Assembly (NCBI GenBank): GCA_965248835.1
Contig: CBDFLJ010000002.1
Coordinates: 256,001 to 320,000, forward strand
Direction: 5' to 3'
Source: Alphaproteobacteria bacterium
Lineage (GTDB): Bacteria > Pseudomonadota > Alphaproteobacteria > MPNO01
Length of the DNA: 64,000 bases
Shown: piece after piece, positions 1 to 64,000 of the stretch
Layout of the letters: every line of letters begins with the position of its first letter
Numbering within the stretch: position 1 is the first letter of the stretch
Program-made: the position numbers and the translations under genes
The notes under the pieces: generated by a model
The model's input: the letters and a program-made list of their open reading frames with translations, nothing else
Told to the model about the DNA's origin: nothing
Database searches by the model: none

Positions 1-91
1 GGCACCGATGATCGAGAACTGGATCGCCGCGCGTGAGAAGCAAGGCATCCAGGCCCGCGCCATGTACGAGCTGGCGAAGACCGTCAAGTAG
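1..91 (+). CDS. dctP: TRAP transporter substrate-binding protein DctP, C-terminal fragment (5' end outside window)
   Basis: Frame 2 reads APMIENWIAAREKQGIQARAMYELAKTVK-TAG(89-91), resembling a DctP C-terminus; directly upstream of dctQM. Confidence 0.65.
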   Translation, partial: APMIENWIAAREKQGIQARAMYELAKTVK

Positions 92-97
92 GACCAC

Positions 98-140
98 GGC
101 GGAGGTGTGGCGCGATGAACCCTCGCGGCGCACCTCCGCC
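98..140 (+). other. Intercistronic stem-loop between dctP and dctQ
   Basis: GGCGGAGGTG (98-107) is the reverse complement of CACCTCCGCC (131-140). Confidence 0.55.
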
Positions 141-166
141 GATCATGGGTGTGCTTTAGACACCTG

Positions 167-667
167 ATGAATGGCGGGCCACGCGTGAATCGTCTCGAGA
201 GCTTGATAGAACGGACCGTGCGCGGTCTGGCCATCGTCGCCGGCTTCGCCATCGTCGCGATGATGCTGCTGACCTGCGCGGACGTCTTTCTGCGCTACTT
301 CCTCAACGCCCCGATCGAAGGCACCTTCGACATTACCCAGATGCTTATGGTCGTCATCGTCTTTTTCGCGCTGGGCTATTGCGGCTGGACTGGCGGACAC
401 GTCGTCGTCGACCTGCTGCGCGACGTGTTTTCGCGAAGGCTGCTGATTATTCTCTCCGTCCTGGTGAACGCCATCGGCGCCGCGGTGATGCTCGCCATCG
501 TGTGGCAGGCGACATTGACCGCGCTCGACTTCATACGCACCGGCGAGACGCCGATGACGGTGCTAATCCCCAAATATCCTTTCATTATCGTGACGAGTTT
601 CGGGGCACTGGTCTACGCGGTGGTGCTGCTGTTCAAGACACGCTGGCCCGACGAGCGGGTAGAATAG
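167..667 (+). CDS. dctQ: TRAP transporter small permease DctQ
   Basis: 4 hydrophobic segments, DVFLRYFLNAPIEG and GGHVVVDL motifs; start uncertain (ATG167 or GTG185). Confidence 0.9.
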   Translation: MNGGPRVNRLESLIERTVRGLAIVAGFAIVAMMLLTCADVFLRYFLNAPIEGTFDITQMLMVVIVFFALGYCGWTGGHVVVDLLRDVFSRRLLIILSVLVNAIGAAVMLAIVWQATLTALDFIRTGETPMTVLIPKYPFIIVTSFGALVYAVVLLFKTRWPDERVE

Positions 668-1975
668 ATGAGCCCCGTCACCATCGGTCTCATCGGCATC
701 CTGGCCCTGCTTGGCCTGCTGGCCATCCGCATGCCGGTCGGCGTCGCGCTGATCGTGGTCGGGCTTCTCGGCTTTGCCGCCGTCGCGGGCTGGGACGCGG
801 CGTTGGGCCTGCTCGGCGCATCGCCGTTCGAGCATAGCTTCAATTATGAGCTTAGCGTCATCCCGCTATTCGTTTTGATGGGAAATTTCGCCCTGGTCTC
901 CGGCATGAGCGGCGACGCCTACAACGCCGGTCAACGCTGGGTCGGCCATTGGCGGGGCGGGCTGGCGTCCGCCACGATCGTCGCGTGCTCGTTCTTCGCC
1001 GCCGTTTCGGGGTCTTCGGTAGCGTCCGCCGCCACCATGGGCGCGGTGGCCCTGCCGGAAATGCGCAAACGGGGCTACAGCACGCGGCTCGCGACGGGCT
1101 GTATCGCGGCCGGCGGCACGCTCGGGATCCTGATCCCGCCATCGACCGGCTTCGTCGTCTACGCAATCCTTACCGAGGAATCGATCGGGCGGCTGTTCCT
1201 CGCCGGCTTTTTCCCGGGACTGTTGCTGACCGTGCTGTTCGTGCTGACCATCAGCATCTTGACCCGCTTCCGCCCCGAAATGGGCCCGGCGGTACCGCGG
1301 GCGACCTTCGCCGAACGGCTCGGCGGGCTTCGTCAGGTCAGCGCGCTGTTGACGATGATCGTCATCACCTTGGGCGGCATTTATATCGGCGTGTTCACGC
1401 CCACCGAGGCGGCGGCGGTTGGCGCATTGTTTTCGATCGTGCTGGCGTTCTGGCGCCGCCGCGCGACCCCGGCCAACTGTCTCGACGCGTTGTTGCAGAC
1501 GGCGCGGACCACATCGTTCGTGTTCCTGATCCTAATCGGAGCGCATCTGTTTTCGCCGTTTCTCGCCGTCGCTCAAATATCAGCCACCATCTCGACCTTT
1601 ATCGAAAACGTCGACGCCTCGCCCAACATGGTGCTTTTCATGTTGCTGGTGCTGTTCATCGTTCTCGGCACCTTCCTTGAAGGCTTCGCGATGCTGGTCC
1701 TCACCTTGCCGATCGTGTTCCCCGTGATTACCGACCTCGGGTTCGACCCGATCTGGTTCGGCGTCGTCATGGTGATCGTGCTCGAGATGGGACTGATCAG
1801 CCCACCGGTGGGCGTCAACGTCTTCGTCGTCAAGGGCGTCGCGAAAGACGTGCCGATGAAGGAGATATTTATCGGGATCCTGCCGTTCTGGGCGACGATG
1901 CTGGTGTGTCTCGCGGTGCTGGTGGCATTCCCCGAAATCGCCCTGTTCCTCCCGAACTCGATGATTCAGAAATAG
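668..1975 (+). CDS. dctM: TRAP transporter large permease DctM
   Basis: 435 aa, highly hydrophobic, SGSSVASAA, GGTLGILIPPS, FTPTEAAA, ISPPVGVNVF motifs. Confidence 0.95.
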   Translation: MSPVTIGLIGILALLGLLAIRMPVGVALIVVGLLGFAAVAGWDAALGLLGASPFEHSFNYELSVIPLFVLMGNFALVSGMSGDAYNAGQRWVGHWRGGLASATIVACSFFAAVSGSSVASAATMGAVALPEMRKRGYSTRLATGCIAAGGTLGILIPPSTGFVVYAILTEESIGRLFLAGFFPGLLLTVLFVLTISILTRFRPEMGPAVPRATFAERLGGLRQVSALLTMIVITLGGIYIGVFTPTEAAAVGALFSIVLAFWRRRATPANCLDALLQTARTTSFVFLILIGAHLFSPFLAVAQISATISTFIENVDASPNMVLFMLLVLFIVLGTFLEGFAMLVLTLPIVFPVITDLGFDPIWFGVVMVIVLEMGLISPPVGVNVFVVKGVAKDVPMKEIFIGILPFWATMLVCLAVLVAFPEIALFLPNSMIQK

Positions 1976-1984
1976 GTCGGGTAC

Positions 1985-2340
1985 CTATGCTCCGCCGGCG
2001 GGCCATTCCTCGCCTTCTCGCGTCAGCGCGGCCTCCTCGGGGCTGTAAACGGCGGCCACGGGAAGCGATGGGACACCGGTTTTCGATTGTCGGAAACTGA
2101 GGAAGCGGGTTTCGGGAGAAAAGGGCGACAGGTCGATCTCCGCAAAGAAAGACTCGGGCACGCCTCTCGGATCCACCGGGTCCATGCGGTCTTTTTCGTA
2201 GACGCCCGCCCTCTTGGAGATGCGCCACGCCCCGTCGCGTTTTTCCAACAGATCGAAGAACCGGAACAGCAATTGAAAGTCGAATTCGTGGCCCCAGAGC
2301 ATTTGTCTGACATCAGCGCCTATCGTACAGATTGAGGTGA
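1985..2340 (-). pseudogene. N-terminally truncated SnoaL/NTF2-like protein remnant
   Basis: RFFDLLEKRDGAWRISKRAGVYEKDRMDPVDP resembles the C-terminal half of SnoaL-like proteins; in-frame stop upstream and no plausible full N-terminus; locally lower GC. Confidence 0.5.
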
Positions 2341-2613
2341 TTTCGTAATGGAGGGATTCTGTCTCATCTCCGGTCCCGTGGTCTGGAACCCGCCAGTCAT
2401 CGCCAATATGTCAGATTTAGTCAGAGCTAATACAGGCAACGGGTGATCGGAGCCGTGTCACCGCCGGCCGGCTCCGCGATGCACATCCTGTGCGCTCGGT
2501 CCTCGGCCGCTCGCTTCCGCACCGTTGGGTCGTTCCCCGTGCTTCCTACAATCACGTTCGGAAGCCGCGCGACGGGCGCTGCCGCTCGCACGCCGCCCGG
2601 GGTTCCGCGGGTC

Positions 2614-3735
2614 CTATGCGGACCGCGCCGCCGCGTGCTCGGTTGCGAGATAGACCTCGGTCTGCATTTCGTGGAGCCTGGAGATCGCACGTCTGAAGGC
2701 AAACGCGGCATCCCCGTCGGGATAGAGCGCATCGGGCGGCGCATCGGCCGAGACGACAAGGTTGACCCGGTGGTCGTAGAGCGCATCGATCAGGGTGACG
2801 AACCGCCTGGCCTCGTCGGCCCGGGCGGCGGCCAGGCAGGGCACGTCTGCGACCACCAGGGTGTGGAAGGTGCGGGCCAGGGTCAGGTAGTCGGCGGCCC
2901 CGAGCGGGCGGCCGCACAGCTCCGCGAAGGTGAACGCCGCCACGCCGCGGGCCGCCCGCGGCACCCGAAGCGTGCGCCCCTGGACCTCGAGCCGGGCCGC
3001 GTGCGGCACCGCGCCCTCGGTCAGCGCGCCGAACGCGGCCTCGATCGCGGCCTCGGCCGCCTCCCCGAGCGGGGTGTGATAGAGCTTGAGCGCGCCGATC
3101 TTCTCGCGGCGGTAGTCGGTCGGCCCGTCGAGCGCCAGCAGATCGAGCCGCGCCAGCAAGAGCTCGATGAACGGTGTGAAACGGTCGCGCTGCAGCCCGT
3201 CCTTGTAGAGTTCCGCCGGCGGAACGTTGCTGGTGGCCACCACGACGACGCCGCAATCGAACAGCGCCTCGAACAGCCGGCCGAGGATCATCGCATCGGC
3301 AATGTTCTCGACCTGGAACTCGTCGAAACAGAGCAGCCAGGCGTGCGCGGCAATCTCGGCGGCGACGCGCCGGAGCGGGTCGCGCCGCCGCGCACCGCGC
3401 AGCGCGTGCAGCCGGTCCTGAATTTCGAGCATGAACGGGTGAAAATGGGTTCGCCGCTTGGCCGCCAGCGGCACCGATTCGAAGAACAGGTCCATCACCA
3501 TGGTCTTGCCGCGCCCGACCCCGCCGAACAGATAGAGCCCCTGCGGCGGGTCCTCGCGGCGTTGCCCGAGACCGAGCCGGGCCCGCCAGCCCGGCCGGCC
3601 GGTCTCCGGGCGGTAACCGATCAGCGCGTTGTGCAGGCTCTGCAGCTTCTCGGCGGCCAGCGCCTGGTCGGGATCCGGCCTCAGCGCGCCGGCACGGATG
3701 CGGGCGCGCCAGACCGCGAGCGGTCCTTCACTCAT
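2614..3735 (-). CDS. zapE: Cell division ATPase ZapE (AFG1 family)
   Basis: GLYLFGGVGRGKT Walker A, LLCFDEFQV Walker B, ATSN, RRFVTLIDALYD; typical position downstream of sdhB. Confidence 0.95.
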   Translation of the reverse strand: MSEGPLAVWRARIRAGALRPDPDQALAAEKLQSLHNALIGYRPETGRPGWRARLGLGQRREDPPQGLYLFGGVGRGKTMVMDLFFESVPLAAKRRTHFHPFMLEIQDRLHALRGARRRDPLRRVAAEIAAHAWLLCFDEFQVENIADAMILGRLFEALFDCGVVVVATSNVPPAELYKDGLQRDRFTPFIELLLARLDLLALDGPTDYRREKIGALKLYHTPLGEAAEAAIEAAFGALTEGAVPHAARLEVQGRTLRVPRAARGVAAFTFAELCGRPLGAADYLTLARTFHTLVVADVPCLAAARADEARRFVTLIDALYDHRVNLVVSADAPPDALYPDGDAAFAFRRAISRLHEMQTEVYLATEHAAARSA

Positions 3736-3836
3736 CCGGCGGCTACGGCGGTTGACGGGCAGCGGCGGCCGCCGTTGATAGCCGATCCGCAGCCGTGATC
3801 AAGCAAATTCCACCCACCCGAGTGCCGCGGCAACCG

Positions 3837-4747
3837 TCACCGCCGCTCTCTTCCGGCGCGTGCCTCGCCGAGGGTGACCAAGGCAATACCGGCGGTGATC
3901 ACCACCAGCCCTGCGAGATGTGTCAGCGTCAGGGTTTCGCCGAACAGCAGGCTGGAGGTGGTTGTGATCCCGACGGGGACGCCCAGAAATCCGATCGATG
4001 CGGTGATTGCCGGCAAATAGCGCATGGTCGTGGTCAATGCCCAAAAGGTCACCGAGGTCCCCAACGGGCCGATCAGCGCGATGAGTCCGACATTGTCGCG
4101 GCTCCATTCGATCGACCGGCCGCCTTCCAGCGCCGCCGCAGCGACCAGGACGGTCGCCGCCGCGAACAGCAACTGCCACGGCGCGAGCTGCAGGGTGGTC
4201 AGGTGGTAGGTCCGGGTCCGCAGGTAGAGGATGCACCCCGACCAGGTAAATGCCGCGAGCATCAGCATCGCGTTGCCGATGACGACATCCCGGTCGGTCC
4301 AGTCGAAACCAAGCGGGTTGAACAGGATTACAAGGCCCGCGATACCCACCGCCAGACCCATTGCTTTGGCGGTCCCCAGGCGCTCGCCAAGCAACAGGAC
4401 CGCGAAAGGGGCCACCCAGAGCGGCGTGGAATAGCCCAGCAGCGCCGCTCTGCCGGATCCGACGCTCACCAAGCCGAGATGGGACAGGCTCATGAAGACG
4501 CCCATCATGAACACCCCGAGCGCGACGATGATCGGCACGTCCTGGCGCGCAGGCATGCGGAGCTGCCGGAGCAGGGCGAGCAGGATGAACAGGAAGATCG
4601 ATGCGCTCAGCAGCCGGGCGAAGCCGAACCACAGCGGCGGCATCGCATGCACGCCGATGCGCGCCAGCGGCCACACAGGCCATGGCTGCCGATGGTAAGC
4701 GCGAGCGCAGCGAAACCCAGTGCCGGTTTTACCTCGGGCGATGCGAT
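3837..4747 (-). pseudogene. EamA/DMT family transporter with a 1-nt frameshift near its 5' end (pseudogene or sequence error)
   Basis: Main frame gives WPLARIGVHAMPPLWFGFARL...two EamA repeats; first TM helix (PALGFAALALTIGSHGL) lies in another frame, junction at about 4674-4677; no ATG, but ATC at 4747 follows GGAG. Confidence 0.7.
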
Positions 4748-4768
4748 CTGGCCGCTCCGGGTCTGCCG

Positions 4769-5548
4769 TCAGCGCCGCGCGAGCATGCGCTGCTTGATCT
4801 CGCCGATCGCCTTGGCCGGGTTCAGGCCCTTCGGGCAGGTCTGGGTGCAGTTCATGATCGTGTGGCAGCGGTAGAGCCGGAACGGGTCCTCCAGGGCGTC
4901 CAGCCGCTCGCCGGTCCGCTCGTCGCGCGAATCCACGATCCAGCGGTGGGCCTGGAGCAGGACCGCAGGGCCGAGGTAGCGATCGCCGTTCCACCAATAG
5001 CTCGGACAACTCGTGGTGCAGCAGAAGCACAGGATGCATTCCCACAGCCCGTCGAGCTTCTCCCGCTCCTTCGGCGCCTGCAAACGCTCGGCATCGGGCG
5101 GCGGCGGGGTGTCTGCCTGCAACCACGGCTCGATCGCGGCGTATTGCGCATAGACCGTCGTCAAATCGGGCACCAGGTCCTTGACCACCGGCAGATGGGG
5201 CAGCGGGTAGATCTTCACATCGCCCTTGATCTCGTCGAGATATTTGATGCAGGCCAGCGTGTTGGTGCCGTCGACGTTCATCGCACAGCTCCCGCACACG
5301 CCCTCGCGGCAGGACCGCCGGAAGGTCAGCGTCGAATCGACCTCGTTCTTGATCTTGATCACCGCGTCCAGCACCATCGGGCCGCAGGCGTCAAGGTCGA
5401 TGGTGTAGCTGTCCAGCCGCGGCGTCTCGCCCGAGTCGGGGTCGTAGCGGTAGATCCTGAACGTCTTCGCCCGCTTCGCGCCGGCCGGCGCGGCGTGGGT
5501 CGTTCCGGTGCGGATCCTGGAGTTTTTGGGCAGCGCAAACGCGACCAT
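4769..5548 (-). CDS. sdhB: Succinate dehydrogenase iron-sulfur subunit
   Basis: [36 protein letters not shown] Fe-S motifs. Confidence 0.98.
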
Positions 5549-5563
5549 CGGTGGTTCCCGGAC

Positions 5564-7357
5564 TTAGTAGACCCGGTCCTTGGGCGGGATCGCCTGGACC
5601 TCGTTGCTCATGGTGTTGGTGTGAACCGGCCGGTAGTCGATGCGCGAGGTGCCGTCCCCGTCCAGCCACACCAGCGTGTGCTTCATCCAGTTCTCGTCGT
5701 CGCGCTCGGGGAAATCCTCGCGCGCGTGTCCGCCGCGGCTTTCCTCGCGATTGAGCGCGGCGTCCACGCTGACCACCGACTGGGCGAGCAGGTTGTCGAA
5801 CTCCAGCGCCTCGACCAGATCCGAGTTCCAGATCATCGAGCGGTCCGAGACCGCCATGTCGTCCCGCCCGCCCCACAGCGCGGCCAGCCTGGTCTTGCCT
5901 TCGGCAAGGATTTCGCCGGTGCGGAAGACCGCGCAATGGCTCTGCATGATCTGTTGCATCGCCAGCCGCAGCGCGGCGCAGGGTGTGCCTCCCTTGGCAT
6001 GGCGGCGCTCGTCCAGCCGGTCGAGCGCGCCCTGGCCGGCATCGGCCGGCAGCGGCGCCTGGTTGGCGCCGGGCTCGATGATCGCGACGCACCGGTCCGC
6101 CGCCGCCCGGCCGAACACCACAAGATCGAGCAGCGAGTTCGAGCCCAGACGGTTCGCACCGTGGACGGAGACGCAGGCCGCCTCGCCGATCGCCATCAGC
6201 CCGCCGACCGGGGTCTCGGCATCACCGTTCAGGGGCGCCACCACCTCGCCCAGATAGTTGGTCGGAACGCCGCCCATGTTGTAGTGGACGGTCGGCAGCA
6301 CCGGGATCGGCTCGCGGGTGACGTCAACACCGGCGAAGATCCGCGCGGTCTCGGCGATGCCCGGCAGGCGCTGGCCGATGATATCCGCGTCCAGGTGCTC
6401 GATATGCAGGTGGATGTGGTCCTTCTCGGGTCCGACGCCGCGCCCCTCGCGCATCTCCACGGTCATCGACCGGCTGACCACGTCGCGCGAGGCGAGGTCC
6501 TTGACGTTGGGCGCATAGCGCTCCATGAACCGCTCACCCTCGGCGTTGGTCAGATAGCCGCCCTCGCCGCGCACGCCTTCGGTAATCAGGCAGCCGGCGC
6601 CATAGATCCCCGTCGGGTGAAACTGGATGAACTCCATGTCCTCCAACGGCAGGCCGGCGCGAAGTACCATCGCATTGCCGTCGCCGGTCTGGCTGTGAGC
6701 GCCGGTGCAGGAGAAATAGGCCCGCCCGTACCCGCCGGTCGCGATCAGGGTCATCTGCGCCTGGAAGCGGTGGATGGTGCCGTCCTCGAGGTTCCAGGCC
6801 ATCACCCCGCGGCAGGTCCCGACCTCGTCGACGATCAGGTCGATCGCGAAATATTCGACGAAGAACGCCACGTCGTGGCGCAGCGACTGCTGGTAGAGGG
6901 TGTGCAGGATGGCATGGCCGGTCCGGTCGGCGGCCGCGGCCGTGCGCTGGGCCGGCGGGCCTTCGCCGTACCTGGTGGTCATGCCGCCGAACGGGCGCTG
7001 GTAGATTTTTCCCTCCGGCGTGCGCGAGAACGGCACGCCGTAGTGCTCGAGCTCGATGACCGCGGGGACCGCCTCGCGGCACATGTATTCGATCGCGTCC
7101 TGATCGCCCAGCCAGTCCGCGCCCTTGACGGTATCGTAGAAATGCCAGCGCCAGTCGTCCTCGGCCATGTTGCCGAGCGCCGCCGAGATGCCGCCCTGGG
7201 CGGCCACCGTATGGCTGCGTGTCGGGAAGACCTTGGTGATACAGGCCGTGCGCAGGCCCTTGACCGCCATGCCGAACGTTGCGCGCAGCCCGGCGCCGCC
7301 GGCGCCGATGACGATCACGTCATAGGTGTGATCGACGATCTCGTAAGCCTTCAACAC
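5564..7357 (-). CDS. sdhA: Succinate dehydrogenase flavoprotein subunit
   Basis: [16 protein letters not shown] covalent FAD site, [23 protein letters not shown]. Confidence 0.99.
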
Positions 7358-7360
7358 CGC

Positions 7361-7741
7361 TCAGCCCCCGAAGGCGAGCTTGAGGATGGCGAACGCCGCG
7401 GCGATGCCCAACGCCACGGCGGCAAACTTGACGGCCAGGATCGACGCGATCTTGAGCCATTCGGTGTGGACGTAGTCCTCGATCACCACCTGCAGGCCGA
7501 GCTGGGCGTGGTGAAAGCCGGCCACCACCGTCAGCAGCATCGCGATCGCGACCAGCGGATCGCCCATCCACGCCGCGAAGGCGGCATGATCGGCGCCGGT
7601 ATTCGCGGCAAGCGTGGCGACAAACCATACCGTCAGCGGCACCAGGGCGACCGCCGTGGCGCGCTGCGCCCACCAATGCGCGGTCCCATCCCTGGCCGAA
7701 CCGAGCCCGCGCGCGCGCGCCAGCGGAGACCGCAGGCTCAT
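7361..7741 (-). CDS. sdhD: Succinate dehydrogenase hydrophobic anchor subunit
   Basis: MSLRSPLARARGLGSA..HWWAQR..HAQLGLQVVIEDY; ATG overlaps sdhC stop (ATGA). Confidence 0.95.
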   Translation of the reverse strand: MSLRSPLARARGLGSARDGTAHWWAQRATAVALVPLTVWFVATLAANTGADHAAFAAWMGDPLVAIAMLLTVVAGFHHAQLGLQVVIEDYVHTEWLKIASILAVKFAAVALGIAAAFAILKLAFGG

Positions 7742-8136
7742 GCGAACGCTCCCAAGCTGGCATACCCCCAGATCCAGGCGATGGCCGTCAGGACCACCGC
7801 AGCCAGCACGACCAGCCAGCCCGAGGCGTGGACGGTGTTCAGCCCGAAGCCGCGCCCGGCATCCCAGAACAAGTGCCGGATCCCGTTGCACAGGTGATAG
7901 AACAGCGCGAACGACCAGCCGGCCAGAAGCAGGCGGCCGATCGCCGATCCGGAGAAATTCTGGAAAGCGCCATAGGGCCCCGGTCCCGACGCACCGGCGA
8001 TCAGCCACCAGACCAGCATCAGCAGGCCCACGCCCAGCGCCACGCCGCTCGCACGGTGGGCGATCGACAGCACGGAGGTGATTTGCGGTCGGTAGATCTG
8101 AAGATGCGGGGACAGAGGCCTGTCGGTGTCGGTCAT
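7738..8136 (-). CDS. sdhC: Succinate dehydrogenase cytochrome b556 subunit
   Basis: RPLSPHLQIYR, SIAHRASG, HLCNGIRHLFWD. Confidence 0.97.
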   Translation of the reverse strand: MTDTDRPLSPHLQIYRPQITSVLSIAHRASGVALGVGLLMLVWWLIAGASGPGPYGAFQNFSGSAIGRLLLAGWSFALFYHLCNGIRHLFWDAGRGFGLNTVHASGWLVVLAAVVLTAIAWIWGYASLGAFA

Positions 8137-8251
8137 CGATCCTGTCGCGATTCCGCGCCGGTCGCGGCAACGGCCCGGTTTAGACCGCAGCCCAATTCAA
8201 GTCAATTCTCGCCCCGAGCCGGGCGGCTTGGCCCGCGGCTTGTGGACCGTT

Positions 8252-8299
8252 TGTGGATAAAATGTGCGGGGTTGGACCGCCCGATAGCACTTATTCACA
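8252..8299. promoter_or_regulatory. Pair of DnaA boxes in opposite orientation
   Basis: TGTGGATAA (8252-8260, reverse complement of TTATCCACA) and TTATTCACA (8291-8299, fits TTATNCACA). Confidence 0.55.
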
Positions 8300-8396
8300 G
8301 GAATCTGGGCCGCCGCGCGATTTGCCGTTGCCGCCGCGCGGAACGGTAGGAGACGATTATCGCGCGCGCAGGCGTGGGAGATGTCGGGGTCTAACG

Positions 8397-8910
8397 GAAG
8401 AAGACGCTGCGCGGTCGTTCTTCTTCGATTGGCCTTGCCGTCTCCGCGAGGCCTGGAGGCGTATTGCGCCGGACGGGTCTCGCTCCGCTCTGGTGAAGGG
8501 TCCGTACCTCCGCGGGCCTTAGCCGGTTGGCGGGGAGTCCGTGGAACGTTGGAGGGAGAGGCACCACCAAGCAGGCCGATGCCGTTTCGACGGTGGGGGT
8601 CGTCCGGTCCAAGGCTGATTGCAACCGCGATCCGCAGCGGGCCGGGCCGAGGTCGGGATGTTTTCCCCGAAGCATCGTGACCGGGAGCGAAAAGGTGCCG
8701 TGGCGGACCGCGGATTGCCCGGCTACGGGGTGCCCTGCCCGTTGCCGCAGGCCGATGTTGCGCCAAGGACATCGATCGAACGCTTGGGCCCGGACCCTGG
8801 GACCGCCCGCGCGTCGACGGGCCTTTGGGCTCACGGGGTGCCGAGGATGTCCGCAAGGACGGGGGCAAGGCCACATGGCCGCCCCACTCGGCACCCCGGC
8901 ATTCGGGGCG
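8397..8910 (+). ncRNA. Candidate large structured non-coding RNA of unrecognised class
   Basis: No credible ORF; more than 10 nested and adjacent helices with G-U pairs, UUCG and GCAA tetraloops on the + strand (see findings). Confidence 0.6.
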
Positions 8911-8933
8911 CCTTGCATCTGGGATGATCGCGT

Positions 8934-9833
8934 TCAGCAGGCGCTGCGTTCCAGCGCCGCGATGCGCTCGGCCAGCGCCAGCGTGCGTTCGGCCTCCGCC
9001 ACGTGCAAGCCTTCGATCAGCTTGCCGTCGAGCAGCGTGACGCCCTTGCCTTCTCCGGCCGCGTCCCGCCAGGCTGTGCGGACCCGCCGGGCCCAGTCGA
9101 GCTCCTCGGCCGACGGGCCGTAGGCGGCATTCGCCCCCGCGATGGTCTTGGGGTGGAGCAGGGTCTTGCCGTCGAATCCGAACGCACGCCCCTGCCGGCA
9201 GGCGCGCTCGAACCCGGCATCGTCGGACAGATCGAAATGCGGCGCATCGAGCACCGACAGCCCGGCCGCGCGCGCCGCCAGGATGCACAGCCCGATGCTG
9301 GTCAGAAGCGGCAGCCGGTCGGGCGCGTGCAGGTCGGCGTGGAGTTCCTTCGACAGATCCGCCGTCCCCAGCGTCAGCGCGCCCATCCGCGGATGGGCAA
9401 AGGCCGTCGCGCGCGCGTTCAGCACGCCGATCGGGGTCTCCAGCATGCACCAGATCGCGGTCCGGGCCGTCGCGTCGGCCTCTTCGAGGAGCGCCGCGAC
9501 CCGCAGGACCGTCTCCGGCCCGTCGACCTTGGGCACCAGCACCGCATCGGCGCCCGAACCGGCCACCGCCGCGATATCGTCCTCGAACCAGACCGTGTCG
9601 GCGCCGTTGATGCGCACCACCAGCTCACGCGGACCGTAGCCGCCGGCCGCGATCTCGGCGAAGACCCTCGCGCGGGCCTCTATCTTGGCCTCGGCCAGGA
9701 CGCCGTCCTCGAGGTCCATGATCAGGACGTCGGCAGCCAGGCTCCTGCCCTTCTCGAGTGCGCGCGGGTTGGCGCCCGGCATATAGAGCGCGCTGCGGCG
9801 CGGGCGGACGGGTCTGTCGGCATGGGCGGGCAT
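8934..9833 (-). CDS. CitE/malyl-CoA lyase family CoA-ester lyase
   Basis: RPRRSALYMPG, DLEDGV, VVRIN, PKV, MLETP, GFDGKTLLHP, LDGKLIEGLH. Confidence 0.92.
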   Translation of the reverse strand: MPAHADRPVRPRRSALYMPGANPRALEKGRSLAADVLIMDLEDGVLAEAKIEARARVFAEIAAGGYGPRELVVRINGADTVWFEDDIAAVAGSGADAVLVPKVDGPETVLRVAALLEEADATARTAIWCMLETPIGVLNARATAFAHPRMGALTLGTADLSKELHADLHAPDRLPLLTSIGLCILAARAAGLSVLDAPHFDLSDDAGFERACRQGRAFGFDGKTLLHPKTIAGANAAYGPSAEELDWARRVRTAWRDAAGEGKGVTLLDGKLIEGLHVAEAERTLALAERIAALERSAC

Positions 9834-9964
9834 CGGCGTGATCCGGGCTCGGGAAACGGCGCGCGGACTATAAGGCGACACCCGGGTGTGAAAAAGTCGG
9901 CCGCGTTGGCGATCCTTTCCATCCATCCACCCGGCGAGCGGGACATCGCGAAGAATATCCGCGC

Positions 9965-10444
9965 TTATTGCGCCGTCCGAGCGCGCATTCGGTGCAGCGC
10001 AAGCGAGGACGTCAGCACCGCGGCCGCGAACAGCACCAGCCCGGCATGGATGTCCGCGGTGGTGAACAGGCTGCCTTCCAGCGCCAACACCAGGACCGCG
10101 ACGATCAGGACATCGAGCATCGACCATTTCGAGAGCGCGGCGAGGAGCCCGAGCGCCTTGCCGAGCGCGGAATCGGCGGCGGCCGGACGGTGCCATGCCC
10201 AGAGCGCCACCGCCGTCTTGGCGACCGGCAGGACGACGGAAAAGCCGAAGATCAGCACGAACAGGCCGTAGCGGCCCTCCGACCAGAACGCCAGCACGCC
10301 GTCCAGGATCGAATAGGTCTCGCCGAACAGGGAAAACCTGGTGATCGAGACCGCGGGCATCAGCAGGCCGGCGGCCAGGAGCGGCGCCGAGATCAGCAGC
10401 AGCGCCCCGGTGGCGCGGTCGCGCCTATCCGCCGGGGTCGAAAT
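9965..10444 (-). CDS. Paraquat-inducible protein A (PqiA) domain membrane protein
   Basis: YSILDGV..FSVVLPVAK..SKWSMLDV motif; start uncertain (the first TM lies upstream of ATG10360; ATT at 10444 follows GAGG). Confidence 0.8.
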   Translation of the reverse strand: MSTPADRRDRATGALLLISAPLLAAGLLMPAVSITRFSLFGETYSILDGVLAFWSEGRYGLFVLIFGFSVVLPVAKTAVALWAWHRPAAADSALGKALGLLAALSKWSMLDVLIVAVLVLALEGSLFTTADIHAGLVLFAAAVLTSSLALHRMRARTAQ

Positions 10445-10712
10445 GGACGACCTCGGGCGCTTTGGCCAGGTAGTCGCGGAACTTGGCGCCGAAGACCTTG
10501 TAGTCCTCGGTCTCGCGGAAATTGAAGTGATCCTGGATCTGGTTCCATTCCGCGGTCAGCACGTAGGCGAGTTCAGGCTCGACGCGCTTGCCCCAGCGCA
10601 CGTTCGCAACGCCGGGCTGGCGGCGCAGGATCTGCGTGCCTTCGGTGAATCCGGCGACGAAGGCCTCTTCGTCCTCGGGCTTGACGAAAAGCGTGGCGAC
10701 CTCGATGACCAT
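10425..10712 (-). CDS. Antibiotic biosynthesis monooxygenase (ABM) family protein
   Basis: 95 aa MVIEVATLFVKPEDEEAF..EW..DH..FR..PEVVHF. Confidence 0.85.
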   Translation of the reverse strand: MVIEVATLFVKPEDEEAFVAGFTEGTQILRRQPGVANVRWGKRVEPELAYVLTAEWNQIQDHFNFRETEDYKVFGAKFRDYLAKAPEVVHFDPGG

Positions 10713-10738
10713 GATCGGTTTCCCTGGTTTCGGTATGG

Positions 10739-11767
10739 TTATGCCGCCGCGATGGCGGGGCTGGTGTCGGTCAGCGCCTCGGCGATCTGGACCGCGTTCA
10801 GCGCCGCGCCCTTGCGCAGATTGTCCGCCACCACCCAGAAGCTGAGGCCGTTGTCGACCGTCGGGTCCGCGCGCACCCGGCTGATATAGACCAAATCCTC
10901 GCCGGCGCATTCAGCGGGCGTGACGTAACCCTCGTCCGCCCTGTGGTCGACCACCGCGACGCCCGGCATGTCGGCCCAGGCTTTCCGCGCGCCGTGCTCG
11001 GACAACGGCTCGGCGAATTCCACGTTCACCGCCTCGGCATGGCCGATGAACACCGGCACCCGCACGCAGGTCGCGCTCACCTTGATGTCGGGGTCCAGGA
11101 TCTTGCGGGTCTCGACGGCCATCTTCCATTCTTCTCGGGTCGTGCCGTCGTCCATGAAGACGTCGATGTGCGGAATGACATTGAAGGCGATCTGTTTGGT
11201 GTGGTGCTCGCTGAGCATCGGCTCGTTGACGTAGATGCCGCGGGTCTGGCGGAACAACTCGTCCATGGCATCCTTGCCGGCGCCGGAGACCGACTGATAG
11301 GTCGCCACCACGACCCGATCGATCCGCGCCCGATCGTGCAGCGGCTTCAGCGCCATCACCATCTGGATGGTCGAGCAGTTGGGGTTGGCGATGATGTTGC
11401 GCTTGGTGTGCTTGGCGATGTCATGGCCGTTGACCTCGGGCACGACCAGGGGGACATCGGGGTCCATGCGGAACTGCGAGGTGTTGTCGATCACCACACA
11501 GCCGGCCTTCGCAGCGCGCGGGGCGTGGATGCCGGAGATCTTGGAGCCCGGTGAAAACAGCGCAATGTCGAAACCCGAAAAGTCGAACTTTTCCAGGTCG
11601 TGGACCGTGAGCTCGTGATCCTCGCCGAAGGAGACCTCCCTTCCCACCGAGCGTTCGGAGGCGAGTGCGACGACCTCATCGGCCGGGAAATCACGCTGGT
11701 CAAGGCATTGCAGCATCTCGCGGCCGACGGCGCCGGTCGCGCCGACCACAGCCACTCTGTACCCCAT
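10739..11767 (-). CDS. asd: Aspartate-semialdehyde dehydrogenase
   Basis: VVGATGAVG, NPNCSTIQ, YQSVSGAG, DNLRKGAALNAVQI. Confidence 0.98.
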   Translation of the reverse strand: MGYRVAVVGATGAVGREMLQCLDQRDFPADEVVALASERSVGREVSFGEDHELTVHDLEKFDFSGFDIALFSPGSKISGIHAPRAAKAGCVVIDNTSQFRMDPDVPLVVPEVNGHDIAKHTKRNIIANPNCSTIQMVMALKPLHDRARIDRVVVATYQSVSGAGKDAMDELFRQTRGIYVNEPMLSEHHTKQIAFNVIPHIDVFMDDGTTREEWKMAVETRKILDPDIKVSATCVRVPVFIGHAEAVNVEFAEPLSEHGARKAWADMPGVAVVDHRADEGYVTPAECAGEDLVYISRVRADPTVDNGLSFWVVADNLRKGAALNAVQIAEALTDTSPAIAAA

Positions 11768-11898
11768 GACGGTTGCTCCTGATCACTCACGCGCACGGCG
11801 GCACCCCCGCCGAGGCGTCGACGGCGGTGCGGCCGGTTCTGGCCTGGAGGCCGAGATCTCGAATCGTGCGCCGAAGCGCGGCCCTTTCGGGCGGTCGG

Positions 11899-12069
11899 TC
11901 AGCTTCCCGACTTGGTCCCCGGCTGGGGCGTAACCGGCTCGCTGTCCAGAGCGGTAGTGATCGGAGCCGGCTTGGTTTCGGCCATCTTGCCGAACCCGCA
12001 GGCCATGGCCGAAGTCGAAACCGCGGCGGCAAATGCGCCGACGGCGATCAGGGCGAGCACCTTTTTCAT
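11899..12069 (-). CDS. Small secreted hypothetical protein, 56 aa (not in ORF track)
   Basis: MKKVLALIAVGAFAAAVSTSAMA-CGFGKMAETKPAPITTALDSEPVTPQPGTKSGS; classic signal peptide ending AMA; SD GGAG/GAGG; downstream GCCC-GAAA-GGGC hairpin. Confidence 0.75.
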   Translation of the reverse strand: MKKVLALIAVGAFAAAVSTSAMACGFGKMAETKPAPITTALDSEPVTPQPGTKSGS

Positions 12070-12192
12070 CGATCCTCACTCCAGGGTTTGCATGCGACTG
12101 GCGCCAGTATAGCCCGGTCCGGTCAACGTCAACAACGCGAAATCGCTCGGCACGCACGGGCAGGGTTCGGACGAACCGCAGCCGGGACCGTT

Positions 12193-13305
12193 TCAGGCCG
12201 CCGCGCGGTCGAGCGCGGCGATGACGGCCTCGCCCATCTGGGCGGTGGAGGCGAGCGTCTTGCCGGGCTGCATGATGTCGCCGGTGCGAAGCGCCCCGGT
12301 CAGCGTGTGGTCGACCGCGGCCTCGAGCAGGGCTGCGTCTTCTTCCATGTCGAAGGAATAGCGCAGCATCATCGCGAAGCTCAGCAGCGTGGCCAGCGGG
12401 TTCGCCTTGCCCTGGCCGGCGATGTCCGGCGCCGAGCCGTGGATGGGCTCGTAGAGCGCGCGCCGGCGGCCGGAGGAATCGGCCGGGCCCAGCGAGGCCG
12501 ACGGCAGCATACCGAGCGAGCCGGTCAGCATCGAGGCGACGTCCGACAGCATGTCGCCGAACAGGTTATCGGTGACGATGACATCGAACTGCTTGGGTTC
12601 GCGCACGAGCTGCATGCCGCAGTTGTCGGCCAGCATGTGGGACAACGCGATGTCGGAATATTCCGCCTCGTGCAGCCGGGTGACCTCCTCGCGCCACAGC
12701 AGGCCGCTTTCCATCACGTTCGACTTCTCGACCGAGCACACCCGCCCGTCGCGTTTCCGGGCCAGATCGAAGGCGACGCGGGCGACGCGGACGATTTCCG
12801 AGCTGGTGTAGACCTGGGTGTTGACGCCGCGGCGCTCGCCGTCGGGCAGGGTCTCGATCCCGCGCGGCTCGCCGAAATAGACCCCGCCGGTCAGCTCGCG
12901 CACGAACAGGATATCGAGCCCGGCGACCAGATCGGTCTTCAGAGTCGAGGCTTCGGCCAAGGCATCGAAGACCAGCGCCGGGCGCAGGTTGGCGAACAGC
13001 TCCATATCTTTGCGCAGGCGAAGCAGGCCTGCCTCGGGCCGGATCTCGAAGGCTACCTCGGCCCATTTGGGTCCGCCGCATGCGCCCAGCAGCACCGCAT
13101 CCGCGCCCATGGCCGCTTCCAGCGTCGCCTCGGAGAGCGGCGCGCCCTCCTCATCGATCGCCGTACCGCCGACCAGGCCCTCGGCGACATCGAAGCTCAC
13201 CTGGCGGCGGCGGTCCATCCAGTCGATCACCCGGCGGACCTCGCCCATCACCTCGGGCCCGATGCCGTCGCCGGGCAGCATCAGAAGCTTCTTGTTGGCG
13301 GCCAT
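12193..13305 (-). CDS. leuB: 3-isopropylmalate dehydrogenase
   Basis: [47 protein letters not shown]. Confidence 0.98.
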
Positions 13306-13314
13306 CGGTCTTGC

Positions 13315-13920
13315 TCAGGCCCAGGGTTGGGCCGATTTGTGGCTCTCCTCGAAGGCGGCGATCCTGTCGTCCTTCTTCAGGGTCAGCCCGATGTCGTCGA
13401 GCCCGTTGAGCAGGCAATGCTTCTTGAAGGGATCGACGTCGAAGCCGATGACCTCACCGTCGGGGCGGGTGATCTCCTGTTTTTCCAGATCGATCGAGAG
13501 CCGGGCGTTCTCGCCCTTCTCGGCATCGGCCATCAGCTTGTCGACCTGCGCCTGGGGGAGTTCGATCACCAGGATGCCGTTCTTGGAACTGTTGTTGCTG
13601 AAAATGTCGGCGAAGGACGGCGCGATCACGCAGCGGATGCCGAAATCGATCATCGCCCAAGGCGCGTGCTCGCGCGAGGACCCGCAGCCGAAATTCTCGC
13701 CGGCGACCAGGATCTTGGACCCGCGGTAAGCCGGCTTGTTGAGGATGAAGTCGGGGTTTTCCGAGCCGTCCTCGGCATAGCGCAGCTCGTTGAACAGGTT
13801 CTTGCCCAGCCCGGTCCGTTTGATGGTCTTGAGGAACCGGGCCGGGATGATGCGGTCGGTATCCACGTTGACCATCGGGAAGGGTGCTGCGATTCCGGTG
13901 AGGCTGGTGAACTTCTCCAT
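13315..13920 (-). CDS. leuD: 3-isopropylmalate dehydratase small subunit
   Basis: [35 protein letters not shown]. Confidence 0.98.
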
Positions 13921-13934
13921 GGCGCGGTGTCTCC

Positions 13935-15341
13935 CTAAATCAGGTCGCGGTGATCGCTGAGGTGGCCGTTGACCGCCGCCGCCGCAGCCATCGCCGGGCT
14001 GACCAGATGGGTGCGCCCGCCCGGTCCCTGCCGTCCCTCGAAATTGCGGTTCGATGTCGAGGCCGAGCGCTCGCCCGGCTGCAGCATGTCGCCGTTCATC
14101 GCGATGCACATCGAACAGCCCGGCTCGCGCCAGTCGAAGCCGGCCTCCTTGAAGATCGCATCGAGGCCTTCCTCCTCGGCCTGCTCCTTGATCAGGCCGG
14201 AGCCCGGCACCACCATCGCATAGACCGAGCCGGCCACCTTACGGCCCTTGGCCACGGCGGCGGCGGCGCGCAGGTCTTCGATTCGCGAATTGGTGCACGA
14301 GCCGATGAAGACCTTGTCGACCGTGATGTCGGTCAGGCGCTGACCCGGGTTAAGGCCCATGTACTCGATCGCCCGCTCGACCGAGCGCCTGCGGTTGTCG
14401 TCCTCCAGCCCGGCCGGATCGGGCACCGAGGCCGAGATCGGCAGCACCATCTCGGGGCTGGTCCCCCAAGTGACCTGAGGCTCGATGCCCGAGACGTGCA
14501 CCGTCGCCTCCTTGTCGTAGGTCGCGCCCGGATCGGACGGCAGGGTGCGCCAATAGGCCTCGGCCTGCTCCCAGGCCGCGCCCTTGGGCGCCAAAGGCCG
14601 GCCCTTGCAGTAGTCGAAGGTCTTCTGGTCGGGTGCCACGAGCCCGGCGCGGGCGCCGCCCTCGATGGTCATGTTGCACAGCGTCATCCTGCCTTCCATC
14701 GACAGGTCCTCGACCGCCTGGCCGGCATATTCGATCACGCAGCCGGTGCCGCCGGCGGTGCCGATCATGCCGATGATCGCAAGCGCCAGATCCTTGGCCA
14801 CCACGCCCGTCGGCAGCGCGCCGTCGACGGTGATCCGCATGTTCTGCGCCGGGCGCTGGATCAGCGTCTGGGTTGCCAGCACGTGCTCGACCTCGGAGGT
14901 GCCGATGCCCATAGCCAGGCAGCCGAACGCGCCGTGGGTCGAGGTGTGGGAGTCGCCGCACACCATGGTCAGGCCCGGCAGGGTGAAGCCCTGCTCGGGG
15001 CCGATCACGTGCACGATGCCCTGGCGGACGTCCTGCAGATCGATATAGGGCAGGCCGAACGCCTCGGCGTTCTTTTTCAACAGCTCGATCTGGATGCGCG
15101 ATTCCTCGTTCTCGATCGGCAGCGAGCGGTCCGAGGTCGGCACGTTGTGGTCGGGCACGACGAGCTGCGCATCCGGCCGGCGCACGCCGCGGCCGTTCGC
15201 GCGCAGGCCGTCGAAGGCCTGTGCGCTGGTGATCTCATGGATGATCTGGCGGTCGATATAGAGCAGGCAGGTCCCATCGTCCTGCACGTCGACCAGGTGG
15301 CTTTGCCAGATCTTGTCGAACAGCGTCCTGGGTTGCGACAT
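13935..15341 (-). CDS. leuC: 3-isopropylmalate dehydratase large subunit
   Basis: [44 protein letters not shown]. Confidence 0.98.
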
Positions 15342-15382
15342 TCCCAGCCTCCCTTGTTTCGCCCGACCGCGGCCGGCCGCAC

Positions 15383-15814
15383 CTATTCCTCGGCGGTCTG
15401 CCCGGTCTCCGCCGCCGCTTCCGCCTCGGCCTGTCTGGCGCCGCGGACCGGCCGGCGCTCGATCTTCTCCGCGATCCGCGCCTTCTTGCCGCGCCGGCTG
15501 CGCAGGTAGTAGAGCTTCGCCCGCCTGACCGCGCCGCGGCGGACGACCTCGATGCGGTCGATGCGCGGCGAATAGAGCGGGAAGACGCGCTCCACCCCCT
15601 CGCCATAGGAGATCTTGCGCACCGTGAAGGCGGAGTTGACCCCGCGGCTTGCGCGCCCGATCACCACGCCCTCATAGACCTGGATGCGCTCGCGCGTGCC
15701 CTCGACGATCTTGTAATGGACCCGTACCGTATCGCCCGGACCGAACTCGGGAATCTCGCGATCGGTGGTGAGCCTTGCGATCTGCTCGGCTTCGAGCTGC
15801 TCAATCGTGTTCAT
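15383..15814 (-). CDS. rplS: 50S ribosomal protein L19
   Basis: [28 protein letters not shown]. Confidence 0.98.
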
Positions 15815-16547
15815 CCTCGTCGTCCTTCCTTGTACCCCGCCGGTAGCCTTCCCACAGGTCCGGCCGGCGCTCGTAGGTCAGGCGCTCGGCCTGCGCACGG
15901 CGCCACTGCCTGATGCGCTCGTGATGTCCGCTCACCAGCGCCTCCGGCACGTCCCGTCCCCGCCATGTTTGCGGGCGGGTGTAGTGCGGGTACTCGAGCA
16001 AGCCATCGGCGAAGCTCTCCTCGGCCAGCGACCGGGCGGCGCCCAGAACGCCCGGCAATAACCGGACGCAGGCATCGATCAAGGCGATCGCCGCCGGCTC
16101 TCCGCCCGACAGCACGAAATCGCCGAGACTGAGCTCCTCGATCCCGTGTGCCTCGAGCACCCGTTCGTCGACACCCTCGTAGCGGCCGCACAGCACGGCC
16201 GCTCCCGGGCCTTCAGCCAAAGCGCGGACCCGGGCCTGATCGAGCAACCGGCCGCGCGGGCTCATATAGATCACCGGCCCGTGACCGGCCGGCAAGGCCT
16301 CCAACGCGTCCCCGATCACGTCGGCCCGCATGACCATGCCCGCACCGCCACCGAAGGGGGTGTCGTCGACGGAGCGGTGTTTATCGCGCGCAAACTCCCG
16401 AATGTCCACCGTTTCGAGCGTCCAAATCCCCTCGCGGAGCGCCCGGCCGGCAAGCGAATGGCCGAGTGGGCCCGGAAACATCTCCGGGAACAGGGTCAGG
16501 ACCCGGACGGCGAATAGCGGCCGTGCCGGGTCGCGGGTCTCATTCAT
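15801..16547 (-). CDS. trmD: tRNA (guanine-N1)-methyltransferase
   Basis: [48 protein letters not shown]. Confidence 0.98.
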
Positions 16548-17089
16548 GCGCGCGCGCCTTCGTCTTCGTCCTCATCCTCATCCGGTGGGACGACGATAAT
16601 CCGGCCCGCGGCAATCTCGATCGACGGCACGGCATCGCGGGTGAACGGGACCAGCAGGGGCACCGCGCCCGCTTCGCGCTCGATCTCCAGCACGTCGGTC
16701 GCGCCGGCCGGGACGATCCCGCTCACCCGGCCGATCACCGTGCCGTCCGCGCCGACAGCTTCGAGCCCGAGAAGATCGGCGTGGTAGAACTCGTCCTCGT
16801 CGGCCGTCGGCGGCAGCCTGGCGCGATCGACATAAAGCCGGGTGCCGCGCAGCGCCTCGGCCGCCGCGCGGTCCTCGATGCCGGAGATCCGCGCCACGAC
16901 CATGCCGCGGGCAGTGCCTTCGACAGCGATCTCGAACCGGCGCTCGCCGGGCTCGTCGTCGACCGGTCCATAGGCCGCCACGTCCTCGGGCACCGCGGTA
17001 AAGCTCTTGATCCGGACCGCGCCGCGAACGCCTTGGGCGCCGGCGATCGCGCCGAGACAGACCCGGTCGGCATCCGCGGCGCCCTCCAC
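16544..17089 (-). CDS. rimM: 16S rRNA processing protein RimM
   Basis: [30 protein letters not shown]; operon position. Confidence 0.95.
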
Positions 17090-17156
17090 CGAGAGCGCGG
17101 ATACGGTAACGACGGTGCCGCCGCGGCGGCGGTTTCGCGCCCGGTCCGCCGTCGGC

Positions 17157-17513
17157 CTACTCCTCGGCCGACTTTGCGGCGGTCTCGGCGGCCTGATTCA
17201 GCCGTTCCTGCGCCTTCGCCTTGGGTTGGCTTTTCTTCGGCGTTTCGCGGATCTCGGGCATCGGGATGATGTCGGCCTGACCGAGGAACTTCGCCACCCG
17301 CTCGCTCGGCAGCGCGCCTTGCCCGAGCCAATGCCGCACCCGGTCCTCCTTGATCACCACGCGGTCGGGGTGGTCACGGGCAAGAATCGGGTTGTAGGTG
17401 CCGACGCGCTCGATGAACCGGCCATCGCGCGGGCTGCGCGAATCGGCGATGACGATTCGGTAGAACGGCCGCTTCTTGGCGCCGCCACGGGCGAGTCTGA
17501 TTCTCAATGACAT
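17157..17513 (-). CDS. rpsP: 30S ribosomal protein S16
   Basis: [31 protein letters not shown]. Confidence 0.98.
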
Positions 17514-17570
17514 GTGATTGACCTCCTCGCGGCACCGACCGCCGCGTTTGCGATATCTCCGGCGGCGCGG

Positions 17571-18923
17571 CTAACGGGGCGGCATGATCTGGCCGAACCC
17601 GCCGCGCATCAGCCCCTTCTTGTCCAGCTTGCTGACCTTTTTCATCATCCGGCTCATTTCTTGGAACTGCTTCATGAGCCGGTTGACGTCCTGCACGGTG
17701 GTCCCCGACCCCGCGGCGACCCGACGCTTGCGCGAGGCCTTGATGAGCTCCGGCCGGCGCCGCTCGCGCGGCGTCATCGAGCCGATGATCGCTTCCTGGC
17801 GGACCAGCGCCTTCTCGTCGAAATTCGCCTGTGCGAGCTGGTTTTTCATCTTGGCCACGCCCGGCAGCATGCCCAGGATCCCGCCCATGCCGCCCATCTT
17901 GCGGATCTGGCGGAGCTGCTGGGCGAGGTCGTCAAGGTCGAACTGACCCTTTTGGATCTTCGCGGCCAGCCGGGCGGCCTCGTCCTCCTCGATGGTTTCC
18001 TGGGCCTTCTCGACCAGGCTCACGACATCGCCCATGCCGAGGATGCGCGAGGCGACGCGGTCGGGGTGGAAAGCCTCCAGCGCATCGAGCTTCTCGCCGG
18101 TGCCCAACAGCTTGATCGGGCAGCCGGTGACCGCGCGCATCGACAGCGCGGCGCCGCCGCGCGCATCGCCGTCGACCCGGGTGAGCACGATGCCGGTAAG
18201 CCCCACCCGGTCGTGGAAGGACGACGCCGTGGCCACCGCGTCCTGGCCGGTCATCGCATCGGCGACCAGCAAGGTCTCCTTCGGCCGGGCGGCATCGGCG
18301 ATGTCGGCGACCTCGGCCATCAGTTGGTCGTCGATCGCCAGCCGGCCGGCGGTATCCAGCACGACCACGTCGTAGCCTTCGCGCCGGGCGGTGTCGAGAG
18401 CGCGGTCGGTGATCATCCGCGGCGTCTGCAGGGGCACGATCGGCAGGGTGTCGACGCTAGCCTGGGTGCCCAGCACCGCGAGCTGTTCCTGGGCGGCCGG
18501 CCGGCGGATATCGAGCGAGGCCATGAGCACCTTCTTGCGGTGCCGTTCCTGGATCATGCGCCCCAGCTTCGCCGACGTGGTGGTCTTGCCGGAGCCCTGA
18601 AGGCCAACCATCAGGACCGCGACCGGCGGGCTCGCTCCGAGATCGATGTCGCTCGATGTCGCGCCCAACATCTCGATGAGTTGATCGTTGACGATCTTGA
18701 CGACCATCTGGCCGGGGGTGACGCTGCGCAGCACCTCCTGGCCGACGGCGCGCGCGCGCACCGCGTCGACGAAGTCCTTGACGACCGGCAGCGCTACATC
18801 GGCTTCCAGCAGCGCGATGCGGACCTCGCGCATTGCCTCGGCGATGTCGTGCTCGCTCAGCGCGCCGCGGCGCGTGAGGCGGTCAAGGACGGTGCCGAGC
18901 CTGGAGCTCAAGCCGTCGAACAT
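17571..18923 (-). CDS. ffh: Signal recognition particle protein
   Basis: GLQGSGKTT, DTAGRL, DGDARGGAALS, FHPDRVASRILGMGD, Met-rich M domain. Confidence 0.99.
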   Translation of the reverse strand: MFDGLSSRLGTVLDRLTRRGALSEHDIAEAMREVRIALLEADVALPVVKDFVDAVRARAVGQEVLRSVTPGQMVVKIVNDQLIEMLGATSSDIDLGASPPVAVLMVGLQGSGKTTTSAKLGRMIQERHRKKVLMASLDIRRPAAQEQLAVLGTQASVDTLPIVPLQTPRMITDRALDTARREGYDVVVLDTAGRLAIDDQLMAEVADIADAARPKETLLVADAMTGQDAVATASSFHDRVGLTGIVLTRVDGDARGGAALSMRAVTGCPIKLLGTGEKLDALEAFHPDRVASRILGMGDVVSLVEKAQETIEEDEAARLAAKIQKGQFDLDDLAQQLRQIRKMGGMGGILGMLPGVAKMKNQLAQANFDEKALVRQEAIIGSMTPRERRRPELIKASRKRRVAAGSGTTVQDVNRLMKQFQEMSRMMKKVSKLDKKGLMRGGFGQIMPPR

Positions 18924-18949
18924 TCTCGTTCACCGTTCCAGCCAATGCC

Positions 18950-18990
18950 GAACGCGCCAGTGCACGCTATGCGTGGACTGGCGGGCACCG
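18950..18990 (-). ncRNA. Hairpin in ffh 5' leader, probably the alphaproteobacterial ffh leader motif
   Basis: CGCCAGT(18955-61)/ACTGGCG(18977-83) outer stem with CACGC/GCGTG inner stem, about 30 nt upstream of the ffh start. Confidence 0.55.
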
Positions 18991-19156
18991 CGGGGCGCAA
19001 TCCATCGGAGTCGATCCGTGGGGAGGCGCAATCTATGGCCGGGCGGCACGGCGGTCAAGCGCCGTCGGCGGGCAGGCGGCATGCGAAACCCGTCCACGCG
19101 ACGGCTCGCGGCTGGCCGCGGCTTGACGTATGGTTGGCGCTCCCCGGGGAGAACCA

Positions 19157-19957
19157 ATGGCCGACATCGCAAAGTTCGCGGTCTTCGAGACCCCCTGCCG
19201 AATTTGGGCGGTCTCCTCGATCCACGGCGAAGCGCGCGGCCTGGCCGCGCTGCATGCGGCGCTGGAAGAGCGGATCGTCGAAGGCGACCGGCTGGTCTAT
19301 CTCGGAAACGTCCTGGGCCGCGGCGGGGCGGTGCGCACGACCGTCGACCAGGTGCTGGCGTTCCGTCGCGCGTTCCTCGCCATCCCGGGCAACGACGTGA
19401 AGGACTACGCCATCCTGCGCGGCGCCCAGGAAGAGATGTGGAACAAGCTGTTCGAGCTGCAATTCGCCGTCAACCCGAGCGACGTCCTGGAATGGATGCT
19501 CGATCACGGCGTCGGCAGCACCATCGAGGCCTATGGCGGCAACCCGCGGGAAGGGTTGGCCGCCGCACGCCAGGGCACCATGATGCTCAACCGATGGACT
19601 GCGAACCTGCGGACCGCCTTCGGCGAGGCCCCCGGTCACCGCGACTTCCTCAGCAGCCTGCGCCAGGCCGCCTATACTGATGACGGCGCACTGGTCTTCG
19701 TCAACGCCGGGCTCGATGCCGAGCGCCCGCTCGATGCTCAGAACGATGCCTTCTGGTGGGAGCAACAGAGCTTCGACCGGATCGATCGGCCCTATTTCGG
19801 CTGCCGCCAGGTGGTGCGGGGTTTCGACCCGGCGCGGCGCGGCGTCGTTCTGACCGATCATACCGCCAGCCTCGACGGCCGCGCGGGGTTTGGCGGCGCG
19901 CCGATCGCCGCCCTTGTGACGCCCGGCGAAGGGGTGACTGAGATCGTCGAAGCTTGA
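19157..19957 (+). CDS. Calcineurin-like metallophosphoesterase-fold protein with degenerate metal sites
   Basis: Motif order of PPP/ApaH family retained (SSIHG, LGNVLGRG, LRGAQE, FVNAG, VVRGFD, SLDG) but Asp/His/Asn ligands replaced. Confidence 0.8.
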   Translation: MADIAKFAVFETPCRIWAVSSIHGEARGLAALHAALEERIVEGDRLVYLGNVLGRGGAVRTTVDQVLAFRRAFLAIPGNDVKDYAILRGAQEEMWNKLFELQFAVNPSDVLEWMLDHGVGSTIEAYGGNPREGLAAARQGTMMLNRWTANLRTAFGEAPGHRDFLSSLRQAAYTDDGALVFVNAGLDAERPLDAQNDAFWWEQQSFDRIDRPYFGCRQVVRGFDPARRGVVLTDHTASLDGRAGFGGAPIAALVTPGEGVTEIVEA

Positions 19958-20041
19958 GCCCGCGCCCGGCTCGCGTGTCTCCGGGCCGCATGCTAGAACG
20001 TCTCGGTTGACGGACGACGGCCGATCGAGGGAGGGGCGAGC

Positions 20042-20758
20042 ATGAGTGATTTGATCCAGGTGATGCGCGATCTGGTGATCGGCAACCGGATCCTGGCCAA
20101 TGAGGGCGTGGTCGATGCCTACGGCCACCTGAGCGTCCGCCACCCGGACAACCCCGAACGCTACCTGATGTCTTGCTCGCGCGCGCCGGGCCTGGTCACG
20201 CTGACCGACATCATGGAGTTCACGCTCGACGGCGATGCGGTCGATCCGCGCGACCGCGCGCCCTATGCCGAGCGGTTCATCCACGGTGCGATCCTTGAGC
20301 AGCGTCCGGATGTCCATTCGGTCGTCCATAATCATTCCCACGCGGTGATCCCCTTCGGCGTCACCGGGGTCAAGCTGCGCCCGCTGGTCCATGTCGGCGC
20401 GGCGATCGGGACCGAGATCCCGGTCTGGGACATCCGCGACAAGTTCGGCCATACCAACCTCTTGGTGGTCAACATGGAACAGGGCCGGGACCTCGCCACA
20501 TGCCTGGGCGGGAACCGGGTCGCGCTGATGCGCGGGCATGGCTGTGCGGTTGCCGGCGGCAACATCAAGCAATCCGTGATGACATCGGTCTATCTGCAGG
20601 TCGCAGCGAAGCTCCAGCGGGAGACGATGGCGATGGGCGATATCGCGTTTCTGTCCGACGAAGAGATCGCGCACTGCTCGGCGACCTTTGCCGGCGAGCT
20701 GTCGGTCGCCCGGGCATGGGAGCACATGGTCGTAAGCGCCGGCATGGCCTCCTACTAG
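20042..20758 (+). CDS. Class II aldolase/adducin family protein
   Basis: GHLSVRHP, ERFIHGAI..RPDV.SVVHNHS, LMRGHG. Confidence 0.9.
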   Translation: MSDLIQVMRDLVIGNRILANEGVVDAYGHLSVRHPDNPERYLMSCSRAPGLVTLTDIMEFTLDGDAVDPRDRAPYAERFIHGAILEQRPDVHSVVHNHSHAVIPFGVTGVKLRPLVHVGAAIGTEIPVWDIRDKFGHTNLLVVNMEQGRDLATCLGGNRVALMRGHGCAVAGGNIKQSVMTSVYLQVAAKLQRETMAMGDIAFLSDEEIAHCSATFAGELSVARAWEHMVVSAGMASY

Positions 20759-20770
20759 GGGGCGCCGGCG

Positions 20771-21289
20771 ATGGCGGGACCGAGCGCGGAGATCGCTGCG
20801 GCGATCGCGGACCAGGTCGCGGGCTGCGGCATCGAGCTGGTTACCTCGCTGCCCGACGGCTGGATCGCCGCGCTGATCGAGCGTTTCGAGGCCGACGAGC
20901 GGTTCGACCACGTTCCGGTCAACCGCGAGGAGTCGGCGATCGGGCTGTGCTCGGGCTCGTTCTTCGGCGGCAAGCGGTCCCTGGCGCTGATGGGCGCCTC
21001 GGGGCTGATGACCTGCATCTACGCGATCACCAAGATCAACTATACCTACATGGTGCCGCTGCTGATCTTCATCACCATGCGCGGCCGGCTCGGCGACCGG
21101 GCCAAGTTCCACGTCTCCAACGGGCTCTATCTGGAGCCGGTGATGCGCTCGATCGACCTGTCCTACACGGTCATCGAGCGTCGCGACCAGCTCGACGAGA
21201 TCCGGCGTGCCGACGCCCATTCGCGGATCATCGCCCGCCCCGTCGTGGTCGGCTTCACCCGCGACCTGCTGTACGGGGAGAGCGCGTGA
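20771..21289 (+). CDS. ThDP-dependent decarboxylase alpha subunit (sulfopyruvate/phosphonopyruvate decarboxylase ComD-like)
   Basis: TSLPD, VPVNREESAIGLCSG (conserved Glu), PLLIFITMRG. Confidence 0.8.
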   Translation: MAGPSAEIAAAIADQVAGCGIELVTSLPDGWIAALIERFEADERFDHVPVNREESAIGLCSGSFFGGKRSLALMGASGLMTCIYAITKINYTYMVPLLIFITMRGRLGDRAKFHVSNGLYLEPVMRSIDLSYTVIERRDQLDEIRRADAHSRIIARPVVVGFTRDLLYGESA

Positions 21290-21891
21290 TGGCTATGCCC
21301 ATGCAGGAATGCTTCGAAACGCTTGTCGCGCGCTGGACCGACCAGGTGGTCGTCACCTCGGCCGGCAATGCTTCGGAAATGTGGTGGCGCCTGACCGGGG
21401 AGACCGAGAAGGTGTTCTATCTCGAGGCCTCGATGAGCCTCGCGTCGCTGTTCGCTGCCGGTATCGCACACGGCATCCCCGCAGCCTCGGTCTGGGCGTT
21501 CTCGGGCGACGGAGCGTTCCTGATGAACCCCGGCATGCTGATGGTCGAGCGCCGCATGGCGCTTCCCAACCTCACCCATTTTCTGGTCGCCAACGGCTGC
21601 TACGGGGCGACCTACGAGATCGAGATGGCGGACCAGGGCGAGACCGACTATGCCGGGCTCGCGCGCGCCTCGGGCCTGCGCAACGTCTACAGCTTCGGTG
21701 CGATCGACGACCTGAAGTCCGGGCTCGAGGACGTGATGCGCTCCAACGGCGAATCCTTCGTGGTGCTGGAGGTCGAGCCGGCCGGCGAGGTCCTGCCCGA
21801 CCCGCCGATGGACGGCCCGGAATGCAAGTTCCGCTTCGGCCGCTACCTCGAGCGGACCTACGGGATCCGCATCTTCGACAATCAGCCGTAG
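21289..21891 (+). CDS. ThDP-dependent decarboxylase beta subunit (ComE-like)
   Basis: ThDP motif GDGAFLMN...NGCYG; ATG overlaps the stop of the alpha subunit (TGATG). Confidence 0.8.
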   Translation: MAMPMQECFETLVARWTDQVVVTSAGNASEMWWRLTGETEKVFYLEASMSLASLFAAGIAHGIPAASVWAFSGDGAFLMNPGMLMVERRMALPNLTHFLVANGCYGATYEIEMADQGETDYAGLARASGLRNVYSFGAIDDLKSGLEDVMRSNGESFVVLEVEPAGEVLPDPPMDGPECKFRFGRYLERTYGIRIFDNQP

Positions 21892-21894
21892 AGC

Positions 21895-22830
21895 ATGTTG
21901 CGAACAAGCCGGTCCGGCCCGCGCCGGACCTTCATGGACGGCGAGGGGCCGGCGCACCTGGCGATGCTGCTGGCCGTGCTGATCTTCGGGGTCAACTACG
22001 TCGTCGGCCGCTGGGCCGTCGGCGATGTGCCGGCCTATACGCTGGGGTTCACGCGGTGGACGGTCGGCACATTGGTGCTGCTGCCCTTCGCCTGGCGCCG
22101 TATCGCGGGCGACCGGGCGTGGCTCGGCGCGAACTGGAAGCAGGTGATCCTCGCCGGCTTCCTGATGCCCTTCATGGGCGCCGGCCTGACCTACGTTGCG
22201 CTGATCCATACCGAGGCGATCAACGCCGGGGTGCTGCAAACCTCGCTGCCGGTCTTCATCATCATCCTGTCCTGGCTGGTGCTGCGCGAGCGCACGACGG
22301 CCGCCCAATGGCTCGGCACCTGCGTCGCCATCGCGGGCGTGCTCTATATCGTCTCGCGCGGCCGCGCCGAAGTGCTGCTCGGCATGAGCTTCAATATCGG
22401 CGATGCGATCCTGATCGCCTGCAATTTGGGGCTGGCGGGCTACGCCGTCACCGTGCGCCGGATGGCACCCGGCTATCATCCGCTGACGCTGCTGACCCTG
22501 GTCTGCGCGGTCGGCGCGGCGATCCACGCACCGTTCTTCGCCCTGGAGATGATATCGGACGAGCCGTTCCGGGCGAGCGTGGCGGCAGTGGCCTCGCTGG
22601 CCTTCGTTGCGATCTTTCCTTCGGTGATCGCGGTCATGGGCTGGAACCATGCGATCCGCACGCTCGGCGCGCCCAGGACCGGCTTCTACATGTACCTGGT
22701 GCCGGTCATCGCCGTCGTCGTGGCCGTGCCGCTGCTGGGCGAGGGGATCGGCATCTATCATCTGATCGGCGGCGCGCTGATCGCCGCCGGGGTCAGCGTG
22801 TCGACCCGCAGGCCGCGCGCCGCCGCCTAG
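21895..22830 (+). CDS. EamA/DMT family transporter
   Basis: About 10 TM helices, GVNYVVGR, TEAINAG, FNIGD, YLVPV..LLGE. Confidence 0.9.
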   Translation: MLRTSRSGPRRTFMDGEGPAHLAMLLAVLIFGVNYVVGRWAVGDVPAYTLGFTRWTVGTLVLLPFAWRRIAGDRAWLGANWKQVILAGFLMPFMGAGLTYVALIHTEAINAGVLQTSLPVFIIILSWLVLRERTTAAQWLGTCVAIAGVLYIVSRGRAEVLLGMSFNIGDAILIACNLGLAGYAVTVRRMAPGYHPLTLLTLVCAVGAAIHAPFFALEMISDEPFRASVAAVASLAFVAIFPSVIAVMGWNHAIRTLGAPRTGFYMYLVPVIAVVVAVPLLGEGIGIYHLIGGALIAAGVSVSTRRPRAAA

Positions 22831-22925
22831 CCGGCCGCCGCCGGCGGGGAAGAACCGCATCGGCGGCTTGCCTTTCCGGGAAATTGTCGCGCACTATCTC
22901 CGCCTTCAACGGGGAGGAGAAGACG

Positions 22926-24095
22926 ATGACCTACGACCCGAGAACAGCGACCGGCATTCCGACGGAGCCGGTCGGTTCCCTGCCCCGGCCGATGAAATTG
23001 CAGGAGGCCTACGCGGCCTATGACGAGGGCAAGATCGGCAGGGACGAGCTGGAAGCGGAGCAGGACAAGGCCGTGCGAGATTCGATTTCCCGGATGGAGG
23101 CGACCGGCTCGCCGATCGTCTCGGACGGCGAGCAGCGCTGGTCGAGCTTTGCGACCTACCCGATCACCGATACGCTGGCCGGCACCGGCCTTGCCGAGCA
23201 TCTCGGCCCGGGCGGGCAGTACTTCGCGATTTTCGCCGACGGCCACCATCGCCAGTTGCCGCGCCTGACGGGCGGGCCGTTCCGCTACAAGACCTATGCG
23301 GCCGATTCCCTCCGCAAGGCGCTCGCAGTCGCGAGCAAGCCGATGAAACAGGCGGTGATTTCGCCTTCGATGCTCGCTCTGCTGTACGCGCTTGACGAAG
23401 AAATCGAAGGCTACCCGCGCGAACGGTTCGAAAGCGACCTGATCGACGAATGCGAGAAGGATGTGCGCGCGGCATTCGACGCCGGCGCCGCGCGGGTGTC
23501 GATCGACTTCACGGAAGGCCGGCTGTCCTGCCGCAACGATTCGCGCAACCCGTGGACGGGGCGCAACATGCTTCCGCACTTCGTGGACCTGATCAACGGC
23601 GTGGTCGATCGCTTCACGGTCGAGGAACGGCGCAATATCGGGGTCCACACCTGCCCCGGCGGCGATTGCGACTCGGTCCACAGCGCCGATGTGCCCTATA
23701 ACGACATGCTGCCCAGCATGTTCCAGATCAACGCCGGCTACTTCCTGATACAGCTTTCGAGCGAACGCAATCGGGACCAGGTCTACAAGGACATCGGCGC
23801 CAGCCTGCGCGAAGACGCGAACGGCCTCGCCCAGATGGCCTATGTCGGCGTGACCAACCCGCAAAACCCCCGGGTCGAGTCCCCCGAAGAGGTGCGGGAC
23901 CAGCTTCTCGCCGCGGCGAAGCATATCGCCAAGGAGCAGCTCGGCTCGACCGATGACTGCGGCTTCTCGCCGTTCAGCATCGACGTCAAGCCCAATCACG
24001 GCTCGCCCGGCTACGCCCGGGACGTCGCCTTCCAGAAGATCGAAAGCCGGGTGAAGGGCACGACGATGGCGGCCGAGGAGCTCGGCGTTCACTAG
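22926..24095 (+). CDS. Cobalamin-independent methionine synthase catalytic-domain (core MetE-like) protein
   Basis: TEPVGSLPRP, SDGEQ, Zn ligands VHTCPG and DDCGFSPF; single domain of 389 aa; SD GAGGAG. Confidence 0.85.
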   Translation: MTYDPRTATGIPTEPVGSLPRPMKLQEAYAAYDEGKIGRDELEAEQDKAVRDSISRMEATGSPIVSDGEQRWSSFATYPITDTLAGTGLAEHLGPGGQYFAIFADGHHRQLPRLTGGPFRYKTYAADSLRKALAVASKPMKQAVISPSMLALLYALDEEIEGYPRERFESDLIDECEKDVRAAFDAGAARVSIDFTEGRLSCRNDSRNPWTGRNMLPHFVDLINGVVDRFTVEERRNIGVHTCPGGDCDSVHSADVPYNDMLPSMFQINAGYFLIQLSSERNRDQVYKDIGASLREDANGLAQMAYVGVTNPQNPRVESPEEVRDQLLAAAKHIAKEQLGSTDDCGFSPFSIDVKPNHGSPGYARDVAFQKIESRVKGTTMAAEELGVH

Positions 24096-24146
24096 GGCCT
24101 GATCGGTTGGGGCGGAGCCGGTGTTTTGCGTCGGCATGGGCGCCGA

Positions 24147-24182
24147 CCCCGATCGAGGCCCCCTTCGAGGCCCCGATCGAGG
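24147..24182. repeat. Three tandem 12-bp direct repeats
   Basis: CCCCGATCGAGG / CCCCCTTCGAGG / CCCCGATCGAGG, 60 nt upstream of the AhpD-related gene. Confidence 0.7.
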
Positions 24183-24241
24183 ATAGCACTCACCCCGTGG
24201 AATGCAGCCCGATCGGTCCCGGGCGGAAACGGAGCCAGGGA

Positions 24242-25339
24242 ATGACTGAACCCACTTACGAAGCCGCCGGTGTGCCGGTCCGCGAGGCCATCCTCGAGGC
24301 GCACCGCAACGTGTGGCGGCGCATCGCCAGGCCGGGCGCGTGGTTGGACGGCCAGACACGGGTGGCCATCGCCGCGGAAAGCCGCAATGCGCGGGCCTGT
24401 GCGCTCTGCGCGGAGCGCAAGGCGGCCTTGTCACCCTACGCGGTCCAGGGCACGCACGATTCCCGCGGCGGTCTGCCCGAGGCGATTGTCGAGATCGTCC
24501 ACCGCATCGTCACCGATCCGGCCCGTCTGCAGCGGCAATGGTACGAGGCGGTCCTGGCCGACGGGGTGACGCAGACCGAATATGTCGAGGTCGTGGGCGT
24601 GGTGTGCTCGACCGTCGCTGTGGACACGTTTGCGCGCGCGCTGGGCGTGGCCGCGCCGGATCTGCCCGCGCCCGAGCCCGGGGCGCCCGGCCGTCGTCGT
24701 CCCGAGGGGATCAAGCCCGGACGCGCCTGGGTGCCGTGGATCGCCCCGGAGGACGCGAGCGAGGCCGAGGCCGACCTCTACGAGCATGGCGGGGCGAACA
24801 TCCGCCGCGCCCTGACGTCGGTGCCCGACGAGCAGCGCGGGTTCTTCGAGCTGGCCCACGCGCAATACCTGTCGGGCCCCCAGATCCGTGACGTCGGCAC
24901 CGACTACCGCGCAATCACCCGGCCGCAGATCGAGCTCCTCGCCGGCAGGGTGTCCGCGCTCAACCAGTGCGTCTACTGAACCACCAGCCATGCCATGATG
25001 CTCCGTGCGAGCATCGAAAAGAACCAGGTGGACTACGAATTGGGCGGCGTCATCGGCGACGGTGATGGGGGGATTCCGCAAGGCGGGCTTCTGATCGCGT
25101 TCGCCGAAGCTGTCGTCGGCACCGATGACGGACGACTGCATGAGGCGCGCGCGGCGCTGCTGGACGCCCTGGGGCCGGCCGCCCTGGTCGATGCCGCCGG
25201 CGTCGTGGCGACGTTCAATGCCATCGATCGCGTCGCCGATGCGACCGGCACGCCGATCGAAGACGAGCGGATCGAGGCGACCGCGGAGGTGCGTGCGGCG
25301 CTCGGCATCGACCGGTTCCCATCCGCCACCGTTGCCTGA
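24242..25339 (+). CDS. AhpD-related alkylhydroperoxidase-like selenoprotein (Sec at codon 246)
   Basis: ORFs 24107-24979 and 24995-25339 are in frame across TGA 24977-24979, giving VSALNQCVY-U-TTSH, the AhpD CxxC-xxxH motif as CxxU; SECIS-like hairpin at 24997-25015. Confidence 0.85.
24997..25015 (+). promoter_or_regulatory. Bacterial SECIS-like hairpin
   Basis: GATGCTC-CGTGC-GAGCATC, perfect 7-bp stem starting 18 nt after the UGA, G near the start of the apical loop. Confidence 0.7.
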
Positions 25340-25504
25340 GCGTCCCGGACATGTGGGCGGTCCCCCGTCCCGATCCCGGAGGAAAGAGGCCTGCCGAGCC
25401 GACCCGGAAAAGATGGCCGGTGACGACCGCGCCTACTACCGTGAGATGATCGAAGCCGGCATGGCGGATACCTCCGGTCCAAAAAACCGCCCGCCGCCGC
25501 CGGT

Positions 25505-26326
25505 TTAGACCCGGCCCGCCTCCTGGATGACCGCAGTGTCAGTGTAGCCGGCGATCCAGCGCTCCATCATTGCCATGCACACCGGATCGAGGTCGAAGCG
25601 CGGCTCGGGGTCGGCGTCCCAGTGGCCGCAGCAATCCTGTCCGCGGACCAGCATCGCCGTGCGCCGACCGATGCTGGAGCGCACATGGGTCGGGATGTAG
25701 ATGAACGAAACGCCCATGCGGCGGTAGTCGGCGCGGTTGGGCTCCGAGCCGTGGATCAGCTTCTCGTGGTGGATCGAGAACTGGCCGGCCCTGAGCACCA
25801 GATCGACCGCGCGGCTGTCGTCGATGCCGCTGAGCGCCTGGCCGCGCGACAGCAGGTTGTCGGGATCGTAGGTTTCCTCGTGGATCAGCTCCGCGCCCCT
25901 GTGGCTTCCCGGGATCACCCGCACGCAGCCGCTCTGCGGCGTCGAGTCGCTGAGCGCCAGCCAGACCGTCGCCTCGGTATGCGGGTCGAGCCCGTAATAG
26001 GCCGAATCCTGGTGCCAGGACACGTAGGCGCCGTCGTGCGCGCCCTTGAACCAGAGGCTCGACAGATAGACCAGGATGTCCGGTCCCAGCACGTCCTCGA
26101 CCGCATCGAGGATCGCCGGGTCACGGGCGAGCGCAACGAGCGCGGGGAACACCAGGTGGCATTTGATGCGCAGCGTCTTTGTGGCGTTAACCGAGTGCTC
26201 GGCTTCGTAAGCCTCGAACATCGCGCGCAAGGCCGCCGCCCGCTCGGCGCCGATCCCTTCGATCGGGGCGACGAAGCCGTCGCGCTCGAAGGCCTCGATC
26301 TGGTCCCGGCGCAGCACCTTGCCCAC
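25505..26326 (-). CDS. Phytanoyl-CoA dioxygenase (PhyH) family Fe(II)/2-oxoglutarate dioxygenase
   Basis: VSWHQDSAYYG (HxD), IPGSH, IHGSEPN..RR. Confidence 0.9.
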   Translation of the reverse strand: MGKVLRRDQIEAFERDGFVAPIEGIGAERAAALRAMFEAYEAEHSVNATKTLRIKCHLVFPALVALARDPAILDAVEDVLGPDILVYLSSLWFKGAHDGAYVSWHQDSAYYGLDPHTEATVWLALSDSTPQSGCVRVIPGSHRGAELIHEETYDPDNLLSRGQALSGIDDSRAVDLVLRAGQFSIHHEKLIHGSEPNRADYRRMGVSFIYIPTHVRSSIGRRTAMLVRGQDCCGHWDADPEPRFDLDPVCMAMMERWIAGYTDTAVIQEAGRV

Positions 26327-26333
26327 GGCCTGT

Positions 26334-27194
26334 TCAGATCCCCATCATGTCGCGGACCGCACGCATCAGCTTGCCGTCGGGGTTCTGGAAGTCGAAGACG
26401 ATATCGAAATGGTTGGTCTCGTTCATGTCGACCGCGGTGCAGCCGAACCCCGCCTTGCGCCAGGCCTCGGCGAAGATATAGGTCTGGCGTTTGAACTCTT
26501 CGGTCTCGTTGCCGCCATGGGAGACGATCAGCGGGCAGCCGGCCTCGGGCAGGTTGTGGATCGGGCTGTTGCGCCGCGCCGACTCGGGGTCGAGCTTGAT
26601 CCACTCATTGACCTCCGAAAGCATCACCGGCTCCAGGTCGAACAGCCCGCTCAGCGCGCAGGCGCCCTTGACGATGTCGGCCGGAACGCCCTGCCCGTCA
26701 TGCCAGCCGCCGGCGATCATCGCTCCTGTCAGATGTCCGCCGGCTGAACTGCCGCACACGAAGATCCTCTCCCGATCGCCGCCGAACGAGGCCGCGTTGC
26801 GCCAAGTCCAGGCGAGCGCTGCGCGGCATTGGCCGACGATGGTATCCAGGCTCGCTTCCGGCGCCAGGGAGTAGTTGACCGTCACCACCGCCGCGCCCAG
26901 CCCGACGAAGGCCTCGGCCATGAACGCCGATTCCTTCTGGCTCAGCATCCGCCAGTATCCGCCGTGAATGTAGAAGAAGACCGGTGCGTTCACGCCGGCC
27001 GGATAGATGTCCACGACCTCGTCCGGATGGCTGCCATAGGCGATGTCGGCCCGGCACTCCAACCGCTGTCTCGCGCGTGCGCTGTCGGATCCGTAGCGGG
27101 CGACCAGGGCCTCGAACTCCGCTACGGGGACCGTCGCCCGCGCGCGGTACTGGGCATCGAGGCTCGCTTGGTCGAAGTCGCGATAGACGCTCAT
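26334..27194 (-). CDS. Alpha/beta hydrolase, arylformamidase (kynurenine formamidase)-like
   Basis: LDAQY, YIHGGYWR, GSSAGGHL, SGLFDL, NHFDI. Confidence 0.85.
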   Translation of the reverse strand: MSVYRDFDQASLDAQYRARATVPVAEFEALVARYGSDSARARQRLECRADIAYGSHPDEVVDIYPAGVNAPVFFYIHGGYWRMLSQKESAFMAEAFVGLGAAVVTVNYSLAPEASLDTIVGQCRAALAWTWRNAASFGGDRERIFVCGSSAGGHLTGAMIAGGWHDGQGVPADIVKGACALSGLFDLEPVMLSEVNEWIKLDPESARRNSPIHNLPEAGCPLIVSHGGNETEEFKRQTYIFAEAWRKAGFGCTAVDMNETNHFDIVFDFQNPDGKLMRAVRDMMGI

Positions 27195-28420
27195 GTCGGC
27201 TCCCGGTTCCCGGCCTGTTGCCGCTCCCGCCAACGCGCCGGTTCCTCGGCGGAGAACACCAGGGCCGCGCCGACCCCGGCCGCGGCCGCGCTGAAGACGA
27301 TGGCAATGGTGTAGCTCTGCCAGAGGTCGAAGGCAACGCCGGCCAGCGCCGGCCCGACGAACGCGCCCAGCCCGACCCCGGTATAGAGCACGCCGATGAT
27401 CCCGCTGAGCGCGCGGGTGCCGAAATAGTCCGCCATCACCGCAGGCGCAAGCGCCACCGCTCCGCCGTAGCACGCGCCGACCACGAACGCGAAGCCGCCG
27501 AGCGCTGCGAACCCGCTGGCCACGAGCCACCACAGGCTGCTCAGCGAGAGGCCCGCAAAGGTCAGCGCGAGCGCCCGCCACCGGCCGATCCGATCGGCTG
27601 CCCCGCCGATCGCGAACCGCCCGATCATGCTGCCGAGGCCGAGCAGGCTCAGCAGGACCGCCGCCGTCCCCGGCGCAATCCCGCGGTCCTCGGCAAACGG
27701 GATCAGGTGAACCATCGGGATGAACTGCCCGAAGGACGCGCACAGGAAGCCGATCAGCACCAGCGCGAACGGGCGCGAGCGCACCGCCCGGCCGAGTTCG
27801 ACGCCCTTCGCCGGTTCGGCACCGCGCATGCGGCCGCGCCGCGCCGGATCGCTGACCATCATTCCCGCGCCGCCGCCGAGCACGATCACCGCCAGGCCGA
27901 TCACCAGGAAGGCCGTCCGCCAGCCCATCTCGGCGATCACCAGCGCGGCCAGCGGCGGCACCACCAGCGTGCCGGCACCGATGCCGGAGACCGCAAGCCC
28001 CGAGGCCAGACCGCGGCGGCGGTCGAACCATTTCTGGACCGCAGCGACCGCCGGCACGTAGGACAGCCCGATCCCGACGCCGATGCCGATGCCGAACGCG
28101 GCCTGAACCTGCCACAACGCATCCGCCTGGCTGGCCGCGACGAGCCCGGCACCGACCAGCGCTGTGCCGCCGGCGACCAGCATCCGCGGTCCGATGCGGT
28201 CGGCGAGCACGCCGCTGCCGGGGCCGACCGCGAACAGCACCACCGCGGATACCGAAAAGGCCAGCGCCACCGCGCCGCGCGAGGCGCCGAACGCGTCCTG
28301 CAGGGGTGCGAAGAACGTCCCGAAGCTGTAAGCGCTGCCGAACCCCAGCAGAAGGATGACGAAGGTGCCGCCGACGGCGGCCCAGCCGTGCCGGGAATCC
28401 AGCTGCGCGGTCCTGCTCAC
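27191..28420 (-). CDS. MFS transporter (monocarboxylate/OFA-like)
   Basis: 12 TM, GVLADRIGPR, KWFDRRRGLASGLA, ADYFG. Confidence 0.9.
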   Translation of the reverse strand: MSRTAQLDSRHGWAAVGGTFVILLLGFGSAYSFGTFFAPLQDAFGASRGAVALAFSVSAVVLFAVGPGSGVLADRIGPRMLVAGGTALVGAGLVAASQADALWQVQAAFGIGIGVGIGLSYVPAVAAVQKWFDRRRGLASGLAVSGIGAGTLVVPPLAALVIAEMGWRTAFLVIGLAVIVLGGGAGMMVSDPARRGRMRGAEPAKGVELGRAVRSRPFALVLIGFLCASFGQFIPMVHLIPFAEDRGIAPGTAAVLLSLLGLGSMIGRFAIGGAADRIGRWRALALTFAGLSLSSLWWLVASGFAALGGFAFVVGACYGGAVALAPAVMADYFGTRALSGIIGVLYTGVGLGAFVGPALAGVAFDLWQSYTIAIVFSAAAAGVGAALVFSAEEPARWRERQQAGNREPT

Positions 28421-28821
28421 GCGGTGTCCGGGCGGCGAAGTCCGCTAATCGGCGTCCGGATCGGCCACGCCTCGCGCGGCGCCTTCGCGAAGCGCGACGG
28501 CGGAACCGCCGACCGCCAGCCGGCGGTCCTGCCGCCGCGGACGGCCACCCCTTCGATACGACTGTTCATCCCGCCCGATCGCGCCCGGCACGAAGTCGAT
28601 TTGCGCCGAAGCTATCACGAATGCCCATCGCGGTGTGTGCCCGGTAACCGACCGCCCGCGGCGCTACTTTCCGCGCGCTGCCTCCAGCCGTGTCGGGCTC
28701 GTGCCGAAACACGCCGGACACCGCATCGGCACCCTGTCTTGTTCGGCCCGGCGGCGACCGCAACCCCGGCGTCGAAACGCTGCTTCTGACCAATACGATC
28801 CTGCTGAAGCGCCGTCTCTGA

Positions 28822-29631
28822 TCAGATCTCCGCCTTCGGATCGAAGTTCGGTCGGCGCTTTTCCTGCAGGCTGGCGAGCCCTTCCCGCGCGTCCGGCCCG
28901 GTAAAGCCGAGGAACTCCAGCGCGAGCGAGGCATCGAAGGTCGGCCCCATCATGCGCAGCCAGTTGTTGAGTGCGTATTTGGTCCAGCGGATCGCGGTGG
29001 GTGCGCCGCGGGCGAGTTTCCTGGCAACGCTCAGAGCGGTCTCGAACAGTTCGCTTTCTTCGACGGCCAGCGCGACCAGGCCGATCCGTTCGGCCTCCTC
29101 GCCGCTCATCGGCTCGCACAGCAGGAGGTAGTATTTGGCCTTCGCCATGCCGCAGAGCAGCGGCCAGATGATCGCCGCGTGATCGCCCGCGGCCACCCCG
29201 AGCCTGGTATGGCCGTCGATGATCCGCGCGTCCTTGGCGGCGATCGGGATGTCGGCCATCAGCCCGCAAACCAGACCCGCACCGACCGCCGGCCCGTGCA
29301 TTGCCGACACCACGGGCTTGGAGCAGTTGAGGATGCCGTAGACCATATCGCGCGCCTCTCGCCAGACTCGCGCGCGGATGTCGAAATCGTTGACGATGCC
29401 TTCGACCAGCTCGAGGTCGCCGCCGGCCGAGAACGCCTCGCCCGCGCCGCGGATGATCGCCACCGAGACGTCGGGATCGGCCTCGATGTCGGCCCAGATC
29501 CGTACCAGCTCGGCATGCATCACCGCATCGGCGGCGTTGAGCTTGCCCGGCGTGTCCAGGATGATCTCCCGGATGCGGGGCTCGGGTGTGGCGAACTTCA
29601 GGCGCTCGTAGCCGGCGTAGCGGTCGGTCAT
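28822..29631 (-). CDS. Enoyl-CoA hydratase/isomerase family protein
   Basis: [36 protein letters not shown]. Confidence 0.92.
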
Positions 29632-29734
29632 GGCATGGTCCCTCGCACGGTCGGTTTCGGGGCGGCGTGCTGGACGCCTCGGCGAACCTATCCTAGAACC
29701 TGGGGCCTGGACACAATCGGCGTGAGGGATCCCA

Positions 29735-30715
29735 ATGGCGCTCAAGCTCAACTTCGCCTGCGGCAGCTACGACAGGATGGAGCCTCTGAAGGACGGCTCG
29801 GTCCGGCCTGAGGGCATCGATCTCGCGTTTCTGGCCGTGGAGTCGCCGCGGGAGATCTTTGACCGCATGGCCGGCTCCCAGGCCTTCGATGCCTCGGAGA
29901 TGTCGACCTCCGAATTCATCAGCATGACCGACGCCGGCCGGTGCCCGTTCGTCGCCATCCCGGTCTTTCCGTCCAAGGCTTTTCGCCACGGCTTCATCTG
30001 CATCAACAAGAATGCCGGGATCAGGACCGCAAAGGACCTGGAGGGCAAGCGTGTGGGCGTTCCGCTCTACACCCAGACCGCCGCGGTCTGGGTGCGCGGG
30101 CACCTGGCCGAGGGCTACGGCGTGGACCTCGACACCATCGCGTGGATCCAGGGTGCGGTCGAGAAGGCCGGCACCCACGGCACGCCGACCGCGATGCCGC
30201 TTCTGAAGCCGGCCAACATCACGCAGAACGAAACCGGCCGGTCGCTGTCGGACATGTTGGCCGAAGGCGAGATCGATGCGTTGCTTGGCTCGCGCCTGCC
30301 CGATTCCCTGTTCGAGAGCGACCAGGTTGTCCGGCTGTTTCCCGACTACCGCGCGGTCGAGCGCGACTTCTACATCAGGACCAGGATCCACCCGATCATG
30401 CACCTGGTGGCGATCCGCAAGGACCTCTACGAGGCCGAGCCTTGGATCGCCGCCTCGCTGTACCGCGCCATGGAAGACTCCAAGAACCGGGCACTCGCGC
30501 GGCTGCGCCACTCCGCCGCCCAGAAGGTCATGCTGCCCTTCTTGTTCGCCGATATCGACGAGATCGACGAAGTCTTCGGCGGTGATCCCTGGCCCTATGG
30601 CGTGGAGTCGAACCGCCCGACTCTGGAGGCCTTGATGCGCCACATGCTTGACCAGAACTTCATCAGCGAGCCGATCCCGATCGACTCGCTGTTCGTGCCG
30701 GTCGACACCGTGTGA
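29735..30715 (+). CDS. 4,5-dihydroxyphthalate decarboxylase-like protein (periplasmic-binding-protein fold)
   Basis: [50 protein letters not shown]. Confidence 0.8.
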
Positions 30716-30758
30716 TCGTGCGCTCAATATAGGTGACCACCGAGCGAGGACTGACGCG

Positions 30759-31964
30759 ATGCCCGATGCCTATATCTGCGATGCCGTCCGCACCCCGATC
30801 GGCCGCTACGGCGGTGGGCTGAGCTCGGTGCGCCCCGACGATCTCGGGGCGGTGCCGATCGCCGCTCTGATGGAGCGCAACACGAGCGTCGACTGGGCGG
30901 CGGTCGATGACGTCTATTACGGCAACGCCAACCAGGCGGGCGAGGACAACCGCAACGTCGCCCGCATGTCGAGCCTGCTGGCCGGGCTGCCGGTCGAGGT
31001 CTCCGGCGCCACGGTGAACCGGTTGTGCGGGTCGGGTCTGGAGGCGCTCGCGCAGGCGGGGCGGTCGATCCGCACCGGCGAGGCGTCTCTGGCGGTGGCC
31101 GGCGGGGTCGAGAGCATGTCGCGCGCGCCCTTTGTGATGGGCAAGGCCGATACCGCGTTCTCGCGCAAGGCAGAGGTCTTCGACACCACCATCGGCTGGC
31201 GCTTCGTCAACCCGAAGATGGAGGCGCTCTACGGCATCGATTCGATGGGCGAGACGGCGGAGAACCTCGCCGAGGAACGCCAGATCACCCGCGAGGACCA
31301 GGACAGGTTCGCGCTGTGGAGCCAGCAGAAGGCCAAAGAAGCGCAACAGGCTGGCCGGCTCGCCGCCGAGATCGTTCCGGTCAGCATCCCCCAAAGCCGC
31401 GGCGAGCCGATCGTGGTCTCGATCGACGAGCACCCGCGCGGCGAGACCACCATGGAGACGCTTGCCAAGCTGCGCCCGGCCTTCAAGCGCGACGGCACGG
31501 TGACGGCTGGCAACGCATCGGGGGTCAACGATGGGGCCTCGGCGCTGCTCCTCGCCGAGGAGGACGCCGCCAGGCGCCACGGGCTGACCCCGCGCGGGCG
31601 GATCCTCGGTACGGCAAGCGCCGGCGTGCCGCCGCGGGTCATGGGCATCGGCCCCGCGCCCGCCACCCGTAAGGTGCTGGCGCTGGCCGGGCTCACGCTG
31701 GACGACATGGACGTGATCGAGCTCAACGAGGCCTTCGCCGCCCAGTCGCTGGCGGTGACCCGCGACCTCGGGCTCGCCGCCGACGACCCGCGGGTCAACC
31801 CAAACGGCGGCGCGATCGCGCTCGGCCACCCGCTCGGCTGCAGCGGCGCGCGGCTCGCCACGACCGCGCTCTACGAACTCGAACGCACCGGCGGCCGCTA
31901 CGCGCTGTGCACCATGTGCATCGGCGTCGGCCAGGGCATCGCCATGGTCATCGAGCGGGTCTGA
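30759..31964 (+). CDS. pcaF: 3-oxoadipyl-CoA thiolase (PcaF/PaaJ type)
   Basis: [48 protein letters not shown]. Confidence 0.9.
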
Positions 31965-32079
31965 GCCGGTTTCGCCGGACCCGGCCGAGCGCATGCCGCC
32001 GAGTCTGCCATCCGACGGCCTTTCGGATCAGGCCTTTCGGAGTCACAATGGCGGGTGAAACATCCGTGTGAGGCAAGCG

Positions 32080-32904
32080 ATGCCCAAGATCCTGACCGAG
32101 GCCCAGATCGATCAGTTCTGGAACGAGGGCTATGTCTTCCCGCTCGATTGCTGGACGCCTGCCCAGGCGGCCGACGCACGCGCGAAGCTGGAGGCCTACG
32201 AGCGGACGCTCGACGATGACATCCACAAGCACCTGCGGGTTAAGGTGCATCTGAGCTTCATGTGGCTATGGGATCTGGCCCACAACCCCAAGATCCTCGA
32301 CGCCGTGGAGGACCTGATCGGTCCCGACATCCTGCTTTACCTGTCGACCCTGTGGTTCAAGGACGCCCATGACGGTCGTTTCGTCTCCTGGCACCAGGAT
32401 TCGGCCTATTATGGGCTCGACCCGCACGACGTGATCACGCTGTGGTTCGCGTTCACCGACTCCAATGCCGGCAACGGCTGCGTCCAGATCATCCCCGGCA
32501 GCCACAAGGAGCCGGACTATCAGCACGTCGAGACGTATGCCGCGAAAAACCTGCTGGCGCGCGGCCAGTCGATCAAGGACATCGATGAATCGAAGGCCGT
32601 CAAGCTCGAGCTCAATGCCGGCCAATTCTCGATGCATCACGAGCGTCTGATCCACGGCTCGGAGCCCAACGATTCCGACGATCGCCGGCTCGGCATGTCC
32701 TTCACCTACCTGCCCACCCGGGTGCGCTGCAACCTGCCCGACCGTACGGCGGTCCTGGTGCGCGGCAAGGACGAGTACGGTCACTGGAAGTACGACCCGG
32801 CACCCCGCCACGACCTTGACCCGGTGTGCATGGAGGTCATGCGCTATTGGATCCAGGGCTACGCCGATCCGACCGTCGCCCAGGAGGCGGCCCGAGCGGG
32901 ATGA
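32080..32904 (+). CDS. PhyH family Fe(II)/2-oxoglutarate dioxygenase
   Basis: VSWHQDSAYYG, IPGSH, NLLARGQ, IHGSEPN; close paralog of 25505-26326. Confidence 0.9.
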   Translation: MPKILTEAQIDQFWNEGYVFPLDCWTPAQAADARAKLEAYERTLDDDIHKHLRVKVHLSFMWLWDLAHNPKILDAVEDLIGPDILLYLSTLWFKDAHDGRFVSWHQDSAYYGLDPHDVITLWFAFTDSNAGNGCVQIIPGSHKEPDYQHVETYAAKNLLARGQSIKDIDESKAVKLELNAGQFSMHHERLIHGSEPNDSDDRRLGMSFTYLPTRVRCNLPDRTAVLVRGKDEYGHWKYDPAPRHDLDPVCMEVMRYWIQGYADPTVAQEAARAG

Positions 32905-32935
32905 GCCCACCCGGGCGGCGTGTCCGGAATATACG

Positions 32936-33388
32936 CTAAGGCAGCCCGTCCAGATCGGCGAGCACCTGGTCGGGGTGGTCGGCCGGCTTCACGCTGTCAT
33001 AGGCGCGTGCGACCTTGCGGTCGGGGCCGATCAGCACTGATTTGCGCGGCGCGCGCGCGGCATCGGACTCCGCAACCCCGTAGGCGACCGTCGCCCAATG
33101 GTCCTGATCGCTCAGCAGGTCATAGGGGAAGCTGAACTTCTCCCGGAACTTGCGGTTGGTTTCGGGCGTGTCGTAGCTGACGCCGAGGATGACGGTGTCG
33201 CGCTTGGCAAAATCCTGGATTCGATCACGGAACCCCTGGCCTTCGCTGGTTCACCCCGGTGTGTCGGCCTTGGGGTACCACCATAGCAGGACATATCTGC
33301 CGGCAAAATCATCGAGCGAGACCGTGGCACCGTCCTGGTTGGTCAGCGAAAAGGCCGGTGCGTCGCTGCCGGCTTCGATCAAGGACAT
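32936..33388 (-). CDS. bcp: BCP/PrxQ-type peroxiredoxin with selenocysteine at the peroxidatic position (150 aa; not in ORF track)
   Basis: SD AAAGGAGGT, then MSLIEAGSDAPAFSLTNQDGATVSLDDFAGRYVLLWWYPKADTPG-TGA(33251-53)-TSEGQGFRD...ILGVSYD..NRKFREKFSFPYDLLSD..RKSVLIGPD..VKPADH..TAG; Prx homology on both sides of the UGA. Confidence 0.9.
33217..33235 (-). promoter_or_regulatory. Bacterial SECIS-like hairpin
   Basis: Minus strand GGGTTC-CGTGATC-GAATCC, starting 16 nt after the UGA; shares the TC-CGTG..C-GA core with the 24997 hairpin. Confidence 0.65.
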
Positions 33389-33459
33389 CGAACCTCCTTT
33401 GCATCATTGCCGCGGGGGGTGCGGCGGGGGCCGCGCAGCTTAGCCCAAATTCACCGACC

Positions 33460-33492
33460 CGCCACCTGATCGCCAGCTTGTCGCCAGCCTGG
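33460..33492. repeat. Three 11-bp-period direct repeats in a divergent promoter region
   Basis: CGCCACCTGAT / CGCCAGCTTGT / CGCCAGCCTGG. Confidence 0.5.
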
Positions 33493-33607
33493 AATGGACG
33501 ACCGGACCGCGATAGGATCGCCCGGCAGCGGGACCGCCGGCTGCGTTCCGGCAAGCTCTTGATGCGCAAGAGTTATCGCCCCACCGACCAAGACCTCCAG
33601 GGATTTG

Positions 33608-34519
33608 ATGCCAGCCCTCGACCCACCTCCGCCGGTCGATCGAATCGACCTGAACATGCGCGACGGCGCGCCGATCGCGGTGCTGCGCTACGGCAACGCC
33701 GCCGGTCCGCGGCTGGTGCTGAGCCACGGCAACGGGTTCTCCACGGACGGCTACTACCCGTTCTGGCGGCTCGCGTTGGCGCGCTATGATGTCGTGCTGT
33801 TCGATATCCGCAATCACGGCCGCAACCTGCCGGCCGCCGGGCGCGATCACGACTACAAGGCGCTCATCGCCGATTTCGAGGAGATCCATCGCGCGGTCGC
33901 CGCGCGCTGGGGCGCCAAGACGACCATCGGGATCTTTCATTCGATGTCGGCCCTGACCGCGCTGCGCTCGGCGGTGAGCGGAACCTGGCATTGGGACGCG
34001 CTGGTGCTGTTCGACCCGCCGGTCATGCCGCCGCCCGGCCATCGCGCGTTCGACGCGATGGACCGGGAGGGCCGCCAGATCTCGGAGATCGCGGCCGGTC
34101 GGGCCGAGCGGTTCGCCGATCCGGCCGACCTGGCCAGGCTCTACGCCCGCCGGTTCCCGGCCTGGGTGCCGGGCGCGGCCGAACTGGTCGCCCGGGCGGT
34201 CCTGCGCCGTGACGAGGCTGCCGGAGACTGGCTGCTGGCCTGCCCGAGGGCGCTGGAGTCGAAGATGTATCTGGCCAACCGGACGTTGGACATGTGGCCG
34301 CGGGCCGGCGATCTCGCGCGGCCCGCCATCCTGATCTGCGCCGACCCGGAGGCCGATGGCGCCGAGGCGGTGGCGATGTCCTGCGCCGCGCTGCACCAGG
34401 ACGGCGGCATGCGCTATGCGACCATCCCGGGCACCGGCCATTTCCTCCAACTCGAACGTCCGGAGGAATGCTACCGCATCATCCGCAGTTTCCTGGTCGA
34501 GACGGGTCTCGAGACGTGA
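33608..34519 (+). CDS. Alpha/beta hydrolase
   Basis: LSHGNGF, FDIRNHG, GIFHSMSA elbow, GTGHFLQLERP. Confidence 0.85.
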   Translation: MPALDPPPPVDRIDLNMRDGAPIAVLRYGNAAGPRLVLSHGNGFSTDGYYPFWRLALARYDVVLFDIRNHGRNLPAAGRDHDYKALIADFEEIHRAVAARWGAKTTIGIFHSMSALTALRSAVSGTWHWDALVLFDPPVMPPPGHRAFDAMDREGRQISEIAAGRAERFADPADLARLYARRFPAWVPGAAELVARAVLRRDEAAGDWLLACPRALESKMYLANRTLDMWPRAGDLARPAILICADPEADGAEAVAMSCAALHQDGGMRYATIPGTGHFLQLERPEECYRIIRSFLVETGLET

Positions 34520-35442
34520 CCGCCGCGCGGGTCTTTACCGTCCCCGCGCCGCGCCAGCGCCACGATGCGGTCATGGAGGACGGCGCGGTCATCACCTTGC
34601 GGCGCCACGGCAACCCGGACGGGCCGCGGCTGATGCTCGCCCACGGCAACGGGTTCGCAATCGATGCCTATTACCCGTTCTGGCGCCTCCTTGCGGGCGG
34701 CTGGGATCTGGTGATCTACGACCAGCGGAACCACGGCTGGAACCCGCTCCATGACGCCGCCCGGCACGACCTGAAGCGCTTCGTCGCAGACCTCGACCGG
34801 CTGCGCACGGTCGTCGACGACCGGTTCGGCGCCAAGCCGACCGTCGGGGTCTTCCATTCGATCTCCGCGATCACCGCGATCTGGCACGCGCTGGACTGCG
34901 GCTGGCGGTGGAACGGTCTGGCGCTGTTCGATCCGCCGCTGATCCCGAGCCCCGGACATCCCCTGCACGAGGACGCAAGAGGGTTCGAACTCGGCCTGGC
35001 CCAATGGGCGGCGAGCCGTCCGGACCGGTTCGTCGATGTCGCGAGCCTCGCCGCGCGGTTCGCGGCATCCAGGAGCCTGTCCGGCTGGGTGAGGGGCGCT
35101 CACGAGCTGATGGCGCGCGCGATCACCCGCGAGGACCCGGCGACGGGCGAGCGTGTGCTGTGCTGCCCGCGCGAGGGCGAATCCCGGGTCTATGCGACCA
35201 ATGCCGGGCTCGATCTGTGCCCGCGCCTGGGCGGACTCGCCGGCCCGGTCATGCTGATCGGCAGCGACCCCGAGGCGCCCCGCGCCCTGGCTCCGGGCCG
35301 GGTCAACCGCGCGATGCATGCCGAGCACGGGCTCGACTGGACGCCGATCGCCGGTACCTCGCACATGCTCCAGGTCGAACGCCCAGAGGCGTGCGCGGAT
35401 GCGCTGAAGGCCTTCCTCGAGCGGCTGGGCCTCGGCCGCTGA
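34516..35442 (+). CDS. Alpha/beta hydrolase (tandem paralog)
   Basis: GTGA overlap; AHGNGF, YDQRNHG, GVFHSISA, GTSHMLQVERP. Confidence 0.85.
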   Translation: MTAARVFTVPAPRQRHDAVMEDGAVITLRRHGNPDGPRLMLAHGNGFAIDAYYPFWRLLAGGWDLVIYDQRNHGWNPLHDAARHDLKRFVADLDRLRTVVDDRFGAKPTVGVFHSISAITAIWHALDCGWRWNGLALFDPPLIPSPGHPLHEDARGFELGLAQWAASRPDRFVDVASLAARFAASRSLSGWVRGAHELMARAITREDPATGERVLCCPREGESRVYATNAGLDLCPRLGGLAGPVMLIGSDPEAPRALAPGRVNRAMHAEHGLDWTPIAGTSHMLQVERPEACADALKAFLERLGLGR

Positions 35443-35502
35443 TCGCCTCGTCCTCGACCGGAAGTGCCCGTTGCGACAGGTCCGAGGCGGGCCGCGGCCG
35501 CG

Positions 35503-36045
35503 TCAGGACGCGCGCTGTGGTCCCATCCGGTTGATCGCGCCGGTCTCCACGTTGAAGGCGATCCGGCCAATCTCGTCGAGGTTGGTGCCGGTGACCCGGA
35601 TGAACCGCGCGTTCTCGGGGTAGTCGATCGAATGGATCTTGCCGTCGGCGTAGATGCCGGCCTTGCCGGGGGTAAGGCGGTAGGACGTTTCGGGACGGAC
35701 CTCGCCCCTGCCGGGATCGGTTCCGTCGTCGATACGCTCCCACTCGATCATGTCGGTGTAGCCCGCCGCCTGGCCGTAAATCGCCCAGGACGCTCCGTGA
35801 TCGTGCGGCGGCGATGTGCGGGCCTGGGCATTGATATGTGCCAGCACCTGAAAGCCGAGCTCGGGATCGTCGTAGAGGACGTGGACGCCGCGCTCGGTGT
35901 CGGGGCCGCAATAAGCCTCGATGAAGGCGGGCTCGGACAGCAGCCGTTCGAGGTCGTGCCGAACCCGATCGCGCCCGTCCGGACCCGGATCGGCCTTGAG
36001 ATGATTTTGGCTATCGGTGCAGAACTGTTCCAGCGTGTAGGCCAT
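35503..36045 (-). CDS. Cupin / cysteine-dioxygenase-like protein
   Basis: SPPHDHGASWAIYG and IHSI cupin His motifs. Confidence 0.75.
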   Translation of the reverse strand: MAYTLEQFCTDSQNHLKADPGPDGRDRVRHDLERLLSEPAFIEAYCGPDTERGVHVLYDDPELGFQVLAHINAQARTSPPHDHGASWAIYGQAAGYTDMIEWERIDDGTDPGRGEVRPETSYRLTPGKAGIYADGKIHSIDYPENARFIRVTGTNLDEIGRIAFNVETGAINRMGPQRAS

Positions 36046-36140
36046 GTCGAATTTCCTGTGACCTGGAATTGGGTGGCACTGATATCTTTGCACAGCCATC
36101 CCGGCTGCGCCACTGCCGCCGACCCTGCCGAGGCGTCGCC

Positions 36141-37399
36141 ATGACCCGAGCCAAGCCCCGCGCGATCGTCGCCTGGTGCCTCTACGACTGGGCGAACTCG
36201 GGCTTTCCGACGGTCATTGTCACGTTTGTGTTCTCGGCCTATTTCGCGCGCGCCGTCGCGGCCGATATGACATCGGGGACTGCGCTGTGGGGCTACGCGC
36301 TGGCAGTCTCGGGTATCCTGATCGCAATTGCGAGCCCTGCCTTCGGAGCAATCGCCGATCAGGCCGGGCGCCGCAAGCCCTGGCTGGCTGGGTTCTCGGC
36401 GATCACTATCGGTGCAAGCGCGCTGTTGTGGTTTGCCGGTCCCGATCCCGCCTTCATCGTCTGGGCGCTGACGTGCTTCGTTCTGGCCAACGCGGCCTTC
36501 GAGATCGCCGGTGTGTTCTACAACGCCATGCTGGCCGATATCGCGCCGCCGGACCGGATCGGGCGGGTGTCGGGCTGGGGCTGGGGGCTGGGCTATGCCG
36601 GCGGGCTGGTCTGCCTGGCTGCCGTCCTGGTCCTGTTCGTCCAGGCCGAACGGCCGCTCTTCGGGCTCGACAAGGACGCCGCCGAGCACGTCCGGGTGGT
36701 CGGGCCGATGGTCGCGCTGTGGTTCGCGGTCTTCGCGCTGCCGCTGTTCCTCCTGACGCCGGATCGCCCGGCCAAGCCGATCGGCCTCGCACGCGCCGCG
36801 CGCCAGGGAATTCGGACGCTGATCGAGACGTTGCGGGCGGTGCGCGCGCACCGCAACATCGCCCGTTTCCTCGCCGCCCGGCTGTTCTACGTCGATGGCA
36901 TGAACACGATGTTCGCCTTCGGCGGCATCTATGCCGCGGGCACCTTCGGCATGTCGATCGAGGAGATCATCCAGTTCGGCATCGCGCTCAACGTCACCGC
37001 CGGGCTGGGGGCGGCAGCCTTCGCCTGGATCGACGACCTGATCGGGCCCAAGCGCACCATACAGATCGCCTTGATCGGGCTGATGGCGCTGGGGGTCCCG
37101 TTGCTCCTGGTGGAGTCCAAGACCGCGTTCTGGATCCTCGCCCTGCCGCTGGGGATCTTCATGGGCCCGGCGCAGGCGGCCAGCCGATCGATGATGGCGC
37201 ACCTGGCCCCGGCCGAGCTCCGGACCGAAATGTTCGGCCTGTTCGCCTTCTCCGGCAAGATCACAGCCTTTCTCGGCCCCGCTGTGCTCGCCTGGGTGAC
37301 GCTCGCCCTGGAGTCCCAGCGTGCCGGCATGGCGAGTATCATCGTCTTCCTCGCCGGCGGTTTCATCATCCTGTGGGGGGTGCGCCCGCCGACCCGCGC

Positions 37400-37406
<7 letters not shown>
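36141..37406 (+). CDS. MFS transporter, UMF1/Atg22-like family
   Basis: [42 protein letters not shown]. Confidence 0.9.
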
Positions 37407-38992
<1,586 letters not shown>

Positions 38993-39099
38993 GGTCGATC
39001 CCTCACGATTGCGACGTCATAAAAGCTCCGATCTGCCGTCATGTGACGGTTTCGCCCGCACGGCGGTCCTGGCGCAAGTTCCGAACACGCCCGACCGGT

Positions 39100-40059
39100 T
39101 CAATCGAACGGGTAGACGCCGGGTTCGGGGACTGCATTGTCCTCGATCCCGTCGATCGCGGCGTGGGCCAGAGCAAGCCTCGCCTCGATCGCGCTGCCGG
39201 CGATGTGCGGCGTGGCGATGAAGTTCGCCAGGCCGAAAAGGGTCGGCTCGAACCTCGGCTCGACCGCGAAGACATCGAAGGCCGCGCCCGCGATCCGGCC
39301 CGACTCGAGCCCGGCCAGGAGAGCAGCCTCATCGACAATGCCGCCGCGTGCGGTGTTGATCAGCAGCACGCCCGGCCGCAGCCGTTCCACGACCGAGCGC
39401 TCGTAGAGCCCCTTGGTGGTGGAATTGAGCGGCAGATGGAGGCTCAGGATCTCCGCCTCCCGCCACAGGGTTGAGGGGTCGACCTGGGTGAGGTTGTTGC
39501 GCCGCAAATAGGAGCCCAGATCCACCCTGTCGCAGACCAGGACCCGGGCGCCGAAGGGCTGCAGCAGCGATACCAGCTCTTGGCCGATATTGCCGCAGCC
39601 ATGGATGCCGACGGTGCGGCCCTGCAGCAGCCGGCCGGTCCGCTGGCTCGGCCAGTCGCCGCCGCGCAGCGCGATGTTGTAGGCATTCGTGCCGCGCAAC
39701 AGGTCGATCATCAACCCGAGCGTCAGCTCGGCGACCGAGCGCTTGTTGACGCCGGCCCGCCAGCCCAGCCGGATTCCGTGGCGGGCCAGCACATCCGGCT
39801 CGATATGATCGACGCCCACCGAGCAGCAGCTTATCACCCGAAGGTCCGGCAGGCGCCCCACCACCTCCTCGGAGAAGCGCTCCAGCCCGATCACCGCGGC
39901 CTCGGCGTCGGCGACGAAATCCACCAGCCGATCCGCGTCCTCGAAGACGATCTCATCGTCGTTGAAACGGATCTCGGCGTCGGGGTAGCGCGCGATCAGC
40001 GACCGGCGCGCTTCGGCCAGCTTCGGCAGCGACCGGTTGGTGACCGCGATCCTGCGCAT
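39100..40059 (-). CDS. D-isomer-specific 2-hydroxyacid (phosphoglycerate-like) dehydrogenase
   Basis: VGIHGCGNIG, LINTARGGIVDE, FDVFAVEP, TPHIAG. Confidence 0.9.
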   Translation of the reverse strand: MRRIAVTNRSLPKLAEARRSLIARYPDAEIRFNDDEIVFEDADRLVDFVADAEAAVIGLERFSEEVVGRLPDLRVISCCSVGVDHIEPDVLARHGIRLGWRAGVNKRSVAELTLGLMIDLLRGTNAYNIALRGGDWPSQRTGRLLQGRTVGIHGCGNIGQELVSLLQPFGARVLVCDRVDLGSYLRRNNLTQVDPSTLWREAEILSLHLPLNSTTKGLYERSVVERLRPGVLLINTARGGIVDEAALLAGLESGRIAGAAFDVFAVEPRFEPTLFGLANFIATPHIAGSAIEARLALAHAAIDGIEDNAVPEPGVYPFD

Positions 40060-40093
40060 GATTCCGTCGGGGTTGTGGGCGTCTGGCGCCGCT

Positions 40094-40594
40094 CTAGACG
40101 GGCTGCCCGCGCGCGTCAAGCAGACGTTCGGCAAACTCGCGCACCGCACCCTCGCCGCCGCGTCGCGCAGTGACGATCCGGGCGGCGGCCCGTACCGCGG
40201 GCACCGCGTCCCGGACTGCGGCAGGCAGCGCCACGCGGGCCAGGACCGGCAGGTCATTGAGGTCATCGCCCATGTGGGAGACGGCATCGAGTCCGATGCC
40301 GAGCCCGCCGCACAGTTCTTCAAGCGCTGCCAACTTATCCGCCACGCCGGTCAGGCAGTGGCCAACGCCCAGATCCCCGGCCCGCCGGTCAATCGCCGCA
40401 GTCTTGCTGCCGGAGATGAAAGCGACCGCGATCCCGGCGCCCATCAGCATCTTGATGCCGACCCCGTCGCGGACGTGAAAGGCCCGGAGCTGGCCGCCGT
40501 CCTCGCCGTAGTAGAGCCGTCCGTCGGTCATCACGCCGTCGCAATCGAGGCTCACCAGACGGATCGAGCGGGCGATGGCGCGCAGATCCTCCAT
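40094..40594 (-). CDS. kdsC: KDO-8-phosphate phosphatase-like HAD phosphatase
   Basis: DCDGVMTDG, FHVRDG, MGDDLND, GGEGAVRE. Confidence 0.88.
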   Translation of the reverse strand: MEDLRAIARSIRLVSLDCDGVMTDGRLYYGEDGGQLRAFHVRDGVGIKMLMGAGIAVAFISGSKTAAIDRRAGDLGVGHCLTGVADKLAALEELCGGLGIGLDAVSHMGDDLNDLPVLARVALPAAVRDAVPAVRAAARIVTARRGGEGAVREFAERLLDARGQPV

Positions 40595-40598
40595 CGCT

Positions 40599-41348
40599 TC
40601 AGCCGGCCGCGCCCGCAGCCAGCGCCGCCTCGACCCGGGCGATGTCTTCGAGGACATCCACCCCGATCGAGCCCGGCGGGACGGGAATGCAGGCGATCCG
40701 CTCGCCGTGCTCGAGCACCCGGATCAGCTCGACGCTCTCGGCCCGCTCGACCGGCCCGCGCTCCCACGCCTGGAAGCGGGCCAACGCCGCGGCGGTGAAG
40801 GCGAAGATCCCGACATGGATCGGATGCGGCGCGGATGCGGCATGCTCGACCGGGACGGCCAGGCGGGTGAACGCCATCACGCAGCCGTCGAGGCTCGGCA
40901 CCAGATGCACCACAGACCGCGCGCGTTGCTGCTCGGGCGTTGAATCCTCGAGGTAGCAGGTCGAAACGCCGATACCGTCGCTCCTGACCCGCTCGAGCGC
41001 CCGGACGACCTTGTCTATGCTCGCCGGATCGATCAGAGGCTCATCGCCCTGCACGTTGACATAGATGCCGGCCTTGCGTCGGCTCGCGACCTCACCCAGT
41101 CGATCGGTGCCGGTCGCGTGCGTGTTCGCGGTCATCTCGAAATCGATGCCGTGATCGCGGCAGACCGCTGCGATCCGCTCGTCGTCGGTTGCAACGATCG
41201 CCCTGTCGACGCGCTCGGCTTTCTCGGCCCGGCGCCAGACCCGGACGACCATCGGGACGCCGGCGATCGGCGTCAGCGGCTTGCCCGGGAACCGGGTCGA
41301 GGCGTAGCGCGCGGGAATGACGGCGAGGACCGGGATCGGTTCGGGCAC
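40599..41348 (-). CDS. kdsB: CMP-KDO synthetase-like cytidylyltransferase
   Basis: IPARYASTRFPGKPL, VATDDERI, TGTDR, NVQGDEP, GVD..ED. Confidence 0.85.
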   Translation of the reverse strand: MPEPIPVLAVIPARYASTRFPGKPLTPIAGVPMVVRVWRRAEKAERVDRAIVATDDERIAAVCRDHGIDFEMTANTHATGTDRLGEVASRRKAGIYVNVQGDEPLIDPASIDKVVRALERVRSDGIGVSTCYLEDSTPEQQRARSVVHLVPSLDGCVMAFTRLAVPVEHAASAPHPIHVGIFAFTAAALARFQAWERGPVERAESVELIRVLEHGERIACIPVPPGSIGVDVLEDIARVEAALAAGAAG

Positions 41349-41436
41349 GGGCAGGTCTCTCCAGGCGGCGCGATCCTAGATGATCGTCCATCGCCGGTAT
41401 AGATTGCCCGCAATCGTCGAACGGGAGCCGCCCAAA

Positions 41437-42168
41437 GTGAGCCGGACCGCAACCAGGCCGGTCGAGACCGTGGTCTTCGACCTCGACGGCACGCTGGTCC
41501 ACAGCCTGCCGGACATCCATGTCGCGGTGAACGCCGCCCTGGTCGAGGCGGGGCGGCGGACCCTTGTGGAGTCGGAAACGCGCACGATGATCGGATGCGG
41601 TGCGCGTGCGCTGATCGCCGATGCGCTCGATGCGACCGGCCGCGCCGGCACCGAGCCGGAGGTCGATGCCTGCTTCGCCCGGTTCATTGCGGCCTACGAG
41701 GCGAGCCCGGCCGCCTACAGCCGGCCCTATGACGGCGTGCTCGCCTGCCTTGAGGGCTTTGCGGCGCGCGGCCTGAACCTTGCGGTCTGCACCAACAAGC
41801 CCGAAGTGCTGACCCATCGGATTCTCGCCAGGCTCGGCCTTGCCCGGTTCTTCGCCGGCGTGGTTGCCGGCGACACGCTGGCGGCCAGGAAACCCGATGC
41901 GGCGCCGGTCTTCGAGGCTGTGGCGCGCGCCGGCGGACGGGCCGAGTCCGCGGTCCTGGTCGGTGACAGTGCAACCGACGAGGCTGCGGCGAGAGCCGCG
42001 GGCCTGCCGTTCATCGCGGTCAGTTTCGGCTACAGTCGGGTGCCTGCGGCAAGCCTCGGCGCCGATGTCCTGATCGACCGGTTCGACGCGCTGCCTGCCG
42101 CGATCGACCGGCTCGCCGGTTTCGCTCGCCCACTCGCTGCCGAGGACGTTCGGAGTTTCGATGCCTGA
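41437..42168 (+). CDS. gph: Phosphoglycolate phosphatase (HAD)
   Basis: VFDLDGTLV, CTNKP, RKPD, VGDS..D..AA, FGY; SD GGGAG before GTG. Confidence 0.85.
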   Translation: MSRTATRPVETVVFDLDGTLVHSLPDIHVAVNAALVEAGRRTLVESETRTMIGCGARALIADALDATGRAGTEPEVDACFARFIAAYEASPAAYSRPYDGVLACLEGFAARGLNLAVCTNKPEVLTHRILARLGLARFFAGVVAGDTLAARKPDAAPVFEAVARAGGRAESAVLVGDSATDEAAARAAGLPFIAVSFGYSRVPAASLGADVLIDRFDALPAAIDRLAGFARPLAAEDVRSFDA

Positions 42169-43444
42169 CACTCCCAAGATCGCGGTCATAGGACTCGGCT
42201 ATGTCGGCCTGCCGTTGGCTGTCGCGCTTGCGCAGCACTATCCGGTTTGCGGATTCGACATTGATGCCGGCCGGATTGCCGAGTTGCAAAAATGCAAGGA
42301 CCGGACGAACGAGGTCGACCCGCCGGCGCTGCGCCGGAGCACCGCGCGGTTCACCGCGGCCGCCGAAGACCTAAGGGGCCACGATGTCTATATCGTCACC
42401 GTCCCGACCCCGGTGGATGCGCACAAGGCCCCGGACCTGAGCGCGGTGCGCGCGGCCAGCCGCATGGTCGGCAAGGCGATCTCCAAGGGAGCGATCGTGG
42501 TCTTCGAGAGCACCGTCTATCCGGGGGTGACCGAGGACATCTGCGGCCCCGAGATCGAGGCCGCCTCAGGCCTGACATGCGGCAGGGATTTCTACCTTGG
42601 CTACTCGCCCGAACGCATCAATCCGGGCGACAGGGAACACACCGTCGATCGCATTACCAAGGTGGTGGCCGGCCAGAACGACCATGTCACCAGGGTCCTG
42701 TCGGAAATCTACGCCAGCATGACCACCGGCGGCGTGTTCCTAGCCCCCGACATCCGCACCGCCGAGGCGGCCAAGGTGATCGAGAACGCTCAGCGCGACA
42801 TCAACATCGCCTTCATCAACGAGGTCGCGACGATCTTCCAGAAGATGGGGATCTCGATGCACGACGTGCTGGAGGCGGCTGGGACCAAGTGGAACTTCCT
42901 CGACTTTTCCCCGGGGCTGGTCGGCGGGCACTGCATCGGGGTCGATCCGTTCTATCTGGCCCACGCGGCGGTCTCGATCGGGCACCACCCGGAGATCATC
43001 CTGGCCGGCCGGCGGATCAACGACTCGATGGGCGGCTACGTGGCCGAATGCATCGCCCGCGAGCTGGCCCGGACCGGCCGGGGCGCGGGCGCCCGGGTCC
43101 TGGTGCTAGGGCTCACGTTCAAGGAGAACGTCCCGGACCTGCGCAACTCGCGGGTGATCGACATCATCTCGGCGCTGCGCGAGCGCGGCTTCGTCGTCGA
43201 TGTTCACGACGCCCATGCCGATGCCGGCGAGGCCGAGGCCCATTACGGCGTGCGGCTCAAGGCGCGCCTCGACCGGGGTGACCTCTATGACTGCGTGATC
43301 GGCGCGGTCGCGCACGAGGCCTATGCAAAATTCACCCCGGAGACCTTCCAGGACCTGCTCGGGCCGGACGGCGTGGTCGCCGACATCAAGGGCATGTGGC
43401 GCAAGATCAAGCTGCCCGACAGCTACCGCCGCTGGCAGCTTTAG
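42161..43444 (+). CDS. UDP-N-acetylhexosamine/UDP-glucose 6-dehydrogenase (TviB/WbpO-like)
   Basis: GLGYVGLP, VPTP, ESTVYPG, YSPERINPGD, KVIEN.QRD, GGHCIGVDP, FKENVPD.RNS. Confidence 0.92.
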   Translation: MPDTPKIAVIGLGYVGLPLAVALAQHYPVCGFDIDAGRIAELQKCKDRTNEVDPPALRRSTARFTAAAEDLRGHDVYIVTVPTPVDAHKAPDLSAVRAASRMVGKAISKGAIVVFESTVYPGVTEDICGPEIEAASGLTCGRDFYLGYSPERINPGDREHTVDRITKVVAGQNDHVTRVLSEIYASMTTGGVFLAPDIRTAEAAKVIENAQRDINIAFINEVATIFQKMGISMHDVLEAAGTKWNFLDFSPGLVGGHCIGVDPFYLAHAAVSIGHHPEIILAGRRINDSMGGYVAECIARELARTGRGAGARVLVLGLTFKENVPDLRNSRVIDIISALRERGFVVDVHDAHADAGEAEAHYGVRLKARLDRGDLYDCVIGAVAHEAYAKFTPETFQDLLGPDGVVADIKGMWRKIKLPDSYRRWQL

Positions 43445-43461
43445 CGCATGTTCCAATCCCC

Positions 43462-43992
43462 TCAGGGGTGGATGTCGATCGGGGTGCCGTCCTCGACCAG
43501 CGCCCAGATCTCGTCGATCTCGCGGTTGGTGACCGCGATACAGCCCTGTGTCCAGTCCAGATCGGGATGGCCGAGGTCGCCGGCCGACCACTTCTTCGGC
43601 AGTCCGTGGATCATGATCCTGCCGCCCGGCGGCACGCCCATGAAACGCGCGCGGGCGCGGTCCGACCGGTTCGGATAGGAGATGTGGATCGCCTTGTAGA
43701 AGGCGCTGTCGTCGATCCGGTGATCGAGCGTGTAAGACCCTTCCGGCGTGCGCGCGTCGCCCGACTTGGTCTTGTGGCCCTTGGGATAGCGGCCGAGCGC
43801 GACCCGATAGATCTTGAGAACCCGGTCGTCGTGCAGCAGAACCAGCCGCCGCTGGGACTTGAGCACCACGACCCGGTCGGCCTTGAACGGTGGAAGCGCC
43901 GCGACTTCGCTGGAGGTTGCGCGCGCCGGCGCGGCCGCCCCAAGCACGCCGAGACCGAGACCACACCAAACCACAACCGCTAAAATACGCAC
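43462..43992 (-). CDS. L,D-transpeptidase (YkuD family)
   Basis: Signal peptide, GDARTPEG, ISYPN, IMIHG..WTQGCIA. Confidence 0.9.
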   Translation of the reverse strand: MRILAVVVWCGLGLGVLGAAAPARATSSEVAALPPFKADRVVVLKSQRRLVLLHDDRVLKIYRVALGRYPKGHKTKSGDARTPEGSYTLDHRIDDSAFYKAIHISYPNRSDRARARFMGVPPGGRIMIHGLPKKWSAGDLGHPDLDWTQGCIAVTNREIDEIWALVEDGTPIDIHP

Positions 43993-44088
43993 GAAGCCCC
44001 CATCCCGGCCAATTGGCGTTGGAATCCAATACTATCCAAAATCCGCTTCGAGGTTAACCGTCGGCGTGGCGCCGCGGATCGGGTGCGC

Positions 44089-44883
44089 TCAGACCGCGAT
44101 CGGCGCCGGAATATGGGCATGCGCCTCATAGCCCTCCACCACGATGTCCTCGTAGGTGAAGGCGAACAGATCCGTGACCGCGGGGTCCAACATCAGCCGG
44201 GGCAGGCGGTTCGGCGTCCGGGCGAGCTGTTCGTCCGCCTGGTCGAGGTGGTTTCGATACAGATGCGCATCCCCGAGCGTGTGGATGAACTCGCCGGGGC
44301 CAAGACCGGTGACGTGCGCGACCAGATGGGTCAAGAGCGCATAGCTCGCGATGTTGAAAGGCACACCGAGGAACACGTCGGCGCTGCGCTGGTAGAGCTG
44401 GCACGACAACTTGCCGCCGGCGATGTGGAACTGGAACAGGCAATGGCACGGCGGCAGCGCCATGGCCGGCAGGTCGGCAACGTTCCAGGCGCTGACGATC
44501 AGGCGCCGCGAGGTCGGGTTGGTGCGGATCTCCTCCACCAGCCGGGCCATCTGGTCGATCGCAGCGCCGTCGTGGCCCGGCCAGGAGCGCCACTGGCGGC
44601 CATAGATCGGGCCGAGCCCGCCGGTCTCATCGGCCCATTCATCCCAGATTCTCACCCCGTTCCGGTTCAGATAGGCGACATTCGTGTCGCCGGCCAGGAA
44701 CCACAGAAGCTCATGGACGATCGAGCGCAGATGAAGCCGCTTGGTGGTCACCAGCGGGAAGCCATCGGCCAGATCGAACCGCATCTGGTAGCCGAACACG
44801 CTGATCGTGCCCACCCCGGTCCGGTCGTTGCGAACAACGCCGTTGTCCCGGACATGGCGCATCAGGTCGAGATATTGCCGCAC
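44089..44883 (-). CDS. thyA: Thymidylate synthase
   Basis: 264 aa from GTG, DRTGVGT, ELLWFL, ALPPCH, YQRSAD.FLGVPFN, HLYRNH. Confidence 0.98.
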
Positions 44884-44951
44884 CGTTCCGGCCGTTTGTT
44901 TTCCTGCTCGAGCGAACTTCAAATTAGGACCGAATCGTCCTATATTATCAA

Positions 44952-45260
44952 TGCCGGGTGACCGGCTATGGCGATAAACGGCTTGTGTAATAAGCGTAGC
45001 GGACCCGGGGGCAGTACCCGGCGCCTCCACCAAAGCCCGGTTCGCGCCGCCGATACGGGAAATCCCGTGCCAGCGGCGCCCCGATATTGGGGGCGAAACA
45101 GGATCGACGCGCGTGTAAAGGCTTGCTTTTCGCTCGGCATGGTACCGCCGTTATCGGGCCAATCTGACAGATGCCAACGACAACGATTTGGCACTCGCTG
45201 CCTAGTTTTTCTAGGTAAGCGCGGCCCGGGGGGCGCCGGGCAACAGAAGCCCCCCAATTT
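44952..45260 (+). ncRNA. ssrA: Two-piece (circularly permuted) tmRNA
   Basis: Acceptor piece ends CCCGGGGGCAGTACCCGGCGCCTCCACCA (45032); second piece starts GGGGGCG (45089), pairing CGCCTCC with a G-U at position 3; tag ORF 45173-45205 ANDNDLALAA-stop; outer ends approximate. Confidence 0.95.
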
Positions 45261-45290
45261 CCGGGTCGTCGGAGGATGAAACGAAGCTGA

Positions 45291-45815
45291 GTGATGTCCA
45301 CGACCGGCGACTCTCTGATCCCCTATCAGGAAATGATGGAACGCGCGCTGCGCAGCCTGGTGCGCGAGGCCCTCGACCTCGTGGGCACGGAAGGCCTGCC
45401 CGGCAACCACCATTTCTACATCTCCTTTCGCACCCAGGCGGACGGCGTGGACATGCCCGCGCATCTGCAGGCGCGATACCCCGACGAGATGACCATCGTG
45501 CTGCAACACCAGTTCTGGGGCCTCGAGACCGATGACGCCGGGTTCTCGGTCACCCTGTCCTTCGGCGGGCGCTCGGAGCGCCTGAGGATCCCGTTCGAGG
45601 CGCTGAACGCCTTCATGGACCCGGCGGTCAATTTCGGCCTGCAGTTCCACCGCCTCGAGGCGGGGGCGGAGGCCGGGGACGGCGCAGCCCAGCATATGCC
45701 GGCCACGCCCGACAACGAGACCGAGGCGGGCCCGAGCGCCGTGGCCCCGGAGACCGGTGGCAAGGACGAGGCGTCCGCCACGGTGGTCACGCTCGACACG
45801 TTCCGCAAGAAATAG
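45291..45815 (+). CDS. sspB: ClpXP adaptor SspB (alphaproteobacterial type)
   Basis: GLPGNHHFYISF, YPDEMTIVLQHQFW, DPAVNFGLQF, C-terminal VVTLDTFRKK; adjacent to ssrA. Confidence 0.95.
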   Translation: MMSTTGDSLIPYQEMMERALRSLVREALDLVGTEGLPGNHHFYISFRTQADGVDMPAHLQARYPDEMTIVLQHQFWGLETDDAGFSVTLSFGGRSERLRIPFEALNAFMDPAVNFGLQFHRLEAGAEAGDGAAQHMPATPDNETEAGPSAVAPETGGKDEASATVVTLDTFRKK

Positions 45816-45839
45816 GGTCACGCGAACCGGGGGCCTGCG

Positions 45840-47450
<1,611 letters not shown>

Positions 47451-47513
47451 GTCGGCCGCGCTGGAGCGGCGATCGGTTGAGCCTGGTGCGCCGGCGGCGC
47501 AGAATATCCGCCC

Positions 47514-48041
47514 ATGGCACGGTCATCCTATATCCTGCCGGACGTCCTGGAGCCTGGCATGGTCACCGTTTTTTGCGGCAGCGCAGCCGGTGCGGTCTCC
47601 GCACGGCTCGGCCTGCCCTATGCCGGGCCGGGCAACAAGTTCTGGCCGATTCTGGCCGAGACCGGGCTGACGCCGCGTCTGTTTGCGCCGCACGAGTTCC
47701 GCGCGCTGCCGGCGTTGGGGCTCGGCCTGACCGACGTCAACAAGACCGAGTCCGGCTCCGATGCCAGCCTGTCGGGCCGCGGTGACGACCCCGAGGCGCT
47801 GCGCGCCAAGATAGAGGCCTTTCGGCCGGCAATTCTCGCTTTTACCGCCAAACGGCCCGCCCGGGTCTTCCTCGAGGCGGTCTTCGGGGTCAGGACGATC
47901 GGCTACGGCGTCCAGGATTGCAGCCTCGGTGACACCGAGATCCACGTCCTGCCCTCGCCGTCGGGCCTTGCGGTCCGTTGGTGGGAGCCGGCGATATGGC
48001 ATCGCCTCGCCGAACGCCACAGATCCCTCGGCGCCCGATGA
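47514..48041 (+). CDS. mug: Mismatch-specific uracil-DNA glycosylase (Mug family)
   Basis: LPDVLEPG, YAGPGNKFW, GLGLTD, VLPSPSG. Confidence 0.85.
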   Translation: MARSSYILPDVLEPGMVTVFCGSAAGAVSARLGLPYAGPGNKFWPILAETGLTPRLFAPHEFRALPALGLGLTDVNKTESGSDASLSGRGDDPEALRAKIEAFRPAILAFTAKRPARVFLEAVFGVRTIGYGVQDCSLGDTEIHVLPSPSGLAVRWWEPAIWHRLAERHRSLGAR

Positions 48042-49051
48042 CCAGGATCTGCATCTTCGGCGCCGGTGCCATCGGCTCGCTGATCGGCGGGCGCTTGGCG
48101 GTCGGCGGTGCCGACGTCAGCCTGATCGCCCGCGGTGCCCAGCTCGCGGCGATCGCGCGCGGCGGCCTCACCGTCGCGTACCGGGAGGAGACGGTTCATG
48201 TCAGCCCACCCGTCCATGCCGATCCTTCGGATCTAGGCCCGCAGGACTATGTGATCCTCACCGTCAAGGCGCCGTCGCTGGGCGAGGCGGCGGCGGCCCT
48301 GGCCCCGCTTCTGGATGCCGAGACGACCGTGGTCCCGATGCAGAACGGCCTGCCGTGGTGGCATTTCATGCACCGCGACGGGCGGTTCGCCGATCGGCGG
48401 CTGGTCAGCGTCGACCCGGACGGCCGGATCGCCGCGGCGATCGGATTCGAGCGTGTGCTGGGCTGCGTCGTCGGTGCGGCTACCGAACTTATCGCGCCCG
48501 GCCACGTGCGCTGCCTGGGCGGCGGCACGTTGACCCTGGGCGAGCCGGACGGGGCCGACAGTGCGCGTGCGCACCGCCTGGCGCTGGCGCTCGAAGCCGG
48601 CGGTTTCAGTGCGCGGATCAGCGCCGAGATCCGCGGCGACATCTGGGCCAAGCTGCTGGGCAACGTTTCCTTCAGCGTCATCGCCGCCCTGACCGGCGGA
48701 CGGCTCGTCGACCTGGCCGAGGATCCGGCGACCTGCGCGCTTGCCCGCGGGATCATGGCCGAGGCGGCGGACATCGCCGCCGCCCTGGGGATTGCCGTCC
48801 CGGTGTCGGTCGACGACCGGATCCTCACGACGCGCTCGATGGGAAACCACAAGACCTCCATCCTGCAGGATCTCGAGGCAGGCAGGCCGATGGAGGTCGA
48901 CGCCATCGCGGGATCGGTGCTCGAGGCCGCGCGGCTGGCGGGCATCCCGGCGCCGCTGACCCGGACCGCCTACGCGCTTCTTCGACGCCGCGCGATCGAG
49001 GCCGGGCTCTATCCCGACAATCCTGCGCTGGCCGACATCCTGGAGCGCTGA
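48038..49051 (+). CDS. panE: 2-dehydropantoate 2-reductase family protein
   Basis: GAGAIG, TVKA, MQNG, IWAKLLGN, KTSILQD.E.GR.ME. Confidence 0.85.
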   Translation: MTRICIFGAGAIGSLIGGRLAVGGADVSLIARGAQLAAIARGGLTVAYREETVHVSPPVHADPSDLGPQDYVILTVKAPSLGEAAAALAPLLDAETTVVPMQNGLPWWHFMHRDGRFADRRLVSVDPDGRIAAAIGFERVLGCVVGAATELIAPGHVRCLGGGTLTLGEPDGADSARAHRLALALEAGGFSARISAEIRGDIWAKLLGNVSFSVIAALTGGRLVDLAEDPATCALARGIMAEAADIAAALGIAVPVSVDDRILTTRSMGNHKTSILQDLEAGRPMEVDAIAGSVLEAARLAGIPAPLTRTAYALLRRRAIEAGLYPDNPALADILER

Positions 49052-49128
49052 GCCCGTGACGCCGGGCGGGGCTGGCGAGACCGATGGCCGGTTGCTACAA
49101 CCCGAACCATCTGGTCCCGGAGCTGGCG

Positions 49129-50787
49129 ATGGCGATCGATCCGATCACCGTCCAGGTCTTGCGCAACAAGGTCGCAAGCCTGGTCGAGGAGATGCACTAC
49201 CACTTCTACCGGTCGGGCTACTCGACGATCATCCGCGAGTCCCGCGACTTTAGCTGCGTGATTGTCTCGGCCGACGGCGGTCTGGTGGTCGCCCCGCCGA
49301 TGTTCTTCCACGCCCCGGTCTACAAGCACCTCGTCGGGCGCATTCTGGAGATCTACGGTGCGGGCGGGCTTGCCGACGGCGACATCTTCGTCTGCAACCA
49401 CCCCTACGAGGGCGGTCTGCCGCATGTTTCCGACATGGCCTTCGCCGCGCCGATCTTCTTCGAGGACCGGCTGATCGGGTTCTCCGCCTCGATCGCCCAC
49501 AAGGCCGATATCGGCGGCACCAACCCGGGCAGCACCTCGGCCAACGCCACGGAGATGTATCACGAAGGGCTGCTGATCCCACCGATCCGGATCGCGGTGG
49601 GCGGCGCCTACAAGAACGATGTCGAGCGGCTGATCCTGACCAACAGCCGCCAGCCGGAACTCGTGCGCGGCGACATGCGCGCCCAGATCGCGGCCACGAA
49701 GATGGGCGTGGAGCGGATCAAGGACATCGCGGCGCGGTTCGGCGGCGAGACCGTGGTCGAGGCCTTCTCCGCGATCATGGCCGGTGCGGCGGCCGAGATG
49801 CGCACGGCGATCGCGGCTCTGCCCGACGGGACGGCGTCGGCGGAAGGGTTCATGGACTCCGATGGCGTCGAGCTCGACCGCCCGGTCCGCTTCGCGGTCA
49901 CCATTACCGTTGCGGGCGATACGGTGACGTTCGATTTCAGCGATGCCGGGCGCCAGGCCAAGGGCCCGGTGAACCTGCGCCCGTCCATGGTCGAGGCGTG
50001 CTGCTTCTACTCGCTGATCGGCTGTCTCGGCCCCGGGTTGCAGTTCAACGACGGCATGCGCGAGGTCACCCGTTTCGTCTACGCGCCCCGGACCATCACC
50101 AACGCGAGCCCGCCGGCGCCGGTCTCGAGCTACCAGATGGCGAACCTCAAGCTGGTCGACGTCATCCTCGAGGCGCTGTCCCACTTCAAGCCCGACCGGG
50201 CGGTGGCCAACGCGGCCTCGAGCGGGGCGGTGATGATCCAGTGGCTCGACGGCGGCCGGCCGGGACAGGCCAGCCTGCAATACGAGATCATCGGCTCGGC
50301 CTATGGCGGAGGCGCCGGCCATGACGGCGCCTCCGCCCTGGCGACCCATCTGTCGAACCTCCATATCACCCCGATCGAGATCATCGAATCGGAGTTCCCC
50401 TGCCGCATCAAACGGTTCGAGCTGATGCCCGATTCCGGCGGCGCCGGGGCGTTTCGCGGCGGGCTGGCGCTGCGCCGCGAATACGAGCTCCTGCAGGACG
50501 CGATCGTCATCCGGCGATACGACCGCGCGCGCTTTCCGCCCAGCGGGCTCTCCGGCGGCCGGGACGGCAAGGCCAGCCGGTTCGTCATCCGCTACGGCGA
50601 CCAGGACGCGGAAGAGACCCCGCCCTCGGGCCGGTTCGTGCTCGACGCCGGCCAGCGCTTCCTGCTCGAGACCGCGGCCGGCGGGGGCTACGGCGCGCCG
50701 GCCGAACGGGAACGGGACGCGATCGAGCGCGACATCGCCGAAGGCTATGTCAGCGCGCAGGCGGCCGCGCGCGACTACGGCCGATAG
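49129..50787 (+). CDS. Hydantoinase B / oxoprolinase family subunit
   Basis: DPITVQV, STIIRESRDFS, NHPYEGG.PH, HKADIGG, PIEIIE, DSGGAG.FRGG, GGGYG. Confidence 0.92.
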   Translation: MAIDPITVQVLRNKVASLVEEMHYHFYRSGYSTIIRESRDFSCVIVSADGGLVVAPPMFFHAPVYKHLVGRILEIYGAGGLADGDIFVCNHPYEGGLPHVSDMAFAAPIFFEDRLIGFSASIAHKADIGGTNPGSTSANATEMYHEGLLIPPIRIAVGGAYKNDVERLILTNSRQPELVRGDMRAQIAATKMGVERIKDIAARFGGETVVEAFSAIMAGAAAEMRTAIAALPDGTASAEGFMDSDGVELDRPVRFAVTITVAGDTVTFDFSDAGRQAKGPVNLRPSMVEACCFYSLIGCLGPGLQFNDGMREVTRFVYAPRTITNASPPAPVSSYQMANLKLVDVILEALSHFKPDRAVANAASSGAVMIQWLDGGRPGQASLQYEIIGSAYGGGAGHDGASALATHLSNLHITPIEIIESEFPCRIKRFELMPDSGGAGAFRGGLALRREYELLQDAIVIRRYDRARFPPSGLSGGRDGKASRFVIRYGDQDAEETPPSGRFVLDAGQRFLLETAAGGGYGAPAERERDAIERDIAEGYVSAQAAARDYGR

Positions 50788-50817
50788 GCACACTGCGCAT
50801 CAACCGGGGGACATCCA

Positions 50818-51663
50818 ATGGATCGGATCGGCATGATCGGCCCGGGCCGCATGGGCCTGGCGATGATCAGGCACCTGATCGGGGCGGGCTATGCGGTCAC
50901 CGCGACCGACATCAACGCGGACCAGCTCGCCAAGGCCGCGGACGCGGGCGCCACGGCCGCCGGCTCGGTTGCCGAGGTCGCCGCATCGTCCGACTACGCG
51001 ATCGTCGCCGTCGGGTTCGATGCCGAGACCGTCGCGGTGACCACGGGCGAGGACGGGCTGGTCGGTACCATGGCGCCGGGCTCGTGCATCGCGGTCTGCT
51101 CGACATCCTCGCCGGAGACCGTGCGCACGATCGCCGAGGCGGCCGCCGCCAGGGGGATCGACGTGCTTGATGCGCCGATCTGCCGCGGCCGCTGGTCGGC
51201 CGATGACGGCACGCTGCTCGCGCTGGTCGGCGGCACCGACGCGGTGGTCGAACGCTCGCGTCCGGTGTTCATGACCTTCTGCTCGGACATCGCCCACCTG
51301 GGCCCGGTCGGGCACGGCCAGTTCGGCAAGGCGATGAACAATTTCCTGATGTGGATTTCCGGCCTCGGGATGATCGAGGCCGGCCGTCTCGCCGAGGCGT
51401 TCGGCGCGGACCTGGTGAAACTGCGTGATGCGCTGCTGATCTCCTCCGCCAAGTCCGCGACCATGGAGGACTGGGACCGGATGACCTTCACCTGGGCGCT
51501 GAAGGACATGCAGATCGTCTCCGATCTCGCCGACAGGCTCGGCCAGTCGATGCCGCTGGCCGGCGGCGTGCGCGAGATGGTCAAGGAGGCGCGCCGCATC
51601 AAGGCAGCCGCCCCACCGGACTGGACCGGCAAGGGCGCGGTGCCGCAAGACCGCAAGCCGTAG
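50818..51663 (+). CDS. 3-hydroxyisobutyrate dehydrogenase family NAD(P) oxidoreductase
   Basis: IGPGRMG, CST, LDAPI, G.GQ..KAMNN, KDM. Confidence 0.88.
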   Translation: MDRIGMIGPGRMGLAMIRHLIGAGYAVTATDINADQLAKAADAGATAAGSVAEVAASSDYAIVAVGFDAETVAVTTGEDGLVGTMAPGSCIAVCSTSSPETVRTIAEAAAARGIDVLDAPICRGRWSADDGTLLALVGGTDAVVERSRPVFMTFCSDIAHLGPVGHGQFGKAMNNFLMWISGLGMIEAGRLAEAFGADLVKLRDALLISSAKSATMEDWDRMTFTWALKDMQIVSDLADRLGQSMPLAGGVREMVKEARRIKAAAPPDWTGKGAVPQDRKP

Positions 51664-51692
51664 GGCACGCGGCAGGCGATCGGGAGGGGTGG

Positions 51693-52436
51693 ATGGCGAG
51701 ACTTCAGGGCAAGGTGGCGGTCATCACCGGTGCGAGCCGCGGCATCGGCCGGGCGGTGGCCCTGGCCTTCGCGCGCGAGGGTGCGGATGTCGCGATCACC
51801 GGGGTGAGCGATGAGGCGAGCCTGCGCGCGGTCGAGGCCGAGATCGCCGGCCTCGGCGCCGACGTGCTGGCTGCGATGTCCGACGTGAGCGTGCGGGCCG
51901 ACGTCGATGCGCTTGTCGGCCGGGTGCTCGACCGCTGGGGCCGGATCGACATCCTGGTGGCCAACGCGGGGATTCTGCGGCTGGCGTTGATCGGCGACAT
52001 CGCCGAAGAGCAGTGGGACCGCACGATGGCGGTCCACCTCAAGGGCTGCATCAACTGCATCCAGGCGGTGCTGCCGGCGATGCGCGAGGCGGGAAGGGGC
52101 AAGATCATCACCGTCACCGGCCCCGCCGCGCTGCGCGGGTCGTTCGGCGTGGCAGACTATGCCGCCGCCAAGGGCGGGATCATCGCGCTCACCAAGAACG
52201 CCGCCAACGAGCTCCGCAGCGACGGGATCCAGGTCAACTGCATCTCGCCGGTCGCCGACACCAGGATGACCGATGCGCTGGTCGCCTTCCGCGAAGAGCA
52301 TCAGGCCGAACATCTGGGCGCCGCGCCGCGCCGCGCGTTCGTTGCCGCTGAATCCGTCACGCCCGCGTTCGTCTTCTTCGCCTGCGAGGACAGCGACCTC
52401 GCTTCGGGCCAGGTGCTCGCCCTTCACCCGGACTGA
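51693..52436 (+). CDS. Short-chain dehydrogenase/reductase
   Basis: TGASRGIG, ANAG, YAAAK. Confidence 0.92.
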   Translation: MARLQGKVAVITGASRGIGRAVALAFAREGADVAITGVSDEASLRAVEAEIAGLGADVLAAMSDVSVRADVDALVGRVLDRWGRIDILVANAGILRLALIGDIAEEQWDRTMAVHLKGCINCIQAVLPAMREAGRGKIITVTGPAALRGSFGVADYAAAKGGIIALTKNAANELRSDGIQVNCISPVADTRMTDALVAFREEHQAEHLGAAPRRAFVAAESVTPAFVFFACEDSDLASGQVLALHPD

Positions 52437-52531
52437 GGTGGCTGACCGGACAATTCTTTGTCCCTCAGCGACATTGTGTGGCCGGGCGATTTCGTTCAGC
52501 ATCGCTCATCGACGTGGTAGGGACAGGCGCG

Positions 52532-53554
52532 ATGAGCACATCCAAGCAGACACCCTTCGCCGCACCGGTGGTGGACCAACTGTCCGTCCGGGTCGTGGTC
52601 GATTCCCATTACGAGCGCTTCCTGCCGCGCGAGAGCCACGCGCATGTCAGGATCGAGCATGTCGGCGGCATTCCCGGCCGGCAGATGACCACCCTGGCCG
52701 GGGAATGGGGGCTGGCGCTCCACCTGGACTCCCGGGCATCGGGCGAAACCGCGCAATACCTGCTCGATTTCGGCTACACGCCGGAGATCCTCAACCGCAA
52801 TTTCAGCCTTCTGGACATCGACGCCGGCCGGCTCAACGGGCTGATCCTGAGCCACGGCCATCGCGACCACTATGGCGGGCTCGACGGGTTCGTGGGCCAC
52901 CATCGGACGGCGATGCGCGATGACGTCTCGCTTTATGTCGGTGCGGAGGACGCCTTCGACATCCGCTGGGTGGGGGGCAGGCCGCCGGACAAGCCCGATG
53001 CGAAGCCGGAGTTCGTCTGTTGGGGCGCGCCCGACCGGACGGCGCTGCTGGCGCAGAACGTGGTCCCGGTCTGCTGCCCCGATCCGCAGGCCCTCCAGGG
53101 CGCGTTCACCAGCGGCTATATCGGCCGCGATACCTTCGAGGTGGTGACCGGCGGCTCGATGGTCCAGAAATTCGATCATTTCTCCGATGCCGAGCGCCGC
53201 GGCGAGCTGGTGGCCGACAGTCATCCGGAGGAGCACGCGACCTGCTACATCGTCAAGGGCAAGGGGCTGGTGGTGATTTCATCGTGCGGCCACGCCGGGA
53301 TCATCAACTCGGTCCGGACGGCGATGGCGGTCTCGGGCATCGACAAGCTGCACGCCGTGATCGGTGGGTTCCACCTGACGACATCGAAGCCCGACTATAT
53401 CGAGCACACGGTCGATGCGCTGGAGGCGCTCGATCCCGACGTGGTGATCCCGATGCATTGCACCGGCATCGCGTTCACCGAGGCGATGCGCCGCCGCATG
53501 CCGGACCGTCTGGTCGGCTCCAACCTCGGAAGCCGGTTCACCTTCGGGCTGTGA
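52532..53554 (+). CDS. MBL-fold metallo-hydrolase
   Basis: EWGL, LLDFG, LSHGHRDHYGG, SSCGHAG, GGFHL, PMHCTG. Confidence 0.88.
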   Translation: MSTSKQTPFAAPVVDQLSVRVVVDSHYERFLPRESHAHVRIEHVGGIPGRQMTTLAGEWGLALHLDSRASGETAQYLLDFGYTPEILNRNFSLLDIDAGRLNGLILSHGHRDHYGGLDGFVGHHRTAMRDDVSLYVGAEDAFDIRWVGGRPPDKPDAKPEFVCWGAPDRTALLAQNVVPVCCPDPQALQGAFTSGYIGRDTFEVVTGGSMVQKFDHFSDAERRGELVADSHPEEHATCYIVKGKGLVVISSCGHAGIINSVRTAMAVSGIDKLHAVIGGFHLTTSKPDYIEHTVDALEALDPDVVIPMHCTGIAFTEAMRRRMPDRLVGSNLGSRFTFGL

Positions 53555-53570
53555 TCGCGCCGGACCGTCC

Positions 53571-54344
53571 TCAGCGGCTGGTGGTCAGGCCCACCTCCTC
53601 GTAGCCGCCGCCGGTCTCGTCGGGCCAGTTGGCCGCGGTCCGGAAGGCCGCCCGCCCGCCGATCGCCGCGAACCATGCGCAAACCAGCGGCCTTGCTTCC
53701 TCGGCCCACATGTCCTCTCGTCCCAGCGCCAGCAGGCGCTGGAAGAAAGGCGCAATCGCAATATCGGCCAAGGTAAGGCGCGCGCCCATCAGCCAGGGTC
53801 CGCCCGAGGCCGCGATCATACGCTCCATCTCATCGAGGATACTCTCGATGACGCGGTTGCACTGCTCGATTTCCGCCTCGGTGATCTCGCCCCTGACGCC
53901 GCGGCCGTGGACGTCCCGGAGGAACGCCGTCGGCCTGCGCTCGGCCTGCTTTTTCAGCTCTTTCTCGCCCCAACGGTTCCGGAGCTTGGGCAGGATGTAT
54001 TTGACGAAGGTCGGGAACACGATGGCCGGGAACTTGTCGTCGCACAACCGGATGAACTCGCGCATCCGCGCGCGGGCCATCGGGTCGTCGGGCTTGAGCG
54101 GCGGACCCTCGAACGCCTCGTCGATATACTCGATGATGATCGAGGATTCGCGCACCGGCTCGCCGTCATGAACCAGCGTCGGCACCACGCCGGCGGGGTT
54201 GAGCGCCAGGTATTCCGGCTCCATCTGGTCGAAGCGGAAGATGTCGGTATACCGGCTCTCCCAGGGAACGCCCTTCTCCTCCAGCGCCATCCGCGCCTTC
54301 ACCGAGCACACCGAAGACCAGAAGTGATAAAGTTCGACCGCCAT
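53571..54344 (-). CDS. Glutathione S-transferase family protein
   Basis: SVCSVKAR, LNPAGVVPTL, ESSIIIEYID, LTLADI. Confidence 0.92.
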   Translation of the reverse strand: MAVELYHFWSSVCSVKARMALEEKGVPWESRYTDIFRFDQMEPEYLALNPAGVVPTLVHDGEPVRESSIIIEYIDEAFEGPPLKPDDPMARARMREFIRLCDDKFPAIVFPTFVKYILPKLRNRWGEKELKKQAERRPTAFLRDVHGRGVRGEITEAEIEQCNRVIESILDEMERMIAASGGPWLMGARLTLADIAIAPFFQRLLALGREDMWAEEARPLVCAWFAAIGGRAAFRTAANWPDETGGGYEEVGLTTSR

Positions 54345-54476
54345 CGCTCGCGCTTCCCCTCGCTTGTGGTTCGAACGCCGACCGGCGGATCATACAGCAG
54401 GGGTGGCGGTAGCGCGTGGAAAAGGTCCGGTGAAGCCGCGACGCCGGACCGGTGAAGGATTGACGGGAGGAAGACC

Positions 54477-55694
54477 ATGAGCATCGCAACGGTCGTCGCG
54501 CCGAGGGTGGATGTCCCGCCCTATGACGAGCTGGTCGCGGGTGCGTGCGCGATGGTCGGGGATGTCGCATCCCGGGCTGCCCAGTGCGAGGCCGACTGCC
54601 GCATCTCCGATGAGATCATCGAGCGGTTCAAGGCGACCACCCTGCACCGGATCATCCAGCCGGCCGCCTATGGCGGGTACGAGATGGGGTTTTCGGCGCT
54701 GCTCGAGACCAGCTTTACCCTCGCCACGGTCTGTGCGTCGACCGCGTGGGTGTGTGGGATCTACATGGCCCATAACTGGCTCGGCGGGCTGTTTCCGAAG
54801 CAGGCCCAGGACGAGGTGTGGGGCGAAGACCCCGATGCGGTCATCTCCGGCTCCTACGCGCCGGTCGGCAAGGCGACCACGGCTACCGGCGGCTACCGGC
54901 TATCGGGGCGGTTTCCGTTTTCCAGCGGGTCGCCGTCGGCCGACTGGAACCTGTGCGGCGTGATGTTGCCGCTGGGACCCGAGGGCAAGCCGATGCCGTG
55001 CTTCGCGCTGGTGCCCAAGGCGGACTACGCGATCGATTGGGCAAGCTGGCGCCCGGTCGGGCTTGCCGGCACGGGGAGCTTCGATGTCGTCGTCGATGAC
55101 GTCTTCGTGCCGGACCACCGGGTGCTGGGCATCCCCGATGCGGCCTGCAGCGCCGCGCCGGGTGCGGATGTCAACACCAACCCGCTCTACCGGATCTCGC
55201 TCCTGACCTCGGTGCCGTTCGCGCTCGCGATGCCTTCCGTCGGCGCCGCTTGCGGCGCGCTGGAGCATTTCATCGAAGAGAACCGGGTGCGCGAGACCCA
55301 TGGCGCGGTGGTCCTCGGCGGAAAGCGGATCGCCGACTTCCAGACCGTCCAGAAACGCATCGGCGAGGCGGCGGTGCGCATCGATGCCGGGCGTGCGCTC
55401 GCCGCGCGCGACGTCGTGGCGGCGGAGGACGAGGCCCGGCGCGAGGGGGCGACCTCGATGGACCGGCGCCTGCGCAACCGGCGCACCCAGTCCTTCATGG
55501 CGCACGAGGCGCAGACCGCAATCAACCTGGTCTTCGATGCCGCCGGCGGCCGCACGCTGCAGCACGACCACCCGATCCAGCGCGCCTGGCGCGATGTCGC
55601 CGCGATCACCCACCACATCAGCCTGAACTTCGATGCGGTGATGTCGATGTACGGCCAGCACAGGTTCGGCCTGACGCTGGAGGGGCAATATTAG
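54477..55694 (+). CDS. Acyl-CoA-dehydrogenase-fold flavin-dependent monooxygenase (HsaA/C2-like hydroxylase)
   Basis: QPAAYGG, CASTAW, FSSG, W..VGLAGTGS, FVPDHR, IQRAWRD. Confidence 0.85.
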   Translation: MSIATVVAPRVDVPPYDELVAGACAMVGDVASRAAQCEADCRISDEIIERFKATTLHRIIQPAAYGGYEMGFSALLETSFTLATVCASTAWVCGIYMAHNWLGGLFPKQAQDEVWGEDPDAVISGSYAPVGKATTATGGYRLSGRFPFSSGSPSADWNLCGVMLPLGPEGKPMPCFALVPKADYAIDWASWRPVGLAGTGSFDVVVDDVFVPDHRVLGIPDAACSAAPGADVNTNPLYRISLLTSVPFALAMPSVGAACGALEHFIEENRVRETHGAVVLGGKRIADFQTVQKRIGEAAVRIDAGRALAARDVVAAEDEARREGATSMDRRLRNRRTQSFMAHEAQTAINLVFDAAGGRTLQHDHPIQRAWRDVAAITHHISLNFDAVMSMYGQHRFGLTLEGQY

Positions 55695-55753
55695 AGCGCT
55701 TCGGGCTCGACCTGGATCGGAAAGGAGGCGGCGGCAAGCCGGCTCGATCGGTA

Positions 55754-57490
55754 TCAGCGGCGCCGGCTTGCCGTCGCCGCCTCGTCGATGTCGAACCCGC
55801 CGGGTTCGAGCACCACGCCGTAGATCTCCTCGGCCGCCTGCCTCGAAATGACGCCGTCGCGGACTTCGGCGGCGACGGTCTCGGCCGGGCGGTGGTGCGG
55901 GTCGCCGTAGCCGCCGCCGCCGCCGGCGATCTGGCGGAAGACGGTGCCGGTCGGGATGCCGCGGATGATTTCCTTGGATTTCGGCCGCCGTTCGGTGCCG
56001 TCGGGGTAGCGGAAGACCGCTTCGTTCAGGCAGCCCGGCTGGCCGCCGAACAGGCCGAAGGCGCGTGCGCCGTCCTCGATCCCGTCGCCGAAGGCGACCG
56101 CCATCACGTCGGTGCCGTCGATCCGGAAGACCGTCTCGATGCCGAGACCGCCGCGCCAGCGGCCCGGCCCCGCCGAGTCGGTCAGGTATTCGTGGCGCTC
56201 GAGCAGATGCGGGTTCTGGATTTCGAACATCTCGTAATCCTGGGCTAGGATTCCCCCGGCGCAGTTGATCAGCCCGATATGGTCATAGCCGTCGGCCATC
56301 CAGGTCGCGCCGGAACCGCCCTTGAGCGCGAGGAACAGGATATCGACGTATGGCTTGCCGTGGCGAGGGTCGGCCCCGGTGACCGCGAAACCCAGGAATC
56401 GGTTCCAGCCGGCGGTCACCATCTTCGGCACCGCGGCCGCAAAGGCGCGCATGATCGCATCCGATGTCGGGCCGGTGATCGAGTTGCCGAAGGTCGTGGC
56501 CGCCGGGAAAGCGGCGTTGAGGAACGAGCCTTCCGGGTTGATGATCCTCACCCGGCGCTGGATGCCGGCATTGTGCGGCACCTCGGGGTCGATCAGCATC
56601 AGGAAGCTCAGCATGACCGCCGATGCGGTGGCCGCGAAGGGTGCGTTGACGAAGCCCGGCGTCTGGCCGGACGACCCGGTGAAGTCGAAGGTGACCGTGC
56701 CCCCCTCGACCGTGACCTCGAGCGCGATCCGCATCTGCGATCCCTCGCTCACGCCGTCATAGTAGACTGTGCTCTCGCCGGTGTAGCATCCGTCGGGGAT
56801 CGCCTCGATCTCGGCGGCGACCAGGCGCTCGGTGCTGTCGAACAGATATTCCTTGTGGGCGCGGAAGGACTCCAGCCCGTAGCGGTCGATGAGCGCGATC
56901 ACGCCGCGCTCGCCGACCACCGTGCCGCCGATCTGCGCCTTGATGTCGTCTTCGACGATGCGGTAACGGATGTTGGCGAAGATCATCCGCCACACGTCCG
57001 CGCGCAGCGTGCCGCGGTCATAGACCTTGAGCGGCGGGATTCGCAGCGCCTCCTGCCAGACTTCGCGGGCATCGGGATTGTAGCCGCCGGCGACCGCGCC
57101 GCCGATGTCGGCCTGGTGGCCCTTGCAGGCCGCCCAGGCGACCAGCGTGCCGTCTGTGAAGACCGGCCGGAAGACGGCGACATCGTTGTTCTGGTTGCCG
57201 CCGGAGAAAACGTCGTTGTGCAGGAATACGTCGCCCGGATGGATGTCCGCGGCGAACGCCTCGATGATCCGCTTGCACACTGGCTGGAGCGCGAAGGCGA
57301 GAACCGGGATGTATTCGGTCTGCTCGAGCATGTCGCCGTTCTCGTCATAGAGCCCGGTGACGAAGTCGCGCGCCTCGTTCAAGATCGGCGAGCGCGTGGT
57401 GCGCAGCAGCGTCAGCCCCATTTCTTCGGTGATCGACTTCAGCCGATGGCCGATGACCGAGGCCGTGATCGGATCGACGCTCACGCTCAT
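55754..57490 (-). CDS. Hydantoinase B / oxoprolinase family subunit
   Basis: VDPIT, SPILNEARDF, HQADIGG, DSAGPGRWRGG, GGGGYGDP. Confidence 0.92.
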   Translation of the reverse strand: MSVSVDPITASVIGHRLKSITEEMGLTLLRTTRSPILNEARDFVTGLYDENGDMLEQTEYIPVLAFALQPVCKRIIEAFAADIHPGDVFLHNDVFSGGNQNNDVAVFRPVFTDGTLVAWAACKGHQADIGGAVAGGYNPDAREVWQEALRIPPLKVYDRGTLRADVWRMIFANIRYRIVEDDIKAQIGGTVVGERGVIALIDRYGLESFRAHKEYLFDSTERLVAAEIEAIPDGCYTGESTVYYDGVSEGSQMRIALEVTVEGGTVTFDFTGSSGQTPGFVNAPFAATASAVMLSFLMLIDPEVPHNAGIQRRVRIINPEGSFLNAAFPAATTFGNSITGPTSDAIMRAFAAAVPKMVTAGWNRFLGFAVTGADPRHGKPYVDILFLALKGGSGATWMADGYDHIGLINCAGGILAQDYEMFEIQNPHLLERHEYLTDSAGPGRWRGGLGIETVFRIDGTDVMAVAFGDGIEDGARAFGLFGGQPGCLNEAVFRYPDGTERRPKSKEIIRGIPTGTVFRQIAGGGGGYGDPHHRPAETVAAEVRDGVISRQAAEEIYGVVLEPGGFDIDEAATASRRR

Positions 57491-59580
57491 CGGCCGCCGC
57501 CTCCGGTGAGGATCAGCGTGCCGAGGCCATCGACGGCGAGGTCGAAGCGAGCGGGCAGGAACGTCGTGGTCACCGCGGTCTCGATGATCGCGGGCCCGGC
57601 GATCTCGAACCCCGGCGCGAGCGCCTCGCCGTCGAAGACCGCGACCTCGGCAAAGGCCTCGGCATCGGGCAGGTAGACCGGACGGCTTCCCTTGCGGGGG
57701 GCTTCACCGGTGGGTGTCGGGCTCGCGAGCCGGGGCTTGTCGGTGATGCCATGGGCGGTCAGGCGGATGTTGACCAGTTCGACATCCGTGTCCGTATCGC
57801 CCAGGTGATAGCCGAAAAGCCGGTCGTGGGCGGCGTGGAAACGCTCGGCGATCCCGGCTACGTCGAGATCGAGCAGGGCATGCCGGTCGATCCCCTCCAC
57901 CCGGACCTCGTGGTACTGCCCGACATAGCGCAGGTCGAGCGCGTGGACGAGGCGCCGGCGCTTCGGCGGAATGCCGTCGGCCGCCAGCGTCCGGGCGGCC
58001 TCGTCTTCCATTTCCTCGACTAGCAAGGCAAGCCGCCCGGCCTCCAACGCCGCGGGTGAAAAAATTGCCGCGCAGGACCGCACATAGTCGTGGCGCAGAT
58101 CGGTCCGCAGCATGCCTGCTGCGCACAGGATCGACGCCTCGCGCGGCACCAGCACCCGTTCGATGCCGAGCTCGCGGGCGATCATCGCCGCGTGGATCGC
58201 GCCCGCCCCGCCGGCGCAAACCAGCGGGAAGCCGCGCGGGTCGCGGCCGCGCTCGACCGAGACCTCGCGGATGGCCGAGGCCATGGTGACGTTCATCACC
58301 CGGTACATCCCGGCGGCCGCCGCGACGACGTCGAGGCCGAGCGGGGCGGCGATGTGCGCGCCGATCGCCGCCTCGGCCGCATCCGTATCGAGCCTCAAAC
58401 GCCCGCCGGCGAAGTAGTCCGCCGACAGATAGCCCAGGACCAGATTGGCGTCGCTGCATGTCGGCCGCGTCCCGCCCAGGCCGTAGCAGGCGGGTCCCGG
58501 CTTGGCGCCGGCGCTGTCCGGGCCCATGCGCAGCAGACCGCCGCCGTCGATCCAACCGATCGAGCCGCCGCCGGCGCCGATCGTCTTGATGTCCATGCTG
58601 GGCAGTGCCATCGCGAACCGGTTGACCGAGGCCGTGGTGGTGACCGCCGGCGTACCGCCCTGTACCAGCGAGGCCTCGAAGCTGGTGCCGCCCATGTCGA
58701 TGGTGATGAAGCTGTCCTCGCCATGGGGGGCGAGGTAGGCCTGGCTCGCCGCCGGGGCTGCCGCCGGGCCGGACAGCAGGGTCAGCGCCGCGCGAGCCGA
58801 CGCGGTCTCGGGCGCGGTGACGCCGCCATTGGACTGCATGACCAGGAGCGCGCCCGCGAAGCCCGCCGCGGCCAGCCGCCCGGTGAGCCGGTCTAGATAG
58901 CGCGCGAGGATCGGGCCGACCGCGGCACTGAGCACCGTCGTTGCGGTGCGCTCGTAATAGCGGATCTGTGGGATGATCTCGCTGGAGACCGCGATATAGG
59001 CCTCGGGCATCAGCGCCCGAAGCCTCTCTGCGGCCAGCCGCTCATGGGCGCCGTCGGCGTGGGCGTGCATAAAACAGATCGCCACCGCTTCGACGCCGTG
59101 GGCCTTGAAGGCTTCGACCGCCGCGTCGACATCGCCGAGTTCCGGCGGGGCGATCTCGCGGCCTGCATAGTCCAGCCGGCCGCGTACCGGCAGGCGCAGG
59201 TGGCGCGGCACGACGGGCACGGGCGCGGCGTACTTGTTGTCGTAGAGCCGCTCGCGGATGCCGCGGCGCATCGCCAGCGCATCGCGGAAGCCGGCGGTGG
59301 CCAGGAGCCCGGTCCGCGCCGTCCGTCCGGTGAGGACGGCGTTGGTCGTCACCGTCGTGCCGTGGACGATGCGCTCCACCGCGGCGACGAATTCCGGCAG
59401 CGCCGAGCCGGACAAAGCGGCGAGCTCGCCGAGCCCGGCCATGACGGCCTCGGACGGATCCTCGGGGCTCGACAGCACCTTGTGAATCCGGCTTGCCCCG
59501 TCCTCGTCCATCACCAGGAAGTCGGTGAAGGTGCCGCCGACATCGATGCCGATGCGGTAGCGAGCGGGAGACTTATTCAT
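57487..59580 (-). CDS. Hydantoinase A / oxoprolinase family subunit (ATP-binding)
   Basis: IDVGGTFTD, HGTTVTTNA, SGPAA, DMGGTS, GAGGGS, GP.SAGA.PGPACY. Confidence 0.93.
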   Translation of the reverse strand: MNKSPARYRIGIDVGGTFTDFLVMDEDGASRIHKVLSSPEDPSEAVMAGLGELAALSGSALPEFVAAVERIVHGTTVTTNAVLTGRTARTGLLATAGFRDALAMRRGIRERLYDNKYAAPVPVVPRHLRLPVRGRLDYAGREIAPPELGDVDAAVEAFKAHGVEAVAICFMHAHADGAHERLAAERLRALMPEAYIAVSSEIIPQIRYYERTATTVLSAAVGPILARYLDRLTGRLAAAGFAGALLVMQSNGGVTAPETASARAALTLLSGPAAAPAASQAYLAPHGEDSFITIDMGGTSFEASLVQGGTPAVTTTASVNRFAMALPSMDIKTIGAGGGSIGWIDGGGLLRMGPDSAGAKPGPACYGLGGTRPTCSDANLVLGYLSADYFAGGRLRLDTDAAEAAIGAHIAAPLGLDVVAAAAGMYRVMNVTMASAIREVSVERGRDPRGFPLVCAGGAGAIHAAMIARELGIERVLVPREASILCAAGMLRTDLRHDYVRSCAAIFSPAALEAGRLALLVEEMEDEAARTLAADGIPPKRRRLVHALDLRYVGQYHEVRVEGIDRHALLDLDVAGIAERFHAAHDRLFGYHLGDTDTDVELVNIRLTAHGITDKPRLASPTPTGEAPRKGSRPVYLPDAEAFAEVAVFDGEALAPGFEIAGPAIIETAVTTTFLPARFDLAVDGLGTLILTGGGGR

Positions 59581-60010
59581 AATATATTGTTTTTACGTTA
59601 TTTTTTTCGTGTTCGGATGTGCGTGCAATGGAAACCCGTCAACCGACCGTAAGCGTGTCGCAAGCGGATTCATTATAACGCCGGCGCATCCAGTCGCGCC
59701 CTTGTCGCAGCATTACACCGGCACCCGCCTTGCCCGGCCCCACCGCGCCACGCTCCGAAACAGCCGTTCCATCCCCCGAAAACACTCCATCGTATAGGCC
59801 GATCCGCGTCCTTGCCGCATCGCGGCCCGAACCTCGAACGTAACGGCCCGGCGATGGCCGGTTCCAGTGTAGCCGTCGGCCCGCCATCGGTCACTCGGAC
59901 CGCCGACCCGCCCGCTGGTTGCGGGTTTGAGTGTTTTCCGGGCATCGTGTTGGTAGACGGCAGCACTGTCGGACAAAGTCTTGGCTTTTGCAGATGATGG
60001 AGAAGACACC

Positions 60011-60451
60011 GTGACACGAACGTCCGCGCAGCGGGTGACCCTGATCACGCTCGGGGTTGACGACCTTGAGCGATCCGGCGCGTTCTACAGTGCCCTCGGC
60101 TGGCGGGCGGCGGAAGAATTGCCGGAAGTGATCTTCTTCCGGATGAAAGGCTTCATGCTCGGTCTGTTCGGCAAGGAAGCGCTGGCCCGGGACCAGGGAC
60201 GGTCCGGAGTCAGCCTCGGCGCCGGGGCAATGGCGCTTGCGCGCAACTACCCCTCCGAGTCCGAAGTGGACGCGGCGTTCGCCGCGGCGGTTTCGGCGGG
60301 CGCGACCGTGCTGAAAGTACCCGAGAAGGTCTCCTGGGGCGGTTACTCCGGCTACTACGCCGATCCGGACGGCCACGTCTGGGAGGTCGCGCACAACCCG
60401 TTCTGGCCGCTCGACGAGGACGGGTACCTTGCCGAACCGAACGGCCAATGA
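60011..60451 (+). CDS. VOC/glyoxalase family protein
   Basis: ITLGVDDL..FY..LGW, WGGYSGYYADPDGHVWEVAHNP. Confidence 0.9.
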   Translation: MTRTSAQRVTLITLGVDDLERSGAFYSALGWRAAEELPEVIFFRMKGFMLGLFGKEALARDQGRSGVSLGAGAMALARNYPSESEVDAAFAAAVSAGATVLKVPEKVSWGGYSGYYADPDGHVWEVAHNPFWPLDEDGYLAEPNGQ

Positions 60452-60757
60452 ACGGGTTGGTCGGCCACGTCGAGCCGATTGCGGTTCCGCACGCCGGGAG
60501 CGAACCATGACCGGCGCCGCAAGCCGGGAAGATCCCGCGGTCACGCACGGGGTCAAGCAAGCGTTCTTTCTCGTCGATCCCGGCTCTCGCGACCTGCTTG
60601 CCGACCCGGACTCCGCCGACCCGGTTCGGGACAGGTAGGACGGCGGGGCGTGTTCGGCCGTTTGCTGTTCGATTGCGGCGCGATTGATGCTATGATAGCC
60701 GTAAGACCGCGTGAGCGCGCAACGCCGAGCAAGATCGGAAGACCGGAGACGCCGAAA

Positions 60758-61825
60758 ATGACCGAAAACGCCATTCTGCCATTCGTGCGCAATGCCTGGT
60801 ACATGGCCGCCTGGGCCGACGAACTCGACGACGGCCCGCTGGCGCGGACCATCATGAACCAGCCCATCGCGCTTTACCGCGACGCGACCGGCAAGGTCGG
60901 TGCGCTCGAGGACCGCTGCTGCCATCGCGGCGCGCCGCTGACCCATGGCACCGTCGTCGCGGACGGCTTGGAGTGCGGCTATCACGGCCTCATCTACGAT
61001 ACCGACGGGAAATGCGTCGTCGTCCCCGGCCAGAAGAACATTCCGCCGGCCGCGCGTATCCGGAGCTTCCCGGTCGTCGAAAAGAACCAGAACGTCTGGA
61101 TCTGGATGGGCGATCCGGCGCTCGCAGATGAGAGCAAGATCGTCGATTACCCCTATCACGACGACGCCAAGAACTGGCCCTACTGCAAGGCCGTGGTGCC
61201 GATCAAGGCGAACTACCTGTTCATGATCGACAATCTGATGGACCTCACCCATCTGGGCTATGTCCATGCCCGGACCATCGGCGGCCAGCCGAATGCCCAT
61301 GTCGGGGCCCAGATGGAGATCAGGCCGACCGAGAACGGCGCCTACTTCATCCGCTGGATGCTGGAGCATGATCCGCCGCCGACCTACAAGAGGGGCGGCG
61401 ATTTCACCGGCAAGGTCGACCGTTGGCAGGAGTTCGAGTACGTCGCCCCGGGTGTCGTGCTCCAGTGGTCGGGCGCTCTCGAGGTCGGCCGCGGCGCCAA
61501 GGAAAGCCGCGAGCAGCCGGGATTCCACCTGCGCCTGCTGCACTGCGCGACGCCGGAGACCGAGAACACGTTCCACTACTTCTGGTCGACCGCGCACGGC
61601 TACCGGCAGGACGATCCTGCGGCGACCCAGGAGATGTATGACGAGATCTATCCGACCTTCATCGAGGACAAGGTCATCATGGAGGCCCAGCAGGAGCGGA
61701 TCGACCTCGACCGGACGCGCCCGCTGGTGGAGATCCACGCCGACGGCGCGCTGGCGCTGGCCCGCATCGCGCTGGGCCGGATGATCGCGGCCGAACAGAC
61801 CCAGGTCAGCCAGGCCGCCGAATAG
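60758..61825 (+). CDS. Rieske non-heme iron oxygenase alpha subunit (VanA-like)
   Basis: RNAWY, Rieske CCHRG..CGYHG, mononuclear Fe DNLMDLTHLGYVH, TPETE, EDK..EAQQ. Confidence 0.93.
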   Translation: MTENAILPFVRNAWYMAAWADELDDGPLARTIMNQPIALYRDATGKVGALEDRCCHRGAPLTHGTVVADGLECGYHGLIYDTDGKCVVVPGQKNIPPAARIRSFPVVEKNQNVWIWMGDPALADESKIVDYPYHDDAKNWPYCKAVVPIKANYLFMIDNLMDLTHLGYVHARTIGGQPNAHVGAQMEIRPTENGAYFIRWMLEHDPPPTYKRGGDFTGKVDRWQEFEYVAPGVVLQWSGALEVGRGAKESREQPGFHLRLLHCATPETENTFHYFWSTAHGYRQDDPAATQEMYDEIYPTFIEDKVIMEAQQERIDLDRTRPLVEIHADGALALARIALGRMIAAEQTQVSQAAE

Positions 61826-61831
61826 GGCAGG

Positions 61832-61870
61832 GCCCGACCACCCCCGGCGGCGCGCCGGGGGTGGTCGGGC
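61832..61870. terminator. Perfect 18-bp inverted repeat between convergent genes (probable bidirectional terminator)
   Basis: GCCCGACCACCCCCGGCG-GCG-CGCCGGGGGTGGTCGGGC; no U-tract. Confidence 0.65.
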
Positions 61871-61879
61871 GGCGCTGTC

Positions 61880-62713
61880 TCAGGCGCTCTGCCGGAACTG
61901 CGGGTTGGTGTACTGGGCGTTGTGCGCCAGCATCATCTTGATGAGGCCGGGCAACCGGTCTTCGGTCGGCACCGGGTCGGTGTCCCAATGGCCGTACCGG
62001 TCCTCGCCGCGCACCAGAAGCGCCGGGCGCCGCTCCAGCGTCGACTTGACGTGCGGCGGAATCAGGAAGAACGAGTAGCCGATCCGGATCTTGTCGGAGT
62101 TGTTGGGAAAGGACGCATGCGCGGTGCGCTCCTTGTGGATCGAGAACTGGCCCTGCCCCAGCTCCATGTGGACGGCCTTGGATTCGTCGAGCCCGCGGAT
62201 CGTCTGGCCGCGGCCGAGCAGGTTCTTTTTCTCGCCCGGCGCCTCGCCGGGCGCGTTCTCGTGGGACTCGTCGTGGTCGTAGCCGATTTCGTGGCTGCCC
62301 GGCATCACGCGCAGACAGCCGTTCTGCTTGTTGGCCGGGGTCAGCGCGAGCCAGCAGGTCACCATGTCGTGCGGGTCGCAGCCGAAATACGCCGAGTCCT
62401 GATGCCATGAGACGAACGAGCCGTCGCCCGCGGGCTTGACCCAGAAGCGCGAGCCGAAGGCGAGAATATCGGGTCCGATCAGGTCCTCGGCCGCATCGAG
62501 GATCTTCTCCGTACGCACCAGGTCCCAGGCCTCGGGGAAGCACAGATGCCCCTTGAGCTTGAACACCCCGGGGTTGATCCCCTCACGGGCCTCGAAACTC
62601 TCGACCGCCGCCAAAAGCTCGTCGCAGCGCTCCTTGGGGATCCCGTCGACCGGAAAGAGATAGCCCTCACGATTGAAGGACGCGATCTGTTCCTCGCTCA
62701 GCACCTTAGGCAC
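61880..62713 (-). CDS. PhyH family Fe(II)/2-oxoglutarate dioxygenase
   Basis: VSWHQDSAYFG, MPGSH, NLLGRGQ, HASFPN..RIG. Confidence 0.9.
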   Translation of the reverse strand: MPKVLSEEQIASFNREGYLFPVDGIPKERCDELLAAVESFEAREGINPGVFKLKGHLCFPEAWDLVRTEKILDAAEDLIGPDILAFGSRFWVKPAGDGSFVSWHQDSAYFGCDPHDMVTCWLALTPANKQNGCLRVMPGSHEIGYDHDESHENAPGEAPGEKKNLLGRGQTIRGLDESKAVHMELGQGQFSIHKERTAHASFPNNSDKIRIGYSFFLIPPHVKSTLERRPALLVRGEDRYGHWDTDPVPTEDRLPGLIKMMLAHNAQYTNPQFRQSA

Positions 62714-63069
62714 GATGCCCTCCTTGTTCTCTGTCAGCCGCCAGCATTGCCTTTCGCAATGCCGGATAATATCACGGTTGTCGGTCGCCGGTCGACTCGC
62801 GGGAACCGTCGGTGGAGCGCCCTAGGCTCTGGAGCCTAATGGTTAAGCGGAAACACCGTAAGGTCGCCAGGACCGACGTTCGTGGCCACAGGGCGGGATT
62901 GCCGTAGGAGCACCGTCCTTCCGAGTCCAGGCATATGGGGAAGTTTCGAGGTCGGGCGACGCTCAAGATCGGGATCGGTTACCAAGCGATGCGCGACGCT
63001 CCTGAGGTTTGTCATGCGTGCGTGGAAGGCGTGGCACGGCGGGCCATGCCCACCGTGCCAGAATTCGCC

Positions 63070-64000
63070 CTAGATCTTGTCGGGATCGAGCTTACTGAAG
63101 ACCTCGTCCCACAGGGCTTGCGCGAACTTGCCGGGATCGTCGCCGATCCGGGCGTGGATCTTCTCCCACTTGGCGACGTTGGCGAGATGAGTGTCGACGA
63201 TCGCACCGGCCGATTTTACCCCGTCCTTCTCCGCCAGCGTGGGAACGATACCCAGCTCCTTTTTCTTGTACGACTCGAACGCCGGACCCATGGAGCCGTC
63301 CTCGACGGCGATGGTGACGCCCCGCTTCGCCGCCTCCTTGCGCACCAGCACGTCCTCGGCCATGTAGCCCTTGATCGTTGTGTTGGCGATCAGGCTGGGG
63401 GCATGCTTGATCATCGCCATCTTCTCGGGCCCCGACAGGGCCTTCCAGGCGTCGCGGTTGACGACCATGGCCGATGGCGTCGCCTGGATGGCGAAGTTCG
63501 CGTCGAGCACGTGCTTGGTGAGGTCCCACAGCCCGAAGGACTGCAGCCAGCTGATTGGCCCGGCAATGCAATCGAGATTGCCGCGCTGGATCGCCTGGAC
63601 CGCCTTGGTCGGGCTTCCGCCGACCGGAACGGCGCCGACCGACTTCAGGAAGCGGCCGAGCGCGCCGACGACTCGTACCCGCCGCCCCTTCATGTCTGAT
63701 GCCTTGGTGATTGGCGCGCGACATAGCAGATTGAACCGTGTCGATGCATAGTTGGCCAAGAACAGCGCGTTGCTCTTGGCGAAATCGGCCTTACATGCCG
63801 GGCAATCGAGATGATAGGTCTCGGCCACGGCACCGGCCATGACGACGGGCGACACCGACGCGTTGATCAGATCGTAGACCACGTTGGCGGCACGCAGCTC
63901 CTTACGGGTGAAAGCGGGAATGACCGGCCCGCCCGCATCGGCGATGCGATCGCGGATGCCGGCCAGGTTGGCGCGGCCGCCGAACAACTGTCCGCCGGCC
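63070..64000 (-). CDS. TRAP substrate-binding protein DctP family (5' end outside window)
   Basis: GIRDRIAD, DMKGRRVRVVG, GAVPV, AIQRGNLD, VNRDAWKALS. Confidence 0.8.
   Translation of the reverse strand, partial: AGGQLFGGRANLAGIRDRIADAGGPVIPAFTRKELRAANVVYDLINASVSPVVMAGAVAETYHLDCPACKADFAKSNALFLANYASTRFNLLCRAPITKASDMKGRRVRVVGALGRFLKSVGAVPVGGSPTKAVQAIQRGNLDCIAGPISWLQSFGLWDLTKHVLDANFAIQATPSAMVVNRDAWKALSGPEKMAMIKHAPSLIANTTIKGYMAEDVLVRKEAAKRGVTIAVEDGSMGPAFESYKKKELGIVPTLAEKDGVKSAGAIVDTHLANVAKWEKIHARIGDDPGKFAQALWDEVFSKLDPDKI

Follow-up and report, generated by a model that had tools for sequence, protein, structure and literature searches.

New classes of large structured RNA are rarely found in bacteria, and the earlier ones had unexpected architectures. 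CsrB and RsmZ are protein-sequestering RNAs made of repeated hairpin modules, datA and DARS of E. coli are clusters of DnaA boxes outside oriC, and CcnA is an RNA of under 200 nt that is driven by CtrA and base-pairs with the ctrA and gcrA mRNAs. CcnA is presented in PMC8959179 as a cell-cycle noncoding RNA (ncRNA) of Caulobacter, and PMC12286853 describes homo-oligomers for GOLLD, ROOL, and OLE.

The locus described here is a noncoding gap beside sdhC in the window (the whole stretch of 64,000 nucleotides that was analyzed). The RNA that we place in it resembles OLE, ROOL, GOLLD, and raiA in being free-standing and several hundred nucleotides long, in its many hairpins, often capped by loops of the GNRA or UUCG type, and in its long-range closing stem; like them, it was found comparatively and is not the leader of a downstream gene. 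It differs from them in that it shows no similarity to their Rfam models, in that its hosts make up part of the Alphaproteobacteria, in an interior that is far less conserved than the ends, and in a DnaA-box-like array that nearly always lies upstream. To our knowledge, no such upstream array has been described for OLE, ROOL, GOLLD, or raiA.

With CsrB and RsmZ the RNA shares a promoter and a terminator of its own, both of them predicted, and a number of similar interior hairpin modules that varies between members (those of G174 and G094, and the G004 copy of a candidate paralogue). Unlike those RNAs, the copy in the window is free of internal repeats and has a long-range closing stem and conserved, nonrepeated hairpins; moreover, no CsrA gene was found in the 100% complete genome from which the window comes, and the ANGGA motif is not enriched. 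The likeness to CcnA is that of an alphaproteobacterial ncRNA tied to cell-cycle or replication regulators, but the link proposed here runs through DnaA boxes, and the two RNAs are likened by description only. As in datA and DARS, several boxes lie in a noncoding stretch away from the origin and from dnaA (C1:1.82 Mb), whereas here their distance from a promoter-like pair of hexamers is fixed and they co-occur with a structured RNA.

It is very likely, in our judgment, that the plus strand at about 8364-8919 carries a gene for a free-standing structured ncRNA (Table 1). The reading as a whole, that of an RNA gene of a new family that would be controlled by DnaA and would act in trans, we hold to be probable.

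Table 1. Coordinates of the RNA gene, its parts, and the elements upstream of it in the window
Feature	Position	Strand	Remarks
RNA gene	8364..8919	+	Putative start, placed from the promoter-like pair; end between 8898 and 8919; ~550 nt
Closing stem P1, 5' strand	8365..8374	+	Partner 8804-8813
Closing stem P1, 3' strand	8804..8813	+	From model alignment and duplex search
First long stem-loop	8377..8445	+	Predicted only; holds hairpin 8397-8404/8419-8426
Hairpin a	8651..8682	+	Inner stem 8657-8661/8672-8676; conserved C-rich loop
Hairpin b (helix 1 of the 3' domain model)	8751..8777	+	Stem 8753-8759/8768-8774
Small conserved hairpin (helix 2 of the model)	8819..8832	+	Between P1 and the terminal stem
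Y-shaped terminal stem	8834..8898	+	12-bp stem 8834-8845/8887-8898 around hairpins 8849-8860 and 8862-8885
Three direct 9-mers	8241..8271		8241-8249, 8252-8260, 8263-8271; 11-nt spacing; the middle one a perfect DnaA-box match, reverse
Forward 9-mer	8291..8299		Perfect DnaA-box match, ~60 nt upstream of the -10-like hexamer
Promoter-like pair for the RNA	8328..8357	+	-35-like hexamer 8328-8333, 18-nt spacer, -10-like hexamer 8352-8357
sdhC promoter-like block	8178..8205	-	-35-like and -10-like hexamers; outside the RNA gene, at the opposite flank of the control region that both share

The gap (8137-8933) is bordered on one side by sdhC (7738-8136, minus strand) and on the other by a gene of the HpcH/HpaI type, or citE-like (8934-9800, minus strand; Pfam E value of 1.5e-39). 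Within the gap the GC content per codon phase ranges from 0.54 to 0.82 with no phase prominent, and the plus strand has more G than C; in sdhC and the citE-like gene, one codon phase rises to as much as 0.84 to 0.96 GC. None of the five mechanical open reading frames that overlap the gap had a Pfam match at an E value of ≤0.1. Since no codon phase stands out and no frame matches Pfam, the gap is noncoding, which bears out the original prediction of some 800 bp without a credible open reading frame, and a protein-coding reading was rejected on these same grounds. A riboswitch or 5' leader was rejected because no gene of that strand follows directly, the neighbor being convergent, as had been pointed out from the outset. 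The stretch 8397-8910 is single-copy in its own genome (reported as 100% complete with 9.5% contamination), which holds one further match, of 33 nt at 88% identity. With one full copy in the genome, a MITE or other repeated mobile element was rejected, and neither a repeat nor a protein remnant was found at the locus.

The folding energy of the same stretch sets the two strands apart. On the plus strand, the minimum free energy was -284.5 kcal/mol, against -255.6 ± 6.0 kcal/mol for dinucleotide shuffles (z of -4.80), and none of the 100 shuffles did as well, whereas the minus strand reached a z of -0.65, with 26 of the 100 shuffles as good. As a control, both strands of nine further 514-nt pieces of the window were folded against 25 shuffles apiece, and these 18 segment-strands had a mean z of -0.39 (standard deviation, 0.95; minimum, -2.40). 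Given these values, the folding signal is real and confined to the plus strand, in agreement with the earlier view of an RNA selected on that strand rather than of chance pairing in GC-rich DNA. G·U pairs are common in all of the helices and many of them can pair on the plus strand only, which likewise fits an RNA read from that strand.

No known family explains the stretch. A search of the whole window with Rfam 15 at the gathering score returned only a two-piece tmRNA at 44914-45258, well apart from the gap, as had been foreseen. For 8100-9000 at an E value of ≤10, the best score was 17.3 bits (E value of 1.3) against a gathering score of 71, and seven homologous loci searched at an E value of ≤1 gave no match. 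The absence of RNase P, group II intron, signal recognition particle, and cobalamin riboswitch signatures, noted originally by inspection, thus holds at the gathering score and at E values below 1. Group I introns, 6S RNA, OLE, ROOL, GOLLD, HEARO, and raiA are likewise among the Rfam 15 families whose models gave no match at the gathering score. The RNA is a member of a family that is absent from Rfam 15. We found no description of this RNA in the literature covered (subscription journals lie outside this coverage), and a look-up of terms in the main texts of two discovery papers, PMC8632094 and PMC6429828, turned up neither sdhC nor DnaA. As a kind, a free-standing ornate RNA has precedents; for this family and its regulatory arrangement, none was found.

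Nucleotide searches with the stretch from the window, run by BLAST against 41 relatives, 78 genomes of the order, and plasmids, found no homologue of the RNA; the matches covered only the first 78 nt beside sdhC or were chance-level matches of 23 to 53 nt. BLAST is blind to the relatives because the interior of the RNA is so variable. They were reached by synteny instead, through a comparison of the sdhC neighborhoods of 30 genomes, which revealed RNAs of 100 to 1000 nt with the same layout upstream of sdhC in other genomes. Several of these sdhC gaps are long, lack a coding signal, and open with the motif seen in the window, direct 9-mers at 11- to 12-nt spacing and an inverted one. The fold z in the same orientation was -3.03 for the gap of G003, against -0.34 on the other strand, and -7.65 for that of G037, against -5.81. 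The gaps of another family of the order (f4) are alike to BLAST, with matches in 11 of the 78 genomes, all of them f4.

From the last ~160 nt of 11 such f4 sequences, with the sequence of the window excluded, we built a covariance model (R1; 41 pairs by RNAalifold). In 135 kb of sequence with the whole window among it, R1 matched the plus strand at 8751-8906 with 52.2 bits (E value of 5.2e-11), the next match in the window scoring 12.5 bits, and it also matched G037 (E value of 9.7e-7) and G003 (E value of 0.0023). Across whole genomes it found one place each in 21 of the 78 of the order (13 of 26 in f4, 7 of 25 in f3, and the source genome); the matches in G034, G025, and G031 lie ~1 kb from their sdhC genes. 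A second model, R2, was rebuilt from the 21 R1 matches and, as R1 does, covers the 3' domain only. It matched 12 of 151 genomes in a sample of the class with one genome per family, the source genome included, and 1 of 151 in a sample of the phylum, which was the source genome itself. E values from these models are rough. One R2 match, in G012 at an E value of 0.009, proved false and was rejected because it lies inside a coding region.

Among the 11 other matches in the class, sdhC stands beside the RNA in seven (six at first and a seventh once more flank was included), and for one the contig ends too early to tell. The member in G078 is a clear one (E value of 1.2e-9, with boxes and promoter-like pair); it is flanked by genes for MlaC and for a GGDEF-EAL protein, and no sdhC lies within 4.5 kb of it. 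The linkage to sdhC is therefore a matter of old synteny only. Two weak matches, in G166 and G126, were rejected as members since no sdhC lies within 4.5 kb and the slice from G166 has no boxes. Judged by these matches, the RNA is not lineage specific, and its family is spread over part of the Alphaproteobacteria. Both its position and its paired ends are conserved in several families of the order and beyond.

Closer to the source genome, the distribution is patchy. Within its own family, the model search adds only G003 (E value of 0.028); G004 (108 nt) and G036 count as members on anatomy alone. Natural short forms measure 108, 228, and 330 nt. The RNA is missing from G002, a complete genome of the same genus in which the gap is 199 nt rather than 863 nt and can be aligned only at its ends, and the sdhC-linked RNA is missing as well from all 12 genomes of the genus g6. 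Given these absences it is dispensable, and over most of its length constraint may not be strong. In six g6 genomes, the same junction holds genes for a TacA-like antitoxin and a GNAT protein. The possibility that the RNA is a remnant of that pair was rejected, as tblastx between the gaps matches the ends only. In one family of the order, the downstream neighbor is not the citE-like gene; from its C terminus, it is putatively asd-like.

The members share one architecture. The box array is followed after ~35 nt by -35-like and -10-like hexamers 17 to 18 nt apart and, 6 to 8 nt further on, by the 5' strand of P1, a stem of 10 to 13 bp. Then come an interior of 60 to ~900 nt, hairpin b, the 3' strand of P1, the small hairpin, the long stem that encloses two hairpins in the shape of a Y and, in most members, a U-rich tail. 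The interior consists of stable hairpins, many with loops of the GNRA or UUCG type, and is poorly conserved. In the window, the locus of the RNA is the one originally proposed (8397-8910), with the start moved ~30 nt upstream, to near 8364, and the end set between 8898 and 8919. A scan of 8100-9000 found no intrinsic terminator, and no U run follows 8898 in this genome; the U-rich tail after the terminal stem is seen in most relatives in the alignment consensus.

Covariation among the homologues is present in both P1 and the 3' domain. In an alignment of 21 sequences of the 3' domain, 92.5% of the cells pair, against 37 to 48% when the partners are slid by 1 to 3 columns, and 26 of the 41 pairs have changed on both sides, a count reached in none of 500 shuffles, although these counts lean toward structure because the alignment was fitted to the model. 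Six of the nine pairs of hairpin b have changed on both sides in the same number of sequences. For hairpin a, 91.7% of the cells are paired in 12 sequences and four of five pairs have changed on both sides, but with the register shifted by +2 the control still pairs at 85%, the stem being a GC repeat.

P1 was sought in each of 36 sequences by comparing the 14 nt after the promoter with the last 215 nt. In 24 of them, the best duplex is at or below -14 kcal/mol and starts 82 to 136 nt before the 3' end, and several different compensated versions occur across the family, that of the window included. The version in the window has nine standard pairs and one A·C mismatch, with two positions changed on both sides relative to the commonest version in the family; its duplex has an energy of -19.3 kcal/mol and starts 118 nt before the end of the RNA. 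A fold forced to contain P1 is 5 kcal/mol worse than the free optimum (-303.1 versus -308.1 kcal/mol). The length variants, from ~110 to ~1000 nt, define a minimal core of P1, hairpin b, and the 3' domain. Together with the conserved ends and an interior that varies and is at times repeated, the short forms suggest that this core is what matters and that the interior acts through the number or bulk of its hairpins or merely must be stable. Taken with the one-strand fold and the absence of an Rfam, repeat, or protein match, the covarying homologues support the original proposal of a free-standing large ncRNA, possibly of a new class.

That proposal had come with a set of helices found by eye. 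The complementary segments that we checked by reading sit where they were placed, but not all of them are kept by the fold or the family. The minimum-energy fold, the family, or both retain the hairpin within the first long stem-loop (8397-8404/8419-8426), a CCGT-TTCG-ACGG hairpin (8580-8595), the hairpin at 8651-8682, which is hairpin a of the family, the two at 8720-8747 and 8753-8774, of which the latter is hairpin b, and the 12-bp stem of the terminal Y that closes a junction. The helix at 8627-8635/8710-8718 appears in the unconstrained fold and there only. Three long-range helices (8428-8437/8610-8619, 8469-8475/8601-8607, and 8785-8794/8824-8833) are absent from both the constrained fold and the family and are probably not real ones; in the place of the last of these, the family has the 3' strand of P1 and the small hairpin. 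The first bases of the first long stem-loop resemble the relative locus L049.

The 9-mers of the upstream region were scored against TTATNCACA, which we take to be the DnaA-box consensus and on which the putative binding of DnaA is based. At least two boxes with at most one mismatch lie upstream of the promoter in 29 of 30 members. Over the 94 to 115 nt upstream of the promoter in 30 of the 36 sequences (L049 was left out for its truncated slice, and L083, L090, L097, L099, and L100 for a misplaced 5' anchor), the tally is 75 boxes in 3370 nt, against 15 in 87,230 nt elsewhere in the same loci, or 2.23 versus 0.017 per 100 nt. Their positions are also fixed in the family: relative to the -10-like hexamer, two reverse boxes lie ~113 and ~101 nt and one forward box ~60 nt upstream. 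In slice coordinates, the forward box begins at 54 to 76 in the 30 members and at 70 to 76 in full-length slices of 167 nt, and the boxes of the window, at slice positions 26 and 65, match those of other members.

The boxes go with the RNA and not with sdhC. Among 30 regions upstream of sdhC, at least two boxes occur in seven of the eight that have the RNA and no box in the 22 that lack it, which assigns the boxes to the RNA gene, and in G078 they stay with the RNA away from sdhC. Both promoter-like hexamers and their spacing of 17 to 18 nt are kept across the order and the class, ending 6 to 8 nt before the closing stem. A scan for sigma-70 consensus promoters called no site at the locus, these hexamers included; from their conservation and placement, we infer that they form the promoter of the RNA. 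The cluster hints at a link between the RNA and replication control, and the fixed array suggests that DnaA sets the RNA level; we see an even chance that DnaA controls synthesis of the RNA. If the boxes are real, this RNA gene would rank among the few that the replication initiator governs. The positioned array and the natural length variants make the RNA directly testable.

With the RNA upstream of sdhC in most members and the box array midway between two promoter-like blocks, one could also imagine that the RNA works in cis, either by being transcribed divergently so as to tune the sdhC promoter or pair with the leader of sdhC, or as a structured roadblock against the convergent citE-like gene. 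We think this improbable. The member in G078 has no sdhC to act upon within 4.5 kb, and in one family of the order the downstream neighbor is a gene other than the citE-like one. The promoter-like block facing sdhC was found, by reading the sequences, to be kept in relatives with and without the RNA; it would act as the sdhC promoter, although the consensus scan did not call it, and genomes that lack the RNA have thus retained it. Duplexes between each RNA and its own sdhC start were also no better than those with shuffled targets, the mean z being -0.02 with 0 of 22 below -2 (RNAduplex, which is crude on long RNAs, applied to the 22 of 36 sequences with an sdhC start in the locus).

A second alternative, to which we give still less credit, is that the element works as DNA, either as a cluster of boxes that titrates or reactivates DnaA or as a secondary origin, with the fold being incidental or formed by single-stranded DNA. 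Two perfect and two weaker DnaA-box-like 9-mers do fall within 60 bp (8241-8299) in a genome that has only 15 perfect boxes in 4.9 Mb, the spacing pattern of the two boxes occurs at just 11 positions (10 places) in that genome, and the phasing of 11 to 12 nt is kept across the family. Against the DNA reading, the conserved pairs lie 100 to 650 nt from the boxes, many G·U pairs form on one strand only, and the folded part in relatives lies between the promoter-like pair and a terminal stem with a U tail. The locus shows no extreme of GC skew, the region is 61 to 73% GC without an AT-rich stretch, and the unit is absent from the sister species. The chromosomal origin itself was rejected, as contig C2 reaches its skew extremes at 1.23 and 1.99 Mb, away from the locus at 0.264 Mb, the GC content is 0.61 to 0.73 throughout, and G002 lacks the unit.

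That the unit is a decaying insert, a functionless remnant of a mobile element or lost gene at a site of gain and loss, is the least credible reading and highly improbable, for although the site is a hot spot (a genome of the same genus is without ~660 nt here, and six g6 genomes carry the TacA-like/GNAT pair) and short forms of the RNA exist, the unit is single-copy with neither coding periodicity nor a Pfam match, its homologues in other families and orders keep their pairs by compensating changes, and members throughout the class share the upstream array and the spacing of the promoter. A sponge of the CsrA type was rejected too: the mean z for ANGGA in the family was 0.51, with 1 of 26 sequences above 2 (26 of the 36 were counted, short forms and those with an unplaced 5' end being left out), and PF02599 was not found in the genome. 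The copy in the window has four ANGGA motifs against 1.8 expected (z of 1.7).

For the DnaA-controlled RNA gene that we prefer, the following course of events may be proposed. DnaA would bind the boxes at 8241-8299 and set the level of a transcript that starts at the promoter-like pair and ends at the terminal stem. The first bases of this transcript would pair with 8804-8813 and so close the whole body of the RNA, whose interior gains and loses hairpin modules, with a and b as the two conserved hairpins. The RNA might then work in trans and not via its neighbors, serving as a folded scaffold or as a platform for binding, but this part of the proposal is tentative. More speculative, and on balance unlikely in its full extent, is a superfamily of modular RNAs in part of the Alphaproteobacteria, with at least two paralogous lineages. 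Driven by phased DnaA-box arrays, its RNAs would report the state of the initiator, and by binding or sequestering a partner with their variable hairpin arrays they would connect the control of replication to central metabolism or to growth.

The second lineage in question is that of a locus in the source genome at C1:454,100-454,300, which we regard as a lead toward a smaller paralogue of the sdhC-linked RNA. It is AT-rich (40 to 45% GC) and has four boxes, followed by a promoter-like pair and ~200 nt with a Y-shaped, U-tailed stem at the end. With filters off, R2 matches it at 24.4 bits (E value of 6.8e-5 in 7.3 kb), a match that the default search of the whole genome did not report, and its fold z is -0.95. 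The 3' part is 80 to 92% identical in 18 of the 78 genomes of the order, the source genome included, and is present in 11 of the 12 g6 genomes, all without the sdhC-linked RNA. The copy in G003 has the upstream layout of the sdhC-linked RNAs and three repeated modules in its interior, and that in G004 repeats a 95-nt unit 2.8 times.

A candidate smaller paralogue of the sdhC-linked RNA lies elsewhere in the same genome, near 454 kb of contig C1 and next to a UbiD-like gene on its left. Four DnaA-box-like 9-mers are clustered there in AT-rich DNA and are followed by a promoter-like pair and then by ∼200 nt with a Y-shaped, U-tailed stem at the end. This ∼200-nt stretch is matched by R2, the covariance model of the RNA family's 3' domain, with an E value of 6.8e-5 in a search space of 7.3 kb, and its 3' part is found at 80 to 92% identity in 18 of the 78 genomes sampled from the order.

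Genome G206 (loci L090 and L101) carries two 3' domains of the RNA family on the same strand, ∼870 nt apart, with two to three repeated terminator-like modules at the end of the upstream copy, an arrangement that points to duplication of the RNA gene in tandem. Three natural short forms, from which most of the interior is missing, still have the promoter-like pair, the closing stem, and the terminal stem, and they help in delimiting the minimal core of the RNA.

The site where sdhC adjoins the citE-like gene is a hot spot at which DNA is gained and lost. In six related genomes of genus g6 (loci L022, L026, L028, L033, L038, and L042), a two-gene insert occupies the same junction as the RNA in the genome studied here, and in L043, from a seventh g6 genome, the gap at this junction is only 178 nt.

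Features in and outside the window
Feature	Location	Strand	Match or length
Two-piece tmRNA, alphaproteobacterial	window 44914-45258	+	RF01849, 263 bits
TacA-like antitoxin	g6 insert	+	PF08681, E 5.9e-22
GNAT acetyltransferase	g6 insert	+	E 6e-10
Natural short form of RNA	L044 (G004)		108 nt
Natural short form of RNA	L050 (G075)		228 nt
Natural short form of RNA	L054 (G064)		330 nt
Candidate smaller RNA locus	G000:C1:454100-454475 (= L109 3600-3975), own genome, outside window		

The tmRNA that the original prediction had placed elsewhere in the window was confirmed.

By eye, the −10-like region (8349-8357) shows 8 bp of complementarity, one G·U pair included, to the bases immediately preceding the citE-like gene's stop codon (8921-8930). 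This is probably due to chance, since the 5' arm would precede the inferred start of the RNA. A second match of 7 bp, also seen by eye, adjoins it (8368-8374/8910-8917).
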